In this document: piece by piece, positions 1 to 64,000 of the stretch
Numbering within the stretch: position 1 is the first letter of the stretch
Layout: every line of letters starts with the position of its first letter
Assembly: GCA_051647685.1 (NCBI GenBank)
Contig: JBOFEG010000001.1
Span: 5,961 to 69,960 of the forward strand
Length of the DNA stretch: 64,000 nt
Direction of reading: 5' to 3'
DNA from: Chlamydiales bacterium
GTDB lineage: Bacteria; Chlamydiota; Chlamydiia; Chlamydiales; CALTSX01
Notes under the pieces: model-generated
The model's input: the letters and a program-made list of their open reading frames with translations, nothing else
What the model was told of the DNA's origin: nothing
The model's database searches: none
Program-made: the position numbers and the translations under genes

Positions 1-794
1 TCGCCAGCAACGGAAATTACTCTTAAATAATGCAAAGTTCCATGTATTGCGAGTTTACCAATTGCTATGACATCACACGCTTGAATAGTCCATACAAGAT
101 CTGTGGCCGTTATAATGGGATTAATATGATAGATAGCAAAAGAAACATTTGCAGCTGGATGCGGACCGGAAACCGTATGTTGGTAAACATTGTCAGTTTT
201 TGGAAAAAAGCTCTTCTCTCCATTATGTGTAAGATGCACAGCAGCAATGCGAGATAGTAGGTTTAAACCTAATTGAAACCACTCTTCATACCCTGTAATG
301 TGTAGAATTGGGCTTGGAACATAGGGCGCAGAAGCGGCTCCTATTACAAAGATGGCTTGTGGCAACCGTTTTGGGGATGCGAGAATATTATAGGGTCGTT
401 GGTATATTTTAGTAAAAACTCCACTCTCTAAAAATAAAGAAAGAATTTCTTCTACAGTACACTTCTCAATATTTATTCTTTTATGTTTATACTCTCTTTC
501 TTTTTTACTAACCTCAATTACTATATATAATGGCTTTCTCTTCTCCCCACGAATAATATCAGTTACAACTCCACCGGCAGGAGATACAAATTTTCTTTCG
601 CCAAATTCACGTTCTTCAGCTATAGGTTCCCCTAGTAGTACCTCATCTCCCTTTTTGATTAGTAAACGAATAGTTGGAGTAAAAGAGGTGAGATCGAGTG
701 CGATATGAGAAGATATGCTCGCTTCTTGTATTTCCAAGTTTTCCGGGTTCCCTCCAATTGGAATGCATAATCCTTTTTTACTGTGTAAATTCAT
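1..794 (-). CDS. nqrA: Na+-translocating NADH:quinone oxidoreductase subunit A, N-terminal ~264 codons (gene continues past the left edge)
   Basis: Not in the ORF track because there is no stop inside the window. Hand translation of the reverse complement: ATG at 794-792, then MNLHSKKGLCIPIGGNPENLEIQEASISSHIALDLTSFTPTIRLLIKKGDEVLLGEPIAEE...HTVSGPHPAANVSFAIYHINPI...GKLAIHGTLHYLRVISVAGD, open to base 1. The KKGLxIPIxG start, KKGDxVxxGEPI and SGPHPA motifs match NqrA as I remember it. nqrA next to greA is the Chlamydia arrangement. Confidence 0.8.
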   Translation of the reverse strand, partial: MNLHSKKGLCIPIGGNPENLEIQEASISSHIALDLTSFTPTIRLLIKKGDEVLLGEPIAEEREFGERKFVSPAGGVVTDIIRGEKRKPLYIVIEVSKKEREYKHKRINIEKCTVEEILSLFLESGVFTKIYQRPYNILASPKRLPQAIFVIGAASAPYVPSPILHITGYEEWFQLGLNLLSRIAAVHLTHNGEKSFFPKTDNVYQHTVSGPHPAANVSFAIYHINPIITATDLVWTIQACDVIAIGKLAIHGTLHYLRVISVAG

Positions 795-985
795 ATAGTT
801 CCTTACCTTCTCAAAACCAGTAAATAAAATAATTTGCTCGTATATCATAAAATGATCATAAAACCAATCTGTTTATGTCATTGAAGATAATTGCAAGACA
901 ACCTATACTTCTTAAAAAGTTTATAATACTTTTAAAGTAAATATGTCTTTTTATTTTCAAATTAAAAACATTTTTAAGGTATCGC

Positions 986-3157
986 ATGGGTTATTATACA
1001 CAAATCGCACAACGCATCTCCGAAAATAATTATCCTTCATTCATTTCACTATGGGAGGAATACTGCGTAAGTGATTCCGTGGATCTGCAAGAACTCAGAC
1101 AAATACTAGAAAAAATTAAACATTCCGAATGGAAAGAAAATTTTGGAAAACATGTTGATCAAATTCTTCCTCTCGTTACTCCTGTGCAAGAAGAAGAAGA
1201 AGCGTACCCATGTATTCGTTTAATCATAGATCTACAGACATCCAACACTCTCGATCTCGCTGAACTGGCTACATCGGTTCTTACTAAACGATATGGAGAA
1301 CAGAAAAATTTTCGTGAGAAATTGAGATTATGTGGCTTACGCGATAAAAAGGACTTTCAAGGAGCAATCAGTAAATTTGAGCTACTAAACCATATGAAAA
1401 TTGGCAATTTTGTCTTTCATACCGCTGGATGGGGAACGGGAGAATTTGTCGATATTTCCTTTCTATGTGAACAAGTAAAACTTGATTTTGATTATTTAGC
1501 AGGTAAAAAAGATCTATCCTTTGAGAACGCCTTTCGCACACTTATTCCATTAGATAAAGACCATTTTTTAGCACAGCGCTTTGGATCCCCCGATGAATTA
1601 GAAAAACAGGCAAAAGAAAATCCCATTACAGTCATACATATGTTACTCAAAGATCTAGGCCCCAAAACCGCAGCAGATATCAAAGAGGAATTATATGAAC
1701 TTGTTATTCCTGGAAAAGATTGGCAAAAATGGTGGCAAAATGTTCGAGTGAAACTTAAAAAGGATACTTTCATTTTAGTTCCAGATGACATAAAAGAACC
1801 ACTTAGGTTGCGGCAATCAGAAATATCCCATGAAGATATTCTTTTTTCCACCCTATCTGATACTCAAAGCATAGATGGGTTGATCTTAACACTATATAAT
1901 TTTATGAGAGATTTTAGTCCTCTGCTTAAAAATCAAGACTTTACAAATACCTTAATAAAAAAATTGCAAGAATTTATAAATACGGAAGCTCTTACGACAA
2001 AACAATCGATACAGATTCAATTTATTTTAGAAGATCTGCACGCACCACAGACAATTACTTCTAGCCAAATTATTGCTCATTTATCAGTACAAGATATCTA
2101 TAAACTTGTGGGTAGTATTGAAATACTTGCTTTTAAAAAGCGTACTCTTATTACAATCAGACAAACACGAACTGATTGGAGCGAGATTTTTGCCAATTTG
2201 TTATTTCAAATTGAACATAGCCCTATACGGGATTATATCTTAGAAGAATGTCTTGCATCTAACGAAAAACAGAAAATTATTACGCAATTAGAATATCTCT
2301 TATCGCGACCTATAACGTCTCCAACTACATTGCTTTGGTATTTTCAAAAAATTATGAAAACCTCCTCTCTTCCCTTATCAGATTTCGCCGGTAGATGTAG
2401 ATTCCTAGAAGCTTTTTTCACTGTTCTGCCTATTTTAGAAGAGAAAAATAACAAAGAGCTAATTAAAAAAATGCATACCTTTATTACGAATGCTAAATAC
2501 AGCAACATTCGTAAGTTATTTCAAAATACTGATAGAACATTTTTACAAGAAATCTTACTGCTTACTACAAAAAGTTCTTCTCTCTCCGATCACGAAATTA
2601 AGATCCTTCATGCTTTAGCTGAGGTAGTACATCCCTCTCTTAAAAAATTGCGTAAAAAATCAGATGTCATTTCGAAAACAGAAGATATTATTTGGAGTAC
2701 AGAAATTGGATTTTCTAAATTAAAAGCTCGTATTGAGCACATTGCTAATGTAGAGATACTGGACAACGCAAAAGAAATTGAAGAGGCTCGAGCACACGGG
2801 GATCTGCGAGAAAACGCGGAATATAAAGCTGCTTTAGAAAGACGATCAAGACTCCAACAAGAATTACAACTGTTGTCAGCACAAATTCAAAAGACCCGAG
2901 TTTTAACAACTAAAGATATCCAAACACAAATGGTTGGAATCGGTTGTATTGTAGAATGCAAAGATACTGCTGGGAAACTCAATCAATTTACTCTACTGGG
3001 ACCTTGGGATGCGGATCCAGAAAATCATATTTTCTCCTTCCAATCTAAATTTGCTCAAGATATTACAGGTCTTAGAATTGGCGATCGCTTTACATCCAGA
3101 AATACAGAATATGTAATATCCTCCATCAAAAATTACTTACAAGAAAATAATAAATAA
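986..3157 (+). CDS. greA: Transcription elongation factor GreA, long chlamydial form
   Basis: 723-aa ORF. The C-terminal ~150 aa carry the GreA signature (EEARAHGDLRENAEYKAALERRSRLQQEL coiled-coil finger, then a GreA C-terminal-like domain). The ~560-aa N-terminal extension matches the unusually long GreA known from Chlamydia. Confidence 0.85.
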   Translation: MGYYTQIAQRISENNYPSFISLWEEYCVSDSVDLQELRQILEKIKHSEWKENFGKHVDQILPLVTPVQEEEEAYPCIRLIIDLQTSNTLDLAELATSVLTKRYGEQKNFREKLRLCGLRDKKDFQGAISKFELLNHMKIGNFVFHTAGWGTGEFVDISFLCEQVKLDFDYLAGKKDLSFENAFRTLIPLDKDHFLAQRFGSPDELEKQAKENPITVIHMLLKDLGPKTAADIKEELYELVIPGKDWQKWWQNVRVKLKKDTFILVPDDIKEPLRLRQSEISHEDILFSTLSDTQSIDGLILTLYNFMRDFSPLLKNQDFTNTLIKKLQEFINTEALTTKQSIQIQFILEDLHAPQTITSSQIIAHLSVQDIYKLVGSIEILAFKKRTLITIRQTRTDWSEIFANLLFQIEHSPIRDYILEECLASNEKQKIITQLEYLLSRPITSPTTLLWYFQKIMKTSSLPLSDFAGRCRFLEAFFTVLPILEEKNNKELIKKMHTFITNAKYSNIRKLFQNTDRTFLQEILLLTTKSSSLSDHEIKILHALAEVVHPSLKKLRKKSDVISKTEDIIWSTEIGFSKLKARIEHIANVEILDNAKEIEEARAHGDLRENAEYKAALERRSRLQQELQLLSAQIQKTRVLTTKDIQTQMVGIGCIVECKDTAGKLNQFTLLGPWDADPENHIFSFQSKFAQDITGLRIGDRFTSRNTEYVISSIKNYLQENNK

Positions 3158-3172
3158 ATATAAATTATTCTT

Positions 3173-3775
3173 ATGAAGATTTTGATTGCATCTACAAATT
3201 CTCATAAGATTCGAGAATATTCAAGTCTACTACAAATTATACCTAATGTGAATATTCTAAATTTAAATCATTTTCCTACTTATATTCCCCCGGATGAAAC
3301 TGGCACAAGTTTTGAAGCTAACGCTATTATAAAGGCGTCTCATGCAGCTGATTCATTAAAAATGCTGACCCTTGGAGATGATGGTGGACTTGTTATTCCT
3401 GCTCTAGAAGGTGAGCCAGGTTTATATAGCAGGCGTTATGCAGGACCTCACGCCACAGATTCTGAAAATATCCAAAAAATTTTAGAGAAGATTTCTTTAT
3501 TGCCCGATACACATCGATCGGCTCATTTTGTTTGTGCATTGGCTTTAGCCTCTCCTGAAGAACTAAAAAAATGTGTAGTAGCCACATGTGAAGGTGAGGT
3601 TTTAGATCGAGCAAAAGGTAATTATGGATTTGCTTATGATAAAATTTTTCTCAAATATGGCTACCATAAAACTTTTGGAGAATTAGAAGAGTCTATAAAG
3701 AATAAGATTTCACATCGCAATAAAGCTTTCATGATGTTACTGCCTACATTGCAGACTAGTTTACAACAACAATAA
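3173..3775 (+). CDS. rdgB: Non-canonical purine NTP (dITP/XTP) pyrophosphatase, RdgB/Ham1 family
   Basis: 200 aa. MKILIASTNSHKIREY start, FEANAIIKA, and KNKISHRNKAF near the C-terminus are Ham1/RdgB family hallmarks. Starts 15 nt after the greA stop. Confidence 0.85.
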   Translation: MKILIASTNSHKIREYSSLLQIIPNVNILNLNHFPTYIPPDETGTSFEANAIIKASHAADSLKMLTLGDDGGLVIPALEGEPGLYSRRYAGPHATDSENIQKILEKISLLPDTHRSAHFVCALALASPEELKKCVVATCEGEVLDRAKGNYGFAYDKIFLKYGYHKTFGELEESIKNKISHRNKAFMMLLPTLQTSLQQQ

Positions 3776-3923
3776 CCGATAAATTTTTATTCCTACTGAA
3801 TATCTTCTTATACGCAAATACTTCATCTCAAGAGATTCATAATCTCCTATACTTAATTTTTTCATGCTTGTCAGAAATACCTCTAATTCGTAAATTTCAA
3901 TTAATTACTTGATATAGGTCTTT

Positions 3924-4361
3924 ATGAAGTTTCTCTCTTTAAATTTTTGTATATTAGTATTGTGCTATGGGACAATTTCGTATGCAAATTCAATGTATTT
4001 ATACAATGATAGTCCTTATGTTTTGAATGCTTCTATCTTAAGTGCAGATGGAGCACAATTAGACAGTGTTCTTATGCAACCTAGGCAAAGAAGAACTTGG
4101 TATAGGCAAGCTGTGATTAATTCAAATACTTCTATGACGCCATTTACAGTCGTTTGGACTTGTCGGAATGGAGCTGACTTTGGAGTAAGCTATCAGGTTA
4201 ACGCAGGCGGCGTTGCAACCCCTTTATCCTCTACTGGACCCCGATATTGCAAACCAGAGAAAAAAAATTCTTCTGATGATCGAAGTCGACGGTACGATGA
4301 AGAATACCAACACATTATTCCATTAGATCCTCAGATACAGGATGTTAATCCACATCCATAA
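3924..4361 (+). CDS. Hypothetical secreted protein
   Basis: 145-aa ORF with a signal-peptide-like N-terminus (MKFLSLNFCILVLCYGTISYANS). I recognise no domain. Confidence 0.4.
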   Translation: MKFLSLNFCILVLCYGTISYANSMYLYNDSPYVLNASILSADGAQLDSVLMQPRQRRTWYRQAVINSNTSMTPFTVVWTCRNGADFGVSYQVNAGGVATPLSSTGPRYCKPEKKNSSDDRSRRYDEEYQHIIPLDPQIQDVNPHP

Positions 4362-4532
4362 ACTATACTATGTTGTATAAAAATACATTTATTTACATAT
4401 GTTATGCGTTAGTCTTAACTACATACCCATTTGAATTAATTGGATCCGATAAAGATCCCGAAACTGGTGAAAAGATTAAAACTAACGAAGACTCAGAAAC
4501 TACTAAACAAAAATATTCTTTAAAAGATCATA

Positions 4533-5816
4533 TTATTGGTAAATAGTGTCTATATCAGACGGAACTCCCTGGCAATAATCAACTTTTCTTACAAAATGGC
4601 CATGCCCATCGTAGATCATAGCAATACCACTGCCCTTTTGAATAGTAGAAACTGCGTCCTTCTTACCGAGTTTATAATATGTCCCTTTAAGTAAAATATC
4701 ATTTTCATATTCTTCCACTAACATAATACTACCATCAATATACCAGGCAAAATGCATTCCCTCTTTTTTATTGTGCGAGAATTCTCGTTCACTTTCTAAT
4801 ATGCCATTTGTATACCAAGTCTTAACAATTCCATGAACTTCTCCAGAAAGCCATCCAAGTTGTAATTGTAAAGAATCTGTATTTGGATAATAAACTATTT
4901 CGATTCCTTCTTTTTCCCCTGCTTCATTGAGGTGATATATATTGGTGACATTTCCCATGGTATCAAAACATCTTACAGATCCTAAACTTTTACCGTTTGA
5001 TATTTCACATTGTTTATTGAGCTTTCCCTCTATAAAAACAGATTTGATTCCCCTGCCGCCTTCTACTTTAGATAATATATCTCCGTTATAATCGTAATAG
5101 ATAGCATCTAATAACAAACCTTGTTCATACTTTTCTTGAAACGCAGGATTATTCCTGCATTGCTTTGAAATAGATTCTCCATGGAGTAAACCACAATCAT
5201 AGGAGCTCTCCATTTGAAGATTACCCTCCTCATCATATATAAAAACCACTCCGTGAACCACTCCATTTTGATAAGGTACAGACCTTTTGATCTGTCCATT
5301 TATATGATATAGATAAGAAGAGTCCACAAGTACTCCTCGCATATACGAAATTCTAGCTATAATATTGCCATCTGAATCCCAAGCCCTACTCAGGCCATCA
5401 ATTATAAAAGTTTTTAAAGCAGTTTGACTTAAGTCACCTACTCCTTCAATGACATTAAAGTGTACTTTTTCCTGCCCATTTTCATACCACTCTCGATATA
5501 TTCCATGAGCTCTTCCGTTTAGTACTTCTAAATACTGTTTTATCTGGCCATTGCCATGATAACTTGTCAATTTAGAAATGACTTGTCCTTCTCTATTTGG
5601 ATTAAACACACGAACAACTTTTTCATAAGGCTGAGCGAGCAAAAAATCGTTTCTTTGATAAGATTTCAACCTCTCTTTTGTACTGACAGTTTCTCGAACG
5701 CCATGACGATCTATTAGTTGAATACTGGTAAGCTCTTCTTGATTTAATTGTGTATTTCTCGAACAAGATCCACAAAGCAAAAGTCCTATATATATAATAC
5801 TGTAGCGCCATTTCAT
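4533..5816 (-). CDS. MORN-variant (YwqK-type) repeat lipoprotein
   Basis: 427 aa. N-terminal signal with a lipobox-like LLLCGSC. The body is built of ~23-aa G-x3-G-x(4-6)-[WYF]-[YF]-x-[NDE]-G units (HGIYREWYENGQEK, HGVVFIYDEEGNLQ, VHGIVKTWYTNGILES, EGMHFAWYIDGSIM). Its start overlaps the stop of the upstream gene by 1 nt. Confidence 0.7.
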   Translation of the reverse strand: MKWRYSIIYIGLLLCGSCSRNTQLNQEELTSIQLIDRHGVRETVSTKERLKSYQRNDFLLAQPYEKVVRVFNPNREGQVISKLTSYHGNGQIKQYLEVLNGRAHGIYREWYENGQEKVHFNVIEGVGDLSQTALKTFIIDGLSRAWDSDGNIIARISYMRGVLVDSSYLYHINGQIKRSVPYQNGVVHGVVFIYDEEGNLQMESSYDCGLLHGESISKQCRNNPAFQEKYEQGLLLDAIYYDYNGDILSKVEGGRGIKSVFIEGKLNKQCEISNGKSLGSVRCFDTMGNVTNIYHLNEAGEKEGIEIVYYPNTDSLQLQLGWLSGEVHGIVKTWYTNGILESEREFSHNKKEGMHFAWYIDGSIMLVEEYENDILLKGTYYKLGKKDAVSTIQKGSGIAMIYDGHGHFVRKVDYCQGVPSDIDTIYQ

Positions 5817-6490
5817 TATTTTATGTCTCTCTCTATGAGATTCAACTTAATCATAAATGTACCTCGGTCGGAATCTTTTGATTTATACATATCTAAATAG
5901 CTAATTAGTATTTGTGGTCTACCAAGTAACATTGTTGGATTATGCTTATCTGAAATTCCTTCTAAAGGAAACAGAATCGTTTGTAAATCATGCATGTTAA
6001 TTTCTACAGGAGCTACTTGCTCTATTACGATTTCATCCACAAATAAATTTTTAGTGCGCGTTATTTCATGAAATTGAAGACGGTTTTCAGATTGTAAAAA
6101 ATGTAATCTATTTTGTAGAGCTGTACTATGTTCTGGAGGATAAAAGGGGATAATCAGTTGCAGGTATTCAATTTCATCTTTCAAAGGGGTAATCATTTTT
6201 GTTATTGTATGTAAATAAGCAGAATTTGATTGAAGATATAAACTTTTATAATTTTGTCGTCTATTTTCGCAATCTTGTAGAGTTTCATATCGCTTGCGCA
6301 ATCTCAATAGCTGACTTTCTAAAAAACATAAATGGTTATTGCAGTTGTAATAATAGGTAAGCGAGGCCGCAAAAGGTACAAAAGTTATACAACAAATACC
6401 TACAAAACATCCCATGGATAAAATATTTTTTTCAAAAAAAATATCCCGTATTTTTCTATATAAGGTAGAAAGTGAGACAATAGATATCAT
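5816..6490 (-). CDS. Hypothetical bitopic membrane protein with GspM/PilO-like topology
   Basis: 224 aa. One N-terminal TM segment (GCFVGICCITFVPFAASLTYYY), then a coiled coil (LESQLLRLRKRYETLQD), then a ~130-aa C-terminal domain. Overlaps the upstream gene by 35 nt and the downstream gene by 1 nt, so it looks operonic. The family call rests on architecture only. Confidence 0.5.
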   Translation of the reverse strand: MISIVSLSTLYRKIRDIFFEKNILSMGCFVGICCITFVPFAASLTYYYNCNNHLCFLESQLLRLRKRYETLQDCENRRQNYKSLYLQSNSAYLHTITKMITPLKDEIEYLQLIIPFYPPEHSTALQNRLHFLQSENRLQFHEITRTKNLFVDEIVIEQVAPVEINMHDLQTILFPLEGISDKHNPTMLLGRPQILISYLDMYKSKDSDRGTFMIKLNLIERDIK

Positions 6491-7832
6491 TGTGTTTATT
6501 CCAAGTTATATCTGATTTTTTCTGTAATAAAGAACTATTTATAATAGCTTGATAAAAAGCATTTGCCAATCGATCTGAACTAGCTTTAAACTCTAATTGA
6601 ATACGCGTTCGAAATTCACCTTTAGAAATAGAATTGGCGACATCCATTAACTGATAAGTTAAATGTATAATATCTATATTATCTTTAAACTCTTGCGCAG
6701 TAATTTTAGGATCTGTAGTCAAATAACTTATCAATTTACTGACCTTATAAGGCTCTTTATCCCATATAAACTTCTTCTTAGAATTATTTAGTTCTGTTTC
6801 CAATTCTTCTATATGAACTAGAAGAGATTTTGAAGTATCGCTCCTAAAAAATTCTTTTTTAAAGCTACTCTGAATCTCTCTTTTTCGATATCTATAATTG
6901 CTATATGTCCATACAAAAACAATACACGATAATACAATAGATAAAGCAGATAGCTTATATAATCGCTGTTTTAGTAGCTTGATACTTCTAGGTGAAAAGA
7001 AATTCTTTTTGCAAAATTGTAAAGATCTAGCGTCTCTCTTACATACATCTAATCCAATTCCAAATGGGATTGCATATTTAGCAGACACAGCGGTAATTTT
7101 CTCTGTGATGAAAGATACTTTGAAATTCTCTTCCAGCAATTTTCTGTATTTCTTCGCTACCCCAATATTTCCTGTGAATATTATATCTTGTAATTTTTTT
7201 TCCTTCAGCAGAAAGAATTCAAAAATTCGATCAAATTCTTTTATAATTTTTTCATTATCTACATGAGATTGTTGAATTGATATAGTAGCAATATGTCCGA
7301 TTTCTCCATCTAATTGTGATATGAAGAAAACTTCATCTCTTCCAAAATTGATAGCTAAAAAAGATTTTTGTTCTGGGTAAAAATAATTTACATATTTAAG
7401 CACTGTCAGTGGTGCAAAGGTAACTACCTCTGGAGTAGTGGAAAAAATTTCCCATCCTAAAAGGAATTCTTTTAATTTATATTTTAATATAGAAAAAATG
7501 AGAGCTTCTTTATTCTTAGTATATATGAAGTTAAATAATAATTTATCTAAACAATGAGGGAATAATGTTTGTAATTGGATAGTAATTGCTTTTTCTCGAT
7601 TAGTTATATTATCGATCGGCATACGAACTCGTGTCCACCATACTTCCCCCGCTGGTAAAGCAGATCCGATTATTGCATTGCCATATTTGGAAAAAATATT
7701 TTGCATCTCCGACGTCATAATTTCTTTTTTTGTAAATGAAAGCATAATCGGAATTTGAATTTTTTTTCCTTTAGAGCAAAAAATAAGAAGAGTGTAAAAT
7801 TCACCTTCTGGATAAATGGCAATACATTTCAT
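6456..7832 (-). CDS. Hypothetical membrane protein with GspL-like (PilM-PilN fusion) architecture
   Basis: 458 aa. The N-terminal ~290 aa have an actin-like/PilM-like pattern (MKCIAIYPEGEFYTLLIF...; SFLAINFGRDEVFFISQLDGEIGHIATISI resembles the second DxG-type strand-turn of PilM/GspL). A single TM follows (LSALSIVLSCIVFVWTY), then a ~140-aa C-terminal domain. Architecture-based call. Confidence 0.5.
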   Translation of the reverse strand: MKCIAIYPEGEFYTLLIFCSKGKKIQIPIMLSFTKKEIMTSEMQNIFSKYGNAIIGSALPAGEVWWTRVRMPIDNITNREKAITIQLQTLFPHCLDKLLFNFIYTKNKEALIFSILKYKLKEFLLGWEIFSTTPEVVTFAPLTVLKYVNYFYPEQKSFLAINFGRDEVFFISQLDGEIGHIATISIQQSHVDNEKIIKEFDRIFEFFLLKEKKLQDIIFTGNIGVAKKYRKLLEENFKVSFITEKITAVSAKYAIPFGIGLDVCKRDARSLQFCKKNFFSPRSIKLLKQRLYKLSALSIVLSCIVFVWTYSNYRYRKREIQSSFKKEFFRSDTSKSLLVHIEELETELNNSKKKFIWDKEPYKVSKLISYLTTDPKITAQEFKDNIDIIHLTYQLMDVANSISKGEFRTRIQLEFKASSDRLANAFYQAIINSSLLQKKSDITWNKHNDIYCLTFYLI

Positions 7833-7884
7833 AAAATTAGATTTATATTTCCCATAATTTATAAAAAGATACGGAGAACTCCAT

Positions 7885-8130
7885 ATGAGATACGCAATTC
7901 AAATTATTTTTTCCATATACTCTTTCATACTCCTACTGAGGATAATATCTTCTTGGATTCCCTCTATGGAAACTATATATGGATTTCGATATTTAGTGTA
8001 TTATACAGATCCCTATTTAAATCTATTTAGAAAAATTATTCCATCGTTTCAAGGGATCGATTTTAGCCCTATTTTGGCTTTCTTTACGCTACGCGTAGTT
8101 GAAAAAATACTTTTACGTTTTATAGCATGA
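7885..8130 (+). CDS. yggT: YggT family membrane protein
   Basis: 81 aa. LLRIISSWIP...YTDPYLNLFRKIIPSFQGIDFSPILAFFTL fits the YggT/Ycf19 pattern (R..P....iDfSP). Its stop overlaps the dusB start by 4 nt. Confidence 0.7.
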   Translation: MRYAIQIIFSIYSFILLLRIISSWIPSMETIYGFRYLVYYTDPYLNLFRKIIPSFQGIDFSPILAFFTLRVVEKILLRFIA

Positions 8131-9173
8131 ATTATTCTGACCCACTGGAGATAGATGAACCATCTTCCCCCCCTGCAGATAGTATTAATTATCTTCACCC
8201 ACTGCAGCTCGGGTCACTATACATTCCATCGAATATTATTTATGCACCGCTAGCTGGATGTTCTAATTATCCCTTCAGAAAAGCATCCTCTCTCTATACA
8301 CGAGGACTGTTTTTTTGCGAAATGGTGAAAATGGAGGCTATCACGCGCTACGACGTGAATACATTTCATATGTTAGATTACAGCGCAGATATGCATCCAA
8401 TCGGTGCGCAACTCTGTGGCAGCAGATCGGATCTTGCACGCCATTCTGCGCGCATCTTAGAAGATCTTGGTTTTGATGTAATCGATCTCAATTGTGGATG
8501 TCCTGTTGACAAAGTGACAAAAGATGGCAGCGGATCCGGGTTACTTAAGAATTTAACATTAATAGGAGAAATCCTATCTGCTATGGTAGCTGCTGTAAAC
8601 ATTCCAGTTACCGTAAAAATACGCATAGGATGGGACTACAATTCTATTGTAGCGGCAGAAATTACACGTATAGCAGAACAGGCTGGTGCAAAAGCTATCT
8701 TCATTCATGGAAGAACGCGAGAACAAGGTTATAAAGGACCTGCAGATTGGAAATATATTAAGCAATCCAAAGAGGTTGCACACTCTATTAAAGTCATTGG
8801 TAACGGAGATGCATTCTGCGGCACAAGTAGTTACAATTTATTTAAAGAAACTAATTGTGACGGGATTCTACTTGCTAGGGGGACGTTAGGAGCTCCTTGG
8901 CTTATCAAAGAGATCGAGTCTTATATACAAGGCACAAACTATTCTATTACAGAACAAGAAATGAAGCAAACACTCCTACAACATTTAGAATACATAAGAG
9001 CTTATATGCCTCCGGAAAAAGCTTTGACAGAAGTCAGGAAAATTGGTGCTTGGTATTTAAGAAAAGACTCGAAAAAAAAAGAGCTCTATCGACAACTACA
9101 GCGATCGCAATCCATACCTGATTGTATACAAAAGATCAGTGAATATACTTATGACAGTATCATAAAAATCTAA
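8127..9173 (+). CDS. dusB: tRNA-dihydrouridine synthase
   Basis: 348 aa. LAPLAGCSNYPFR, GAQLCGS and DLNCGCPVDKVTKDGSGSGLL (catalytic Cys loop) are Dus family motifs. Confidence 0.85.
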   Translation: MNYSDPLEIDEPSSPPADSINYLHPLQLGSLYIPSNIIYAPLAGCSNYPFRKASSLYTRGLFFCEMVKMEAITRYDVNTFHMLDYSADMHPIGAQLCGSRSDLARHSARILEDLGFDVIDLNCGCPVDKVTKDGSGSGLLKNLTLIGEILSAMVAAVNIPVTVKIRIGWDYNSIVAAEITRIAEQAGAKAIFIHGRTREQGYKGPADWKYIKQSKEVAHSIKVIGNGDAFCGTSSYNLFKETNCDGILLARGTLGAPWLIKEIESYIQGTNYSITEQEMKQTLLQHLEYIRAYMPPEKALTEVRKIGAWYLRKDSKKKELYRQLQRSQSIPDCIQKISEYTYDSIIKI

Positions 9174-9243
9174 ATCAAAATAACATTCTTTTTAATTATC
9201 AATATAACGATAATTTTTTGTAACTTTAAAAATATTAAAAGAT

Positions 9244-9285
9244 TAAAAAAAGCAAAAAGGCAAAAATTTCTTTTTCCCTTTTTGC
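9244..9285 (-). terminator. Probable rho-independent terminator of the first porin gene
   Basis: gcaaaaagg (9252-9260) pairs perfectly with cctttttgc (9277-9285) across a 16-nt loop. On the minus strand the hairpin is followed by a U7 run (complement of 9245-9251). The stem is A/T-rich, so it is weak. Confidence 0.4.
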
Positions 9286-9304
9286 AAAATCAATAATTTC
9301 TTTC

Positions 9305-10465
9305 TTAAAAATCAAGACGAATGTCCACTGTGAGACCCATTAAACTAAAGTCTAATCCCTGTCGTAAAAATTTAACTATGGGTGAAGTAGTCGCTCCAGC
9401 TGCTACATCAACTACGCGAACTACTTGGTTTACTCTCCACCAGTATTGTGATTCGAACCCAATTCTTACCATTAAATGGTTTTGGTCATCATTAAAATAG
9501 CACTTGCGCGCAATACCGAGCATATACTTCGCCATCGGACAAAACTTATGACAATCATTTTTTAATTTTATTCTGGATAAATTATTTGGACTATATCTTT
9601 CTGAATGACTAATTTGGAATTTTCCATAAAGCATTCCTATACCAAATTCATTATAAAGACTCACTCCTCTACCAATATACCAGTTAGCTCCAAACCCCAT
9701 AACTGGACCAAGTCCCTTGAAAGAACAACTTTCCTTGACATGCACTAAATCATCCCCAAGGCCAAATGTTGTCGCAATCGGATCTCCACCGGTATAACGA
9801 GTGCTTTGTCTCGTAGTAATCCAAGCAGCTTCAAGTGCCGTGAAATGACGAATGGCTAAACAATCACTAACAAAAAAATCTCGCGCTAAATCCCAACAGA
9901 GTGCCCGAAAGTGCAACTCACTTTGCGATTTTGCTTCAGAACAAAATAGAAATATAGCTCCATCATTGGGAATAGTTATGTTATAAGCTCCGACTAAAGG
10001 AATGACATTGTCGTTACATCCAGAGGCTACTACATTAGAGCCTGCACTAGCAAAATCACTATAGCATAAATTTGATTCCCAACCATCATGATTAATGTTA
10101 CATCCAAGCATTACTTTATAACCCCAATTCCACTTAGAATGCACATCTTTTATGTCCCCTTTAACGGGAAATTCAAGGACGGGATTTTGTTTTCCATACG
10201 CATAATCGGTGCCGCATGTACCTCCTTGCCAGTACAAGAGAGATGCACCTATATTCCAATTGTATCCACAACATTGGCCACAACTATTTAGAGTAGGACG
10301 AGCAGATGCAGTGTAAGCTCCACACGTACCGTTTGGAGTTGTTATATATATCCGATCTATTTTTTTACCTATTTCTTCCATGCGGTCATCAATGCCAGCT
10401 GCAAAGATAGTATGACTTAAGGTAGCCAAGGCCAACATGGTTATACCTTTCTTTATTATATTCAT
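9305..10465 (-). CDS. Cysteine-rich MOMP-like outer-membrane beta-barrel porin, paralog 1
   Basis: 386 aa. Signal peptide (...SHTIFAAG), conserved TTPNGTCGAYTASARPTL...CGQCCG block shared with the three paralogs downstream, alternating beta-strand pattern, and C-terminal DIRLDF (terminal Phe, the OMP sorting signal). Confidence 0.75.
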   Translation of the reverse strand: MNIIKKGITMLALATLSHTIFAAGIDDRMEEIGKKIDRIYITTPNGTCGAYTASARPTLNSCGQCCGYNWNIGASLLYWQGGTCGTDYAYGKQNPVLEFPVKGDIKDVHSKWNWGYKVMLGCNINHDGWESNLCYSDFASAGSNVVASGCNDNVIPLVGAYNITIPNDGAIFLFCSEAKSQSELHFRALCWDLARDFFVSDCLAIRHFTALEAAWITTRQSTRYTGGDPIATTFGLGDDLVHVKESCSFKGLGPVMGFGANWYIGRGVSLYNEFGIGMLYGKFQISHSERYSPNNLSRIKLKNDCHKFCPMAKYMLGIARKCYFNDDQNHLMVRIGFESQYWWRVNQVVRVVDVAAGATTSPIVKFLRQGLDFSLMGLTVDIRLDF

Positions 10466-10720
10466 TTACCACCTCAGTGTTTTTTGAAATAATTCTTTTT
10501 ATTATTAATGTATTCGTATCATTTCTATATTTTCAAATTATATGATTATAAAATATTTCAAACTTCATTTTATTGAAAAAATAGAATTGATATTCCATCT
10601 CAAAACACAGTGCAGACTTAAAGAATCTCTATAGTCAACGGCTCGATATTTTGTATTTATATCCCCTCCTTATAGTCAGCACTATGTTTTTATTATCACT
10701 TTCCTTGCAGTCCACCTAAT

Positions 10721-11881
10721 TTAAAAGTCTAAACGCGCCTCTAATATAAGTCCATGGAGGCTCATATCTGTTCTTAAAAAACTATAACGCTCTACTGCTT
10801 GGAATATTGCCCCGGTTCCGGACGTAGTGATTGTCTCTGATTTTACCATTTGATTGATACGGAACCAGTATTCCGCTTCGAATCCAAAGCGAAGTCGAAA
10901 ATGCTGCATATCATCCCAAAAATATCTATCATACTGTATAGCAAAAAACATTTCTAGTTCTGGAATAAATGAATGATGATTTGTACAGATTCCAGGTCTT
11001 TGATTAACACCTATGCTATAAGTTTCTGTATGATTCACTTTAAATTGACCATACACTAAACTAGCAGCAAAATTGGCAAATAAACTAAAACCTCTACAGA
11101 CATGAAAATTATTATCCCATCCAACCATGGGTCCAAATCCCCAATATTTTGAACAATCGTATACGGAGTATAAATTACACCCAATATCGCCTCCGATATA
11201 TTTAGAGCTTTGTTGTAATGTAAAGAACCCAGCCTTTAATCCAAAATGAGGATGAGTAGATAAGTGTCTACTGACGTAATAGTCTCTTCCGAGTTCTAAT
11301 TCAATTACATTATATTTTAATTTGAATCTAGAGTGAGAGCGAGATGACTTTGTCAACACATCTGTAATGTCTCCTATTGTTGGAAAGCCTTTTAAAGGTA
11401 TAACAGATTGAAGAGTTGTTGCATGCACTGTTGTGTTGCTAGAACTGCCTGTTTCATACCATTTATACCGCAAAGAAGAATCCCAACCATCGTGTTGAAA
11501 ATTATATCCAATTCCCACTTTAAGTCCCCAATCCCACTTAAAATCGACATATCGAATAGGAGAACAATTTGAACCACCGCAGGGTGATGTTACACTATCA
11601 GCAATATAGGCATATTCTGTTCCGGCTACTTTTGGGTGTAAATACAGAGCACCAATTTCTGCCCACCAGTTATTTCCACAACAACCATCACATTCATCGA
11701 GTATTGGTCTAGCAAGTGCGGTTGTAGCTCCACAAGTTTCATTTGGAGTCACAATTCGAACTTGTTGCATCTGCCTATTTAGATCACTAAGCCGTAATTC
11801 GGCAAAGATTCCTTGACTCAACAATGCTGAGCCCAATAGTATCTTTACAGCTTTCATTTGCATAAATAAAATCCTCCACAC
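10721..11881 (-). CDS. Cysteine-rich MOMP-like porin, paralog 2
   Basis: 386-aa ORF. VTPNETCGATTALARPILDECDGCCG block, ends EARLDF. The true start is probably the internal MQMKAVKILLGSALLSQGIFA (11863 or 11857), which gives a normal signal peptide. Confidence 0.75.
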   Translation of the reverse strand: MWRILFMQMKAVKILLGSALLSQGIFAELRLSDLNRQMQQVRIVTPNETCGATTALARPILDECDGCCGNNWWAEIGALYLHPKVAGTEYAYIADSVTSPCGGSNCSPIRYVDFKWDWGLKVGIGYNFQHDGWDSSLRYKWYETGSSSNTTVHATTLQSVIPLKGFPTIGDITDVLTKSSRSHSRFKLKYNVIELELGRDYYVSRHLSTHPHFGLKAGFFTLQQSSKYIGGDIGCNLYSVYDCSKYWGFGPMVGWDNNFHVCRGFSLFANFAASLVYGQFKVNHTETYSIGVNQRPGICTNHHSFIPELEMFFAIQYDRYFWDDMQHFRLRFGFEAEYWFRINQMVKSETITTSGTGAIFQAVERYSFLRTDMSLHGLILEARLDF

Positions 11882-12044
11882 CTAATTTTTGTAAAGCAAT
11901 ATCAAGCTAAATAAATGCTCCACAACTTTTACTGAGTTACTTAATTAGACTAATTAAAGGATGTAAGAAATATTTAAAAGCTTTTTTTTTATCTTACAAA
12001 ATTAATAAGAAAATTTCGGAGACAAACATTTTGAAGATTCTCTC

Positions 12045-12503
12045 CTAAAATCTCTTGCATAAGAGAAATTGCATTGAAAAAATATTTTTAAAAAATAAAA
12101 AATGAATAGAAAGTTTTCTATAATTTAAAGTAATATCGCGAGTTTCTAATATTTCATTGGCCCGCCAAATATGTTCTGCATCAATGCTAATCTCAGAATG
12201 AGGTGCATTTTATCGCAATTATAAGATGTATTGTAAGCACCTCCAACTCCCATTTGTATAGGCGGAACAAATATGCGTCGTAACTGATATATATGATTCT
12301 TAGGCTGAGTAAGTGTCTATCTTATCTCTTTGATCGGTTTTAAATAATCCATAGAGTAGCGATCGAGAAACATCTCCATATAAATAAAAACTGTTGCAAA
12401 AATACCACCGTGTTTGAAGGGCAAAGTAAGAATCTGCTCCTGAAAACTCATTACAATCTTTCATCACAGAATAGACTGCCATAGTATTATTAACATAATT
12501 CAA
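12045..12503 (-). pseudogene. Decayed C-terminal fragment of a MOMP-like porin paralog
   Basis: The 67-aa ORF (12300-12503) reads ...VMKDCNEFSGADSYFALQTRWYFCNSFYLYGDVSRSLLYGLF..., aligning with VSVKDCSRFSGAGPHFGLGTEWHFCGKFYLYGDICGSLMYGKF of paralog 3. After its stop, homology continues in other frames by hand translation: GVGGAYNTSYNCDKMHLILRLA, then IDAEHIWRANEILETRDITLNYRKLSIH versus FDAQYIWRINQMLEVKDVT...LSIH. The N-terminal ~220 codons and the xLDF terminus are missing. Confidence 0.7.
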
Positions 12504-12611
12504 AATTTTAAATAATTATTGTATATAAATATAACGCGTATTTTGCTTCATAATATTAACGGGTAGAGAGTTATCTCTACCCTAAATGATTTTATATGTA
12601 AAAGTACATGG

Positions 12612-13718
12612 TTAGAAATCGAGTTTTATGTCAAAAGTAAAACCGTGAATACTTAGATCTTCAGAAATTCTTCCAAAACGAAGAGCCGTTACATCTTTAA
12701 CTTCCAACATTTGATTTATACGCCAAATATATTGTGCGTCAAATCCAAAACGCAACATAATATGCATATTGTCATCACAACTGCAGTACGTGCTATAACC
12801 AAGTCCAAGAAGAGTACCTACAGAAGAAATTAAAGAATGGCGTATTTGACATATTCCAATGAGATTACTACAGGGAGTTAAACTAAATCTCTCTTTATGA
12901 TGTACATTAAATTTTCCATACATTAAAGACCCACAAATATCTCCGTAAAGGTAAAACTTACCACAGAAATGCCATTCCGTTCCCAATCCAAAGTGGGGGC
13001 CTGCTCCTGAAAAACGACTACAATCTTTAACAGATACAAAATTCCCTGCAATCGTCCCATATCGACTTTGTTGTCCTAATCCAATCCAAGCAGCTTTTAC
13101 CCCTATTTTTGGATGTAAGGCTAAGTACTCACTTATATAGAAAGCTCTACCTAGTTCAAATTGTAAAGCATTTAGCCCAATACAAAAATGGGAATTAGCT
13201 TTTTTGGCAACTAAAAAAGCGGAGGAATCTGTTTCTTCATTTGCAATACTAGGTAATCCCTTCAAAGCTATTACAGAGTTGTTAGTTCCGCTACAAGTAG
13301 ATTGACACCCACGAGATACAAAGCGAGTATATTCTAAAAAAATATCCCAACCATCATAAGGAAAATTATAACCGATACCCGTTTTGAATCCCCAATCCCA
13401 ACGAAAATCAATTGATTTGAGACAACCTTTAATTGGAACAATAGTAGTTGGGTTAAAATTAATGACTCCACATGCAAATTCGGTACCTGATATCTTTGGA
13501 TGCCAATACAATATTGATGCTGAAACATAGACATTAGCACCGCAACATCCGCATTCTGGATCTAAAATTGGACGCGCAAGCGCTGTAGTTGCTCCACAGG
13601 TTTCATTTGGAGTCACAATTCTAAGTTGCTCCATTTGGCTTTCAAGTTCGACAAGTCTATCTGCAAACAATGTTGTCAAACAAAACATAATACTTGGAAT
13701 TAATAGTTTTATTTTCAT
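12612..13718 (-). CDS. Cysteine-rich MOMP-like porin, paralog 3
   Basis: 368 aa. Signal peptide, VTPNETCGATTALARPILDPECGCCG block, ends DIKLDF. Confidence 0.75.
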   Translation of the reverse strand: MKIKLLIPSIMFCLTTLFADRLVELESQMEQLRIVTPNETCGATTALARPILDPECGCCGANVYVSASILYWHPKISGTEFACGVINFNPTTIVPIKGCLKSIDFRWDWGFKTGIGYNFPYDGWDIFLEYTRFVSRGCQSTCSGTNNSVIALKGLPSIANEETDSSAFLVAKKANSHFCIGLNALQFELGRAFYISEYLALHPKIGVKAAWIGLGQQSRYGTIAGNFVSVKDCSRFSGAGPHFGLGTEWHFCGKFYLYGDICGSLMYGKFNVHHKERFSLTPCSNLIGICQIRHSLISSVGTLLGLGYSTYCSCDDNMHIMLRFGFDAQYIWRINQMLEVKDVTALRFGRISEDLSIHGFTFDIKLDF

Positions 13719-13758
13719 ATATTTTACCTTTAACTAAAATCTTTAGCCATTTATAACT

Positions 13759-14925
13759 TTAAAAGTCTAACCTTAGTGCAGCTGTTATTCCATGTAGTCC
13801 CAAATCTTCTGAAATGTGGCTATAATTTGCTACAGGACTAATTAAACTAAGATTTTGATTGGCTCGTAGCAATTGATTAATTCTCCAGAAATATTGGCTA
13901 TCTAAATTAATCTGAAACCGAATATGGTTCTTATCATCATTGAAATAATTATCGAATTGTATACCTAATTGAAATTCCATATTTGGAATAAAAGCATGGA
14001 ATTTATCTACAAGCTTAATAGTATTTAAACATTTTAACCGGCTGTAATCATTTTTATGAATCACATCAAAGTTTCCATACAATAATGCAGCATTTATATT
14101 ACCAAATAAACTAAAATTTTGACAAATATGCCAATTACTATAAATACCAGTTCGAACCCCTAAGCCGAAAAATTCGTTTCTTCCCTTTACGTGAACTGTA
14201 TTTACATCAAGACCAGTGGGTTCGTTAGCTGCGCCTATTACACCTCCGGTATAGTTAATTCCTTGTTGTAGTTTAATCCATGTAGCTTTTGCTCCCATTT
14301 GAGGTCTTATAGCTAGATGTTCACTAACATAGTAATAACGACCCAGTTCTAAATCTAAAGCATTTAAAACAAGATCAAATTGGGATTTAGCTCTGGTGCT
14401 ATATGCAAAATATCCATCGGGTAAATTTGTAATCGAAGAGTTTCCTTGATCAGGGATAATTGCATTGTTTCTTGCTGCAGAACTTCGTTTGGAGGCATGC
14501 GTATCAAACCAAGTATATCCAAGAAAAGCATCCCAACCATCATGAGGAAAATTATAACCAAGACCGATTCTCAATCCCCAATCCCAATCGAATTCTACTT
14601 CTTTCAATCTTCCATTAATTGGAAATTGTCCACTACTATTGGCTATAGAATAAGCGAAGTCGGTTCCATTAACCTTTGCATTCCAATATAAAATAGAGAT
14701 TTGTAAAAACCAGTTGGTGCAACATTGACTGCAATCGCTTTCAAGAATCGGACGTGCTATAGCTGTTGTGGCTCCGCAAGTTCCATTTGGACTTATAAAA
14801 TAAATCTGATCTAACCGTCTCTGTAATTCACCAAAACGAGAATCTGAATCTGCTGCTGCAGATGCTATAATCGGTGTTCCCAAAGCAAGTGATAGACACA
14901 ATTTTGTAATCACACTTCTCTTCAT
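13759..14925 (-). CDS. Cysteine-rich MOMP-like porin, paralog 4
   Basis: 388 aa. Signal peptide (...IIASAAA), ISPNGTCGATTAIARPILESDCSQCC block, ends ALRLDF. Confidence 0.75.
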   Translation of the reverse strand: MKRSVITKLCLSLALGTPIIASAAADSDSRFGELQRRLDQIYFISPNGTCGATTAIARPILESDCSQCCTNWFLQISILYWNAKVNGTDFAYSIANSSGQFPINGRLKEVEFDWDWGLRIGLGYNFPHDGWDAFLGYTWFDTHASKRSSAARNNAIIPDQGNSSITNLPDGYFAYSTRAKSQFDLVLNALDLELGRYYYVSEHLAIRPQMGAKATWIKLQQGINYTGGVIGAANEPTGLDVNTVHVKGRNEFFGLGVRTGIYSNWHICQNFSLFGNINAALLYGNFDVIHKNDYSRLKCLNTIKLVDKFHAFIPNMEFQLGIQFDNYFNDDKNHIRFQINLDSQYFWRINQLLRANQNLSLISPVANYSHISEDLGLHGITAALRLDF

Positions 14926-15100
14926 TGTTTTAACCCCTTTGATTGATCTTTCAGTAACTTTTTAGGACTTTTTTGATAAACCTATAAAGTCCTTAACGTA
15001 TAAATTTAAATAAAATTTAATTAAAGAAAAAAATAAAATCAAATTTTTTCTTTAAATATTTGATATTATAAATTTTTTATCTGAGTTTTGGAGCTATTTT

Positions 15101-16093
15101 CTAACTCAAAGATTTGTGTTGCATAATGGTAAATTTAGCTCCTAGTAGAACTGTTTTATCGTTACAAATAATCTTTACTGGTATTTCTGATAATAATTCT
15201 GAAAATCTGCCTTTATGTGTAAATGCTTGCATGAAAGTTCCATCTTGCAACTTTTTAATAAGTCTCGGAGGAATTCCACCTCCGAGAAAAATACCTCCAT
15301 AAGATAAGTATTTTAACGCGAGATTGCCCGCTTCTGCTCCATACAAAGAGAGGAATAAATCTAAAGTTTTTACAGAAACAGGACAAATATTTTGTAATGC
15401 TGATTCTATAATCACTTGTCCAGTTTTTTGTGTTTGCAATTCAGATTGTACATCTGGATTAGGAACCTCTCCTTTCACATCAATAAAAAATTGAAATAAA
15501 TTAAGCAATCCTATTCCAGATAGTACTCTTTCATAAGAAACATGATCAAATTTTTTGAGCATATACGATAGCAAGGAAATTTCTAGATCATTTCGAGGAG
15601 AAAAATCCACGTGTCCCCCTTCACTTGGAATAGAGAGAACGGTATCATCGAGTGTAATCATTCCAACTTCTCCAAGACCAGTTCCGACAGAAATTATTGC
15701 TTGAAGCCCTTTTGTTATGACTTTTCCTGGATTGATAACTACAAAATCTTTATCGGATAATAATTGCACTCCAAAAACGCTCGCTTCTAAATCATTTAGT
15801 AAAATTACCTGAGCAAAAGAAAATCGGCTCGTAAGTTCTTTGCCATCTATATACCAAGGTAAATTTGTGGTTTTGCAGCTATTATTTTTTATAGGTCCTG
15901 CTACACCCAAACAAACCAATTGAATTATTTCAGAAATACCCATGAGAAATTGTTGTAGAACATGATAGAAACTTGAATATTCTTGGCTGTTAAAAACTTG
16001 TTCTCGCAAAATTTCGTCTGTGCCATCCCTCTTCCTATACATTAGTAAATGTGTTTTTGTGCCACCGATGTCTCCTGCTATATACATACTCAA
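15101..16093 (-). CDS. glk: Glucokinase
   Basis: 330 aa. The N-terminal IAGDIGGTKT phosphate-1 loop, GVAGPI, and EGGH are typical of Glk-type (non-ROK) bacterial glucokinases. Confidence 0.8.
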   Translation of the reverse strand: MSMYIAGDIGGTKTHLLMYRKRDGTDEILREQVFNSQEYSSFYHVLQQFLMGISEIIQLVCLGVAGPIKNNSCKTTNLPWYIDGKELTSRFSFAQVILLNDLEASVFGVQLLSDKDFVVINPGKVITKGLQAIISVGTGLGEVGMITLDDTVLSIPSEGGHVDFSPRNDLEISLLSYMLKKFDHVSYERVLSGIGLLNLFQFFIDVKGEVPNPDVQSELQTQKTGQVIIESALQNICPVSVKTLDLFLSLYGAEAGNLALKYLSYGGIFLGGGIPPRLIKKLQDGTFMQAFTHKGRFSELLSEIPVKIICNDKTVLLGAKFTIMQHKSLS

Positions 16094-16172
16094 TCCTAGT
16101 TCAAATTATATTCTAACTATTAAAATAGCCATTTTTTTGCCATTATGTGGGAAATTCATTTTAGGAGGAAGT

Positions 16173-17237
16173 ATGACAACACCACAAGATGCCGCAAAGA
16201 AAAAAGCTTTGGAACATGTTTTTGCACATTTAGAAAAACAATTTGGCGAAGGAACTATCATGACACTTGGAAAACATTCCAAGCGTAGAAAAGTAAGTAT
16301 GATCCCAACTGGCACTATTGCTTTGGATATTGCAACTGGAATTGGCGGGATTCCTCGAGGTCGAATCACAGAAATTTATGGCCCTGAAGCATCGGGAAAA
16401 ACTACACTTGCTAATCATATTACTGCAAATTGTCAAAAACAAAATGGAACAGTTGCTTACATCGATGCAGAACATGCTTTGGATCCCGCTTACACCGCAC
16501 GTATTGGAGTCAACTTAGAAGAGCTTATGATATCACAGCCAGATTGCGGAGAAGATGCGTTAAATATTGCAGAAATGCTTGCGAGATCTAACGCTGTAGA
16601 TTTAATTGTTGTCGACTCCGTCGCAGCACTTGTTCCGAGAACTGAACTCGAAGGAGAAATTGGCGACCCACAAGTAGGATTGCAAGCACGTATGATGTCG
16701 CAAGCACTCCGAAAATTAAACGCTACGATCTCAAAGAGCAACACGGCACTTGTGTTTATTAATCAGGTCCGAGAGAAAATTGGGATCTCTTATGGAAATC
16801 CTGAAACGACAACGGGTGGCCGAGCTCTTAAGTTTTATGCTTCGTTGCGTCTCGAAATTAGACGGATTGCTTCTATTAAATCATCGGAAGATGATATTGG
16901 AAATCGAGTAAGAGTAAAAGTTGTAAAGAATAAACTGGCCCCTCCCTTCCGAACAGCCGAATTTGATATTTTGTTCAATGAAGGAATATCTAAACTTGGT
17001 TCATTAATCGATATGGGCGTAACCCTTGGAGTGATTGAAAAGAAAGGTACTTGGTTTAGTTATAAAGAACATCGGTTTGGACAGGGAAAAGAAACTTGTC
17101 GAGAAGAGCTAAAAAAGAATCCAGTACTGGTAAAAGAAATTGAAGATAAAGTTTTTGAACTTTCTTTTGAGAAAAATCCTCTATTACTTGAAGTTGGTGG
17201 CGAATCAAAACCTTTAGCCACATCTGTTGCAGAATGA
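16173..17237 (+). CDS. recA: Recombinase RecA
   Basis: The track ORF starts at 16020 but overlaps glk. The in-frame ATG at 16173 is preceded by AGGAGG (16164-16169) and gives MTTPQDAAKKKALEHVFAHLEKQFGEGTIMTLG, the normal RecA N-terminus. Walker A GPEASGKTTLA, and the ALKFYASLRLEIRR and KVVKNKLAPPF motifs are present. Confidence 0.95.
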   Translation: MTTPQDAAKKKALEHVFAHLEKQFGEGTIMTLGKHSKRRKVSMIPTGTIALDIATGIGGIPRGRITEIYGPEASGKTTLANHITANCQKQNGTVAYIDAEHALDPAYTARIGVNLEELMISQPDCGEDALNIAEMLARSNAVDLIVVDSVAALVPRTELEGEIGDPQVGLQARMMSQALRKLNATISKSNTALVFINQVREKIGISYGNPETTTGGRALKFYASLRLEIRRIASIKSSEDDIGNRVRVKVVKNKLAPPFRTAEFDILFNEGISKLGSLIDMGVTLGVIEKKGTWFSYKEHRFGQGKETCREELKKNPVLVKEIEDKVFELSFEKNPLLLEVGGESKPLATSVAE

Positions 17238-17246
17238 TGTAACTCG

Positions 17247-17273
17247 CTGTAGTTTAAATAGTCTAAACTACAG
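17247..17273. terminator. Hairpin between convergent recA and ispA (possible bidirectional terminator)
   Basis: Perfect 10-bp inverted repeat, ctgtagttta (17247-17256) and taaactacag (17264-17273), with a 7-nt loop. It overlaps the ispA stop codon. No strong U-tract follows. Confidence 0.4.
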
Positions 17274-18156
17274 CATTATTAGAACTATACAGCCCTTCGC
17301 CAAATTTATAATGGAGCAGTGGCTCTAGATCGAGTGGAATAGGGAGTAGACTACTCTTTGTTTGTAGAAGTTGTATTTCTTTATTGTATAATGCATGTGT
17401 CGTTTCAAGACCCACTAACAAAGCAACATTTACGCTCTCTTTTTTCTCTCTATCTTGCTCTTGGTCTTGTAAATCATCAGCAATTTGAAACGCCATTCCA
17501 AAATGACTTGCAATTTCTTTAATCTGATCTACAGCTGCACATTGTCCTCCACCAAAGAGCCAGCCAAACAAAAAGGAAGCTTCAAACAAAGTGACTGTTT
17601 TTTTATGAAATATTTCTTTAACCATTGCCAGATCTTTATTTTTTGAAAAAAGATCTAAAAATTGTCCACCTGTCGCGCCATGTAAGCCCGAAGCATAGGA
17701 TGCCTCTCTAAGGGCGAGTAATCCAGCTTCCCGTGCGTTTAGAGGTGATACTATTTGACCGTTTTCTAAATTGCATGTAGCTCGATATATTTTTTCATAA
17801 GATAAATTTATTAAAGCGTAAGAAGCTAGAAGTGCAGTAGTCTCTCCAAATACTTTATGGACACTTGGCACCCCTCTTCGATAATCATCGTTATCCATAC
17901 AAGGGAGATCATCAATAATTAGCGATGCTGTATGCATGTACTCAATGGCAAGAGCGGCTTCTAAAGCATCTAATCCAGGCGATATAGCTTGAGCAATAGA
18001 CAGAGTGCAAAGGGGTCTAACTCGCTTCCCACCGCTAAGTAAAGAGTACTTGCAGGCATCTCGCAAAGCATTCTCTTCTTTCCAACTTTGGATATCTTTT
18101 TGTAGTGCAATCTCAAAACTATTTTTAAGCCTATCTATTTCATCCATGCAATTCAT
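17263..18156 (-). CDS. ispA: Polyprenyl (farnesyl/geranylgeranyl) diphosphate synthase
   Basis: 297 aa. First and second Asp-rich motifs are present: LIIDDLPCMDNDDYRRG and FQIADDLQD. Confidence 0.85.
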   Translation of the reverse strand: MNCMDEIDRLKNSFEIALQKDIQSWKEENALRDACKYSLLSGGKRVRPLCTLSIAQAISPGLDALEAALAIEYMHTASLIIDDLPCMDNDDYRRGVPSVHKVFGETTALLASYALINLSYEKIYRATCNLENGQIVSPLNAREAGLLALREASYASGLHGATGGQFLDLFSKNKDLAMVKEIFHKKTVTLFEASFLFGWLFGGGQCAAVDQIKEIASHFGMAFQIADDLQDQEQDREKKESVNVALLVGLETTHALYNKEIQLLQTKSSLLPIPLDLEPLLHYKFGEGLYSSNNAVV

Positions 18157-18818
18157 AAAATAACCTCACTAGGTACGAGTGAATGTCTAACGATAGTACC
18201 TGGATAACAAGTAAAGTTTTTTGCAAGCAAAACACCTGGATTCACTACCGAGTTACACCCTAAACTAGATCCATCTCCAATGATCGCCCCAAATTTACTT
18301 AAATGACTGGGTTTACGCTGTCCTTGCACAATGACATCTATTTTTTGGTAATCCAAACGACAATTGGCTAAAATAACGCCAGCACCCAAATGAACATTAT
18401 TTCCTAAGACGGAATCGCCTACATAATTAAAATGCGGTATTTTGGCATCATCAAACAAAATAGATGACTTGACTTCACTGCAATGTCCGACAATACAATT
18501 ATTGCCGATCAAACTGTGTGCTCTAAGACATGCCCCATGACGAATCTCACAATTTTCTCCGATATAGCAAGGTCCTTCAATGTAGACTCCTGGATCAACG
18601 CGCGTATTTTTACCGATAAAAATGAGTGATGGATTTATGAGGTAACACGACTTTGGTAACGCCACATATTGGATACCAAGCCTTAGGGTTGTAAAATATT
18701 TTGGCAGTTTGATTAGGCTATTCCAAACTGGTTGGTCAATTTCAAATAGCTCTTTATGCTCAGAGTGCTGGGTAGAGAAAAAAATATCGGGTTTAAAACA
18801 GTCATCATCCATACCCAA
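18153..18818 (-). CDS. Left-handed beta-helix (hexapeptide-repeat) transferase, GlmU C-terminal-like
   Basis: 221 aa with consecutive hexapeptide repeats (IGENCEIRHGACLRAHSLIGNNCIVGHCSEVKSSIL...VGDSVLGNNVHLGAGVILAN). Overlaps ispA by 4 nt. An ispA plus short glmU-like pair is what I recall from Chlamydia. Confidence 0.65.
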   Translation of the reverse strand: MGMDDDCFKPDIFFSTQHSEHKELFEIDQPVWNSLIKLPKYFTTLRLGIQYVALPKSCYLINPSLIFIGKNTRVDPGVYIEGPCYIGENCEIRHGACLRAHSLIGNNCIVGHCSEVKSSILFDDAKIPHFNYVGDSVLGNNVHLGAGVILANCRLDYQKIDVIVQGQRKPSHLSKFGAIIGDGSSLGCNSVVNPGVLLAKNFTCYPGTIVRHSLVPSEVIL

Positions 18819-18919
18819 AACATTGTAGAGAAAATTTACTAAAGGTCAATCCCCCTACAAAAACCATATTAAATTAAGAAGAAGAATATATATATTATAT
18901 CTTCTTTGTCTTTATACAA

Positions 18920-19072
18920 TGTGGATCTGTTCATAAGTGCCCTTTTTCATAGACAAGGCAATTGTTCATAGACTGTTCATAACTTGGGCAAATTGTTTAA
19001 AACTATTTCTTGTATGGTACTTATGAACAAGTTATGAACAGCTGTGAACAGTCTATGAACAGGTTATGAACA
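18920..19072. repeat. Iteron-like array of the 9-mer TTATGAACA on an 11-bp register (5 direct copies facing 3 inverted copies)
   Basis: Direct copies start at 19021, 19032, 19042 (CTGTGAACA), 19053 (CTATGAACA) and 19064. Inverted copies TGTTCATA(A/G) start at 18928, 18963 and 18974. TGTGGATCT lies at 18920-18928. The whole array is non-coding. Confidence 0.8.
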
Positions 19073-19184
19073 AGTTTCCCACATAAAAAAAAATCAAAAC
19101 TTTACACTTTTGGCATAAAAATTACTGATTTTAGGTGATTATAACTTGTAATTCCTTCGATTTTTTGAATTAATAAATGATAAA

Positions 19185-19259
19185 TCTGGATGGGAGGATT
19201 CGAACCTCCGACCCCTAACACCCCATGCTAGTGCGCTAGCCATGCTGCGCCACATCCAG
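19185..19259 (-). tRNA. tRNA-Pro (anticodon GGG)
   Basis: Hand-folded cloverleaf from the reverse complement: CTGGATG-TG-GCGC-AGCATGGCTA-GCGC-A-CTAGC-ATGGGGT-GTTAG-GGGTC-GGAGG-TTCGAAT-CCTCC-CATCCAG-A. It has a 7-bp acceptor stem, a TTCGAAT T-loop, and the anticodon loop AT-GGG-GT with G37. CCA is not encoded. Confidence 0.9.
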
Positions 19260-19370
19260 AAAACATAAGAATTATACTGTGAAAAAAAGAACAAAAAATG
19301 AGAACATTTTCTAGGAAAGTTAGAAGGATAAACCAGTTTTTGTCAATCGTAAAAGGAGCCTACTTCATCT

Positions 19371-20045
19371 ATGAAAATGCATCGCAGTTGGTATGACAAA
19401 TTAGAGAACGAAATTCGAAAACCTTACATACAAGATCTAAAAAAATTTCTGGAAGAAGAAAAGCGGCTTGGCAAAATTATATACCCAGCAGAGGATTTAG
19501 TATTTCACGCTTTTTCTCAGACTCCATGGGAAAATGTGAAAGTTATTATCATGGGTCAGGATCCCTACCATGGTCCTGGTCAAGCACATGGACTTTCCTT
19601 TAGCGTACCTAAAAATATAGCTATTCCTCCATCCCTTAGGAATATATATCAAGAATTAGCAACTGATTTACAAATAAAACCGCCGACCACGGGCTGTTTG
19701 ATTCCATGGGCAAAGCAGGGGGTTTTATTATTAAATGCAACCCTTACCGTTCAAGCAGGATTGCCTAAGTCTCACTATGGCAAAGGGTGGGAAACATTTA
19801 CAGATGCCGTAATCGATGCCCTGGTACAAAGGGAAGACCCTCTTGTCTTTATTCTCTGGGGCGCCTCTGCTAAAGAGAAATGCACAAGAATTTTATCCCA
19901 GCGTTCTCATCCTCACTTAGTTTTACACTCGGCGCACCCATCTCCCTTTTCCGCCACGAAATTTTTCGGATGTAGACACTTCTCGCAAGCGAATTTCTAT
20001 TTAAAAAAATGGGGTCGAGACCCTATATGTTGGGGGTATAGATAA
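19371..20045 (+). CDS. ung: Uracil-DNA glycosylase
   Basis: 224 aa. GQDPYHGPGQAHGLSFSV (catalytic water-activating loop) and HPSPFSA (Leu-intercalation loop region) are family-1 UDG motifs. Confidence 0.9.
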   Translation: MKMHRSWYDKLENEIRKPYIQDLKKFLEEEKRLGKIIYPAEDLVFHAFSQTPWENVKVIIMGQDPYHGPGQAHGLSFSVPKNIAIPPSLRNIYQELATDLQIKPPTTGCLIPWAKQGVLLLNATLTVQAGLPKSHYGKGWETFTDAVIDALVQREDPLVFILWGASAKEKCTRILSQRSHPHLVLHSAHPSPFSATKFFGCRHFSQANFYLKKWGRDPICWGYR

Positions 20046-20065
20046 ATAATAGAATTTGAGGGAAT

Positions 20066-21297
20066 GTGAAATTTTTGAGAAATAATAAACGAACTTTGTT
20101 TGCTATTTTTCTCACATTTGCGTTAGATGCCTTAAGCGCAACCATTATTTTCCCTATACTAACCCCACTATTTTTAGACCCAGAACGCGGCTTATTTGCA
20201 GCGGGATACTCACCTTTTGCGAAAAATGTCTTTCTTGGGATCTGTTTAAGTATCTTTCCTCTAGCTCAATTGATCTTTTCTCCTATTTGCGGACAAATCG
20301 CAGATTGTATAGGTAGGAAACGGGTTTTTTTTTTACAATTTTGCTAACTGCTATTGGATATTTTCTATGTGCCATTGGCATTGGAATACGAATTTTCTCT
20401 ATCATTTTGGTCGGTCGGTTAGTTACAGGAATTGGGGCGAGTAATTTTACTGTATGCTTGGCGGCACTTGCCGATATTACTGGAGGTAGTGGCGTACGGG
20501 GTCGCTATTTAAGCATTGGGTCTATGTTTGCAGGATTGATTTTTATTTTAGGACCGTTTGTAGGGGGTAAATTTTCTGATGTAACGGAATATTCTTGGGC
20601 GTCTTTTGATCTTCCTATGTGGATAGGCGGAATTCTATCGCTTATTAACGCATTATGTATCCCTTTCTTATTTAAAGAAACTCTGCCGGTTACCAAGAAG
20701 CTTTCTTTATCTGGTTGGAAATTAGAGAATACTTTAGAGGTCTTTCGAAGAAAGAATATCTCTATAATTTACTCTATCTTATTCTTATATTTTTTTGGAT
20801 GGAATCTCATATATCAATTTACACCTGCCTATCTGCTTCAGAGATTTAATATGACAAATTCTCAAATTGGTAATTTGATATCCCTTATGGGAGTATTTTG
20901 GATTATAGGATCAGGTGTATTTTTTCAATTAGAACGAAAATTTCTCTCTACGAAAAATATTCTATTATTATCACTGACCTCAATGGGTCTATTGTCTCTA
21001 TGTGTTGGCTTTGCTAGTCATGTCTGGGACTTAGTTTTAATTGTTGGATTTACAGTGAGTTTTGCAGGTATCATTTGGCCTACTTGTATTGTAGCTATTT
21101 CTCATATTGCAGGGGAAAACATGCAGGGAAAAATGCTGGGAGTTACGCAGTCTGTGCAGTCTCTCGCAACTCTCCTCGCTCCATTGATTGGTGGGACACT
21201 TTTATTTCTCAGTCCGAGTATAAATTATCTAATTGCTGCCTTATTCTCTTTATCTGCTGTTTTTTTGGCTCTCAGAATTAAAAAAGAAGAATATTAA
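20066..21297 (+). pseudogene. MFS transporter interrupted by a frameshift in a T10 tract
   Basis: ORF 20066-20347 (93 aa, GTG start) carries TM1-2 and the MFS loop motif GQIADCIGRKRVFF. ORF 20341-21297 (318 aa, no credible start of its own) continues with TM3-12. The frames switch inside the T run 20325-20334. One extra T (T11) would read GRKRVFFFTILLTAIGYFLCAIG as one ~410-aa protein. Confidence 0.75.
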
Positions 21298-21320
21298 CAT
21301 ATAATTTGTAAGGAGGAAGT

Positions 21321-22196
21321 ATGAATATGAAGGGATCTTTTGTCGCTTTAATTACGCCGTTTACCGAGCATGGTCAAATTGATATTCTAGCTTTGCGTAA
21401 AATGGTTAACATGCACATAGATGAGAAAAGCGATGGTATCGTTTGCTTGGGAAGTACAGGTGAAAAATTTACTCTTTCCCACGAAGAGCAACTTAGAGTG
21501 GTGGATATAATTCTTGAAGAGGTAAATGAGAGAATTCCCGTAATAGTAGGAACAGGAACTAATAATACTGCAGAGACAGTCACTTTTACAAAAATAGTCC
21601 AATCTATGGGGGTATCAGCAGCTTTAGTGGTAGTGCCCTACTATAATCGTCCGACAGCTGAGGGGTGTTTACGTCATTATAGAGCTGTTGCAGACCTTGG
21701 ACTTCCTATTATCGGGTATCACCATCCGGGTAGAACTGGAAAATTTTTATCAGTAGAGGATTGGAAAACAATTATAGAAACTAAGGCAATTGTAGCTTTG
21801 AAAGAGTCTTCAGGGGATTTATCGTTTGTTCAACAATTACAACAAGAAATTGAAATTCCTATCCTTTGTGGAGATGACGATATTCTTCTTTCTTGTTTTA
21901 CAATTGGAGCTGCAGGTTCAATCTCGGTGATGGCGAATTTATTTCCGTCTATTTGGAATAAAATTGTACACGCTTTAATCAGAAAAGAAGAGGCTAAAAT
22001 AGAGGGGGAATATGAGAGATTATTGCCACTTATTCAAACTGTTTTTCTAGAATCGAATCCAATAGGCATTAAATATGCAATGAGTCAACTTGGACTTTGT
22101 ACACCAAAAGTTAGACTTCCATTAACGATTGCAAGCAATGACCTGCAGCAGAAGATTACACAGGAATTAACTTCTTTAGCCTCAATATCTACTTAA
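21321..22196 (+). CDS. dapA: 4-hydroxy-tetrahydrodipicolinate synthase
   Basis: 291 aa. GSFVALITPF, the GSTGE motif, YYNRP, and the active-site region IVALKESSG fit the DapA family. Confidence 0.85.
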   Translation: MNMKGSFVALITPFTEHGQIDILALRKMVNMHIDEKSDGIVCLGSTGEKFTLSHEEQLRVVDIILEEVNERIPVIVGTGTNNTAETVTFTKIVQSMGVSAALVVVPYYNRPTAEGCLRHYRAVADLGLPIIGYHHPGRTGKFLSVEDWKTIIETKAIVALKESSGDLSFVQQLQQEIEIPILCGDDDILLSCFTIGAAGSISVMANLFPSIWNKIVHALIRKEEAKIEGEYERLLPLIQTVFLESNPIGIKYAMSQLGLCTPKVRLPLTIASNDLQQKITQELTSLASIST

Positions 22197-22265
22197 AGAA
22201 CATCATGTACGAATATATTCACCTGGCAAATTTCTTTCTTCGCTAAGTGAATATATTCAATTAAT

Positions 22266-22469
22266 CTATCTTTCAGAGAATCTTATTCCTGGTCTTTGTG
22301 TAGGTTCCTCTTTAGGTAAGTATGAACTCATTGAACTCGACTGACTAGAAGATGGTTTTGTGGACGTTTCATTCGATTTAGGATTGCGATCAGAAGCTTC
22401 CACTGGTATAGCTAATCCAATAGTTACAACTGCGAAAGCAATATAGAGACTGGTAATAATTGATTGCAA
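22266..22469 (-). CDS. Hypothetical small membrane-anchored Ser-rich protein
   Basis: 67-aa ORF with an N-terminal hydrophobic segment (SLYIAFAVVTIGLAIPV) and a low-complexity S/T/P tail. No homology recognised, so it may not be a real gene. Confidence 0.25.
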   Translation of the reverse strand: MQSIITSLYIAFAVVTIGLAIPVEASDRNPKSNETSTKPSSSQSSSMSSYLPKEEPTQRPGIRFSER

Positions 22470-22522
22470 AGTTGACCTCCTATAAAAGCAATATTCTTAA
22501 ATACTATAAAAAAATTTTAATT

Positions 22523-24109
22523 TTATTGAAAATAAAAAAAATGAGAAATTTTTTGTAACAATGCTCCTAAAGATTTTTTTTCTTTTATGGAGAGAGGAGT
22601 AGTTTGCTCATATAATTGTTCGCGTATTTTAATGAGCTGAGCATATATAGAATTATATGCATTCTTTGTTCTTTTATCGGATTGTTTGAGTGGAAATGTC
22701 TTTCGAATTCTATGAATTAATGCCTCTTTCGATTCCCCAGAGAATTGTTCTACAATTTGTTTCTTTTGTTGTAGACTTCCCTTACGACTAGCTAAGGTAT
22801 AGATGGCTTGCCTTGGAATAGAGACGATCTTTTTCTGTAAATCTGAAGAAAGGACAATATATAGTTCATAGTATTGTAGAAAATTATAGGGAGTTTGTCG
22901 ATTCCCATATACAGCTACGAGCCAAGAAGAAAAAGCCCCGTCTTTATAGGTTTTTAAGAGAATTTGCGCTTTTTTGATTCTCTCTCCATGTAGTAGTATA
23001 GATTGATTATGAATGGCTTTTAATTCGCAAGTAATCTGTGAGAGTTCCTCTAAATCCTTATCGATCTGCTGCGTTTGGGAGTCTCCGTAGTGATGCAGCA
23101 GATTTTCAATCTGGTCTTTTTCTATGTCAGTCAGTGGTATGGTTTGAAATACACCTGAAAAGCTCGATAAATCTCCGTCAACAGACTGACTTGCTAATCG
23201 AGATACTTTCGTATTACTCGATGGTTCGAGTCGACTTTGCAAGATGGCATTGATTTCAGTATTTTCGATTGAAGGTTTGTTTTTCTCTTTTTCTAATTGT
23301 TTAATACTTTTTCTAACAATAGGTAGTTTTTCAGGCATAGTACCTCCTAATTCTTCGATAGTTTTACGAACCTTTTCACCAACATCAAAATGAGTTTGAT
23401 TAGCTTTACTCTTTCCTTGGATTTTATCTCGTCGGAGTTTTTCTTCGGTTTGTGTGACTCTAAAATAATTCGCAGCAGTCTCTGTGCTTCCCATATAATC
23501 TAGTATTTCTTGCCCTTTTTGCAGTTTTGCACCTTCGCCACCATAGAGACCCTTGTATCCGTGATCTTGAAAGATAACAAAATCGAGAGGTGTATGTACT
23601 CCAGCTCGGTATGCTGTTGCAGCGAGGATTTTATTATGGCTACGAAGTTCATTTCTTAAGAAGAGACGTTTCTCATCTTCTTCTAAATCCTGGAAAGCTC
23701 TGTCATTTGCTAATTCTTGCCGACGAGTTTGTATAGCAAAATAAGTTTGTCCATTAGCAACAATCGGTTTTGATGGATCTCCATTTTGTACAATTAAATA
23801 GCAACCATAGCGTGATAGCCTTATATCGGAAAATTGTCTTTGCCCTCCTTTTCCTATTTCGATCATCTCGTGCACATCAACGAAATGATCGGCAACAATA
23901 TGGCCACTAATTTTACATGCTTCTTTAGCCTTATCAATAACGGGAAGGAAATTTCTATGTTCAAAATATTCTAAAATCTTAGATAGCTTCCGAGCACTCC
24001 AAAATTCGCAACCATTTTCTTCTTGTTTAATGGACTCAAAAGTTTGATGATGGGTTGTTTCGACGATATTTTTATTCACTGCTAAATCTCCTAACATTCT
24101 CAATATCAT
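22523..24109 (-). CDS. Fusion protein: DNA-damage-inducible protein D (DinD)-like domain plus pGP6-D/CT583-like ParA-partner domain
   Basis: Single uninterrupted frame. The ORF opens at 24250, but a start at M48 (24109) or M52 (24097) avoids overlap with parA. The segment from about 24052 to 23276 matches DinD as I recall it (FWSARKLSKILEY, KAKEACKISGH, RLSRYGCYLIVQNGDPSKP, GQTYFAIQTRRQE, DEKRLFLRNEL, FQDHGYKGLYGG, YMGSTETAANYFRVTQTEEKL, HFDVGEKVRKTIEELGGTMPEKLP). The last ~240 aa match the chlamydial plasmid protein pGP6-D (LLHGERIKKAQILL, FSSWLVAVYGNRQTPYNFLQYYELY, LQKKIVSIPRQAIYTLASRKGSLQQKKQIV). Confidence 0.8.
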   Translation of the reverse strand: MILRMLGDLAVNKNIVETTHHQTFESIKQEENGCEFWSARKLSKILEYFEHRNFLPVIDKAKEACKISGHIVADHFVDVHEMIEIGKGGQRQFSDIRLSRYGCYLIVQNGDPSKPIVANGQTYFAIQTRRQELANDRAFQDLEEDEKRLFLRNELRSHNKILAATAYRAGVHTPLDFVIFQDHGYKGLYGGEGAKLQKGQEILDYMGSTETAANYFRVTQTEEKLRRDKIQGKSKANQTHFDVGEKVRKTIEELGGTMPEKLPIVRKSIKQLEKEKNKPSIENTEINAILQSRLEPSSNTKVSRLASQSVDGDLSSFSGVFQTIPLTDIEKDQIENLLHHYGDSQTQQIDKDLEELSQITCELKAIHNQSILLHGERIKKAQILLKTYKDGAFSSWLVAVYGNRQTPYNFLQYYELYIVLSSDLQKKIVSIPRQAIYTLASRKGSLQQKKQIVEQFSGESKEALIHRIRKTFPLKQSDKRTKNAYNSIYAQLIKIREQLYEQTTPLSIKEKKSLGALLQKISHFFYFQ

Positions 24110-24140
24110 TATAAATTGAATTTCGCTGTAAAATGCAATT

Positions 24141-24929
24141 TTATTTTGAATCAATAGAAGATAAATGTACAGTCGTTTTACATTTAGAAAATAGTTCATT
24201 TGTAAGAGATTTATAGTCCTCGGCAGCTCTGCTATTTGTTGGGATATCAAATACGGGTTTTCCCTGAATCGAGGCTACGGATACGGCAATGTCACGACGA
24301 ATTTTCGTTTGTAAGATTTTATCTGGAAAAGACTTTTGAATGGAGGCGAGAAATGCTTCATTATTTTTTCCACGCACGTTCCAAAAAGAGAGAGCAACTC
24401 CTAAAATATCAAAGGGATGTCTCGTTGCAATTTGTGATAGAAAAATAGAGAGTCTGCTCAAACCTTTGATGCTATAGAATTCTGGAGTAGCACATATTAA
24501 GCAATGATTAGAGGCAATGAGAGCAGATTCCGTTAGCCAACAGAGCGAGGGAGGGGTATCGATAAGGATAAAGTCATAATTTAGTCTCTGTGTAAGCTTC
24601 TGAAGACGTTCATGAGAATATCTGTCGGATGCGAGCGTCCCAGTCACCTCTACTCTTTCTAAATAACTATCAGCTGGAATCAAATCGAGATTGGGGACAG
24701 AAGTGTGAATAATAACATCGCTTACCGTCTTTTCGTTTTGCAGAACAGGAGCTAAACTATCGTAATGATCTGGATCAAATCCGAGTCCCGTAGTGAGATT
24801 TGCTTGAGCGTCAAAATCGATAACGAGTACTTTTTGTCGATGAAATTTCGCCAGAGCTGCTCCTACATGGAGCAAAGTAGAGGTTTTGGCAGTCCCCCCT
24901 TTAAAACTACTGACTGTAATGATATGCAT
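24141..24929 (-). CDS. parA: ParA/MinD-family partition ATPase (CT582 / pGP5-D-like)
   Basis: 262 aa. Deviant Walker A in MHIITVSSFKGGTAKTST, then VIDFDAQANLT and ILIDTPPS. Lies between thrS and the pGP6-D-like gene, as in the Chlamydia thrS-CT582-CT583 arrangement I recall. Confidence 0.85.
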   Translation of the reverse strand: MHIITVSSFKGGTAKTSTLLHVGAALAKFHRQKVLVIDFDAQANLTTGLGFDPDHYDSLAPVLQNEKTVSDVIIHTSVPNLDLIPADSYLERVEVTGTLASDRYSHERLQKLTQRLNYDFILIDTPPSLCWLTESALIASNHCLICATPEFYSIKGLSRLSIFLSQIATRHPFDILGVALSFWNVRGKNNEAFLASIQKSFPDKILQTKIRRDIAVSVASIQGKPVFDIPTNSRAAEDYKSLTNELFSKCKTTVHLSSIDSK

Positions 24930-24944
24930 CTTATTCTACTCCTT

Positions 24945-26870
24945 CTATATAAAGAGAGATGTCGGCAATCGTTTTTTCCTCTCTTCTATTATTGTTTTTA
25001 TAAATGTATCGAGCTGTAGTGGCCCATGCTTCCTATTATCTCGACTACGTAGAGAGATCGATCCGCTTTCTTCTTCGGCATCCCCAATAATTATCATATA
25101 GTTAATTTGTTGCAATTGCGCATTGCGAACCTTTTTACTCACTGATTCTCCGCTATCATCAATATCCACTATAAAAGATTCTGCCTCTAATATTTTTTGG
25201 ATTTTTTTTGCATAAGTGATATGGCGATCTGCTACGGTAAGAACACGCACAGGAAGGGGGCTTAACCATAGAGGAAATTTACCAGCATAATGTTCTATAA
25301 TAATGCCAAAAAATCTCTCGATCGATCCAAAAATTGCTCTGTGAATCATAATGGGTCGTTTTTCTTTTCCATCTGTATCTCGATAGACAAGATCAAATTT
25401 TTCTGGCAATGACATATCTAATTGTATTGTTCCACATTGCCAAGAACGTTGCAAAGCATCGCGCACGTGCATATCAATTTTTGGTCCATAAAAAGCTCCA
25501 TCACCCTCTTTAATTTCAAAAGGTTTTCCCCAGTCTTGTAAGGCTTCTTTTAGGCTTGCAGTAGTCATTTCCCAAGTTTGTTCTGTGCCAATAAATTTAT
25601 CTGGCCTGGTAGAAAGTTCCAAAGAATTTTTTAATTCAAATATAGAGTATAATTCATCAGAGTATTCCAAAATATGGAAAATTTCCTGTTTGATGTCACT
25701 TGGTTTCATAAAGAGATGGGCGTCATCTTGATGAAATCTCCGTACTCGAAATAAGCCATTTAATGCACCAGATGGCTCAAGCCTATGTACACAACCAAAC
25801 TCTGCAATACGCATAGGGAGTTCTCGATGACTATGGGTTTTTTGGCGATAGTAAATCATACACCCGGGACAATTCATAGGTTTAATTGCAAAACTTCTCT
25901 CATCCACTTCGGTTATATACATGTGTTCTCGATAACAATCCCAGTGACCAGACAACTCCCATAGTTCTTTACTTAAGATTTGAGGAGTTTGGATTTCTAC
26001 ATATCCATATTTTTTATTTAGTTCTCGCAGTAGATCTATGAGATGTTGCCAAATGGTTAGACCTTTAGGATGAATAAAGGGCATCGCTGGACTCTCCTCA
26101 TGGAAAGAGAATAAGTCTAGTTGCGCGCCAATAACTCTATGATCTCGTTTTTTTGCCTCTGCTAAATAATGCAAGTATTCTTTTAATAAAAGACGATTTG
26201 GAAACGAGATGCCATAAATCCGAGTTAGCATTTCTTTACTTGAGTCTCCTTTCCAGTAAGCTCCAGATGTTTTTAATAATTTTAAAGCTTTTATTTTTCC
26301 TAGAGAAAATAAATGAGGTCCTCGGCACAGGTCAATGTATTCGCCCTGCTGATAAGTAGTAATTGTTTCTGTAGGAGAAAATGTATGAATAAGTTCGCCT
26401 TTATAAGGGTTATTTTTAAAAAGCTCTAAAGCACAATCTGTATTTTCTATAATAGATTTTGTTACCGAATAGTTTTCTTGAATAATTTTTTGCATTTCTA
26501 ATTCAATCTTTGCAAAATCCTCCTCTGAAATTTGTAGATTTGCAAAGTCATAATAGAATCCAGCTTCAATGGGTGGGCCGATGGTTGGTTTAGCATCAGG
26601 CCATAGTCGCATAACAGCTTGGGCTAGCACATGGGCTGATGTATGCCAAAATACTTCTTTTCCAATTGACGAATCAAAGTTATAAAATGTAATGTAGTCT
26701 CCATCATTCAAGATTGTAGATAAGTCGCAAAGTCTATCATTTATTTTAGCTGTAATAGCTTCACTCGGATCGCGGAGTTTAAGATGTTCGGCTAAATCTT
26801 TGGCTGAAGAGCCCTCTTCAAGCTCGATAGCTTCTTCATTGTAGAAAATTTTCATAAGGAGCGTACGCAT
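24945..26870 (-). CDS. thrS: Threonine--tRNA ligase
   Basis: 641 aa. N-terminal TGS-like domain, second additional domain with HTSAHVLAQA, class II core (FRVRRFHQDDAHLF, GTIQLD), and a C-terminal anticodon-binding domain. The start may be the second Met (MKIFYNEE, 26855). Confidence 0.95.
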   Translation of the reverse strand: MRTLLMKIFYNEEAIELEEGSSAKDLAEHLKLRDPSEAITAKINDRLCDLSTILNDGDYITFYNFDSSIGKEVFWHTSAHVLAQAVMRLWPDAKPTIGPPIEAGFYYDFANLQISEEDFAKIELEMQKIIQENYSVTKSIIENTDCALELFKNNPYKGELIHTFSPTETITTYQQGEYIDLCRGPHLFSLGKIKALKLLKTSGAYWKGDSSKEMLTRIYGISFPNRLLLKEYLHYLAEAKKRDHRVIGAQLDLFSFHEESPAMPFIHPKGLTIWQHLIDLLRELNKKYGYVEIQTPQILSKELWELSGHWDCYREHMYITEVDERSFAIKPMNCPGCMIYYRQKTHSHRELPMRIAEFGCVHRLEPSGALNGLFRVRRFHQDDAHLFMKPSDIKQEIFHILEYSDELYSIFELKNSLELSTRPDKFIGTEQTWEMTTASLKEALQDWGKPFEIKEGDGAFYGPKIDMHVRDALQRSWQCGTIQLDMSLPEKFDLVYRDTDGKEKRPIMIHRAIFGSIERFFGIIIEHYAGKFPLWLSPLPVRVLTVADRHITYAKKIQKILEAESFIVDIDDSGESVSKKVRNAQLQQINYMIIIGDAEEESGSISLRSRDNRKHGPLQLDTFIKTIIEERKKRLPTSLFI

Positions 26871-27047
26871 AAGTACATTACTTTTTTATTAATATTATAT
26901 TAGGAAGACAAGAATAACAAAATAGAAAAAATTATATTTAAGAAAAGTATAGTCAGCAAAGCAGTTCTTTTTCTAACATAATAAAAAAAAATTATAAAGT
27001 TGCTCATGACTTTTTTGCTGTCCAACGTTTATAATAATTTTTAAAAT

Positions 27048-27365
27048 ATGATAAATGATAGCTACGCTATGGTGAGTCAAATATTTCATAAAGAAAAAAT
27101 TCATGAATCACAAACAATTATCTTAGATAAGATAAATTCTTTAGAGAAAAAAATATTTAATGAAATACGTAATGTTTCTACGAATATAAATCAAGTGTTA
27201 AATAAAATGGATGCTTTACATAAGAAACTTGACCAAATAGATTATGCACAAATTTATTTACGAGAGGAAATGGAGAATATTGGTAGACATAGAGATATAG
27301 AATCTATAAAAAAATGTCAGACTTACATAAAAAAATTAATAATATTCTCAAGTGTATATCTATAG
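27048..27365 (+). CDS. Hypothetical coiled-coil protein
   Basis: 105-aa ORF, K/E/N-rich with heptad-like pattern. Overlaps the next ORF by 52 nt in a different frame. Confidence 0.35.
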   Translation: MINDSYAMVSQIFHKEKIHESQTIILDKINSLEKKIFNEIRNVSTNINQVLNKMDALHKKLDQIDYAQIYLREEMENIGRHRDIESIKKCQTYIKKLIIFSSVYL

Positions 27366-27766
27366 CATTATCCAAGAGATCTAGCTCGCATCAACCAACT
27401 AATTTTTCTCAATGTGATATTTGTGCAACATATCTAAAGACTTTTAGAGACAATTTGATCGACATAGACAAATATATTAAGCTTGCTATTCCTTATCTTC
27501 ATAGTTTTAGAAGTTCTGATATTAGATCAGAACTTATGGACGCATTTAAAATAAATAAAGTAGCGCAAGGCATTGATTTTTTATCGATTTTTATGGAAAC
27601 AGGTGAAAAAAAATCTTGTTTAAGTGTGTATGGAACTCTAGAGAAATTTACAACGATTTTTTCTCACATACAAGAAGAGATTACTGAGATTTCTTGGTTC
27701 ATGGATAATTCTATTAGAGAAGAGCAATTAAGACGGCCATCTCTGCAAAGAGAGAATATCTATTGA
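27314..27766 (+). CDS. Hypothetical protein
   Basis: 150-aa ORF whose ATG is the end of an A7 run (27308-27314). It may be a separate gene or the frameshifted continuation of 27048-27365. Confidence 0.35.
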   Translation: MSDLHKKINNILKCISIALSKRSSSHQPTNFSQCDICATYLKTFRDNLIDIDKYIKLAIPYLHSFRSSDIRSELMDAFKINKVAQGIDFLSIFMETGEKKSCLSVYGTLEKFTTIFSHIQEEITEISWFMDNSIREEQLRRPSLQRENIY

Positions 27767-27768
27767 AC

Positions 27769-29079
27769 TTAAAAAGCATAGATAAATTCAATTTCATATT
27801 GTTTGTATTTCATCGCGGGACCAATCGTTTTATTTAAATTAATCGATTGTCGATAACTTTGTGACATTGTGAGATTATTGGTGATTACATAAAGAAAATC
27901 AACAGCAAGTCCCTTATAATTGGTAGATCCAACTGCATTTTTTCTTGTGTTAGCACCACCCTCTCCTCTAAGACCCATCGTATAAAAACCAACTCTTTCG
28001 GCATTTCCTCTTCCAATTCCTGAGACATCGAATGAAGGTATTGCTTGGGCAGCAACCCATTGATAATTTACATCGATTGACCAGTCTCCCGGTTTTCTGA
28101 GCTCCCCTACTGAAAATCCCATGTAATAAGCCCAATTCGCTTTTGTATGATTTGTAAGATCAATTTTTTTAAGGATAGTGCAACCATCCCTAACAACTAA
28201 AGGCTTATCTGTCGCTTTATGATTGAGCAAACCTGCTGTATATATAATAACAGGTCTCCTACATTGAGGAAGAGAAAACTTATACCCAACGAGTCCCTGG
28301 GAGATAGTAAATCGAAACATTCGGTGTCGAGCATCACTGTGAAATCCCTTTGTGTCCCAGTCTATTAGAGAGTACTTAACATAAAGTCCGGAATCCCATA
28401 AATCTAGCACACCGAGTTCAACAGCTATGCCATAATGATTTCTACGTTGATTCGTAACAAAACCGCCACCATATATATAGAAATCGCCAAACCTGTCATA
28501 AGCATTTGCATATTTAAATACTAAACCGTCCATGATAGATCCAAATTGAATCCTTGAATCATAAACGTCCATTAAACATCTTCTACCAATTTCTATATCT
28601 GCAGAATAACTTTCGCTTTCAAGTAATCTCGCCCCAAAGTAAGCTTTCTCAAGCCGTACTCGATCGAAAGTACCGGTAAAAATTCCTGCAGTATTATCAA
28701 ATTCGATTTTAACTAGCGCCCATGTCCGATCAGCTCTGTAATCAAACATTAAATTGACTTCAATATCGAAATTACGAGTAGGAAATGTTCGAGCAAATCT
28801 ACTGGAGCCGCGTTGTCTAACACCATTTTTTGTTTCATGGGTACTTTGTAGTTCTGTACGTACGTCTCCACTAAAAGAGAGGATGCCTCCCTTTTCTCGA
28901 ATGCTAATTTGCTGTTGTTTGATCCATGCTTTAAGTTCTTTCCAATCGGTATCAGTGATTGGAGTGGGCTGAGTTAGGCTAGGATTTATAAGAGTATTTT
29001 CGAGAGGAAGTTCATTTTGTGCAAAAATAATTGTAGCAAAAATACAACTGTTTATTAGGCTAACAAAAAATAAACGCAT
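27769..29079 (-). CDS. Outer-membrane beta-barrel porin, unrelated to the MOMP-like family above
   Basis: 436 aa. Signal peptide (...ATIIFAQ), N-terminal helical segment (DWKELKAWIKQQQISIREKGG), then alternating amphipathic strands (FDIEVNLMFDYRADRTWALVKIEFDN...), and terminal EFIYAF. It reminds me of Legionella/Coxiella-type major OMP porins, but I cannot assert the family. Confidence 0.65.
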   Translation of the reverse strand: MRLFFVSLINSCIFATIIFAQNELPLENTLINPSLTQPTPITDTDWKELKAWIKQQQISIREKGGILSFSGDVRTELQSTHETKNGVRQRGSSRFARTFPTRNFDIEVNLMFDYRADRTWALVKIEFDNTAGIFTGTFDRVRLEKAYFGARLLESESYSADIEIGRRCLMDVYDSRIQFGSIMDGLVFKYANAYDRFGDFYIYGGGFVTNQRRNHYGIAVELGVLDLWDSGLYVKYSLIDWDTKGFHSDARHRMFRFTISQGLVGYKFSLPQCRRPVIIYTAGLLNHKATDKPLVVRDGCTILKKIDLTNHTKANWAYYMGFSVGELRKPGDWSIDVNYQWVAAQAIPSFDVSGIGRGNAERVGFYTMGLRGEGGANTRKNAVGSTNYKGLAVDFLYVITNNLTMSQSYRQSINLNKTIGPAMKYKQYEIEFIYAF

Positions 29080-29161
29080 AAAATAATCTTACGAAATAAA
29101 AGAAAAAAAATAATATAAAAAATGTAAATTAAATTCAAGTAAGGGTTTTTTGCACAGTTTA

Positions 29162-30814
29162 TTACTGTGGATTTCTGTCGGAAGGGTGAGGCAAGAATAA
29201 CAATGAGATTGTTGATTGATGAATATGAAATAAGGCATGTTCGATTTTGCTGGTATATTGCGTCTGTATAATCAAGGGTTTAGTTTTTGAAATTAATAGA
29301 CATTGGTGTTTTCCAGTTTTATGTTTGACTTTGTTGTATAAATCACCACTTGGCATTGACGAGGTATCTTTCCACTCTAAAATATGATTTTTTGGGATAA
29401 TCAAATGAAAAAGAGAAAACCTTTGTCCGACTAAATATAATTGTACATCTGGAATTTTACTCAACAAAAAGAGAACTGATTTCCAAGAAAGAGGGTAAAC
29501 GATATAGCAAGCAGGAATATTTGCTGGAATACTCGGAAAATTTGCATATTTTGAGAAAAAAAATTTTCCAATAAACCGAAGAACTTCTCGCAATGATTGC
29601 AAAATCATTGTAATCGCAATAATTGCAGTGATAACTCCTATGATTAAAAAGCTACTTGCCGCAGTGAAGCCTAGACTATTATTAAAAAAATACAAGAGAA
29701 TTGGAGCGATAAAAACGCCAAAAAAGCTTAAGAAATTCAGACTTGCAGCGACTTTTCCCAAATGTCCCTCTGGACTATTTGTTTGAATGAACGAATCTAA
29801 GGGTACAACGAATAACCCCCCGGCAAATCCAATCAGGAAGAGTAAAACGATTACAAAAATATAAGAAAAAATAGCCAAAGGCAATAATATACAAAAAATA
29901 GATAATGCAAATAATGCCAGGTAGGAGAGTCCAATTTCTATTTGGTTTTGAAGAAATTTTCCCGCTATAAAAGCGCCGAGCATAATTCCGAGCGCAGTAA
30001 CGGGAAATAAGTACCCACCTCCGATCGAGCTCAAATGTAGCGACTGAATGCTAAATAGAATAATATTTAACTGAAAGAATGCACCTAAGAAAAGAAAAAA
30101 AGCATTAGATAGCATAACAAGTATAAGGTGTTCTTTCTTTCGACACATTTGTAGAGTTTTAAATATTTCACTAAAAACTATGGATCGAAAAATATTTTTG
30201 TCGGAAGAATTAGAGGAATGAGTCGGAGAAATTTTTAAACTTGCTATGAATCCAAGCACAGCAATGGTTAATGGAATCAAAGCACATAAAGTAAAATTAT
30301 ATCTCGTAACTTGTGTAATAAAGGATGCAAATAATCCTCCGAGGATAATAGCGAGGTAGGTAAAGGCACTGATTATACCATTTGCTTTGGGAATTGAGCT
30401 TTTAGAAACGAGTTCGGGAATAATACTGTATTTCGCAGGACTGAAGATAGAACTGTGTATAGACAAGAGAAATAAAAATGTGTAACAAGCTATAGTATTT
30501 GACCAAAGAAATGTAAAGAATCCAAAAAGAGTAATAAATATTTCACTCATTTTTAATAATACAATCAATCGCTGCTTGCTAAATAAATCTGCAAGAAGAC
30601 CGGCTAAAGGAGAAAAAATTAAAAAAGGGGTTACATAAATTACTCCTACCCAAAGGAGAATTGTATTGGTATTCGAGATTCCTTGGACTTGAATGAGAAA
30701 AAAAACAATTAGATATTTTACAATATTGTCGTTTAATGCACCGAGAAATTGTGTAATATTAAGAAAATAAATGGAGTGAAAACGAGAGCCTTTTTTTTTT
30801 AATAAAGAAATCAT
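29162..30814 (-). CDS. lplT: MFS transporter of the lysophospholipid transporter (LplT) type, with a C-terminal acyltransferase-like remnant
   Basis: 550 aa. N-terminal FLGALNDNIVKYLIVFF is the LplT-type motif (NDNxxK). About 12 TM segments, then a ~140-aa soluble tail. Confidence 0.65.
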   Translation of the reverse strand: MISLLKKKGSRFHSIYFLNITQFLGALNDNIVKYLIVFFLIQVQGISNTNTILLWVGVIYVTPFLIFSPLAGLLADLFSKQRLIVLLKMSEIFITLFGFFTFLWSNTIACYTFLFLLSIHSSIFSPAKYSIIPELVSKSSIPKANGIISAFTYLAIILGGLFASFITQVTRYNFTLCALIPLTIAVLGFIASLKISPTHSSNSSDKNIFRSIVFSEIFKTLQMCRKKEHLILVMLSNAFFLFLGAFFQLNIILFSIQSLHLSSIGGGYLFPVTALGIMLGAFIAGKFLQNQIEIGLSYLALFALSIFCILLPLAIFSYIFVIVLLFLIGFAGGLFVVPLDSFIQTNSPEGHLGKVAASLNFLSFFGVFIAPILLYFFNNSLGFTAASSFLIIGVITAIIAITMILQSLREVLRFIGKFFFSKYANFPSIPANIPACYIVYPLSWKSVLFLLSKIPDVQLYLVGQRFSLFHLIIPKNHILEWKDTSSMPSGDLYNKVKHKTGKHQCLLISKTKPLIIQTQYTSKIEHALFHIHQSTISLLFLPHPSDRNPQ

Positions 30815-30872
30815 AGGGGGAAATTATCGTTTTTGCAATCAATTGAACTTATTCACAAAATTTCACTATATA

Positions 30873-33800
30873 ATGATTATGTCAAATTGTTTTCTCAGCC
30901 ACCGAATTTCTTATCTAGCTCGTGAAATTGGGAACTCTATATATCGAAGTAAAGAAATTTCTCGCAAAATTATTGTTACAGACCAGTGCCGTCAAAAAGA
31001 GTACCTAACCTCTTTTTTTATGGATAGATATGGCATTTCAATGGGATTCCATTGGTTGCAATTATGTCAGGTAACCGAGTATTTATTTTCGATAGTTGGG
31101 CAGAATTCGTATAAATTTCCCAATATATCTCTACTCACGTTGCATATTGAACAAGAAATTAAAAGATCTCTGAAGCAAAAAGATCCGGTATTTCTCCCAT
31201 TACAAAAGTACCTTGACGCTCGAGCGTCCTCTATTCGTTTATACAAAATAGCTAACTATCTAGCTTCTTTATTCGTGCTTTATGGCAATGTGGAATTTGA
31301 GATACTAGAGCAATGGTTGAAAAAAAACGAGTGGCAGCAAGAGTTATTTATGAGACTTATGTCTCATTGGGAAATTCCATCTACTTTTGCAAAGCGAGGA
31401 ATTTTTACACTTCCATTTCGCGTAGACATTCATTTTTTTCACTGTTCCTATATTTCCAAGACGTTACTAAGGTTTTTTGAAAGTAAGGTAATAGGACTTC
31501 AGTGTTATTTTTATGTATTTTCTCCGACTTCATTATACTGGGGAGATTTACACAGCGATCGTAAAGCCTCTTATTTATCTCGTCATTATACGAAACATAA
31601 AGTCCCAGAACAGTATATTTTAGCTGTAAATAGTTATGTAAAATCAGAAAATACTTTTCTTTCCAATTTAGCAGAATTTGGACAAACCCTACTTAACTAT
31701 GCCATCGAGAAAAATTGGGATATTAAAGAGGATTTTGCGAGAGAAAATGGAGAAACACTATTACACAATTTGCAAAAAACTTTGGTAGCAGATGCATGTG
31801 ATCTTGAAAAGATCGACTATCGCATGAACAGTTGTGATGATTCGATCCAAGTACACAGAACAATATCAATGATGCAAGAACTCGAAATTTTATACAGGAC
31901 GATTGGGAAAATTATTGAAAGCGATCCAAAACTAGATCTTAGCGATATTATGGTTGTGGCACCAAATATTGCTACCTATGCCCCCTTAATACCTTTTGTT
32001 TTCTCAAAAAAAAATAGTAATTTGCCTTATGTGATAGACGGAAATAACGAAGAAATCAATGAATTATTGCGAGGAATTGTTGAAATATTGCAACTTGTGG
32101 GCTCCTCTCTCGATATATCTAGTGTGCGTACCTTCCTTTCTCTACCTTTAGTGCAAAAGAAATTTGCTCTATCTGAAAGAGATATAGAAGATTTTTTTAT
32201 ACTTGTTGAAAAAATGAATGTCTCTTGGGGTTTTAATATAGCTCATCGAACAAAAGTTTTGAATACTAGAAGAGAAGATAGCAATTTAGATGACACTGGT
32301 ACCTGGGAATATTTTTTCGATCGCATTCTCTATGGATTTTGTATGGTCGTTGATTGCCAAAATAAAAATTTTGAAGAAAAAGTCGACTATCAATTTTTTC
32401 CATCGTGTAATTTGTCTTTTACAAAAGCTCCATGGATAGGAGTTTTTTATTCTATTGTAAACACTATTTATCAAAACATATGTGGCAGGGACACGGAAGA
32501 AATGGAGATAGAGCGATGGGTTAGCCTTCTCTTCCAATGGATAGATACATTATTAATAGAGGAATTTGATAGCTGTGATGCAGGAGTTCATTTAAAAAAA
32601 CACCTGTGTAATATTTATAAACTGCCCCTCACTTGTCGAACAAGTCCTATCTCATTTAATTCATTTAGTCAATTTCTCCGTTCTGTCCTTAGAGAATATG
32701 AGTTGATCCCGAATAGAATCGGGAAAATCTGCTTTTCTTCTTTGCAGCAAGGCAAAATTACTCCCAGTAAAATTTTGTGTATACTTGGATTTGATGCAGA
32801 CAGTTTTCCGAAAAAACAACAAGAAAACTCCCTGCATGATTTGAAAGTAGATGAGATAATGCTCGCCCAATGTACAGCGCAAGATCGCTTTTGTTTCTTA
32901 GAAATTCTCCATCAAGCAGAAGATAAATTGCTGTTTTTTTTTAATGCATTTGACCCTTTGGATGGAAAAGAAAGAGAATATTCTCATCTGATATCAGAAT
33001 TATTTGATTATTTAGATGCTACAATGGGAATAAATAGCTACCAGCAGTGTTTTATAGACCATCATACGGTTTTACCTACTGCTAAGGAAAAAGTATTTTT
33101 ATTACACTATGAGAACAAATCTGTGTGTGAATTTGATCAATCTTTTCAGACTGTAGGGAGTGGTTCTATCCCGCAAAATTTCCATATTGCAAACTTATTT
33201 AGACTCGCAAAAAATCCTATCTATATTTATTTTCAAGTCAAGTTTGGGATATTTTGGAAATCAGAATATGCTTTGGATCAATATCACCTAACTGTATCAA
33301 ATTTAGACCGTTTTATAATAAAGAATTCTTTATTTCGATATCCGAGTGATCACATATTGCAGTTGCAACAAGTATTGGGAAAGTTGCCCAGTGGTGCATT
33401 TAAGAATCTCGCTTCTCAAACAATTTTATTAGAAGAAAAAAAGATTCACGAAAAACTTAGCTGTGTAAACAAACCCATTTTTTCGGTCTATATACATCCA
33501 GACATCGTGGAGTCTATACAATGGGTAGATATGTGGTTTATTCCTTCTACAATATATAAGGATATATGTGACATTACCTTAAAAGGGGAATTGCACAATG
33601 TTTCGCCATCTGGGCTCCTTTGCCAAGGCAAAATAGAATTACAAAATCTCTGTCGTGAATGGCCGAGAATTGTACTTTTTATGTCTATTGTTCAAAAACA
33701 TTGCCATTGTGTTCCTGAAGTTATTTTCTTAGAAGACAAAAAAACATGGAAAGTTCCTCCAATAGATTGGGAAAATGCTCTTCGCGAATATATCTTTTAT

Positions 33801-34052
33801 TATAGAATAGCAAGCCAAGTTATTTCTCCCCTGCACCCCAAATGGATGAAATTTTTTCTGACTGATCAAGAAGACCAATGGTGTGATATGGTTCGCTCGT
33901 CCCAGATTGATTTTGGTAGCAATTTACAATGGCTAAAAGAGATTTTTCCACAAGTGGCTCCACTGCCCTTTTTCTATCGCAAATGGTATGAATATGTTCA
34001 AACAAAGCTTACCTGTCTCTTAGAGAGTTGCAAGAGTTATGAAAATATTTAA
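30873..34052 (+). CDS. recC: Exodeoxyribonuclease V gamma subunit RecC
   Basis: About 1060 aa, immediately upstream of and overlapping recB by 14 nt. The size, the N-terminal MxxSNxxxxL-type start (MIMSNCFLSHRISYLAREIG) and the operon context fit RecC, though the sequence is divergent. The track start at 30843 is a TTG only 28 nt from the divergent lplT start. The ATG at 30873 or 30879 is more likely. Confidence 0.75.
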   Translation: MIMSNCFLSHRISYLAREIGNSIYRSKEISRKIIVTDQCRQKEYLTSFFMDRYGISMGFHWLQLCQVTEYLFSIVGQNSYKFPNISLLTLHIEQEIKRSLKQKDPVFLPLQKYLDARASSIRLYKIANYLASLFVLYGNVEFEILEQWLKKNEWQQELFMRLMSHWEIPSTFAKRGIFTLPFRVDIHFFHCSYISKTLLRFFESKVIGLQCYFYVFSPTSLYWGDLHSDRKASYLSRHYTKHKVPEQYILAVNSYVKSENTFLSNLAEFGQTLLNYAIEKNWDIKEDFARENGETLLHNLQKTLVADACDLEKIDYRMNSCDDSIQVHRTISMMQELEILYRTIGKIIESDPKLDLSDIMVVAPNIATYAPLIPFVFSKKNSNLPYVIDGNNEEINELLRGIVEILQLVGSSLDISSVRTFLSLPLVQKKFALSERDIEDFFILVEKMNVSWGFNIAHRTKVLNTRREDSNLDDTGTWEYFFDRILYGFCMVVDCQNKNFEEKVDYQFFPSCNLSFTKAPWIGVFYSIVNTIYQNICGRDTEEMEIERWVSLLFQWIDTLLIEEFDSCDAGVHLKKHLCNIYKLPLTCRTSPISFNSFSQFLRSVLREYELIPNRIGKICFSSLQQGKITPSKILCILGFDADSFPKKQQENSLHDLKVDEIMLAQCTAQDRFCFLEILHQAEDKLLFFFNAFDPLDGKEREYSHLISELFDYLDATMGINSYQQCFIDHHTVLPTAKEKVFLLHYENKSVCEFDQSFQTVGSGSIPQNFHIANLFRLAKNPIYIYFQVKFGIFWKSEYALDQYHLTVSNLDRFIIKNSLFRYPSDHILQLQQVLGKLPSGAFKNLASQTILLEEKKIHEKLSCVNKPIFSVYIHPDIVESIQWVDMWFIPSTIYKDICDITLKGELHNVSPSGLLCQGKIELQNLCREWPRIVLFMSIVQKHCHCVPEVIFLEDKKTWKVPPIDWENALREYIFYYRIASQVISPLHPKWMKFFLTDQEDQWCDMVRSSQIDFGSNLQWLKEIFPQVAPLPFFYRKWYEYVQTKLTCLLESCKSYENI

Positions 34053-37000
34053 CTGTTTAGATAAGACACTTTCTTTGCGAGGCAAATTTTTTATTGAGGC
34101 TTCTGCTGGTAGTGGCAAAACTTTTTCTATGGAGCAAGTTTTCCTTCGCTTACTCTTAGATACTAAGCCCCTCTGTTTATCACAAATTCTGATTGTGACA
34201 TTTACAAAAGATGCTACCAAAGAGATTGCTGGGCGTATTCGTAAAACTATACGATCCAGTATTCTATATTTAGAAAATCCCGAACAAGCATCGGAATTTG
34301 AGTATTTACAAGCGATTAAAGAGGGAGATCCATTAAAGAAAAAAATTGCTATTCTTAATCTCACGCATGCGCTTCATTCTTTTGATGAGGCAAATATATA
34401 TACAATACATGGGTTTTGCCTTGCAATGCTATCTACGTTCGCATTTGAGGCAAATATTGCAATAGGATGTACAGAGGATTTGGATTTAGAATATCCTCGT
34501 ACACTCTTGAAAAAATGGTTAATTTCTATTCCTATAAATGAAGTCGGTGCATGTCAATTACAAAGCCTTATTAACTTTTTCAAAGACGATATCGCGAGAC
34601 TAATAAAGCGATTATTAGAATTTGTTAAAACTCGGGCTACATTTATTGCAACGGATGGATTTGCTCTCCAAGTAGAGGCAATCTATTCCATTACTAAAAA
34701 ATATTCTGTTCTTCAAATTGAAAACCTGAGAGATCAATTAGTCCACTTTTTGTCTACTTATCAAACAAGTTGTAATAGTCAGAGGAAACTCCATACCCAT
34801 TACCAACTACAAATTGATGGGTGGATTTCACTATTGTCAGACCCCGCTCCATCCCTTGTCAAAGTGAACGAATTGTTAAGTTATAAGCCATTATTGTTCA
34901 ATTTAGTACAAAAGCCTCAAAAAAAAATCAGTTCATCCCTATATGTCGCGGAGAATATTAAGTGTTGGATTTTTGAAATACATCAATTAATTGACAAAAT
35001 GCTAAATCCCAACTTGATTATGTTTCATATCGCTCACAAAGCCTCTATTTTTATTCAACAAGAGTTAAGTCATACTGAGCGAATGTTTGTGGATGATATT
35101 TTGGATCGAATGCTACTTGCAATCCAAAGTGAATCCTTTCTTGATAAAATACGCAGTCAATTTTCTGCTATTATGATTGATGAATTTCAAGATACAGATG
35201 CTAAGCAATGGAAAATTTTTTCGGAAATATTTTTATCAAACAACGAGCAGCTTCGAGCTATTTATTTAGTAGGAGATCCAAAACAATCGATTTATTCGTT
35301 TAGAAATGCCAATTTAGATATCTATTTTTTAGCGGAAAAATACATAGGAATAGATTGTAAGTATCGATTAGATACAAATTATAGAAGTTCCCCATCACTA
35401 GTTACCTCTCTCAATCGATTGTTTGATGATGGGAGATGGCTATTTTTAAAAGAAGACTCCAATCGACTTTCCTATAGACCTGCAAAAGTCGGTTCTGCTA
35501 CGGAAGAAATTCTGGACAATCGGTGTATCGGCTCAGTGCATTTCTCTTTGTTAGAATTAGAGAAAGCAAAATCTAGTAAATTATCTATACAAGATAAAGA
35601 AAATTCCCATATTTTCCCGTTTATTTACAGGGAGATAAAGGAACTTATAGAACAAGGAGCTTGTGAAGCGAGAGAAATTGTTATTCTTGTAAAAGATCGA
35701 TACCTCGCAAAGAGACTCATGGATTTTTTTGACAGCAGATCGGTTGCTTATTGTACTAAAGGCATGAACTCAATTACAAGTAGCTCTAGTTTCTCTTTGT
35801 TATTTAAATTATTCAGTGCTTTGGCGAACTTGCAAAAGACTCAATGGATCATAGATTTTTTTATGCATCCATTATTGCAAATCTCTCTGCATCAACTACA
35901 GAAGAAAGCAGATTCAGATTATATAGAAGCAGTTCACCAATTCTTTATCCTATCTGAAGAAATGAAGCTGGGTCGTTTATCCGATTTTTTTGCCAAGATA
36001 GTTACAACCCCTTTCTTTGGATATAACCTTGTAGAAAGAATTTCTTTGAGAGGAAATGACCATTACAATGAATTTATACAAATAATTGAATTAATTATGG
36101 TTCAATTTCCAGGCTATAATGTGCATCCACAAGAAATCATTCATTTTTTTGAAACTATACAAAATAAGAATCCAGAAGAAGATCCTCGCATTCGTAAACG
36201 AGCATCAAATAGCTTGCATGCTTTAAGTATTATGACTATTCACGCGAGTAAAGGACTCGAATTTTCGGTTGTATTTGCACTTGGTCTTGGTTATAGAACC
36301 CCAGTTCCTGAAAAAATTATTCAAAAAGAAAATATCTGGACTGATTTAAGTAAAGATACAGAAGGATATGAGGAATATCTTTGGAAGTGTGAAGAAGAGA
36401 AGATGCGACAATTCTATGTCGCTGCAACTCGCGCTAAAAAGAGATTATATCTGCCTATTTTTATTCATAAAGAAGAGAAACTTAGTCCAATAGGCGCTGC
36501 AGCTCCAATGGAACTTTTCCTAATGCGGATGATATATCCAAATATATTAGGTAAACAAATATATAGATCTCTCGCCCAATTACAATGTCCAGCTATCATC
36601 GATTGGATTCAAAGCCTTATCCAAGAAAAACAGATTACCTATGAAGTTATAACTCAAACGCCAATGATAGAGACACCCAAAAAATTTGAACTCTATAGAA
36701 GAGTAGAAACAAGTTTTTCTTTTTCTTTCCCGAGCATTGAAATTTTATCTTTTTCTAAGCTTAATACGCGTCACAAGGATAAGAATATTGGTCTCATTCA
36801 ATATTCAGAAAAAGAAAGTGGTGGTATTCATGCATTGCCACCAGGTCACAATACGGGAACAATACTTCATGAGATATTGGATAGCATTGTGGAACGGGGG
36901 CTTTTTGCGCCATTTCAAGAAAAATGTATAGAATCTGTCATTCATGAAAAAATTAGATATAACCATCTGCTTCCTTACTATGATGACATTCGACAAATGG

Positions 37001-37449
37001 TTAATTGCGTTTTTCATGTTCCATTATTTCCATATACTTTCTCTTTAACAGAGGTACAACCAATACATGGATTATCGGAAATGCAATTTGTATATAAACT
37101 TGGTCGTGGAGTTTATATGCAGGGAATTATCGATTTACTGTTTATGTCAGGAAATCAATACTTTATTGTAGATTGGAAATCTCATTATCTCGGGGTAGAT
37201 AATAGTTCCTATACAAAAGAAAATATCGAAAAAACCATGACTGCGAATAATTATTTCCTTCAGGCAAAAATTTATACAAATGCATTAAAGAAGTATCTCA
37301 GTCATATAGAATCCAGGCCCTTTTCTCAATGCTTTGGAGGAGTTATCTATATTTTTCTTCGAGGACTTTTTAGTAACACAAATGGGATATATTATATTCC
37401 TCCATCACAAATAGGAGCCATAGAAGAGGTCATCTATGATGCCAATTGA
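34039..37449 (+). CDS. recB: Exodeoxyribonuclease V beta subunit RecB (UvrD-type helicase plus PD-(D/E)xK nuclease)
   Basis: 1136 aa. Walker A FIEASAGSGKTFSM, helicase motifs IDEFQDTD, LVGDPKQSIYSFR, TNYRS, TIHASKGLEF and YVAATRAKKRLY. C-terminal nuclease GIIDLLF...FIVDWKS...QAKIYTNAL. Confidence 0.9.
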   Translation: MKIFNCLDKTLSLRGKFFIEASAGSGKTFSMEQVFLRLLLDTKPLCLSQILIVTFTKDATKEIAGRIRKTIRSSILYLENPEQASEFEYLQAIKEGDPLKKKIAILNLTHALHSFDEANIYTIHGFCLAMLSTFAFEANIAIGCTEDLDLEYPRTLLKKWLISIPINEVGACQLQSLINFFKDDIARLIKRLLEFVKTRATFIATDGFALQVEAIYSITKKYSVLQIENLRDQLVHFLSTYQTSCNSQRKLHTHYQLQIDGWISLLSDPAPSLVKVNELLSYKPLLFNLVQKPQKKISSSLYVAENIKCWIFEIHQLIDKMLNPNLIMFHIAHKASIFIQQELSHTERMFVDDILDRMLLAIQSESFLDKIRSQFSAIMIDEFQDTDAKQWKIFSEIFLSNNEQLRAIYLVGDPKQSIYSFRNANLDIYFLAEKYIGIDCKYRLDTNYRSSPSLVTSLNRLFDDGRWLFLKEDSNRLSYRPAKVGSATEEILDNRCIGSVHFSLLELEKAKSSKLSIQDKENSHIFPFIYREIKELIEQGACEAREIVILVKDRYLAKRLMDFFDSRSVAYCTKGMNSITSSSSFSLLFKLFSALANLQKTQWIIDFFMHPLLQISLHQLQKKADSDYIEAVHQFFILSEEMKLGRLSDFFAKIVTTPFFGYNLVERISLRGNDHYNEFIQIIELIMVQFPGYNVHPQEIIHFFETIQNKNPEEDPRIRKRASNSLHALSIMTIHASKGLEFSVVFALGLGYRTPVPEKIIQKENIWTDLSKDTEGYEEYLWKCEEEKMRQFYVAATRAKKRLYLPIFIHKEEKLSPIGAAAPMELFLMRMIYPNILGKQIYRSLAQLQCPAIIDWIQSLIQEKQITYEVITQTPMIETPKKFELYRRVETSFSFSFPSIEILSFSKLNTRHKDKNIGLIQYSEKESGGIHALPPGHNTGTILHEILDSIVERGLFAPFQEKCIESVIHEKIRYNHLLPYYDDIRQMVNCVFHVPLFPYTFSLTEVQPIHGLSEMQFVYKLGRGVYMQGIIDLLFMSGNQYFIVDWKSHYLGVDNSSYTKENIEKTMTANNYFLQAKIYTNALKKYLSHIESRPFSQCFGGVIYIFLRGLFSNTNGIYYIPPSQIGAIEEVIYDAN

Positions 37450-39121
37450 CTTCCTTTCACAATATATAGATCCAGAATTTTATCTCCCTATAGATTATAT
37501 ATTTGCGGAAGTACTCCTACGTCGCAAACTTCCAAGTAAATCCGCTATTTTATTCCTTATGACCTTATTTGCATTTGCGAGAAAAGGACATCTTTGCATG
37601 AGAATTATGGATGAGGCATGCTTGCCTTCATTGCCTGCTATTTCAAAAGAATTTTATTCTTTACTGCAAGAGGGCGCTAAAGAAATCACAGGTTCTTTAA
37701 TTGTCGAGTATAAAATAGAAATGCGAAGTATTAACAAACCAATTGTTTTTTACGACAATCATTACTACCTGCAACAAAATTTTTTGTTTGAAGAAATATT
37801 GATTAAACATATTCATTCTTTAGAAACCTGTGTACATTTTCATGTGAAAAAAGAAGTCATAGACGATTTTTTGCACACAAGTTCTTTAAATAGTGAACAA
37901 AAAATGGCTATTTATCAAGTATTCTCTACCGCCATTTCGGTTATTTCAGGTGGACCTGGCAGAGGGAAAACCTATACCGCTTCTATGATTGCAAGAATAT
38001 TTTTATCTATCTATGCAAATAAAAAAATCATAGTGACTGCACCAACGGGAAAAGCCACTCTTCGATTAGAGGAGAGTATCAATATCAACGATCCAAGAAT
38101 TACTTTTTCAACTCTCCATTCATTACTACAAATACAACCAGAAAGGAGTATTTTAGAAAAACCAGTATTACTCGGGGAAAATCTTATTATTGTCGATGAA
38201 GCTTCTATGATTGATATAAAACCGTTTGCAAAACTTATGCAGTCCACCCAAAACGGAACAACCTTAGTGTTTATGGGTGATGAGAATCAACTGCCGCCAG
38301 TAGAAATAGGTACAGTATTTTCTGAATTATGTAACTACGCTAAAGCAAATGGCCGAATTGGTTATACCTTATTACATCAATGTATGCGAACAGATCTGAA
38401 TCATATACTCCAATTATCTGATAAAATCTATAGAGGGGAATCAATACGTGACCATTGTATTCTGTGGGGGGATAAAAACGTATTAGATCTACTCCCTCAT
38501 GCATTTTGGAAATATGCGCGCCATGTTGTATTTAATGAGGACCCGTTACTAGCTCTGCATAAATTACCAGAAATGCAAATACTTTCCTGTTTGCGACAAG
38601 GAGATCGGGGTGCGATGTCAATCAACAAGCAAATTATTAATAGATTGTTTCTACATGAGTGTAAAAATAGAACTATTTGTATTCCAATCCTTATTACAAA
38701 AACATCAGAGTATGCAGGTTTAATCAACGGAGAGATGGGAATTTTAGTTCAATATGGGTTGACGCCTACCGCTAAAGATTTTGCCTTATTTACTAAAGCA
38801 GACAAGAAAATAGTAAAAATCTCTCGAATTATGCTTCCCTCTTATGAAGAAGCCCTTGTAATATCAGTACATAAAAGCCAGGGGAGTGAATTTAATTCAG
38901 TAATAGTACTTATTGGAGAAGGTTCTGATAAATTTGGTCGGGAAATCATCTATACTGCAATTACTAGAGCAAAAAAAGCTATAACGATCATTGCAGATAT
39001 AAATAGTATGGAACAATGCATTCAAAGAACTTCAAACAAATATTGTCGTATTTATGATCGTTTAAGCTCAAAAAAAAACACCTCTTGCTTTGAAACTGAG
39101 AGGTGTCCATCTACTTTATAG
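37436..39121 (+). CDS. recD: Exodeoxyribonuclease V alpha subunit RecD
   Basis: 561 aa. Walker A ISGGPGRGKTYT, then IVTAPTGKA, IIVDEASMID, MGDENQLPPVE, SVHKSQGSEF and YTAITRAKK. Overlaps recB by 14 nt. Confidence 0.9.
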   Translation: MMPIDFLSQYIDPEFYLPIDYIFAEVLLRRKLPSKSAILFLMTLFAFARKGHLCMRIMDEACLPSLPAISKEFYSLLQEGAKEITGSLIVEYKIEMRSINKPIVFYDNHYYLQQNFLFEEILIKHIHSLETCVHFHVKKEVIDDFLHTSSLNSEQKMAIYQVFSTAISVISGGPGRGKTYTASMIARIFLSIYANKKIIVTAPTGKATLRLEESININDPRITFSTLHSLLQIQPERSILEKPVLLGENLIIVDEASMIDIKPFAKLMQSTQNGTTLVFMGDENQLPPVEIGTVFSELCNYAKANGRIGYTLLHQCMRTDLNHILQLSDKIYRGESIRDHCILWGDKNVLDLLPHAFWKYARHVVFNEDPLLALHKLPEMQILSCLRQGDRGAMSINKQIINRLFLHECKNRTICIPILITKTSEYAGLINGEMGILVQYGLTPTAKDFALFTKADKKIVKISRIMLPSYEEALVISVHKSQGSEFNSVIVLIGEGSDKFGREIIYTAITRAKKAITIIADINSMEQCIQRTSNKYCRIYDRLSSKKNTSCFETERCPSTL

Positions 39122-39136
39122 TTGATCCTTTATTTT

Positions 39137-40456
39137 TTAAAAATGAAAGGAATAAGGTCTGAGAAGAGATCCCGATAAATTTTCCCAGATAAGATTATAT
39201 GTCTTGGTGATAGTCGTCATAATGGAATCAGTTTCTATAGTTTCCTTTTCTTGCGATGTATCTTCCAACGAAATAGAAGGTTGTTCTATAAAATCTGTAA
39301 TAATGTTGTTTTCTTCGACTGCATCAAAGTAAATATCAGTTTCTTCATTTTCGTTATCTGTTTTCAGGTATAGGTTAGTATCGTCTTTATTAGATATCAA
39401 AAGAGATACATGAGAATTAGGCGTGGATAATTCTTTTACGAGGTCCTTACGAACAGTTTGTATTTCAGACTTAATAGAGTTGATTTTTTCATCAGAAAAC
39501 TCGCTAATTTGCTGTTTTTCAGTTAATAAGTTTTCTTGAATGGACTCTAAGTTTTTCTCAAAAGCTTCAGTTGCAGCTCTTTGTTTTTCTTCGTATTTTG
39601 AATTTATTTCCTCATGAATTTTTATCATGTTGATTTTAAAGTCTTTATTCAACCTTTCTAAAGATTCCTTTGCTGTTGAACTAGCAAATTTTTTACGTTG
39701 CTTAATAAGTTTCTTAGTTGAGGTGGATAAAGAGTTAGATTGAAAGCCAAATTTTTCATTGGTTTGAGAAATGGCATTCATATATTCATCTGCAAGGTTT
39801 TCAACTAAAGATTTAAAATCAAAAACTCGTTGTCTTGAAATATCGAACTCTTCTTCTAATGAGGTAAGTTGGGCACGTAAATCTTGTTGTTCTTCTCTCT
39901 TGAGATTTATAAGTAAATCATTAAATGATTCCTTCTCACGTAAAATCTGCTCAGCTCCTAGTTTTTCAATTTCTTCTAACTTTTCCTTTGCATTATTTAA
40001 TTCATCATGAATTTGAGAAGCAAATTGTTTTTCCTGAATGTCGGCCTCTTCTATGATTGGCGTAATATGTGAGACAAGAGCTTCTTGCTCTTTCATCGCT
40101 TCATTGCCCCAATCAGAAGTAGAAACAAAATCATCTTCAAAAAACGCTGATTCTTGGTTATCTATAGCATTTCTAATATTGAGAGAATCAAATTCTCTTT
40201 TTATAATATCAAAGTCAGCTTCAGGGGTCTCATTTTGTAGATCAAAATGTATAATATTCTGAGGCTTAACTGTGTTGAATTCATAATCTTTTATATGTGA
40301 GACAAAACTCTCTGTCCCTACAGGTTTTATGTTACCATTAACCCTGTTCCAGATCTCAATGATCGCTTGACGAACTTTTAAGAATTGACGGGAAGTTTCA
40401 TTATATAAACTTCGGATTGAATTAGATATATTAAGATTTGATTCAAATAGTTTCAT
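39137..40456 (-). CDS. Hypothetical acidic coiled-coil protein
   Basis: 439-aa ORF, E/K/N/S-rich with long heptad-like stretches. No TM segment and no recognisable domain. Confidence 0.5.
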   Translation of the reverse strand: MKLFESNLNISNSIRSLYNETSRQFLKVRQAIIEIWNRVNGNIKPVGTESFVSHIKDYEFNTVKPQNIIHFDLQNETPEADFDIIKREFDSLNIRNAIDNQESAFFEDDFVSTSDWGNEAMKEQEALVSHITPIIEEADIQEKQFASQIHDELNNAKEKLEEIEKLGAEQILREKESFNDLLINLKREEQQDLRAQLTSLEEEFDISRQRVFDFKSLVENLADEYMNAISQTNEKFGFQSNSLSTSTKKLIKQRKKFASSTAKESLERLNKDFKINMIKIHEEINSKYEEKQRAATEAFEKNLESIQENLLTEKQQISEFSDEKINSIKSEIQTVRKDLVKELSTPNSHVSLLISNKDDTNLYLKTDNENEETDIYFDAVEENNIITDFIEQPSISLEDTSQEKETIETDSIMTTITKTYNLIWENLSGSLLRPYSFHF

Positions 40457-40637
40457 TTTTTACCTTTTTTAGCATTATTTAGTATAAATTATAACATAAA
40501 TTTGAATAAATTTCATTAAATCAAATTATTATTGATCTCCTTATAATTAAGAGATTATAACGTTTTAATTATCATTTTATGACTAAGAGTTGTTAACTCT
40601 TTGGTTATAAGCGAGAAAGGACGTCATTGAGATAAGA

Positions 40638-40682
40638 GGGGGGGGATTTTTACTATATATACATATATATATATACATATAA
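40638..40682. repeat. G8 homopolymer followed by an imperfect (TA)n / TATACA simple-sequence tract
   Basis: gggggggg at 40638-40645, then tatatatacatatatatatatacatata at about 40654-40682. It lies in the 437-bp gap upstream of the 439-aa gene and downstream of rpsT. Confidence 0.8.
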
Positions 40683-40893
40683 AAGAATAGCCTTGAAATG
40701 GGCTAGAAGGAATTAACCCTTGCTATAAACATAGAGAATGCTTTTTTTTAGTACTTCGATGTGTAAGGTGCTTATACAGAATCACTTAAGGGTATTTATT
40801 AGAAAATCTGTTCTATATGACATATACAAAGAAATATGTATTATAGTCCTCAAGTTGGGGAGTTAGATTTTTCGAGGTATTTGAGTAGTAATC

Positions 40894-41178
40894 TTATCTA
40901 GTGCGATTAGTAAGTCTAGATTTAATGCGACTAGCTTTATTCTTTGTAAGAATGTTCTTTTTGATTCCCTTGTCTACTAAAGAATAAATTTGAGGGAGCT
41001 TTTCTTTAAGCTGTTCTTTATCTTGAGACATAGCTATCTTTTCAAATTTTTTCAATTCAGTGCGAATACGAGACATTGCCATTTTATTTTGAAGATATCT
41101 CTTCTTATTTTGTATGTCTCTTTTTATAGAAGTAGGTTGTTTAACTTTTTTATTTTTTTCCATTTCAGCCATAAACAT
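40894..41178 (-). CDS. rpsT: 30S ribosomal protein S20
   Basis: 94 aa, very basic. KRDIQNKKRYLQNKMAMSRIRTELKKF and GIKKNILTKNKASRIKSRL fit the S20 pattern. The start may be the second Met (41172). Confidence 0.85.
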   Translation of the reverse strand: MFMAEMEKNKKVKQPTSIKRDIQNKKRYLQNKMAMSRIRTELKKFEKIAMSQDKEQLKEKLPQIYSLVDKGIKKNILTKNKASRIKSRLTNRTR

Positions 41179-41413
41179 TTCTCAAAATATAGGTAAGATA
41201 ATCGCACTATTATTATGCAAAAAGAGAAAAAAAGCAAAGATTATTCAATAAAAATTTCCGAAGTAGATAATTAGAGAATAAAATTACAATTTTTTCTTTA
41301 AGCGAAAGGAAATAGTAGTTGAACAAAGAGTTGACTTTAATTGAAAAATTGATGAAGATCCCGGTGGGGTTTTCTCTTTTGGGAGGTAATCCAATTTTTA
41401 TAAATAGGAGATT

Positions 41414-43084
41414 ATGGATAAAGAAAAAGAAGTGCAACTAGACCCAGCACATCAACAAAAAATTGAAGAGCTTGTTGCCATTGCGAAAGAACAGGGATAT
41501 ATTACCTATGAAGAAATCAATGAAATTCTTCCTATTACAGTAGATACTGCAGAACAAATTGATCAAGTACTTATCTTTTTAAGTGGAATAGACATTCAGA
41601 TTCTTACTCAATCAGAACTGGATAAACAAAAAGAGCGAAAGAAAGAGGCGAAAGAATTAGAGGGACAACCAAAGAGAGCAGAGGGAACGGCTGAGGATCC
41701 GGTTCGTATGTATCTAAAGGAAATGGGCGCTGTGCCATTACTTACTCGTGAGGAGGAAGTCGAAATATCTAAACGAATTGAAAAGGCGCAACTGCAAATT
41801 GAACGTATCATTATGAGATTTAGGTATTGCGCAGCAGAAACTATTTCTATTGTTAATTATATTTTATCCGGAAAAGAGCGATTTGATAAAATTATAGCAG
41901 AGAAAGAAATCGAAGATAAAAATCAATTCTTTCAAATACTTCCTAAACTTAGAGAGCTATTAAAAAAAGAAGATGTGAACATCCATAATTTATTGCTCCA
42001 ATATCGCTATCTAGAATCTAAAAGCGTAGAACAAGTAAAAATTATAGAAGACATTGAAAAATGTCGTATACGGACAAGTTCGCTCCTTCGAAGAATGCAT
42101 TTTCGCTATAGTATAATGGAAGATTTTAGTGAAGTTATCTTAGCCGCATATGAGAGATTCTTATCTTTAGAAAGAGAAATTCAAGAACTTCGTCCTAGAG
42201 CAGAAAAGAATCGCTTTGCAGCCCATAAACTCCTTGCTGCTAAGAGGAAGTTACAAAAGAGAGAACTTGCCGCTGGAAGAACACTCGATGAATTTAAAAA
42301 AGATGTTCGAATGCTGCAGCGCTGGATGGATAAAAGTTTGGAGGGAAAGCGAGAGATGGTCGAGGCCAACTTACGCCTCGTAATTTCTATTGCAAAGAAG
42401 TATATCAACCGAGGCATGTCTTTTCTGGATCTGATCCAAGAGGGCAATATGGGCCTTATGAAAGCTGTAGAAAAATTTGAATATCGTAGAGGCTATAAAT
42501 TTTCTACTTATGCAACCTGGTGGATTAGACAAGCAGTTACCAGAGCTATTGCAGACCAAGCGAGAACAATTCGAATTCCGGTCCATATGATTGAAACTAT
42601 TAATAAAGTGCTGCGCGGAGCCAAAAAATTAATGATGGAAACAGGTAGAGAACCTACATCGGAAGAACTCGCAAAAGAACTTGGCCTTACTCCAGAGCGA
42701 GTCAGAGAGATCTATCGCATCGCGCAGCATCCAATTTCACTCCAAGCAGAAGTGGGAGATAGTGGAGAGAGTCAGTTTGGAGATTTCTTAGAAGATACCG
42801 GGATTGAATCTCCCGCTGAAGCGACTAGTTATTCTATTTTAAAAGATGAACTAAAAGAAGTTTTGGAGACACTCAATGAAAGAGAGAGAACGGTATTAAT
42901 AGAGCGCTTTGGTCTTGAAGATGGAAAACCTAAAACATTGGAAGAGGTTGGTCTGCGATTTGGAGTTACTCGCGAAAGAGTTCGGCAAATTGAAGCAAAA
43001 GGGCTTAAAAAAATGAGTCATCCAACTCGAGCAAAAAGACTTCGACCCTTTTTAGATATGATTGAAGGAGTCGCTGGAGCGTAG
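41414..43084 (+). CDS. rpoD: RNA polymerase primary sigma factor (sigma-66/70)
   Basis: 556 aa. Region 1.2 [11 protein letters not shown], region 2 [12 protein letters not shown]...[59 protein letters not shown], and region 4 [25 protein letters not shown]. Confidence 0.97.
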
Positions 43085-43147
43085 CGGAATCGAACCGCTG
43101 GCCTCAACAATGCCATCGTTGCGCTCTACCAATTGAGCTAACGCCCC
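43075..43147 (-). tRNA. tRNA-Ala (anticodon GGC)
   Basis: Hand fold of the reverse complement: GGGGCGT-TA-GCTC-AATTGGTA-GAGC-G-CAACG-ATGGCAT-TGTTG-AGGCC-AGCGG-TTCGATT-CCGCT-ACGCTCC-A. The G3:U70 alanine identity pair is present and the anticodon loop is AT-GGC-AT. The 3' end overlaps the last 10 nt of rpoD on the other strand. Confidence 0.9.
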
Positions 43148-43248
43148 GAAATATATGAGAGGCTCATTAGTATAGAGTTTGAAATTCTTTTTGGCAACAA
43201 ACGACTTCTTCCTTTATAGTGCGCTCAGCAATATAATATAGGTTAGAG

Positions 43249-44442
43249 ATGTCAATTTTCCCAAACTATCCACTTGCAAAAGAAGATCCCATCTTTGGTT
43301 TAGTAGAGAAATTTCTATCAGATTCTAGAGAGACAAAAGTCGACTTGAGCATTGGAGTACTGCGGAGTGAGAAACTACAGGCCTATCTGTTGCGTTCTGT
43401 AGAAATTGCTGAAGAAAAAATTCTCCAAAAGAAATTAGCTAAGACCTATTTACCGATACTTGGCGGTAAAAAATATATCGATTCAATGCAGAACTGTATA
43501 TTTGGAAAAAAAATTGTATCTCAAATACAAGAGTTTTTATTCGGCATGCAAACTATAGGTGGCACGGGTGCTTTGTATATTGCATGTAAATTACTGTGTA
43601 CTTCCGGAATTAAAACAATACTTGTTTCACAACCTACTTGGCCAAATCACAGCAAAATTGCGAATGCGCTTGGTTATACGGTAGAATTTTTTCCTTACTA
43701 CAATGCGAAAGAAAATAGGGTTGACTTCTCAGCTATGATTTCTCATCTTACGCAATCTAAAAGTGGAAGCATTATTATTCTTCAGGCCTCATGCCATAAT
43801 CCTACAGGATCTGATCTCTCGCAAGAGCAGTGGCAAACTCTTGCAAATGTAGTTAAAGAAAAAAAATTCATGGTTATTTTCGATATAGCTTATCAAGGGC
43901 TTGGCAAAGGTTTAGAAGAAGATGCTTATCCTATTCGTCTGTTCGCAGATTTGTGCATAGAATGTATTGTAGCCGCATCTTCCTCGAAAAATTTTGCTCT
44001 CTACGGAGATAGAGTTGGATGCTTATTTTTTTTCATTCGAGATGCTGTTAAACGACAAGGAATTAATTCGATTGCAAAATCTATGGTTAGAGAAATATAC
44101 TCAAATCCTCCAAGACATGGAGCAGATATCGTAACAGAAATCTTAACTTGTCCAGATCTTCAAAAAATATGGGAAACAGAAGTAGATTGCATGCGAGACA
44201 GAATACAGAGTGCCAGAAAAATTTTTGCTCTGAGTTTTGCTGAGTATACAGGAAATGATAAATTTTCATTTATTTGTAATCAATATGGCCTCTTTTCCTA
44301 TCTTGGCTGTTCTCAGAACCAAGCAGCTATGCTCCAAAAAGAGCATGGAATTTATATTACTTTAGACGGGAGAATCAATATTACAGGGTTAAATAGAGAG
44401 AATATTCCCTATGTAGTTGAATCAATTGCCAAGGTACTTTGA
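43249..44442 (+). CDS. aspC: Aspartate/aromatic amino acid aminotransferase (class I)
   Basis: 397 aa. QTIGGTGAL, PTWPNH, HNPTG, and SSSKNFALYGDRVG (PLP-lysine motif) fit the AspC/TyrB family. Confidence 0.85.
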   Translation: MSIFPNYPLAKEDPIFGLVEKFLSDSRETKVDLSIGVLRSEKLQAYLLRSVEIAEEKILQKKLAKTYLPILGGKKYIDSMQNCIFGKKIVSQIQEFLFGMQTIGGTGALYIACKLLCTSGIKTILVSQPTWPNHSKIANALGYTVEFFPYYNAKENRVDFSAMISHLTQSKSGSIIILQASCHNPTGSDLSQEQWQTLANVVKEKKFMVIFDIAYQGLGKGLEEDAYPIRLFADLCIECIVAASSSKNFALYGDRVGCLFFFIRDAVKRQGINSIAKSMVREIYSNPPRHGADIVTEILTCPDLQKIWETEVDCMRDRIQSARKIFALSFAEYTGNDKFSFICNQYGLFSYLGCSQNQAAMLQKEHGIYITLDGRINITGLNRENIPYVVESIAKVL

Positions 44443-45537
44443 GTGAATCGATATCGCAGTCTATGGATTTGTATCGGCAGTATCCTTATAATTTGTTTAC
44501 TTCCAATGAGCATGTCTAATTCATTGCGACTCGCTACATTTACAGTTCTTCAAAGTATTTATAATAAAGTATATTTTTTTTCTTATCCTTCAAGTTTTTC
44601 TATAAAAGAATACCAAGAAAAAATCCACCAACTGGAGGCTCGTGAGATTCTTTTAAAAAATAAAATAGAATTTGTAAAAGACATGGTTTTATCCGATAGT
44701 CGGTTACAAAAACGGATTGAAGAACTGCGACAAATTATCCCTCATACTATCCAAGGTAATTCTCAAAGAACAGTTTATCTCGCAAAATTGTTGGAGCAAG
44801 AACTTACGGCAATTCCGGGGAAAGTAATTTTCCGAGAGCCATTATTCTGGAATAATTTTCTTTGGATTAACCTTGGCGAGGTACAAAATAAACAAATAGG
44901 TGAAGAGATTATTGCTAAAGATAGTCCTGTTGTTGTTGGAAATAAAGTGCTTGGGGTAATAGAAGAAGTTCATGAAACGAGAAGTAAAGTGCGGTTATTA
45001 ACAGATCCCTCTCTTACAGTATCCGTTAGAGTCACTCGAGGAAAAGAACAAAACTTATCTCTGTTAGAGAGTATAGAAGAGCTTCTGCACCGATTAGATG
45101 TCCGCCCCGAACTGATTGACAGCGATATCGCACAAACTACGCTCTATCAATTGCAAAAATCTTTGGCGCAAGATACTGAAAACTGCCACTTAGCAAAAGG
45201 AATTTTACAAGGAAGCAATTCTTCTTTATGGAGATTACCTGCACATATTTTGCAAGGTTTTGGATTTAATTACGAATTTAGCGACGAAGAGGGAGAAAAA
45301 ATTGACCTGCGTAGTCAAAATCCTCCAATTATTCGCATTGGTGATCTATTAATAACGACCGGGTTTGACGGAGTTTTTCCAAAAGGTCTGGTCACAGCTA
45401 CAGTAGTTGCGGTAGAACCTTTAAACCCCGGGGATATCTTTTATAAGATTCGAGCGAGAGCCGCCATAGAAAATATTCATGAGATTGAGTTTGTTCAAGT
45501 ACTCCCTGCAATATCTAAAAATTTACCCGCTAAGTGA
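44443..45537 (+). CDS. mreC: Rod shape-determining protein MreC
   Basis: 364 aa, with a GTG start directly after the aspC stop. N-terminal TM, coiled coil, then MreC beta-domain patterns (DSPVVVGNKVLGVIEEVHETRSKVRLLTDPSLTVSVRV; LLITTGFDGVFPKGLVTATV). Sits after the aminotransferase gene, as in Chlamydia. Confidence 0.8.
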   Translation: MNRYRSLWICIGSILIICLLPMSMSNSLRLATFTVLQSIYNKVYFFSYPSSFSIKEYQEKIHQLEAREILLKNKIEFVKDMVLSDSRLQKRIEELRQIIPHTIQGNSQRTVYLAKLLEQELTAIPGKVIFREPLFWNNFLWINLGEVQNKQIGEEIIAKDSPVVVGNKVLGVIEEVHETRSKVRLLTDPSLTVSVRVTRGKEQNLSLLESIEELLHRLDVRPELIDSDIAQTTLYQLQKSLAQDTENCHLAKGILQGSNSSLWRLPAHILQGFGFNYEFSDEEGEKIDLRSQNPPIIRIGDLLITTGFDGVFPKGLVTATVVAVEPLNPGDIFYKIRARAAIENIHEIEFVQVLPAISKNLPAK

Positions 45538-45720
45538 TTCTAATCCTTTATATATCTACTATATAATATTTGTATAATCATAGATTTTAAATTTTACTAT
45601 TAACGATTAGTATAATTCGTTTATTTATAATGTCTTAATATTTATTTAAAATACAGTTGAATTAATAGATAATCGGAAATTATAATAGCATCAATCTAAT
45701 TCATACAATTAAAGGTAATT

Positions 45721-47250
45721 ATGGTAACTCCCTCTGCTCCTAGGCTTGGTTCTGTTGAGCCTTCTTATGTTTATCCAAAATTCTGCGACTCAGATATAGA
45801 ACCTCTAAAAAAAGAAGAGAGATATGAATTGTATACCGCTACGGATGAATTGCTTGCAGGACAAGGTTCTTTGAGAAAATATCTAATGGACTTTTGTTAT
45901 GGGAGAACTATTCTTACCTTTGAATCTCACATAAATCAAGAATTTTACGGAACTATGCTATTGGATATGGTAGCGGCAAAGTTTTTTAGCGAACACAAAG
46001 AAGAGATAGCCCAAGTCAATCCTCCATTCTCTAACTATATGGAAAGCAATATCCTTACCAAGGACTTAAGAAAAATTTCCGATCTTTTTTATAGGGCTTT
46101 TAACCGTTATTTAGAAGATAAGACGACCGAGGAGGATGGGCTAGATAATATAGTCGGAAGTAGCACTATTGCAAATTCAAAGCCTGGATTTAAAAATTTT
46201 CATAGATATTGCCATTATGACAATGAACATGTTACGAGTTCTAATATCTTAAAAGGGAGGGCAGGGGAATGCTTTAAGAGCTTTCTAGAAAGCCTACCTG
46301 CTTCTCTTCTAACACAAAAAAATAAAAAGAAAGCATTACCATTCTTACAGGAAGCAGTTAATCAACGGCGTTTTCTACCCGATAAGCTTCTTTATCTCAA
46401 ACAAGTGCTATTTCTGCTATCCTTTCAAGATGTATTCAGAGAAGGTTTATTAGAGATAAAACAATCTCTCAACATGGAAAAGGAAAACCTCTATAGATCA
46501 CCGAGCAGAAGTCACGATCTACATAGTCAATCGCAGTATATTTACAAACGCATTGAATTAATAGACGAAACCTTAGCAAAACTACCTGTCAATGATGTAT
46601 TGGCACTTATTCCACTAGCTTGCCGCTCTTCTTTAGAAGAATTAAGCCACGATCGTTATTTTATGAACTGTTACATCAAAGAGGAGAGTCTATCCAGAGA
46701 ATGTTGTAAGGGAAGACAAGCCGATATCGCTATTCGTGATGTATTAGAACATGCTTTCAAAGTAACACCTAAAAGTTTTGCTGGAGATGGCATTAGATCT
46801 ATTGAGAGCTACATTATGGGTCTTAGTGGGCTTGCTATTTCCTCGGGACTGCTCGGAAGACTAGCGATGAAAGACCACCACAAAATATTTTATAAAAGAC
46901 ATGCAGATTGCAGCATTCCTAGCGTATCCGATAATCTACCTCTGGAATTTTTAGTCACATCAGCTCAATTCTATTCCGCTACTAACGATAATTGGGTCGA
47001 GGAAACGCATTTGGGGTACTTAAAAGAAATGACGGGTGCAATTTCACCTCATGAAATAGAGGGGCTTAAATATAAGCTGCAACGAGTACGTAACGCTGTG
47101 AAAAATGCTCCTGTAGAGCAATTATTGAATGGTAATACCTTAGGCAAAGATGCTATAAAAAACCTACAGTCTCTTTATAAAGACGTTAGGAAGGACATTG
47201 GACTAGCACCTTTACCCAAGAGTAATTCTTCAGCTTGTTCTATTATGTAA
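45721..47250 (+). CDS. Hypothetical protein with a C-terminal CaaX box (CSIM); candidate secreted effector
   Basis: 509-aa ORF with no signal peptide or TM and no domain I recognise. The last four residues are C-S-I-M. Confidence 0.55.
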   Translation: MVTPSAPRLGSVEPSYVYPKFCDSDIEPLKKEERYELYTATDELLAGQGSLRKYLMDFCYGRTILTFESHINQEFYGTMLLDMVAAKFFSEHKEEIAQVNPPFSNYMESNILTKDLRKISDLFYRAFNRYLEDKTTEEDGLDNIVGSSTIANSKPGFKNFHRYCHYDNEHVTSSNILKGRAGECFKSFLESLPASLLTQKNKKKALPFLQEAVNQRRFLPDKLLYLKQVLFLLSFQDVFREGLLEIKQSLNMEKENLYRSPSRSHDLHSQSQYIYKRIELIDETLAKLPVNDVLALIPLACRSSLEELSHDRYFMNCYIKEESLSRECCKGRQADIAIRDVLEHAFKVTPKSFAGDGIRSIESYIMGLSGLAISSGLLGRLAMKDHHKIFYKRHADCSIPSVSDNLPLEFLVTSAQFYSATNDNWVEETHLGYLKEMTGAISPHEIEGLKYKLQRVRNAVKNAPVEQLLNGNTLGKDAIKNLQSLYKDVRKDIGLAPLPKSNSSACSIM

Positions 47251-48225
47251 CTACGCTTTCTCAGCAGCTTTTAATTGATCAAGAATCTGGTTAATGTGGT
47301 TTGCAGATTGGAGCGTCTGGTTTCTTGCTTCTTCGCTTTGTCTTGCAGAACTTTCAATCTGTTCTCCTACTGATTTTGTAACTTGTGCTTTGCTGTCGTA
47401 ATCTCCTTTAGCGACATGGGGTATACCACTGGATGTTTGCCCAACACCCTGCATAGCACTATTACTTAACTGTCCACGCTGTGTAGCTTTGTTCAATTCA
47501 GCGTTATGCTCTCCAGAAAGAGTTTCCATTTTCTTGTTTAAAGTCTTTTTTTCAGACCTTAGGGATCCATCTAGTTTTTTCACAGCGGGAGAACTACGTT
47601 GAATTAATTGTATATTAGGTTCGTCTACTTCGCTCCACGCTTTATCAAACTTTGTTTTATCTAAATTTTCGACTGTCTTTTTCAACTCTTGCTTTGATAC
47701 AACTTTTGGCATGTCGGCACTGTGCTTTACTTGGATTTGTTCATTTTTGGCTCTTAATTTCATAGGATCGAAATTTTCATCAGAACCACTAACTTTTTGC
47801 TTTCCATTTTCAACTTCCAATTTCATTTCACTGCTTTTTAATTTCTGTATATTATTTTCTACTACAGAAAGTTTTTTGCTTACACCCTTCATCTCTGTTT
47901 GAGTCTGTTTCAATGCTTTACTTCCAATTGCAGTAAATCCGACTGCGAAACCAGCTCCGACTAACGAACCTACTCCAGCTAGAATCATAGAAGTCGCTTG
48001 CATAATACTCGCATCCCTAACGTTTTCCCCCGATTTAAAAACCATATCTAGGCTGGTGTTTTTTTGCTGTGTAACTGTTTCGCTATACATCTTCATTACT
48101 TTGAGCAATAAATTTTGCAGAGTATAAAGAGCCATGGATAACAGAAGAGTACTTCCTCCGCTAAATTCGGGTTTAGTTTGATTAGCCATTACGGTAGGAC
48201 TGTGCATTGAAAGAGCAATTTTCAT
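47251..48225 (-). CDS. Hypothetical coiled-coil protein with one Gly-rich hydrophobic hairpin
   Basis: 324-aa ORF. Hydrophobic stretch ATSMILAGVGSLVGAGFAVGFTAIGS (~26 aa) near residue 80, with the rest K/E/Q/S-rich coiled coil. Its stop abuts the stop of the convergent CaaX gene with no spacer. Confidence 0.5.
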   Translation of the reverse strand: MKIALSMHSPTVMANQTKPEFSGGSTLLLSMALYTLQNLLLKVMKMYSETVTQQKNTSLDMVFKSGENVRDASIMQATSMILAGVGSLVGAGFAVGFTAIGSKALKQTQTEMKGVSKKLSVVENNIQKLKSSEMKLEVENGKQKVSGSDENFDPMKLRAKNEQIQVKHSADMPKVVSKQELKKTVENLDKTKFDKAWSEVDEPNIQLIQRSSPAVKKLDGSLRSEKKTLNKKMETLSGEHNAELNKATQRGQLSNSAMQGVGQTSSGIPHVAKGDYDSKAQVTKSVGEQIESSARQSEEARNQTLQSANHINQILDQLKAAEKA

Positions 48226-48383
48226 TTAATTTCCTTGTTGTGTTTTGTAAAATCTATTTAATTCTTAACTTAATTATAGCATATTTTTGAGAAAAAATCT
48301 ATTTTACTTAAACGATATTATTAACTAGCGATAATTATCACTTATAGAGCCTAACAACAATTATGAGGTTTGTTTATCTAATC

Positions 48384-49469
48384 TTACAGAGAGCGATAAG
48401 CATTTACTATATTTTGCTTAATATCATCGTCTTTTGGATCTTCAGCAAATACAAAATGATAGGTTTTTCTTCGAATAGTTGATTTTTTCATATTCTCCTG
48501 GAGCCTCAAAAAAATGAAAGGATAGGGATTTTTGAAGTATTGAGATGGTACTTCAATTCCACATTCAAAGAGAGTTTTGCTCTCAGGTGGGGGGTTAATT
48601 CTCGTATCAAAAAAGAACATAGGACGATTAAAAAAAAGAAAATCATATCCTACAGAAGAGAGATCACCGAGATAAATGTCTATGTATTCTAGCAGCGGAT
48701 AGATTAAAGGATTATCAGTGATAAACTGTAGATTTTTTTTATTTTTATACTTTTCATAAATGTGCGTTACATAACCTAAATTGTGTGTAATTAAAAGAGG
48801 ATGAATTTTTATAATCAGATAATCATTTGGTAATATATTTTCGATTAAAAACTTACAAATTGTAAAAAAAGATGTTGAATTTTCGGTATCTTGCCAAGAG
48901 GGTGCATACAGAAACGTATATCGTGTTGTTATAGGGATGGTTACAATCTTTTTCATTATACCAGTAAAGAAAGTTTCATATTTTTTATAAAAACGTTTTC
49001 GAATATTTCCGATAGTGATAAGCGCCTGTAATTGCGAAGATAATCCCAGTTTTTCGATTCGTTGTCGCATTTGGTCGCCATAAACCAAAGATAAATTATG
49101 AAAGGTAATCGGATTCATTTGAAAATCGATAAATCCTTTATCTGAATTCCCATGTGGGGAATAAAAAAAATGAATGTTTTTATCAAATAATAACTTGCAT
49201 GTAGATTGTAAAAACCGTGATTGATACTGTTCTGATACAAAAAAAAGATCAAAGTTAGAAATATAGGACAAACATTCTAGACTAGTTGTAAGAATAAGTT
49301 TGACAGGGGGATAGTATTGTTTAGCAAGGTTATAAACTTGTGCGCTATCTAGTATAAGAGGCATATCGAATAGATCACATAATGGGATTAAGTGATCTAT
49401 TCGATAATCCATAACATCTTCTAGTTGGAGAGCAGCCATCCGTGGCTCATAGTGATTATAAGTACACAT
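48384..49469 (-). CDS. CDP-glycerol glycerophosphotransferase (TagB/TagF) family protein
   Basis: 361 aa. HGNSDKG, FLYAPSWQD, IIKIHPLL and IYLGDLSSVGYDFLFFNRPMFFFD resemble the TagF-type motifs (YAPTxR, HP, DYSSxxxDFxxxxxPxxFF) as I recall them. Confidence 0.55.
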   Translation of the reverse strand: MCTYNHYEPRMAALQLEDVMDYRIDHLIPLCDLFDMPLILDSAQVYNLAKQYYPPVKLILTTSLECLSYISNFDLFFVSEQYQSRFLQSTCKLLFDKNIHFFYSPHGNSDKGFIDFQMNPITFHNLSLVYGDQMRQRIEKLGLSSQLQALITIGNIRKRFYKKYETFFTGIMKKIVTIPITTRYTFLYAPSWQDTENSTSFFTICKFLIENILPNDYLIIKIHPLLITHNLGYVTHIYEKYKNKKNLQFITDNPLIYPLLEYIDIYLGDLSSVGYDFLFFNRPMFFFDTRINPPPESKTLFECGIEVPSQYFKNPYPFIFLRLQENMKKSTIRRKTYHFVFAEDPKDDDIKQNIVNAYRSL

Positions 49470-49480
49470 AAATCGAAAAT

Positions 49481-50536
49481 ATGGATAATCAGGAATTAAT
49501 AAAATTAAAAAATTGGTTTTTACAAATAAAAAGAGTTCTGCCGTGGAGAGAGAATATTAATCCATATAAAGTATGGATTTCTGAAATCATGCTGCAACAA
49601 ACTAGAGTATCTACTGTTATCTCTTATTTTGTGAGATGGATGGAAATGTTTCCCAATATAGAAATACTTGCCAGATCTCCTCTTGAAAAGATAATCAAAC
49701 TTTGGGAGGGACTAGGATATTATTCAAGAGCACGTTCTATTTATAAGACAGCACAAATTCTCACTTTGAAATATAAAGGTGTGTTTCCAAGAACTATTCA
49801 AGAACTAGAAAAGCTACCGGGAATTGGATGCTATACTAGTAGAGCGTTGATGTGCTTTGCATTTAATATCCCTGTGGCTCCGGTAGATGGAAATGTTAGT
49901 CGAGTATTATCTAGATTTTATTCCATACCACTCGATATTACAACTGCAGCGGGAAAAAAAGAGATACAAGGTTTAGCAGATCGATTAATAGTTGATGATG
50001 ACAAGCCTCATATTGTAGGAGAAGCATTAATTGAACTCGGTGCACTAGTGTGCCAAAAAATACCTATATGTAATAAATGTCCTATACAATCTGGCTGTAA
50101 TTCTTTAAGGCAAAATACAGTTTTCGATTTCCCTGTTAAAAAATTGAAAATACCTATTACTTCATTGGATCGGACGGTTTTTATCATCACCCATGAGGAA
50201 TCGATATTGGTACGAAAAGAAACAAGCAATAAGATCATGGCTGATTTATGGCAGTTTCCTTATATAGAAGGAATCGTAGAGAATGGGGAAGTAACAGAGA
50301 TTGTTCAAAAACAATTTGATATGCATGTTATTTCGACATGCGCATTTGACCAAGAAATGCAATCGTTTACAAGATATCGCGTCTCTCTGTATCCAATACG
50401 ATGCACAGTAAAGAAAAAATGTCGTGTATCATTATATACTTGGGTTTTATTAAAGAATGTTCGGAAGCTTAGTTTTTGTTCTGGTCATCGAAGAGTTCTT
50501 GAGAAAATATTCTTTAATGAATTGGATAAAAATTGA
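49481..50536 (+). CDS. mutY: A/G-specific adenine DNA glycosylase
   Basis: 351 aa. WISEIMLQQTRV, GLGYYSRAR, LPGIGCYTS (HhH-GPD), the 4Fe-4S cluster loop CQKIPICNKCPIQSGC, and a C-terminal NUDIX-like domain. Confidence 0.9.
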   Translation: MDNQELIKLKNWFLQIKRVLPWRENINPYKVWISEIMLQQTRVSTVISYFVRWMEMFPNIEILARSPLEKIIKLWEGLGYYSRARSIYKTAQILTLKYKGVFPRTIQELEKLPGIGCYTSRALMCFAFNIPVAPVDGNVSRVLSRFYSIPLDITTAAGKKEIQGLADRLIVDDDKPHIVGEALIELGALVCQKIPICNKCPIQSGCNSLRQNTVFDFPVKKLKIPITSLDRTVFIITHEESILVRKETSNKIMADLWQFPYIEGIVENGEVTEIVQKQFDMHVISTCAFDQEMQSFTRYRVSLYPIRCTVKKKCRVSLYTWVLLKNVRKLSFCSGHRRVLEKIFFNELDKN

Positions 50537-50585
50537 GAAAAATATCAATTTTTTGCATAGTGTGCTTGGGTCATAGGAGGCTATT

Positions 50586-51242
50586 TTGATTATATCAACA
50601 ATACATAAAATCATTTATTTTTTTTTATCCTATAGAAAACATATTGGATATGTAATAGCAAGTGCCTGTCTCCTTTCGATAATTTATGTAAAGTATTACC
50701 AAAAAAAAGAATATAGCCCATACCATATGGCACATAGTTGTTATACAAAATGGATACAAAATAGAGAAGAATCGTCAATCCAACAATTACTTCCTCTTCT
50801 TAAAAAGTACCCCGAACTTGCTAAGAAATATGATGCAATGATTGCACAAACCTTGCTTTCCCAATATACAGCATTCGAAGCTGATCCTGTTCTACAGCGT
50901 TTAATTGTAAGAAATCAATCTGCGCTGCCAAATTACTATCAGTTGTCTTATGTTGCGCAGTGTATGCTTCGAAAAGATTTTTCTACAGCATTAGAGGTAT
51001 CGCTTCAATTAAAGGAACAAGCAAAGCCTGATAGCTACTTATATGGACTAAATTTGATTCACATTGCTGGAATTTATAAAGCTATGGGAGCGACGCAAGA
51101 AGAGAGAGATGCTTGGCTTTCTGTTTATAAATTTTTACAAGATGCAGATAATGATCCAAGGGGTGTCAAAAAAGAAATCAATAAATTATATAGCCAAGGA
51201 AATATTTCTTTTTGTGATTATTTGTCTACTCATTACCTTTAA
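50586..51242 (+). CDS. Hypothetical membrane-anchored protein
   Basis: 218-aa ORF with a TTG start 5 nt after GGAGG (50576-50580). One N-terminal TM (IGYVIASACLLSIIYV), then a helical repeat-like body. Confidence 0.5.
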   Translation: MIISTIHKIIYFFLSYRKHIGYVIASACLLSIIYVKYYQKKEYSPYHMAHSCYTKWIQNREESSIQQLLPLLKKYPELAKKYDAMIAQTLLSQYTAFEADPVLQRLIVRNQSALPNYYQLSYVAQCMLRKDFSTALEVSLQLKEQAKPDSYLYGLNLIHIAGIYKAMGATQEERDAWLSVYKFLQDADNDPRGVKKEINKLYSQGNISFCDYLSTHYL

Positions 51243-51252
51243 TCTAAATGAT

Positions 51253-51624
51253 CTAAGATATACTAGATTTAGAAACACAAGCCTTACCACCTAGCAAGCC
51301 AAGAAATCCAAATATAATGGGTGGTAGAAAGATAGCGATTACCCAGCCAACTCCAGCAAGCACAAGTTGTGTTACTCTCTCTTGCTTAAAAACAAACTCT
51401 AATATTGAACTAAATAAACTACCCACTTTTTTGGGAAACCAAGTTCCAAATACTCCACCTATAGCAATAGCAAAGATACTCCAAGCTGTACCAAAGAATA
51501 AGAATGTAAAAATTGCAGAAAGAATGAAGGCAATAGAATAAAAGACTTCTAGCCGATTTTTTTTAGCAAAATTTTCTAATTCTTGTACACTGACGCCCGA
51601 TTTCCTTCCAGTCTCTTTTCCCAT
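51253..51624 (-). CDS. Hypothetical small integral membrane protein
   Basis: 123 aa with three or four predicted TM segments (FYSIAFILSAIFTFLFFGTAWSIFAIAIGGVFG; LVLAGVGWVIAIFLPPIIFGFLGLLGG). Confidence 0.5.
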   Translation of the reverse strand: MGKETGRKSGVSVQELENFAKKNRLEVFYSIAFILSAIFTFLFFGTAWSIFAIAIGGVFGTWFPKKVGSLFSSILEFVFKQERVTQLVLAGVGWVIAIFLPPIIFGFLGLLGGKACVSKSSIS

Positions 51625-51785
51625 AATCTCTCCTTTTATACCAAGCCTTAATTCTTAAGTTATTTAGATATAAATTTTTTTGCAAATACTAAATGGTTTT
51701 CTATTAAAAAGATTTCTTTGAAGTCTAATTTAGTATCTAGGACCCCCCATGGTCAAATGCTTGATTAAATACTTTATACCTTATT

Positions 51786-53093
51786 ATGATGCACATCATA
51801 TTTATAACGCTGATAAGAAGGGATAATTTTTTGATTCGCCGGGAAATTCCATTAACAGTAGCTTATAAAGCAATACGATATTGTGGATATTTTCTCTGTG
51901 TAGTTTTTACTTATTTCTGTATTTTTATGCTATCTCGAAGACAGTTAAATCAAATAAGTCTTTGTGAGATACCTTCTTATACCAAGGATATTTATATAGA
52001 ATGGGGAACTTCGCCAACTTTTTTCTCTGCACATAAACCGAATTATCCCATTCCTTTTAGTGAATTAGAAAAAGAAATTTTGTTCTTGGGAACAACGATA
52101 AAACCAGAGCAAAAAATATTGCTTAGTACTAAGCAATCTGGCGTTAGGAAACTTATTGCTTCTGGGGAAAAAATTTATCTTATCTATAGAGAAGAAAAAC
52201 TACATTTTTCTGAAATAAAAACTCCTCTTGCTATTTCTGTAACACTTCAAAATGATGCTTTGGTAGAAATAATCATATCATTTGATGCCGAGTTGTCTAC
52301 TATATGCAATTTGGATAATACATATCGTTTCTTGAAGTCGAAAGAAAATCAATACACTATATCGAATAGTGATTCTCTTATTGATACGCCTATGTTCCAA
52401 AGTCTACAAAAGGCAAAATGGTGGGGCATGGATTATTTATTGATAAGTAATCCAAGGAATGAGACTGCACACGAGCGTGGTAAACAGAGGTTACAATTTA
52501 CCTATGATGAATATGGAGAAATTGTACATCTAGATCTCGATGAATCTTTAGTTTGGAAAAAAAATGGTTGGCGATCTGCTACAATTAATGACGAGAGTAT
52601 CGATCCTGATTACGCTATTCGTATCAAAGAAATACATAGTGATAAATTAGAATTGACTTTATGGGATAGGAAAGGATTGCCTGTTCATACTTTTTTTCTT
52701 CCACTATACACTACATGCAATGAACTTCCGTCCATTGAAATTTTATCTAATATAAAAAAAAGAACTCGAACAGTTGCCTCTTTTTTACTTGGGAAAACTC
52801 GAGTTACTATGAAAAAAGGAGATCTCGCTATAGATACTCCATATGGTTGGAAAATTACAAACACGCAAGACGAAAAAAACGGTATATTTTCTCATCAAAT
52901 TATCGGATCATTATTTGCTTTTGATGGGATGGAGACGCAAGGATCTAATATATATTTTATAGGTAGAATGCTTGATCCTATGAGGACTTGTTATCAACCG
53001 ATTAAAATTCCAATTCTTCAAAATAAGAGAAAAGAAAGAAAAAACCAAAATATACTTCCAGAAGTTCAGTTATTGTCGATAGGTGATGAATAA
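51786..53093 (+). CDS. Hypothetical bitopic membrane protein at the GspC position of the T2SS operon
   Basis: 435 aa. A single N-terminal TM (YCGYFLCVVFTYFCIFMLS), then a large extracytoplasmic part. It ends 46 nt before the gspD signal-peptide start. The assignment rests on position and topology only. Confidence 0.45.
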   Translation: MMHIIFITLIRRDNFLIRREIPLTVAYKAIRYCGYFLCVVFTYFCIFMLSRRQLNQISLCEIPSYTKDIYIEWGTSPTFFSAHKPNYPIPFSELEKEILFLGTTIKPEQKILLSTKQSGVRKLIASGEKIYLIYREEKLHFSEIKTPLAISVTLQNDALVEIIISFDAELSTICNLDNTYRFLKSKENQYTISNSDSLIDTPMFQSLQKAKWWGMDYLLISNPRNETAHERGKQRLQFTYDEYGEIVHLDLDESLVWKKNGWRSATINDESIDPDYAIRIKEIHSDKLELTLWDRKGLPVHTFFLPLYTTCNELPSIEILSNIKKRTRTVASFLLGKTRVTMKKGDLAIDTPYGWKITNTQDEKNGIFSHQIIGSLFAFDGMETQGSNIYFIGRMLDPMRTCYQPIKIPILQNKRKERKNQNILPEVQLLSIGDE

Positions 53094-53139
53094 AAAATTC
53101 ACAACAGATAGAATAATTTTTTGTAAAACAGTGTATTGT

Positions 53140-55470
53140 ATGAAGAGAAAAAATCTATATTATATCCCACCATTTCTATGGACTGTTTTTCTCATTGGTT
53201 CGATAGGATTTGCTCAAGAGGAATTATACCCAATAGTAGAGACGAGTCAGAATGCGGAAGCGCAGCAGAATGTGTTGATTTCTTATAATCAACGCTTGCA
53301 ACAACTTCGAAACTCTTTAAAAGATACGTATGCTGAGGTTATGCAACTGGAAAGTCAAAATAAATTGGATGGGCAATCTAGCCAAATTCTCTCTGCTGTA
53401 AATCAAATTCGATCCGATATTCAGAAACTCCAAGAACAATGGAAACAAGTCGTTTCTCAAAAGTATAACTCAGAGGAGGAACCTTATGGTTTGTGGGACC
53501 AAGAAGAAACAACTCTTTCAGAATTGGTAATGGAATATGGATCTACAGAATATTTATATGTAATTCCCCCTCAAATTGCTGCCATGAAAATGCATCTGCA
53601 CTCCTTACTACCGATACCACAAGCCTCTTGGAGCGAACTACTAGAGGTAATTTTATTACAGAATGGAATTGGTATTAAGAATATTAATCCATTAGTGCGC
53701 CAACTCTATTTTTTTAAACAAGATATTCTTGCAGTGGATTCTATTTGTAATAGACGAGAATCGATTGCATTGTTACCCCCACACTCTCGAGTTGCCTTCG
53801 TTTTGTCACCACGTGTAGAACAAATGAAAGTGATCAGTTATTTTTTTGAACGGTTTCGCGATCCTAAACTTACGTTTATCCACCAAGTAGGAACAAAAAT
53901 TGTATTGATTTCTACAAAGTCAGAGTTAATCAAATTACTCTCGTTATATGAATCTGTATGGGAAAAGGAACACGAAAAAACTACTCGTGTACTTCCATTG
54001 AAAAAAATATCTTCTCTAGAAATGGAAAAGATATTGAAAGCTTTTTTCTGCGATGATCCATCACAAAATAGACTTGCTAGTTTAAAAGGTTCTGAATCGC
54101 TGCAAATTTTTGGTGTAAAAGATGAAAATATTATCGTACTTGTGGGGTCAAAACCACTAGTAGAAAAAGGTGAAGAAGTCATTACTGCGACAGAAGAGCA
54201 AATTCAAGATCCTAAAGAAATGACAGTATTTTGGTATATTTGTAAACACAGTACCCCAATAGAACTATCAGAAGCATTAGAAAAAGTTTATAATTCTCTT
54301 CTTCATATTTCGCTCGATTGCGATGATAGTAAAGAACACAAAAAGGATAATATAGAAACAAAACCTTGCAATTATGACCCTCAGCCCCCTTCTCTTCCTA
54401 TAAATACACCGCTTATTACACCTGGAACTATTTGTTCCCAAATAAAAAAATCAAACACTACTAATTTTATTCCCTATCCCACATCTGGCGCCATTTTAAT
54501 GGTAATACGGAAAGACACCTTGCCAAAAATTAAAGAATTATTGCGCAAAATGGATATCCCTAAACGTATGGTTGAAATTGAACTACTATTATTCGAGAAA
54601 AAAATTCATCAACAGGATAGTTTTGGATTAAACGTTCTTAGACTTGGATCTTCTGCGGAATACAATAATAAAATGGGTGGTACATTTAATGATCTTGAGG
54701 CAGCAGGAAGAGGAATCTTTCAATTCTTTATCAAAAAAACCCCTAATAAAAAATTGCCAGCCTTTGATATTTTTTATAATTTTTTAATGTCACAAGAAGG
54801 AATGCAAGTAAATGCCTCTCCCTCTGTTACTACTATTAACCAGGTTCCTGCAACTATTTCTGTAGTAGAGGAAATGTCTATTAATAATGGGGCCGCTCCA
54901 CTGGATACGAATAGCGGTATTGCTTTTGAAAAATCTTTTTCTAGGGCGCAATTTGGTATTACTATTGTAATTACTCCAACGATTCATGAACCTGATACGA
55001 TTGATAATGAAATGCAACATTTTGTTACTTTAGATACAGATGTTATGTTCGATACACCTCACCACGGAGATAATATGGACAGGCCTCGAGTGAATCGACG
55101 TAAAATTAAAAATACGGTACGCGTTTCGAATGGCGAAACAATAATTTTAGGAGGACTCCGACGTAAATGTATGGACGATCGAACGGAGAGAATACCCTTT
55201 TTAGGAGCTATTCCAGGATTTGGTAAATTATTTGGATTTACTCAATTGCGAGATGAGTTAACAGAAATGTTTATCTTTATTACCCCAAAAATTATTTTCG
55301 ATCCTAAAGAAAATATGACTCGTATTCGAGATGCACAACTCCGGTCTAGAGCCGGCGATTTGCCAGAATTCTTAGCACGCATCGAACAGGGCAAATCCTA
55401 TCAAAGAAAAGGAATGTTTGAAAGAAGTTGGAAGTTATTATTTGGTAGTGCAGATGCATGCAGCAATTGA
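53140..55470 (+). CDS. gspD: Type II secretion system secretin GspD
   Basis: C-terminal secretin domain (VRVSNGETIILGGLRR...RIPFLGAIPGFGKLFG...ELTEMFIFITPKII). The ORF opens at 53083, but the ATG at 53140 gives MKRKNLYYIPPFLWTVFLIGSIGFAQ, a proper signal peptide. Confidence 0.9.
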   Translation: MKRKNLYYIPPFLWTVFLIGSIGFAQEELYPIVETSQNAEAQQNVLISYNQRLQQLRNSLKDTYAEVMQLESQNKLDGQSSQILSAVNQIRSDIQKLQEQWKQVVSQKYNSEEEPYGLWDQEETTLSELVMEYGSTEYLYVIPPQIAAMKMHLHSLLPIPQASWSELLEVILLQNGIGIKNINPLVRQLYFFKQDILAVDSICNRRESIALLPPHSRVAFVLSPRVEQMKVISYFFERFRDPKLTFIHQVGTKIVLISTKSELIKLLSLYESVWEKEHEKTTRVLPLKKISSLEMEKILKAFFCDDPSQNRLASLKGSESLQIFGVKDENIIVLVGSKPLVEKGEEVITATEEQIQDPKEMTVFWYICKHSTPIELSEALEKVYNSLLHISLDCDDSKEHKKDNIETKPCNYDPQPPSLPINTPLITPGTICSQIKKSNTTNFIPYPTSGAILMVIRKDTLPKIKELLRKMDIPKRMVEIELLLFEKKIHQQDSFGLNVLRLGSSAEYNNKMGGTFNDLEAAGRGIFQFFIKKTPNKKLPAFDIFYNFLMSQEGMQVNASPSVTTINQVPATISVVEEMSINNGAAPLDTNSGIAFEKSFSRAQFGITIVITPTIHEPDTIDNEMQHFVTLDTDVMFDTPHHGDNMDRPRVNRRKIKNTVRVSNGETIILGGLRRKCMDDRTERIPFLGAIPGFGKLFGFTQLRDELTEMFIFITPKIIFDPKENMTRIRDAQLRSRAGDLPEFLARIEQGKSYQRKGMFERSWKLLFGSADACSN

Positions 55471-57004
55471 TAAACGACAGCTCGCCGAGCGATTTGGCAT
55501 TCCAATCATTGAAGATATCTTGAACTATCCCTTTATAAAAGATCGAACACATATCCTTCCTTATTCTTTTGTTAAATTGCGGATGGTACTACCACTCGAA
55601 AAAGTAGATGGGATTTTACATATTGCTATATCTGATCCTATAGATCTAGAGACCATACAGGAAATTTCTTTTATGCTTGGCCTATCTGTGAAGGAGTTTT
55701 TTGTAGAACCATTTCAATTGCAAAAAGCGATTGAACACTGTTATCGACAAAGAGATTCTGAGACAAGTGAATATCTAGAAGAATTATCTAGTGATGATCG
55801 ATTCAATGATCAAATGGAATACGATTTGCTGGATACAAGCAATCTCTCTCCAATCATTCGATTATTAAATATGATCCTTATGGAGGCTATCCAACAACGA
55901 GCGTCCGATATACATTTTGAACCGAGAGAAGAGGGATTAATTGTACGGTATCGCATAGATGGAGTTTTGCAAAAGAGGCATACGCCATCGAGAGAATATC
56001 AAAAACAATTACTCGCTCGTTTAAAAGTAATGGCGAAACTCGATATAGCTGAACAACGACTTCCGCAAGATGGAAGAATTAAATTGCGTTTTGGAGATCA
56101 GGAAATTGACTTTCGGGTAAGTACTATTCCCGTTATAAATGGTGAAAGAATTGTCCTCAGAATTTTAGATAAATCAAATGTAATAGTCGGGCTTCATCAT
56201 ATAGGAATGAGTTCTCCACTACTCGATTCTTTTCGCAAGGTAATTAAACATACGCAAGGCATTATTTTAGTAACTGGGCCGACTGGAAGTGGTAAAACCA
56301 CTACTTTGTATAGTACAATTTCAGAAATAAATAGCGAAGATTTCAATATAATAACCATTGAAGACCCAGTTGAATATAAGTTATCAGGAATAGCGCAAAT
56401 TAGCATTAACCCTAAAATTTCTTTTACTTTTGCAAAGGGTTTGCGTCATATTCTTCGACAAGATCCAGATATTATTATGATTGGCGAAATTCGCGATAAA
56501 GAAACCGCTGATATTGCGATTCAAGCTTCATTAACGGGCCATTTAGTATTATCCACACTACATACAAACAATGCCGCTTCTGCTTTAACTCGGCTGGTGG
56601 ATATGGGGATTGAACCATATCTTCTGTCATCCTCTGTAATTGGTATTGTTGCGCAGCGACTCGTCAGGAAAATTTGTATACATTGTCGCAAAGAATATTT
56701 TCCATCTAAAGAGGAGTGTTTAGAGCTTGGATGCCATTTCAAGGAAGATATGGTATTCTATAAAGGAGATGGCTGTGCAAATTGTTTTTATCTAGGATAT
56801 CACGGCCGAATTGGAATCTATGAATTTCTTTTAATTACTAATTCTATCCAACAACAATTGACAAAAAATGCAGATGCTACTGCGCTGCAAAAGCTCGCTG
56901 AAAAGCAGGGGATGGAATCGCTACGTGGATCAGGTATTGAATTAGTAGTGCGGGGCCTTACTTCCGTTGCAGAAGTATTGCGAGTTACTAGAACTTTTGA
57001 ATAA
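55454..57004 (+). CDS. gspE: Type II secretion system ATPase GspE
   Basis: Walker A VTGPTGSGKTTTLY, Asp box, Walker B IMIGEIRD, His box LTGHLVLSTLHTN, and the tetracysteine motif CxxC...CxxC (CIHCRK...CANCF). Start taken at MHAAIDKRQL, 17 nt before the gspD stop. The ORF opens at 55418. Confidence 0.92.
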   Translation: MHAAIDKRQLAERFGIPIIEDILNYPFIKDRTHILPYSFVKLRMVLPLEKVDGILHIAISDPIDLETIQEISFMLGLSVKEFFVEPFQLQKAIEHCYRQRDSETSEYLEELSSDDRFNDQMEYDLLDTSNLSPIIRLLNMILMEAIQQRASDIHFEPREEGLIVRYRIDGVLQKRHTPSREYQKQLLARLKVMAKLDIAEQRLPQDGRIKLRFGDQEIDFRVSTIPVINGERIVLRILDKSNVIVGLHHIGMSSPLLDSFRKVIKHTQGIILVTGPTGSGKTTTLYSTISEINSEDFNIITIEDPVEYKLSGIAQISINPKISFTFAKGLRHILRQDPDIIMIGEIRDKETADIAIQASLTGHLVLSTLHTNNAASALTRLVDMGIEPYLLSSSVIGIVAQRLVRKICIHCRKEYFPSKEECLELGCHFKEDMVFYKGDGCANCFYLGYHGRIGIYEFLLITNSIQQQLTKNADATALQKLAEKQGMESLRGSGIELVVRGLTSVAEVLRVTRTFE

Positions 57005-57013
57005 GAAAATCGT

Positions 57014-64000: not shown

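Follow-up and report, generated by a model that had tools for sequence, protein, structure and literature searches.

A predicted chromosomal replication origin with two opposed arrays of DnaA-box-like 9-mers in a Simkaniaceae-like chlamydia

In E. coli oriC, the DnaA sites follow each other in the order R1, tau1, R5M, tau2, I1 and I2, then R2, then C3, C2, I3, C1 and R4. In the genome sequence (NC_000913.3), the AT-rich 13-mers precede TGTGGATAA (R1), TTATACACA (R2) and TTATCCACA (R4), and the low-affinity sites form clusters of four, 2 bp apart, which are filled cooperatively and inward from the strong boxes R1 and R4 (PMC6070618). The strand-separation scaffold of B. subtilis reads 5'-TAGTAGAAGTAATAGTAG-GGCC-TGTGGATTTGTGGATAAGT-3' (PMC8287927 supplement), in which TGTGGATTTGTGGATAAGT is the pair of DnaA boxes #7/#6. 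The canonical DnaA-trio rule asks for three or more A-centred triplets (NAN), and the unwinding region of B. subtilis incC includes an AT-rich 27-mer.

We know of no chlamydial chromosomal origin that has been defined experimentally. Published predictions rest on skew and on a guessed box beside hemB. These origins are placed next to hemB, not dnaA (PMC4009838, PMC3932018); chlamydiae have two dnaA genes, neither of which is at the skew minimum (PMC2878342), and TTTTCCACA is the DnaA box that Ori-Finder uses for Chlamydiae (PMC2275245).

Here we analyse 64 kb of chromosomal DNA from an environmental chlamydia, hereafter the window. We predict, with a probability of about 0.8, that positions 18870-19083 are the chromosomal oriC of this Simkaniaceae-like organism. 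Established here are the architecture of the locus, its conservation, its low duplex stability and a switch in skew. The original prediction, made from the window's sequence, had given as its first option an origin of DnaA-box-like 9-mers at a strand-bias switch. This option is now supported by the match to the B. subtilis and E. coli modules, by an adjacent tract that resembles an unwinding element, by a skew minimum of the window ~1.2 kb away and by a layout that is exact to the base pair across families. Judged by its sequence, the array appears to be an element of an ordinary type, a DnaA-box cluster, of unusual regularity.

The array lies between two groups of genes. On its left are four Legionella-OMP-like porins, glk, recA, an FPP-synthase-like gene and a hexapeptide transferase similar to the C-terminal part of GlmU, with its start codon at 18818. 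On its right are tRNA-Pro(GGG), ung, an MFS gene, dapA, a DinD/Bro-N-pGP6-D fusion, parA and thrS; recBCD, rpoD, mreC, mutY and a secretin are found farther out. The best named homologues of Ung are from Simkaniaceae (65-68% identity), and Logan contigs reach 87-91%. The tRNA-Pro beside the array and the nearby ParA plus pGP6-D-like pair had both been recognised from the sequence, the latter being the ParA and DinD/Bro-N-pGP6-D fusion genes 3.4-5.9 kb rightward. The assignment of all genes from 9305 to 18818 to the minus strand needs correction: recA (16020-17237) is on the plus strand. A search of the region against Rfam returned the tRNA and one meaningless sub-threshold miRNA match, caused by the inverted arms.

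The motif YTRTGAACA occurs eight times in the window, always within 18928-19072, compared to ~2.5 occurrences expected for the whole 64 kb; eight was reached by none of 100 shuffles. The original prediction that this motif clusters nowhere else in the window therefore holds (8/8 sites fall in the array), and its coordinates are right throughout: five plus-strand copies at 19021, 19032, 19042, 19053 and 19064, three reverse-complement copies at 18928, 18963 and 18974, a gap of ~38 bp between the arms (38 bp as measured) and TGTGGATCT at 18920. In the right arm the copies are, in order, TTATGAACA, TTATGAACA, CTGTGAACA, CTATGAACA and TTATGAACA, with starts spaced by 11, 10, 11 and 11 bp (Table 1).

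A relaxed DnaA-box pattern gives a similar picture, with 10 matches in the 300 bp from 18928 (0.24 expected) and 3 matches in the next-best cluster of the 64 kb. These matches include TTTCCCACA and six to eight sites with at most one mismatch from TTATNAACA; the AGATCCACA box at 18920 is outside the 300-bp count and does not fit the relaxed pattern. At the sequence level, the locus is a cluster of TTATNCACA-like 9-mer DnaA boxes. The 38-bp spacer between the arms may hold an accessory-protein site or a middle box.

Table 1. Features of the predicted origin and its immediate surroundings, in window coordinates
Feature	Position	Strand	Remarks
Promoter-like site for the GlmU-like gene: TTGACC, 16 nt, TACAAT	18822..18849	-	Outward-reading, outside the array
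AT-rich palindromic tract AAGAAGAAGAATATATATATTATATCTTCTT, candidate DNA unwinding element	18870..18906		Stability, palindrome, conservation
T/C-rich element CTTCTTTGTCTTTATACAA	18901..18919	+ (TGTGGAT strand)	Between AT tract and boxes
Outer left candidate DnaA box AGATCCACA (plus strand TGTGGATCT)	18920..18928	-	Counterpart of B. subtilis box #7
Left-arm site TTATGAACA	18928..18936	-	1-nt overlap with outer left box (8-bp offset); counterpart of B. subtilis box #6
Degenerate site CTATGAAAA (plus strand TTTTCATAG)	18944..18952	-	Direct repeat D3; invariant within genus
Left-arm site CTATGAACA	18963..18971	-	YTRTGAACA match
Left-arm site TTATGAACA	18974..18982	-	11 bp from the CTATGAACA site at 18963
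Central spacer, 38 bp	18983..19020		Nearly invariant within genus
Degenerate site TTTTAAACA in central spacer	18994..19002	-	Kept in relatives
Right arm, five head-to-tail 9-mers	19021..19072	+	Separated by 2, 1, 2 and 2 bp
Outer right anchor box TTTCCCACA	19075..19083	+	Sixth 9-mer, in the 11-bp register of the right arm
tRNA-Pro(GGG)	19184..19260	-	Neighbour and integration hotspot, outside the origin

An AT-rich element directly adjoins the outer left box. The least stable 30-mer of the region from 18 to 20 kb is 18870-18899, 20 bp from TGTGGAT, and it ranks 35th among the 63,971 30-mers of the window (top 0.06%). A conserved palindrome, AAGAAGAAGAAT-ATATAT-ATTATATCTTCTT (inverted repeat I7), which is invariant within the genus, has this 30-mer at its centre; a purine run, an AT loop and a pyrimidine run occupy the equivalent place in other chlamydial families. 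In the window as in other chlamydiae, the purine run farther out pairs with the pyrimidine run, forming a conserved hairpin or cruciform. A terminator scan returned no match, and the palindrome is thus no recognisable intrinsic terminator.

Next to this tract, the locus resembles the unwinding module of B. subtilis. The left end of the array, TGTGGATCTGTTCATAAGT (18920-18938), is identical at 16/19 positions to the box #7/#6 pair, and the two boxes have the same 8-bp offset and 1-nt overlap. Accordingly, the first TTATGAACA is positionally homologous to DnaA-box #6 and TGTGGATCT to #7. Such a pair is present in each of the 19 chlamydial genomes compared below, with an identity to the B. subtilis pair of 12-17/19 across chlamydiae. 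The tandem boxes are oriented towards the unwinding region, and incC shares with the chlamydial locus the order and the side of boxes, short GC spacer (in most chlamydiae), triplet element and AT-rich tract.

The triplets themselves differ: B. subtilis has TAG/AAG/TAA where the chlamydial strand has CTT/TTC/CAT. Within 16 bp of the box, on the strand of the 5' tail, we did not find three or more A-centred trios (NAN); this strand reads CTT/TTC/CAT/TGT. At the position of the T/C-rich element, the sequence of other chlamydiae is (TTC/CTT)n and then 3-5 nt of GC-rich spacer; in the window's own genus the GC-richness of this spacer is missing. A triplet-periodic (CTT/TTC)n run stands on the strand and at the place of the A-centred trios of B. 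subtilis in six of the loci (L004, L006, L009, L010, L012 and L013) and in the window at 18876-18919. Its complement reads GAA GAA GAT GAA GAA outward from the box. These are the letters of the B. subtilis trios, but they stand on the other strand and run with reversed polarity.

The overall layout is that of E. coli oriC, with the 13-mers, R1, R2 and R4 in the same order and orientation. Both loci have an AT-rich tract, then TGTGGAT, then arrays that face inward with 2 bp between their 9-mers, and TCCACA at the far end. The right arm has the arrangement of the E. coli weak-site clusters, the lengths are similar (about 165-190 bp), and in the E. coli unwinding element the strand rich in T corresponds to the strand that carries the T/C-rich element here. 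Differences are found in the details. The inner sites of E. coli are heterogeneous and weak, whereas the chlamydial ones are near-identical copies of TTATGAACA; the E. coli consensus has C at box position 6, where the inner boxes here have A. The left arm is irregular by comparison, with starts spaced by 8, 16, 19 and 11 bp. The GATC sites and 13-mer repeats of E. coli are absent, the neighbouring genes differ, and no IHF site was recognised in the array region.

For the binding of DnaA, its assembly order and the place where the DNA melts, we reason from E. coli and B. subtilis. By this analogy, DnaA would first occupy the two outer CCACA-type boxes, 18920-18928 and 19075-19083. ATP-DnaA would then fill the inward-facing arrays of weaker TTATGAACA boxes cooperatively, the 1-2 bp between 9-mers and the 11-bp register placing the protomers head to tail. 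The left oligomer, presumably starting on the pair of tandem boxes that is homologous to #7/#6 of B. subtilis, would melt the AT-rich palindrome at 18870-18906 and hold the T/C-rich strand at 18901-18919. The right oligomer could help to load a second helicase, so that replication would become bidirectional.

A more speculative version of the model, which we consider doubtful, is a two-tier origin code. Every member of the Chlamydiales encodes two different DnaA paralogues; the outer boxes (CCACA) and the inner ones (TTATNAACA) would each be read by a different one of them, with one paralogue anchoring the complex and the other forming the oligomer. Linked to this, (CTT)n, standing in place of the A-centred trios, would be a deviant motif for single-strand recognition. 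Pelliciari et al. reportedly suspected such deviant motifs in the 15% of genomes that have no recognisable DnaA-trios.

We then compared the locus among chlamydiae. Loci came from a genome scan with the GlmU-like protein, from Ung-based look-ups and from a metagenome scan (L157), and the resulting 19 genomes are that of the window, four close relatives and 14 from outside the genus: Simkaniaceae, Neptunochlamydia, Rhabdochlamydiaceae, Parachlamydiales and unclassified Chlamydiia. L011, whose sequence ends at the GlmU-like gene, was left out. The set does not include Chlamydiaceae; the matches of the GlmU-like scan are largely Verrucomicrobia hexapeptide homologues, with no Chlamydiaceae locus among them.

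The conservation in relatives that the original prediction had proposed to check is found in all 19 genomes: the same non-coding module is present with its spacing. Each genome has TGTGGA, and TGTGGAnnTGTnnAnAA lies upstream of the GlmU-like gene in 19/19, at a distance of 70-142 bp in 18 of them and of 335 bp in L019. Across chlamydiae, an AT-rich tract and a run of pyrimidines, (CTT/TTC)n, stand before TGTGGAnnTGTnnAnAA. Across families, plus-oriented TTATNAACA 9-mers are found at +100/101, +111/112, +122, +133 and +144/145 from TGTGGA. The gap between sites is most often 11 bp (40 of 106), and the genus of the window has one additional 11-bp unit. In many genomes, among them the close relatives and several other families, the series closes with TTTTCCACA.

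The inner 9-mer of most chlamydiae is TTATCAACA or TGTTGATAA, one mismatch from TTATCCACA; a G at its degenerate fifth position is specific to the genus of the window. This module is also the densest relaxed-box cluster within +-10 kb in 14/18 loci. The gene on the right varies among genomes (ung in either orientation, a TrmA-like methyltransferase or TatD), and the module is therefore not an ung operator.

Three tandem TGAACA units were also sought in metagenomes. Most matches are unrelated minisatellites, and only two are informative: L157, which is chlamydial, and L093 (contig SDBT01016786.1), which is from Dependentiae/TM6, its NusA being closest to Babeliales and Dependentiae. At 7240-7560 of L093, inverted TGTTCATAA/TGTTGATAA sites stand opposite four TTATGAACA-type copies in the 11-bp register; TTATCAACA and an AT-rich tract, ATATATATAAATATATAT, come after these. 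This array is located between a UDG gene and nusA-infB, and the GC skew goes from -0.047 on one side of it to +0.11 on the other, although all genes are on one strand. It is probably the origin of its Dependentiae organism, and the A6 variant of the box is thus probably not confined to chlamydiae. This suggests that the A6 box recurs in unrelated intracellular lineages.

Strand asymmetry also changes near the array. Within the 64-kb window, the cumulative G-C minimum is at 20,283, within ~1.2 kb of the array, and the best two-segment breakpoint of the skew is at 20,000 (mean -0.084 on the left and +0.044 on the right). In a regression over 50 ORFs, the side of 19 kb on which an ORF lies predicts plus-strand skew beyond the effect of gene strand (t = 2.6 for third codon positions, t = 3.6 for all positions). 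Across the chlamydial loci, compared over +-10 kb each, the flank on the GlmU side has negative skew and the opposite flank a higher one in 18/18 cases, many of which share synteny and are not independent; the opposite flank is positive in 16. The sign, negative and then positive, is that of an origin and not of a terminus.

The location differs from that of the Ori-Finder/DoriC predictions, which place the origin upstream of hemB in Chlamydiaceae, while in the window and in 18 environmental chlamydiae the module is upstream of the GlmU-like gene. The box TTTTCCACA is shared, at the outer right end in relatives, and linkage to dnaA is absent in both; tblastn with an approximate E. coli DnaA as query found no dnaA in the window or in loci L001-L087. 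The window does not contain hemB. In C. trachomatis, however, we take the glmU-like CT629 and ispA CT628 to be four genes from hemB CT633, and many window genes presumably have orthologues numbered CT581-CT650. If this gene order holds, the hemB-adjacent and the GlmU-adjacent loci may be one neighbourhood. Finding TGTGGAnnTGTnnATAA together with a right arm ending in TTTTCCACA within CT628-CT633 of C. trachomatis would unify the module with the hemB-adjacent prediction.

Because the Chlamydiaceae predictions name hemB, the most serious rival to an origin is a regulatory DnaA-box cluster, namely a datA/DARS-type site that titrates or reactivates DnaA, or a DnaA-controlled region upstream of the GlmU-like and FPP-synthase genes, with the origin elsewhere nearby. 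The array always accompanies the same gene, at 70-142 bp from its start in 18/19 genomes, and a promoter-like site, the GGTCAA of which is invariant in relatives, lies between the two. This site is nevertheless outside the array and reads away from it. Such a cluster would moreover not call for the full origin layout that we observe, with opposed arrays, an unwinding-type box pair and the least stable tract adjoining it, nor for a skew switch within ~1.2 kb. We regard this explanation as unlikely.

The original prediction had offered a centromere like R1 parC as an alternative, with the 11-bp iterons bound by the DinD/Bro-N-pGP6-D adaptor of ParA. R1 parC likewise has two sets of helically phased 11-bp repeats, centromeres are often near origins, and the ParA and pGP6-D fusion genes 3.4-5.9 kb from the array are also nearby in L001, L003 and L004. 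In R1, however, ParR binds parC, which lies on both sides of the par promoter, whereas the array of the window is not upstream of the par operon. It is 3.4 kb away from the par genes, with four genes (ung, MFS and dapA among them) in between, and it carries DnaA-box sequences: direct comparison identifies the end boxes and the left pair as such. The array is syntenic with the GlmU-like gene and not with the par genes, and no similar sequence was found in the 72,556 plasmids of PLSDB, which include the chlamydial pGP5/pGP6 plasmids. A centromere is thus very unlikely, even if binding of pGP6-D to the array could coexist with origin function.

The surroundings of tRNA-Pro allow the array to be separated from its right-hand neighbours. 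All eight sites are kept in the close relatives (L001-L003 and the GTDB Simkaniaceae MAG L008), and the 208-bp block 18876-19083 has 89-91% identity within the genus, compared to 75-85% for the flanking coding DNA. A non-coding block that is better conserved than its coding flanks is under selection. Between array and tRNA-Pro, L002 has an insertion of 1.7 kb and L003 one of 2.7 kb; S. negevensis has an island of 4.7 kb with exact 30-nt repeats of the tRNA 3' end at its borders. The array therefore belongs to the side of the GlmU-like gene and not to that of tRNA and ung.

The 3' flank of tRNA-Pro(GGG) (window 19084-19260) is accordingly an integration hotspot right by the array. The island of L002 (8120-9815) carries an AAA_15 ATPase gene, that of L003 (7120-9804) a 530-aa ORF and a Bro-N gene, and that of S. 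negevensis (L006, 460-5237) an N6/N4 methyltransferase.

These insertions bear on the third option of the original prediction, an operator for ung or the tRNA, and on its wider form, an array that would serve a transcription factor of, for example, the OmpR/PhoB type as operator or enhancer and control the GlmU-like operon or tRNA-Pro. Response regulators of this type bind direct repeats about 10-11 bp apart, and both the helical phasing of the repeats and their constant linkage to the GlmU-like gene would fit. The array, however, covers 165 bp, beginning ~70 bp upstream of the -35-like hexamer, no regulator gene adjoins it, and the 1.7-4.7-kb islands part it from tRNA and ung in relatives while leaving it unchanged. 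Nor would an operator account for the CCACA boxes, the AT-rich tract or the skew switch, and we give this option very little weight. LexA/Cheo-box sites (GAAC...GTTC) were considered as well, with recA nearby, and rejected: their half-sites are repeated in direct orientation, at a spacing that does not fit.

Arm-type integrase sites or iterons left by a mobile element at tRNA-Pro can practically be dismissed: the array is 100 bp beyond the tRNA 3' end, a real hotspot, but islands enter between the two and the array stays, it is present without an adjacent tRNA-Pro in L014, L015, L016 and L023, and no integrase or rep gene is found among its neighbours. By this sequence evidence, the array does not appear to be part of a mobile element. 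An att site with arm-type sites was rejected, as the 30-nt tRNA repeats of S. negevensis bound the island with the array outside it; an iteron-type plasmid origin was rejected for lack of a rep gene among the neighbours and of a PLSDB match.

If the locus is the chromosomal origin, as we predict, the window and the 18 other genomes would provide a phylum-wide template resolved to the base pair, with unwinding tract, tandem pair, opposed arrays and anchor boxes. With the template it becomes testable which sequences each DnaA paralogue binds, whether ATP-DnaA uses the A6 boxes and whether pyrimidine triplets can replace the DnaA-trios. A further use would be as a defined fragment, both in origin-based vectors and where the growth rates of uncultured chlamydiae are to be read from marker frequencies in metagenomes.

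Finally, several neighbouring genes have unusual structures. At 22523-24929, the chromosomal pGP6-D (UPF0137) homologue has a full-length DinD/Bro-N domain as its fusion partner (NCBIfam DinD equivalog, E = 3e-120); the longest ORF of this fusion shares ~110 bp with the end of parA. The homologue in L004 has 245 aa and no DinD part, and the Bro-N gene of the L003 island is a second, free-standing one. The MFS gene downstream of ung (20066-21297) is split into ORFs of 93 and 318 aa, as it is in relatives of the genus (93 + 303 aa), while more distant Simkaniaceae have a single gene of 410-421 aa; the split gene is either a conserved pseudogene or a conserved frameshift. The four Legionella-MOMP-like porin paralogues (9305-14925, 368-388 aa) are in tandem on the minus strand, some of them separated by long gaps of 250-730 bp, and relatives have two to three copies at the same place. 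At 986-3157, a 723-aa protein has GreA/GreB domains only at its C-terminus (residues 569-705), preceded by a long N-terminal extension that matches no family.

Follow-up and report, generated by a model that had tools for sequence, protein, structure and literature searches.

In the 64-kb stretch of chlamydial DNA analysed here (hereafter, the window), thrS and a small parA are followed by a single uninterrupted open reading frame (ORF; 22523..24250, reverse strand), in which a DinD protein runs in frame into a protein of the UPF0137/CT583/pGP6-D type. The features of the locus are as follows:

24945..26870, reverse strand: thrS, the conserved upstream neighbour (thrS–parA–CT583 synteny)
24141..24929, reverse strand: parA, small ATPase with a deviant Walker A motif (KGGTAKT; AAA_31, 2.8e-39), upstream operon partner
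22523..24079, reverse strand: DinD–CT583 fusion gene, 518 aa from GTG 24079, equal to NCBI P0001, intact in seven assemblies
23273..24064, reverse strand: full-length DinD moiety (NF008573, 401 bits; PADLOC PDC-S13, E 1.7e-107; dN/dS 0.06-0.15)
23750..24028, reverse strand: Bro-N domain within DinD (Pfam PF02498)
~23810-24034, reverse strand: mosaic (recombinant) patch in Bro-N, from dS, identity and tree grouping
23522..23527, reverse strand: site of a 21-bp in-frame deletion, DIHRRKG missing between ..GAK and LQK..
23336..23348, reverse strand: internal AGGAGG (23343-23348) and ATG (23336-23338) in the conserved DinD codons ELGGTM, putative internal start
22547..23257, reverse strand: UPF0137/CT583/pGP6-D moiety (PF03677; 41 invariant columns; AF2 pLDDT 88; dN/dS 0.04-0.10)
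18927..19083, no strand assigned: two inverted clusters of the 9-mer TTATGAACA with 11-bp spacing, candidate oriC or centromere-like array

The fusion gene is likely to start at GTG 24079, upstream of which lies AGGAG (24088-24092) and where the orthologues also begin (MNK/VNK). The corresponding NCBI protein, P0001, is a 518-aa call that is 100% identical to the window fusion. Alternative in-frame ATGs are located at 24097 and 24109; the latter would give a product of 528 aa, and domain positions on the fusion are given in this 528-aa numbering. Residues 16-279 match positions 5-276 of the 288 in the NCBIfam equivalog NF008573, "DNA damage-inducible protein D" (401.3 bits, cut-off 242), and include a Pfam Bro-N domain (PF02498, residues 28-120, 32.6 bits, cut-off 25.6); residues 285-521 match positions 3-237 of the 237 in Pfam UPF0137 (PF03677, E 5.3e-76, 256 bits, cut-off 34). 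Since the first match is near full-length and the second full-length, both moieties are, at the level of sequence, complete from end to end. The DinD tail (..QLEKEKNK) leads directly into a normal CT583 N-terminus (..INAILQSRL, aligned with M-NDVNQLLKTRL), and the peptide that spans the junction reads ..KQLEKEKNKPSIENTEINAILQ.. The ParA encoded immediately upstream (262 aa, SSFKGGTAKTS) matches Pfam AAA_31 (2.8e-39) and CbiA (1.4e-17). A preliminary description of this DNA had claimed that a complete DinD is fused in frame to a complete protein of the CT583/pGP6-D type, downstream of thrS and a ParA with the motif KGGTAKT; both claims hold (NF008573, 401 bits; PF03677, 5e-76), and all the peptide strings that it quoted are found in the translation. 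In the public annotation, the whole fusion is called "DNA damage-inducible protein D" only, which hides the ParA-partner domain. A scan for promoters and terminators returned sites no more numerous than expected by chance, and no DinD remnants were found elsewhere in the 64-kb window.

The idea that a missed stop, a frameshift or a chimeric assembly has joined two separate genes is effectively refuted, and its probability is close to nil. The window is a contig of a MAG. Six other independent assemblies (L001, L006, and L086-L089) contain this ORF intact and free of stop codons, which rules out an assembly error and confirms the fusion as genuine. Across the seven assemblies, which come from different samples, the fused ORFs are 77-100% identical, their junction is conserved, and both halves are under selection. 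Twelve protein clusters defined at 90% identity (P0001-P0012) carry the fusion; these were not among the matches of a protein search with the C-terminal half, which is taken as a quirk of that search.

A CT583-family gene (match of ~200-245 residues) directly follows parA in 68 of the 69 unfused chlamydial loci. The close relatives listed for this family are between 240 and 287 aa long; no DinD fusion was found among the best 150 of the 336 family representatives, whose lengths run from 96 to 296 aa. The only long representative from the family search, P0292 (473 aa), was rejected as a garbled thrS/parA/CT583 read-through call with no domain fusion. Thus, the fusion is not the common architecture, and the size of ~250 aa proposed at the outset for the usual chlamydial partner agrees with the 245-250 aa or so observed. 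No paper in the literature collection searched names DinD together with Chlamydiae, and the DinD–CT583 fusion is an undescribed variant of known families.

The DinD of Escherichia coli is induced by DNA damage (LexA) and, as stated in PMC4849656, citing Uranga et al. (2011), inhibits post-synaptic RecA filaments. The window moiety matches this protein (PRK11525/NF008573; PDC-S13) over its full length, including Bro-N and the conserved C-terminal motifs, and is 60-73% identical to standalone DinD from a wide range of phyla. Unlike E. coli DinD, it has no stop and continues into another protein, it would be expressed behind parA and not as an SOS gene, and the window copy lacks seven conserved residues. 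In AF2 models of the DinD half, pLDDT is ~80 in the Bro-N part and low (59) outside it; PDB sequence searches with each fusion half gave no meaningful match. DinD is likewise an N-terminal add-on or a neighbour of a DNA-handling protein in DinD–HsdS fusions: the first 268 of the 717 positions in the PADLOC "Specificity_I" model align with the DinD half, and in L008 and L009 dinD is placed between hsdM and hsdS/hsdR. In the window, by contrast, the partner is partition-associated rather than a restriction specificity subunit, and there are no restriction-modification genes nearby.

The C-terminal moiety matches CT583 (Gp6D) of Chlamydia trachomatis and the plasmid protein Pgp6 (PF03677) over its full length, keeps all 41 invariant columns of the family, and occupies the same place after a ParA homologue and thrS. 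It differs from the normal single-domain CT583 (~245 aa) in having ~270 extra N-terminal residues, with the native N-terminus now internal. AF2 predicts an all-helical body (pLDDT 88 for this half), preceded by ~45 residues with pLDDT of 52-61, which are read as disordered and contain an invariant arginine, R14. None of the 121 CT583-family members matched a ParB/Srx, HTH, or RHH family in Pfam, so that the role of "partner" is supported by gene order and by the genetics of the plasmid. CT583 has been described as a signature protein of the Chlamydiales (PMC1403754). Among the plasmid ORFs, Pgp6 alone yields transformants that lose the plasmid when it is deleted (PMC4725004), and it has been treated as a presumed ParB-like partner (bioRxiv 10.1101/2024.11.14.623704).

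In Foldseek comparisons of the CT583 half with the PDB, the best match had an E of only 2, with SopB and Spo0J at 5-7. Histone H4, the sole match of the family in a PDB profile search (E 0.06, 76 residues), was taken as chance because the AF2 model has no histone fold there. Viral models gave only uncharacterised phage proteins (Foldseek, E 8.7e-4), and PHROGs gave phrog_1733 (E 1.9e-5); matches to DUF3102 were weak, and the literature on DUF3102 was uninformative.

In type Ib partition operons, a small ParA is followed by an adaptor whose N-terminal peptide stimulates ParA. The window locus resembles these operons in its gene order, in its small ParA with a deviant Walker A motif, in a partner with a disordered N-terminus and a conserved arginine, and possibly in having iterated 11-bp sites nearby (candidate sites). 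Unlike type Ib adaptors, the CT583 half has no ParB, HTH, or RHH domain in Pfam, PDB profile, or Foldseek searches, and the likeness is one of analogy only. That the native N-terminus of CT583 is now internal argues against reliance on a type III secretion signal located there. In one assay, CT583 was scored as "possibly secreted" (PMC12671076); its apparent tolerance of an internal N-terminus would argue for a cytoplasmic, DNA-related role over secretion by an N-terminal signal.

A resident dinD is the probable source of the fusion, since related chlamydiae retain a standalone dinD in the same neighbourhood, 3-4 kb away. The nearest standalone DinD, P0014 (72% identity), is encoded in the order dinD–MFS–DHDPS–ADSL–CT583 (247 aa)–parA–thrS, and in the Simkaniaceae MAG L043 a dinD fragment in the same neighbourhood adjoins tRNA-Pro and UDG. 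It is proposed that, in a Simkaniaceae-related clade, the resident dinD moved between parA and the CT583-family gene and lost its stop codon, after which parA would be followed by a single predicted protein of ~58 kDa.

Purifying selection acts on the DinD half where it is retained: among fused orthologues, NG86 dN/dS is 0.06-0.15 for DinD, 0.04-0.10 for CT583, and 0.01-0.09 for parA. In addition, the fusion has persisted without re-splitting through saturating synonymous divergence (dS > 1), which could mean that the linkage itself is selected and not merely tolerated. In close relatives, sequence comparison indicates that DinD was deleted or decayed three independent times. L002 and L003 have an internal deletion of ~690 bp in the DinD part, L004 has a deletion of ~800 bp with different breakpoints, and in L005 frameshifts and stops have turned the DinD part into a pseudogene. 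These three lineages are nested within the fused clade (bootstrap 100, 100, and 73%), and in all of them the CT583 part is intact and under purifying selection (omega 0.03-0.15). P0124 (244 aa) was considered as a fourth DinD-less variant and rejected, because contig L092 begins with the Nextera adapter GTCTCGTGGGCTCGGAGATGTGTATAAGAGACAG and the "start" is therefore an artefact.

Two features of the window copy stand out. Seven residues, DIHRRKG, which are retained in every other fused orthologue in our alignments, are missing at the junction 23524/23525, a loss that covers three positions (I, H, and K) conserved in at least 90% of DinD proteins. Moreover, the Bro-N patch shows a dS of 1.5 relative to the nearest relative, L086, compared with 0.13-0.18 in the flanks; nucleotide identity is 0.64-0.80 in the patch and 0.93-1.00 downstream, and this segment clusters with the standalone P0014 in the tree. 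Both features, together with the completed loss in three related lineages and the lack of 18 N-terminal residues in P0008 (seen at the protein level only), would fit a DinD that is already inactive and heading for loss, the protein then being an N-terminally extended CT583. We consider this possible but rather unlikely: the frame is uninterrupted, the window copy keeps every one of the 80 strictly invariant columns in an alignment of 81 DinD sequences, and the dN/dS of 0.08 between the Bro-N patch and that of L086 points to an exchange of functional alleles and not to decay.

The explanation that we favour, and hold to be reasonably probable, is that of a lineage-restricted fusion in a Simkaniaceae-related clade, in which a neighbour-derived DinD is an accessory on a core CT583 partner. 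The CT583 half, as the conserved chlamydial ParA partner, would do the core job; its disordered N-terminal peptide with the invariant arginine would now serve as the inter-domain linker, at fusion residues ~270-315, and through it this half may contact ParA. The DinD half, composed of a DNA-binding Bro-N domain and a helical one, would still be functional and be carried as an accessory module; tethered to the ParA complex, it may retain an activity of its own that relates to DNA or RecA. Because three losses left CT583 intact and the unfused pair is near universal, the comparative record presents DinD as an optional accessory, dispensable for the partner function, and not as a missing centromere binder. 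Several points count against this explanation: the 7-residue deletion in a conserved motif, by which the window DinD may already be impaired; the persistence of the fusion without re-splitting; the co-occurrence of a clade-specific 11-bp array with it; and the lack of a detectable ParB, HTH, or RHH signature in the CT583 family.

The repeat array bears on whether DinD has acquired a new DNA target. The TTATGAACA array lies 3.5 kb from the parA–fusion operon, holds all five exact copies of the 9-mer in the 64-kb window, and is conserved in L001, L005, and L006; an equivalent 11-bp array was not found in the other fetched loci. The sign of the GC skew changes at ~18-20 kb in the window. The array is a candidate oriC or centromere-like element, and its link to the fusion is conjectural. 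Because array and fusion co-occur, Bro-N might have acquired a new DNA-targeting role. The preliminary description had proposed that DinD may supply a centromere-binding function that this ParA system otherwise lacks; it might, for example, bind the array. Such a recruitment would be in keeping with the DNA-binding type of the Bro-N domain (Pfam), with the lack of a recognisable DNA-binding domain in the CT583 half, with the centromere-like layout of an array that, among the fetched loci, occurs only in the fused clade, and with the stable retention of the fusion under purifying selection. However, an unfused CT583 paired with ParA is the usual arrangement in Chlamydiota (68 of 69 loci), CT583 was unaffected by the three losses of DinD, and Pgp6 is itself presumed to be ParB-like. 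Furthermore, the array is intact in L005 despite the DinD pseudogene, the DinD half keeps the invariant residues of standalone DinD without divergence, and the joint occurrence of array and fusion counts phylogenetically as one event. The proposal was thus not borne out, and we regard a centromere-binding DinD as improbable.

Alternatively, as the preliminary description also suggested, segregation may be coupled to DNA damage: a DinD tethered to the ParA–nucleoid machinery could target RecA control to segregating or origin-proximal DNA. The moiety belongs to the DinD equivalog (NF008573), recA lies ~5 kb from the fusion in the fused clade, several chlamydiae have dinD linked to this neighbourhood, and E. 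coli DinD is described as removing RecA filaments (PMC4849656). However, outside the chlamydiae dinD is found in type I restriction-modification operons and is a PADLOC defence candidate, so that RecA control may not be its general role, and DinD has proved dispensable in three lineages. It also counts against a damage-related function that chlamydiae are not known to have a LexA/SOS regulon. We regard such a coupling as quite improbable. More generally, the fusion might be read as a "Rosetta stone", DinD, an orphan that is widely transferred, working physically with the ParA–nucleoid machinery and Bro-N targeting the ParA partner to the clade-specific TTATGAACA array by the probable origin. 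The odds of this are slight; if true, it would reveal a new centromere-adaptor design and offer a first functional handle on DinD as well as on Pgp6/CT583.

Stable maintenance of the Chlamydia plasmid requires Pgp6, a dependence on which a conditional suicide vector is based (PMC4725004). DinD, for its part, is little understood beyond E. coli. With the three natural DinD "knock-outs" in sister lineages, the natural fusion of DinD with CT583 constitutes a ready-made comparative system.

Finally, the DinD-tail codons are still present in all three loss lineages. In L004, the unfused gene takes both its Shine-Dalgarno sequence and its start from the codons for ELGGTM, which in the window comprise the internal AGGAGG and ATG; in L005, these codons provide the start. 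In the fusion gene, the same signals are a possible start for a free CT583 of 271 aa, which, under the accessory explanation, may be made in addition to the fused protein.

The gene downstream of parA in the window encodes a fusion of two known protein families, with a DinD half at the N-terminus and, at the C-terminus, a half that belongs to the chlamydial CT583 family (UPF0137/pGP6-D). The genes concerned are the following:

24945..26870 (-), thrS, upstream of parA
24141..24929 (-), parA, coding for a 262-aa ParA with SSFKGGTAKTS, directly upstream of the fusion gene
22523..24079 (-), fusion gene

In the six-frame ORF list, 22523..24250 (-) is a single uninterrupted ORF. An AGGAG lies 8 nt 5' of GTG 24079, orthologues start at the equivalent position in the alignment, and the resulting product of 518 aa is what NCBI calls for P0001, the identical protein from a MAG, under the name 'DNA damage-inducible protein D [Chlamydiales bacterium]'; the in-frame ATGs 24109 and 24097 are alternative possible starts. 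In the 528-aa numbering, full-length UPF0137 (PF03677, Pfam) occupies residues 285-521 (3-237 of 237 positions, E 5e-76), residues 16-279 match positions 5-276 of 288 in the DinD equivalog NF008573 (NCBIfam; 401 bits, cut-off 242) and Bro-N (Pfam) lies at residues 28-120. The junction is end-to-end in the alignment: the DinD C-terminal tail (..ELGGTMPEKLP..KQLEKEKNK) is followed at once by a normal CT583-family N-terminus. The ORF list, both profiles and the alignment confirm the preliminary description of an uninterrupted DinD and CT583/pGP6-D ORF after ParA and thrS; the interpretation that it offered is partly supported.

A missed stop codon or frameshift between two separate genes is contradicted by the ORF, which is continuous in all six further independent assemblies whose DNA was recovered (L001, L006, L086-L089). 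Both Pfam domains are found in 12 clusters at 90% identity (77-100% identical). Nor is the fusion the common architecture among relatives: in a GTDB species scan, a CT583 homologue was directly 3' of parA in 68 of 69 unfused chlamydial loci, usually with thrS ahead, and only one species representative, the uncultured Simkaniaceae MAG L006, carried the fusion. The exceptional unfused locus, L046, has a CT583-family gene (2044-2775), and the 2 kb upstream of this gene contained no detected homologue of parA or thrS, the only such case (n=69). A search with the C-terminal half returned 2,153 family members, and all 120 listed contain PF03677 only (240-287 aa). Among 1.84 billion cluster representatives, a profile search gave 336 from the family, the best 150 of which are 96-296 aa long; the one exception in length, P0292, proved to be a garbled gene call across thrS/parA/CT583. 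In the literature library searched, no paper names DinD together with Chlamydiae. Joining two known families, the fusion represents a new and so far undescribed variant, restricted to a small Simkaniaceae-related clade.

The CT583 half is assigned as the ParA partner because of the near-universal gene order, plasmid genetics and a published prediction: deletion of pgp6 gives transformants unable to keep the plasmid (PMC4725004), and the predicted roles of Pgp5 and Pgp6 are those of ParA and ParB (bioRxiv 10.1101/2024.11.14.623704). This half has a confident all-helical AF2 model (pLDDT 88), and its N-terminal ~45 residues are disordered, with an invariant Arg and an LSSFSGVF motif. No ParB, HTH or RHH domain was found in the family by Pfam on 121 members, a PDB profile search or Foldseek against PDB, and the sole resemblance is to uncharacterised phage proteins (BFVD, E 8.7e-4; phrog_1733, E 1.9e-5). 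Histone H4, the only near-match of the family profile in PDB sequences (E 0.06), aligns with profile positions 141-216 (window approx. 22620-22850), that is, 76 residues and about the whole histone fold (..mPrqavYtLasreG.. in the profile, ..itkpAirrLArrgG.. in histone H4); this is probably a chance match, since the AF2 model has no histone fold.

Over its full length, the DinD half matches PDC-S13, a PADLOC candidate (E 1.7e-107), and it also matches the first 268 positions of the 717-position type I specificity-subunit model (PADLOC), which indicates that DinD-HsdS fusions exist. A dinD gene lay inside a type I R-M operon in two of the four non-chlamydial loci examined, standing alone within hsdM-dinD-hsdS-hsdR (L008 4445-11439, Burkholderiales MAG; L009 2531-10537, Cytophagales MAG). 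Removal of RecA filaments by E. coli DinD has been reported (PMC4849656, citing Uranga 2011). Only in the light of that activity is it of note that recA (16020-17237, +) lies ~5 kb from the fusion, an arrangement shared with the fused locus L001.

Both halves of the fusion are under purifying selection. Across all pairs of seven fused genes (Nei-Gojobori), dN/dS was 0.06-0.15 for the DinD half, 0.04-0.10 for the CT583 half and 0.01-0.09 for parA; dS exceeds 1 in the deepest pairs, and the fusion is therefore old. DinD has been lost in three relatives, in three different ways: by an internal deletion of ~690 bp (window 24104..23416) in L002/L003, two samples; by a deletion of ~800 bp with other breakpoints (24164..23361) in L004, where the leftover DinD codons GAA TTA GGA GGT ..ATG (ELGG.M) now provide the CT583 gene with its Shine-Dalgarno sequence and start codon; and by several frameshifts and stops in L005, whose neighbouring genes are all intact. 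All three lineages retain DinD-tail codons and thus descend from the fused state. The CT583 tree pairs L002 with the fused L089 and L005 with the fused L001+L006 as sister groups (100% bootstrap each), and it places L004 with the other fused sub-clade (73%). The CT583 halves of these lineages show omega values of 0.03-0.15, and DinD is not needed for the partner function. An apparent fourth case, the 244-aa 'UPF0137' protein P0124 (5 member sequences), was an adapter artefact: the gene caller took as its start the untrimmed Nextera adapter at positions 1-44 of L092, a public metagenome contig.

It had been proposed that the DinD half supplies a centromere-binding function otherwise missing from this ParA system; the pattern of losses in three lineages does not support this proposal, which is unlikely. 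We propose instead that parA and the fusion gene are expressed together, the fusion gene as one polypeptide, in which the body of the CT583 half, with an N-terminal peptide that has become the linker, would give the conserved ParA-partner activity. DinD would be an optional accessory module, still selected, that keeps a DNA-related activity of its own and, once tethered, probably acts near the ParA/nucleoid complex. A conserved internal AGGAGG-ATG (23336-23348) is a putative start within the fused gene from which free CT583 may also be translated, and it would account for the ease with which DinD deletion is tolerated.

The window's own DinD copy lacks seven residues, DIHRRKG, which all other fused orthologues retain and which include three positions whose conservation in DinD proteins is at least 90%. 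The window's thrS, parA, CT583 and DHDPS are 98-99% identical to those of L086, the nearest relative, and dS is 0.13-0.18 for parA and CT583, versus a dS of 1.5 and a nucleotide identity of 0.64-0.80 in the Bro-N region. Trees place the Bro-N segment of the window with the standalone DinD P0014, and the remainder of DinD puts all fused genes in one monophyletic group; the two trees also conflict for other fused lineages. We read this conflict and divergence as probable allele exchange in the Bro-N module, and not as decay, because dN/dS stays at ~0.1.

P0014, from a chlamydial genome, is the closest standalone DinD (72% identity) and lies in the same neighbourhood as the fusion: dinD(+)-MFS(+)-DHDPS(+)-ADSL(-)-CT583 247 aa(-)-parA(-)-thrS(-). 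In the Simkaniaceae MAG L043, where CT583 is unfused, a 69-aa dinD fragment (10479-10688) beside UDG abuts the 3' end of tRNA-Pro(GGG) (10412-10488), at a position that corresponds to window 18.8-19.2 kb, near the same tRNA:

19184-19260 (-), tRNA-Pro(GGG)

The fragment may mark where dinD lay earlier, or an integration site, in the neighbourhood. L042 and L049 have more distant DinD-like genes no more than 6 kb away from the locus, and the window holds no second DinD remnant. Most simply, a dinD gene resident in the neighbourhood would have moved between parA and the CT583 gene and then lost its stop codon. More generally, the fusion has an informative natural history, with neighbour-gene origin, selection, module exchange and repeated loss.

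A repeat array, already mentioned in the preliminary description, lies 3.5 kb from the operon:

18927-19083, copies of the 9-mer TTATGAACA at 11-bp spacing, arranged as two inverted clusters

All five exact copies of TTATGAACA in the 64-kb window fall within this array, and the 9-mer differs from the DnaA-box consensus TTATNCACA by a single mismatch. Fused-clade loci spanning this region conserve the array (L001 13007-13151, L005 4730-4874, L006 11045-11157), and no equivalent 11-bp array was found in the other loci retrieved for comparison. The sign of the GC skew is reversed at about 18-20 kb, where gene orientation also switches, and the array is a probable oriC and/or centromere-like site. 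Its retention in L005, where DinD is a pseudogene, is weak evidence against the array depending on DinD.

The fusion gene is closely followed downstream by a conserved 67-aa ORF (22266-22469, -) that has no Pfam match; its N-terminus is hydrophobic and its tail Ser-rich, and gene calls of 67-73 aa occupy its position in L001, L005 and L088. The MFS transporter gene is split in the window into overlapping ORFs (20066-20347 and 20341-21297, +; 93 + 318 aa), as it is in L005 (about 101 + 303 aa), and is one intact 402-aa gene in the outgroup L090; it may be a frameshifted or split gene common to the clade.
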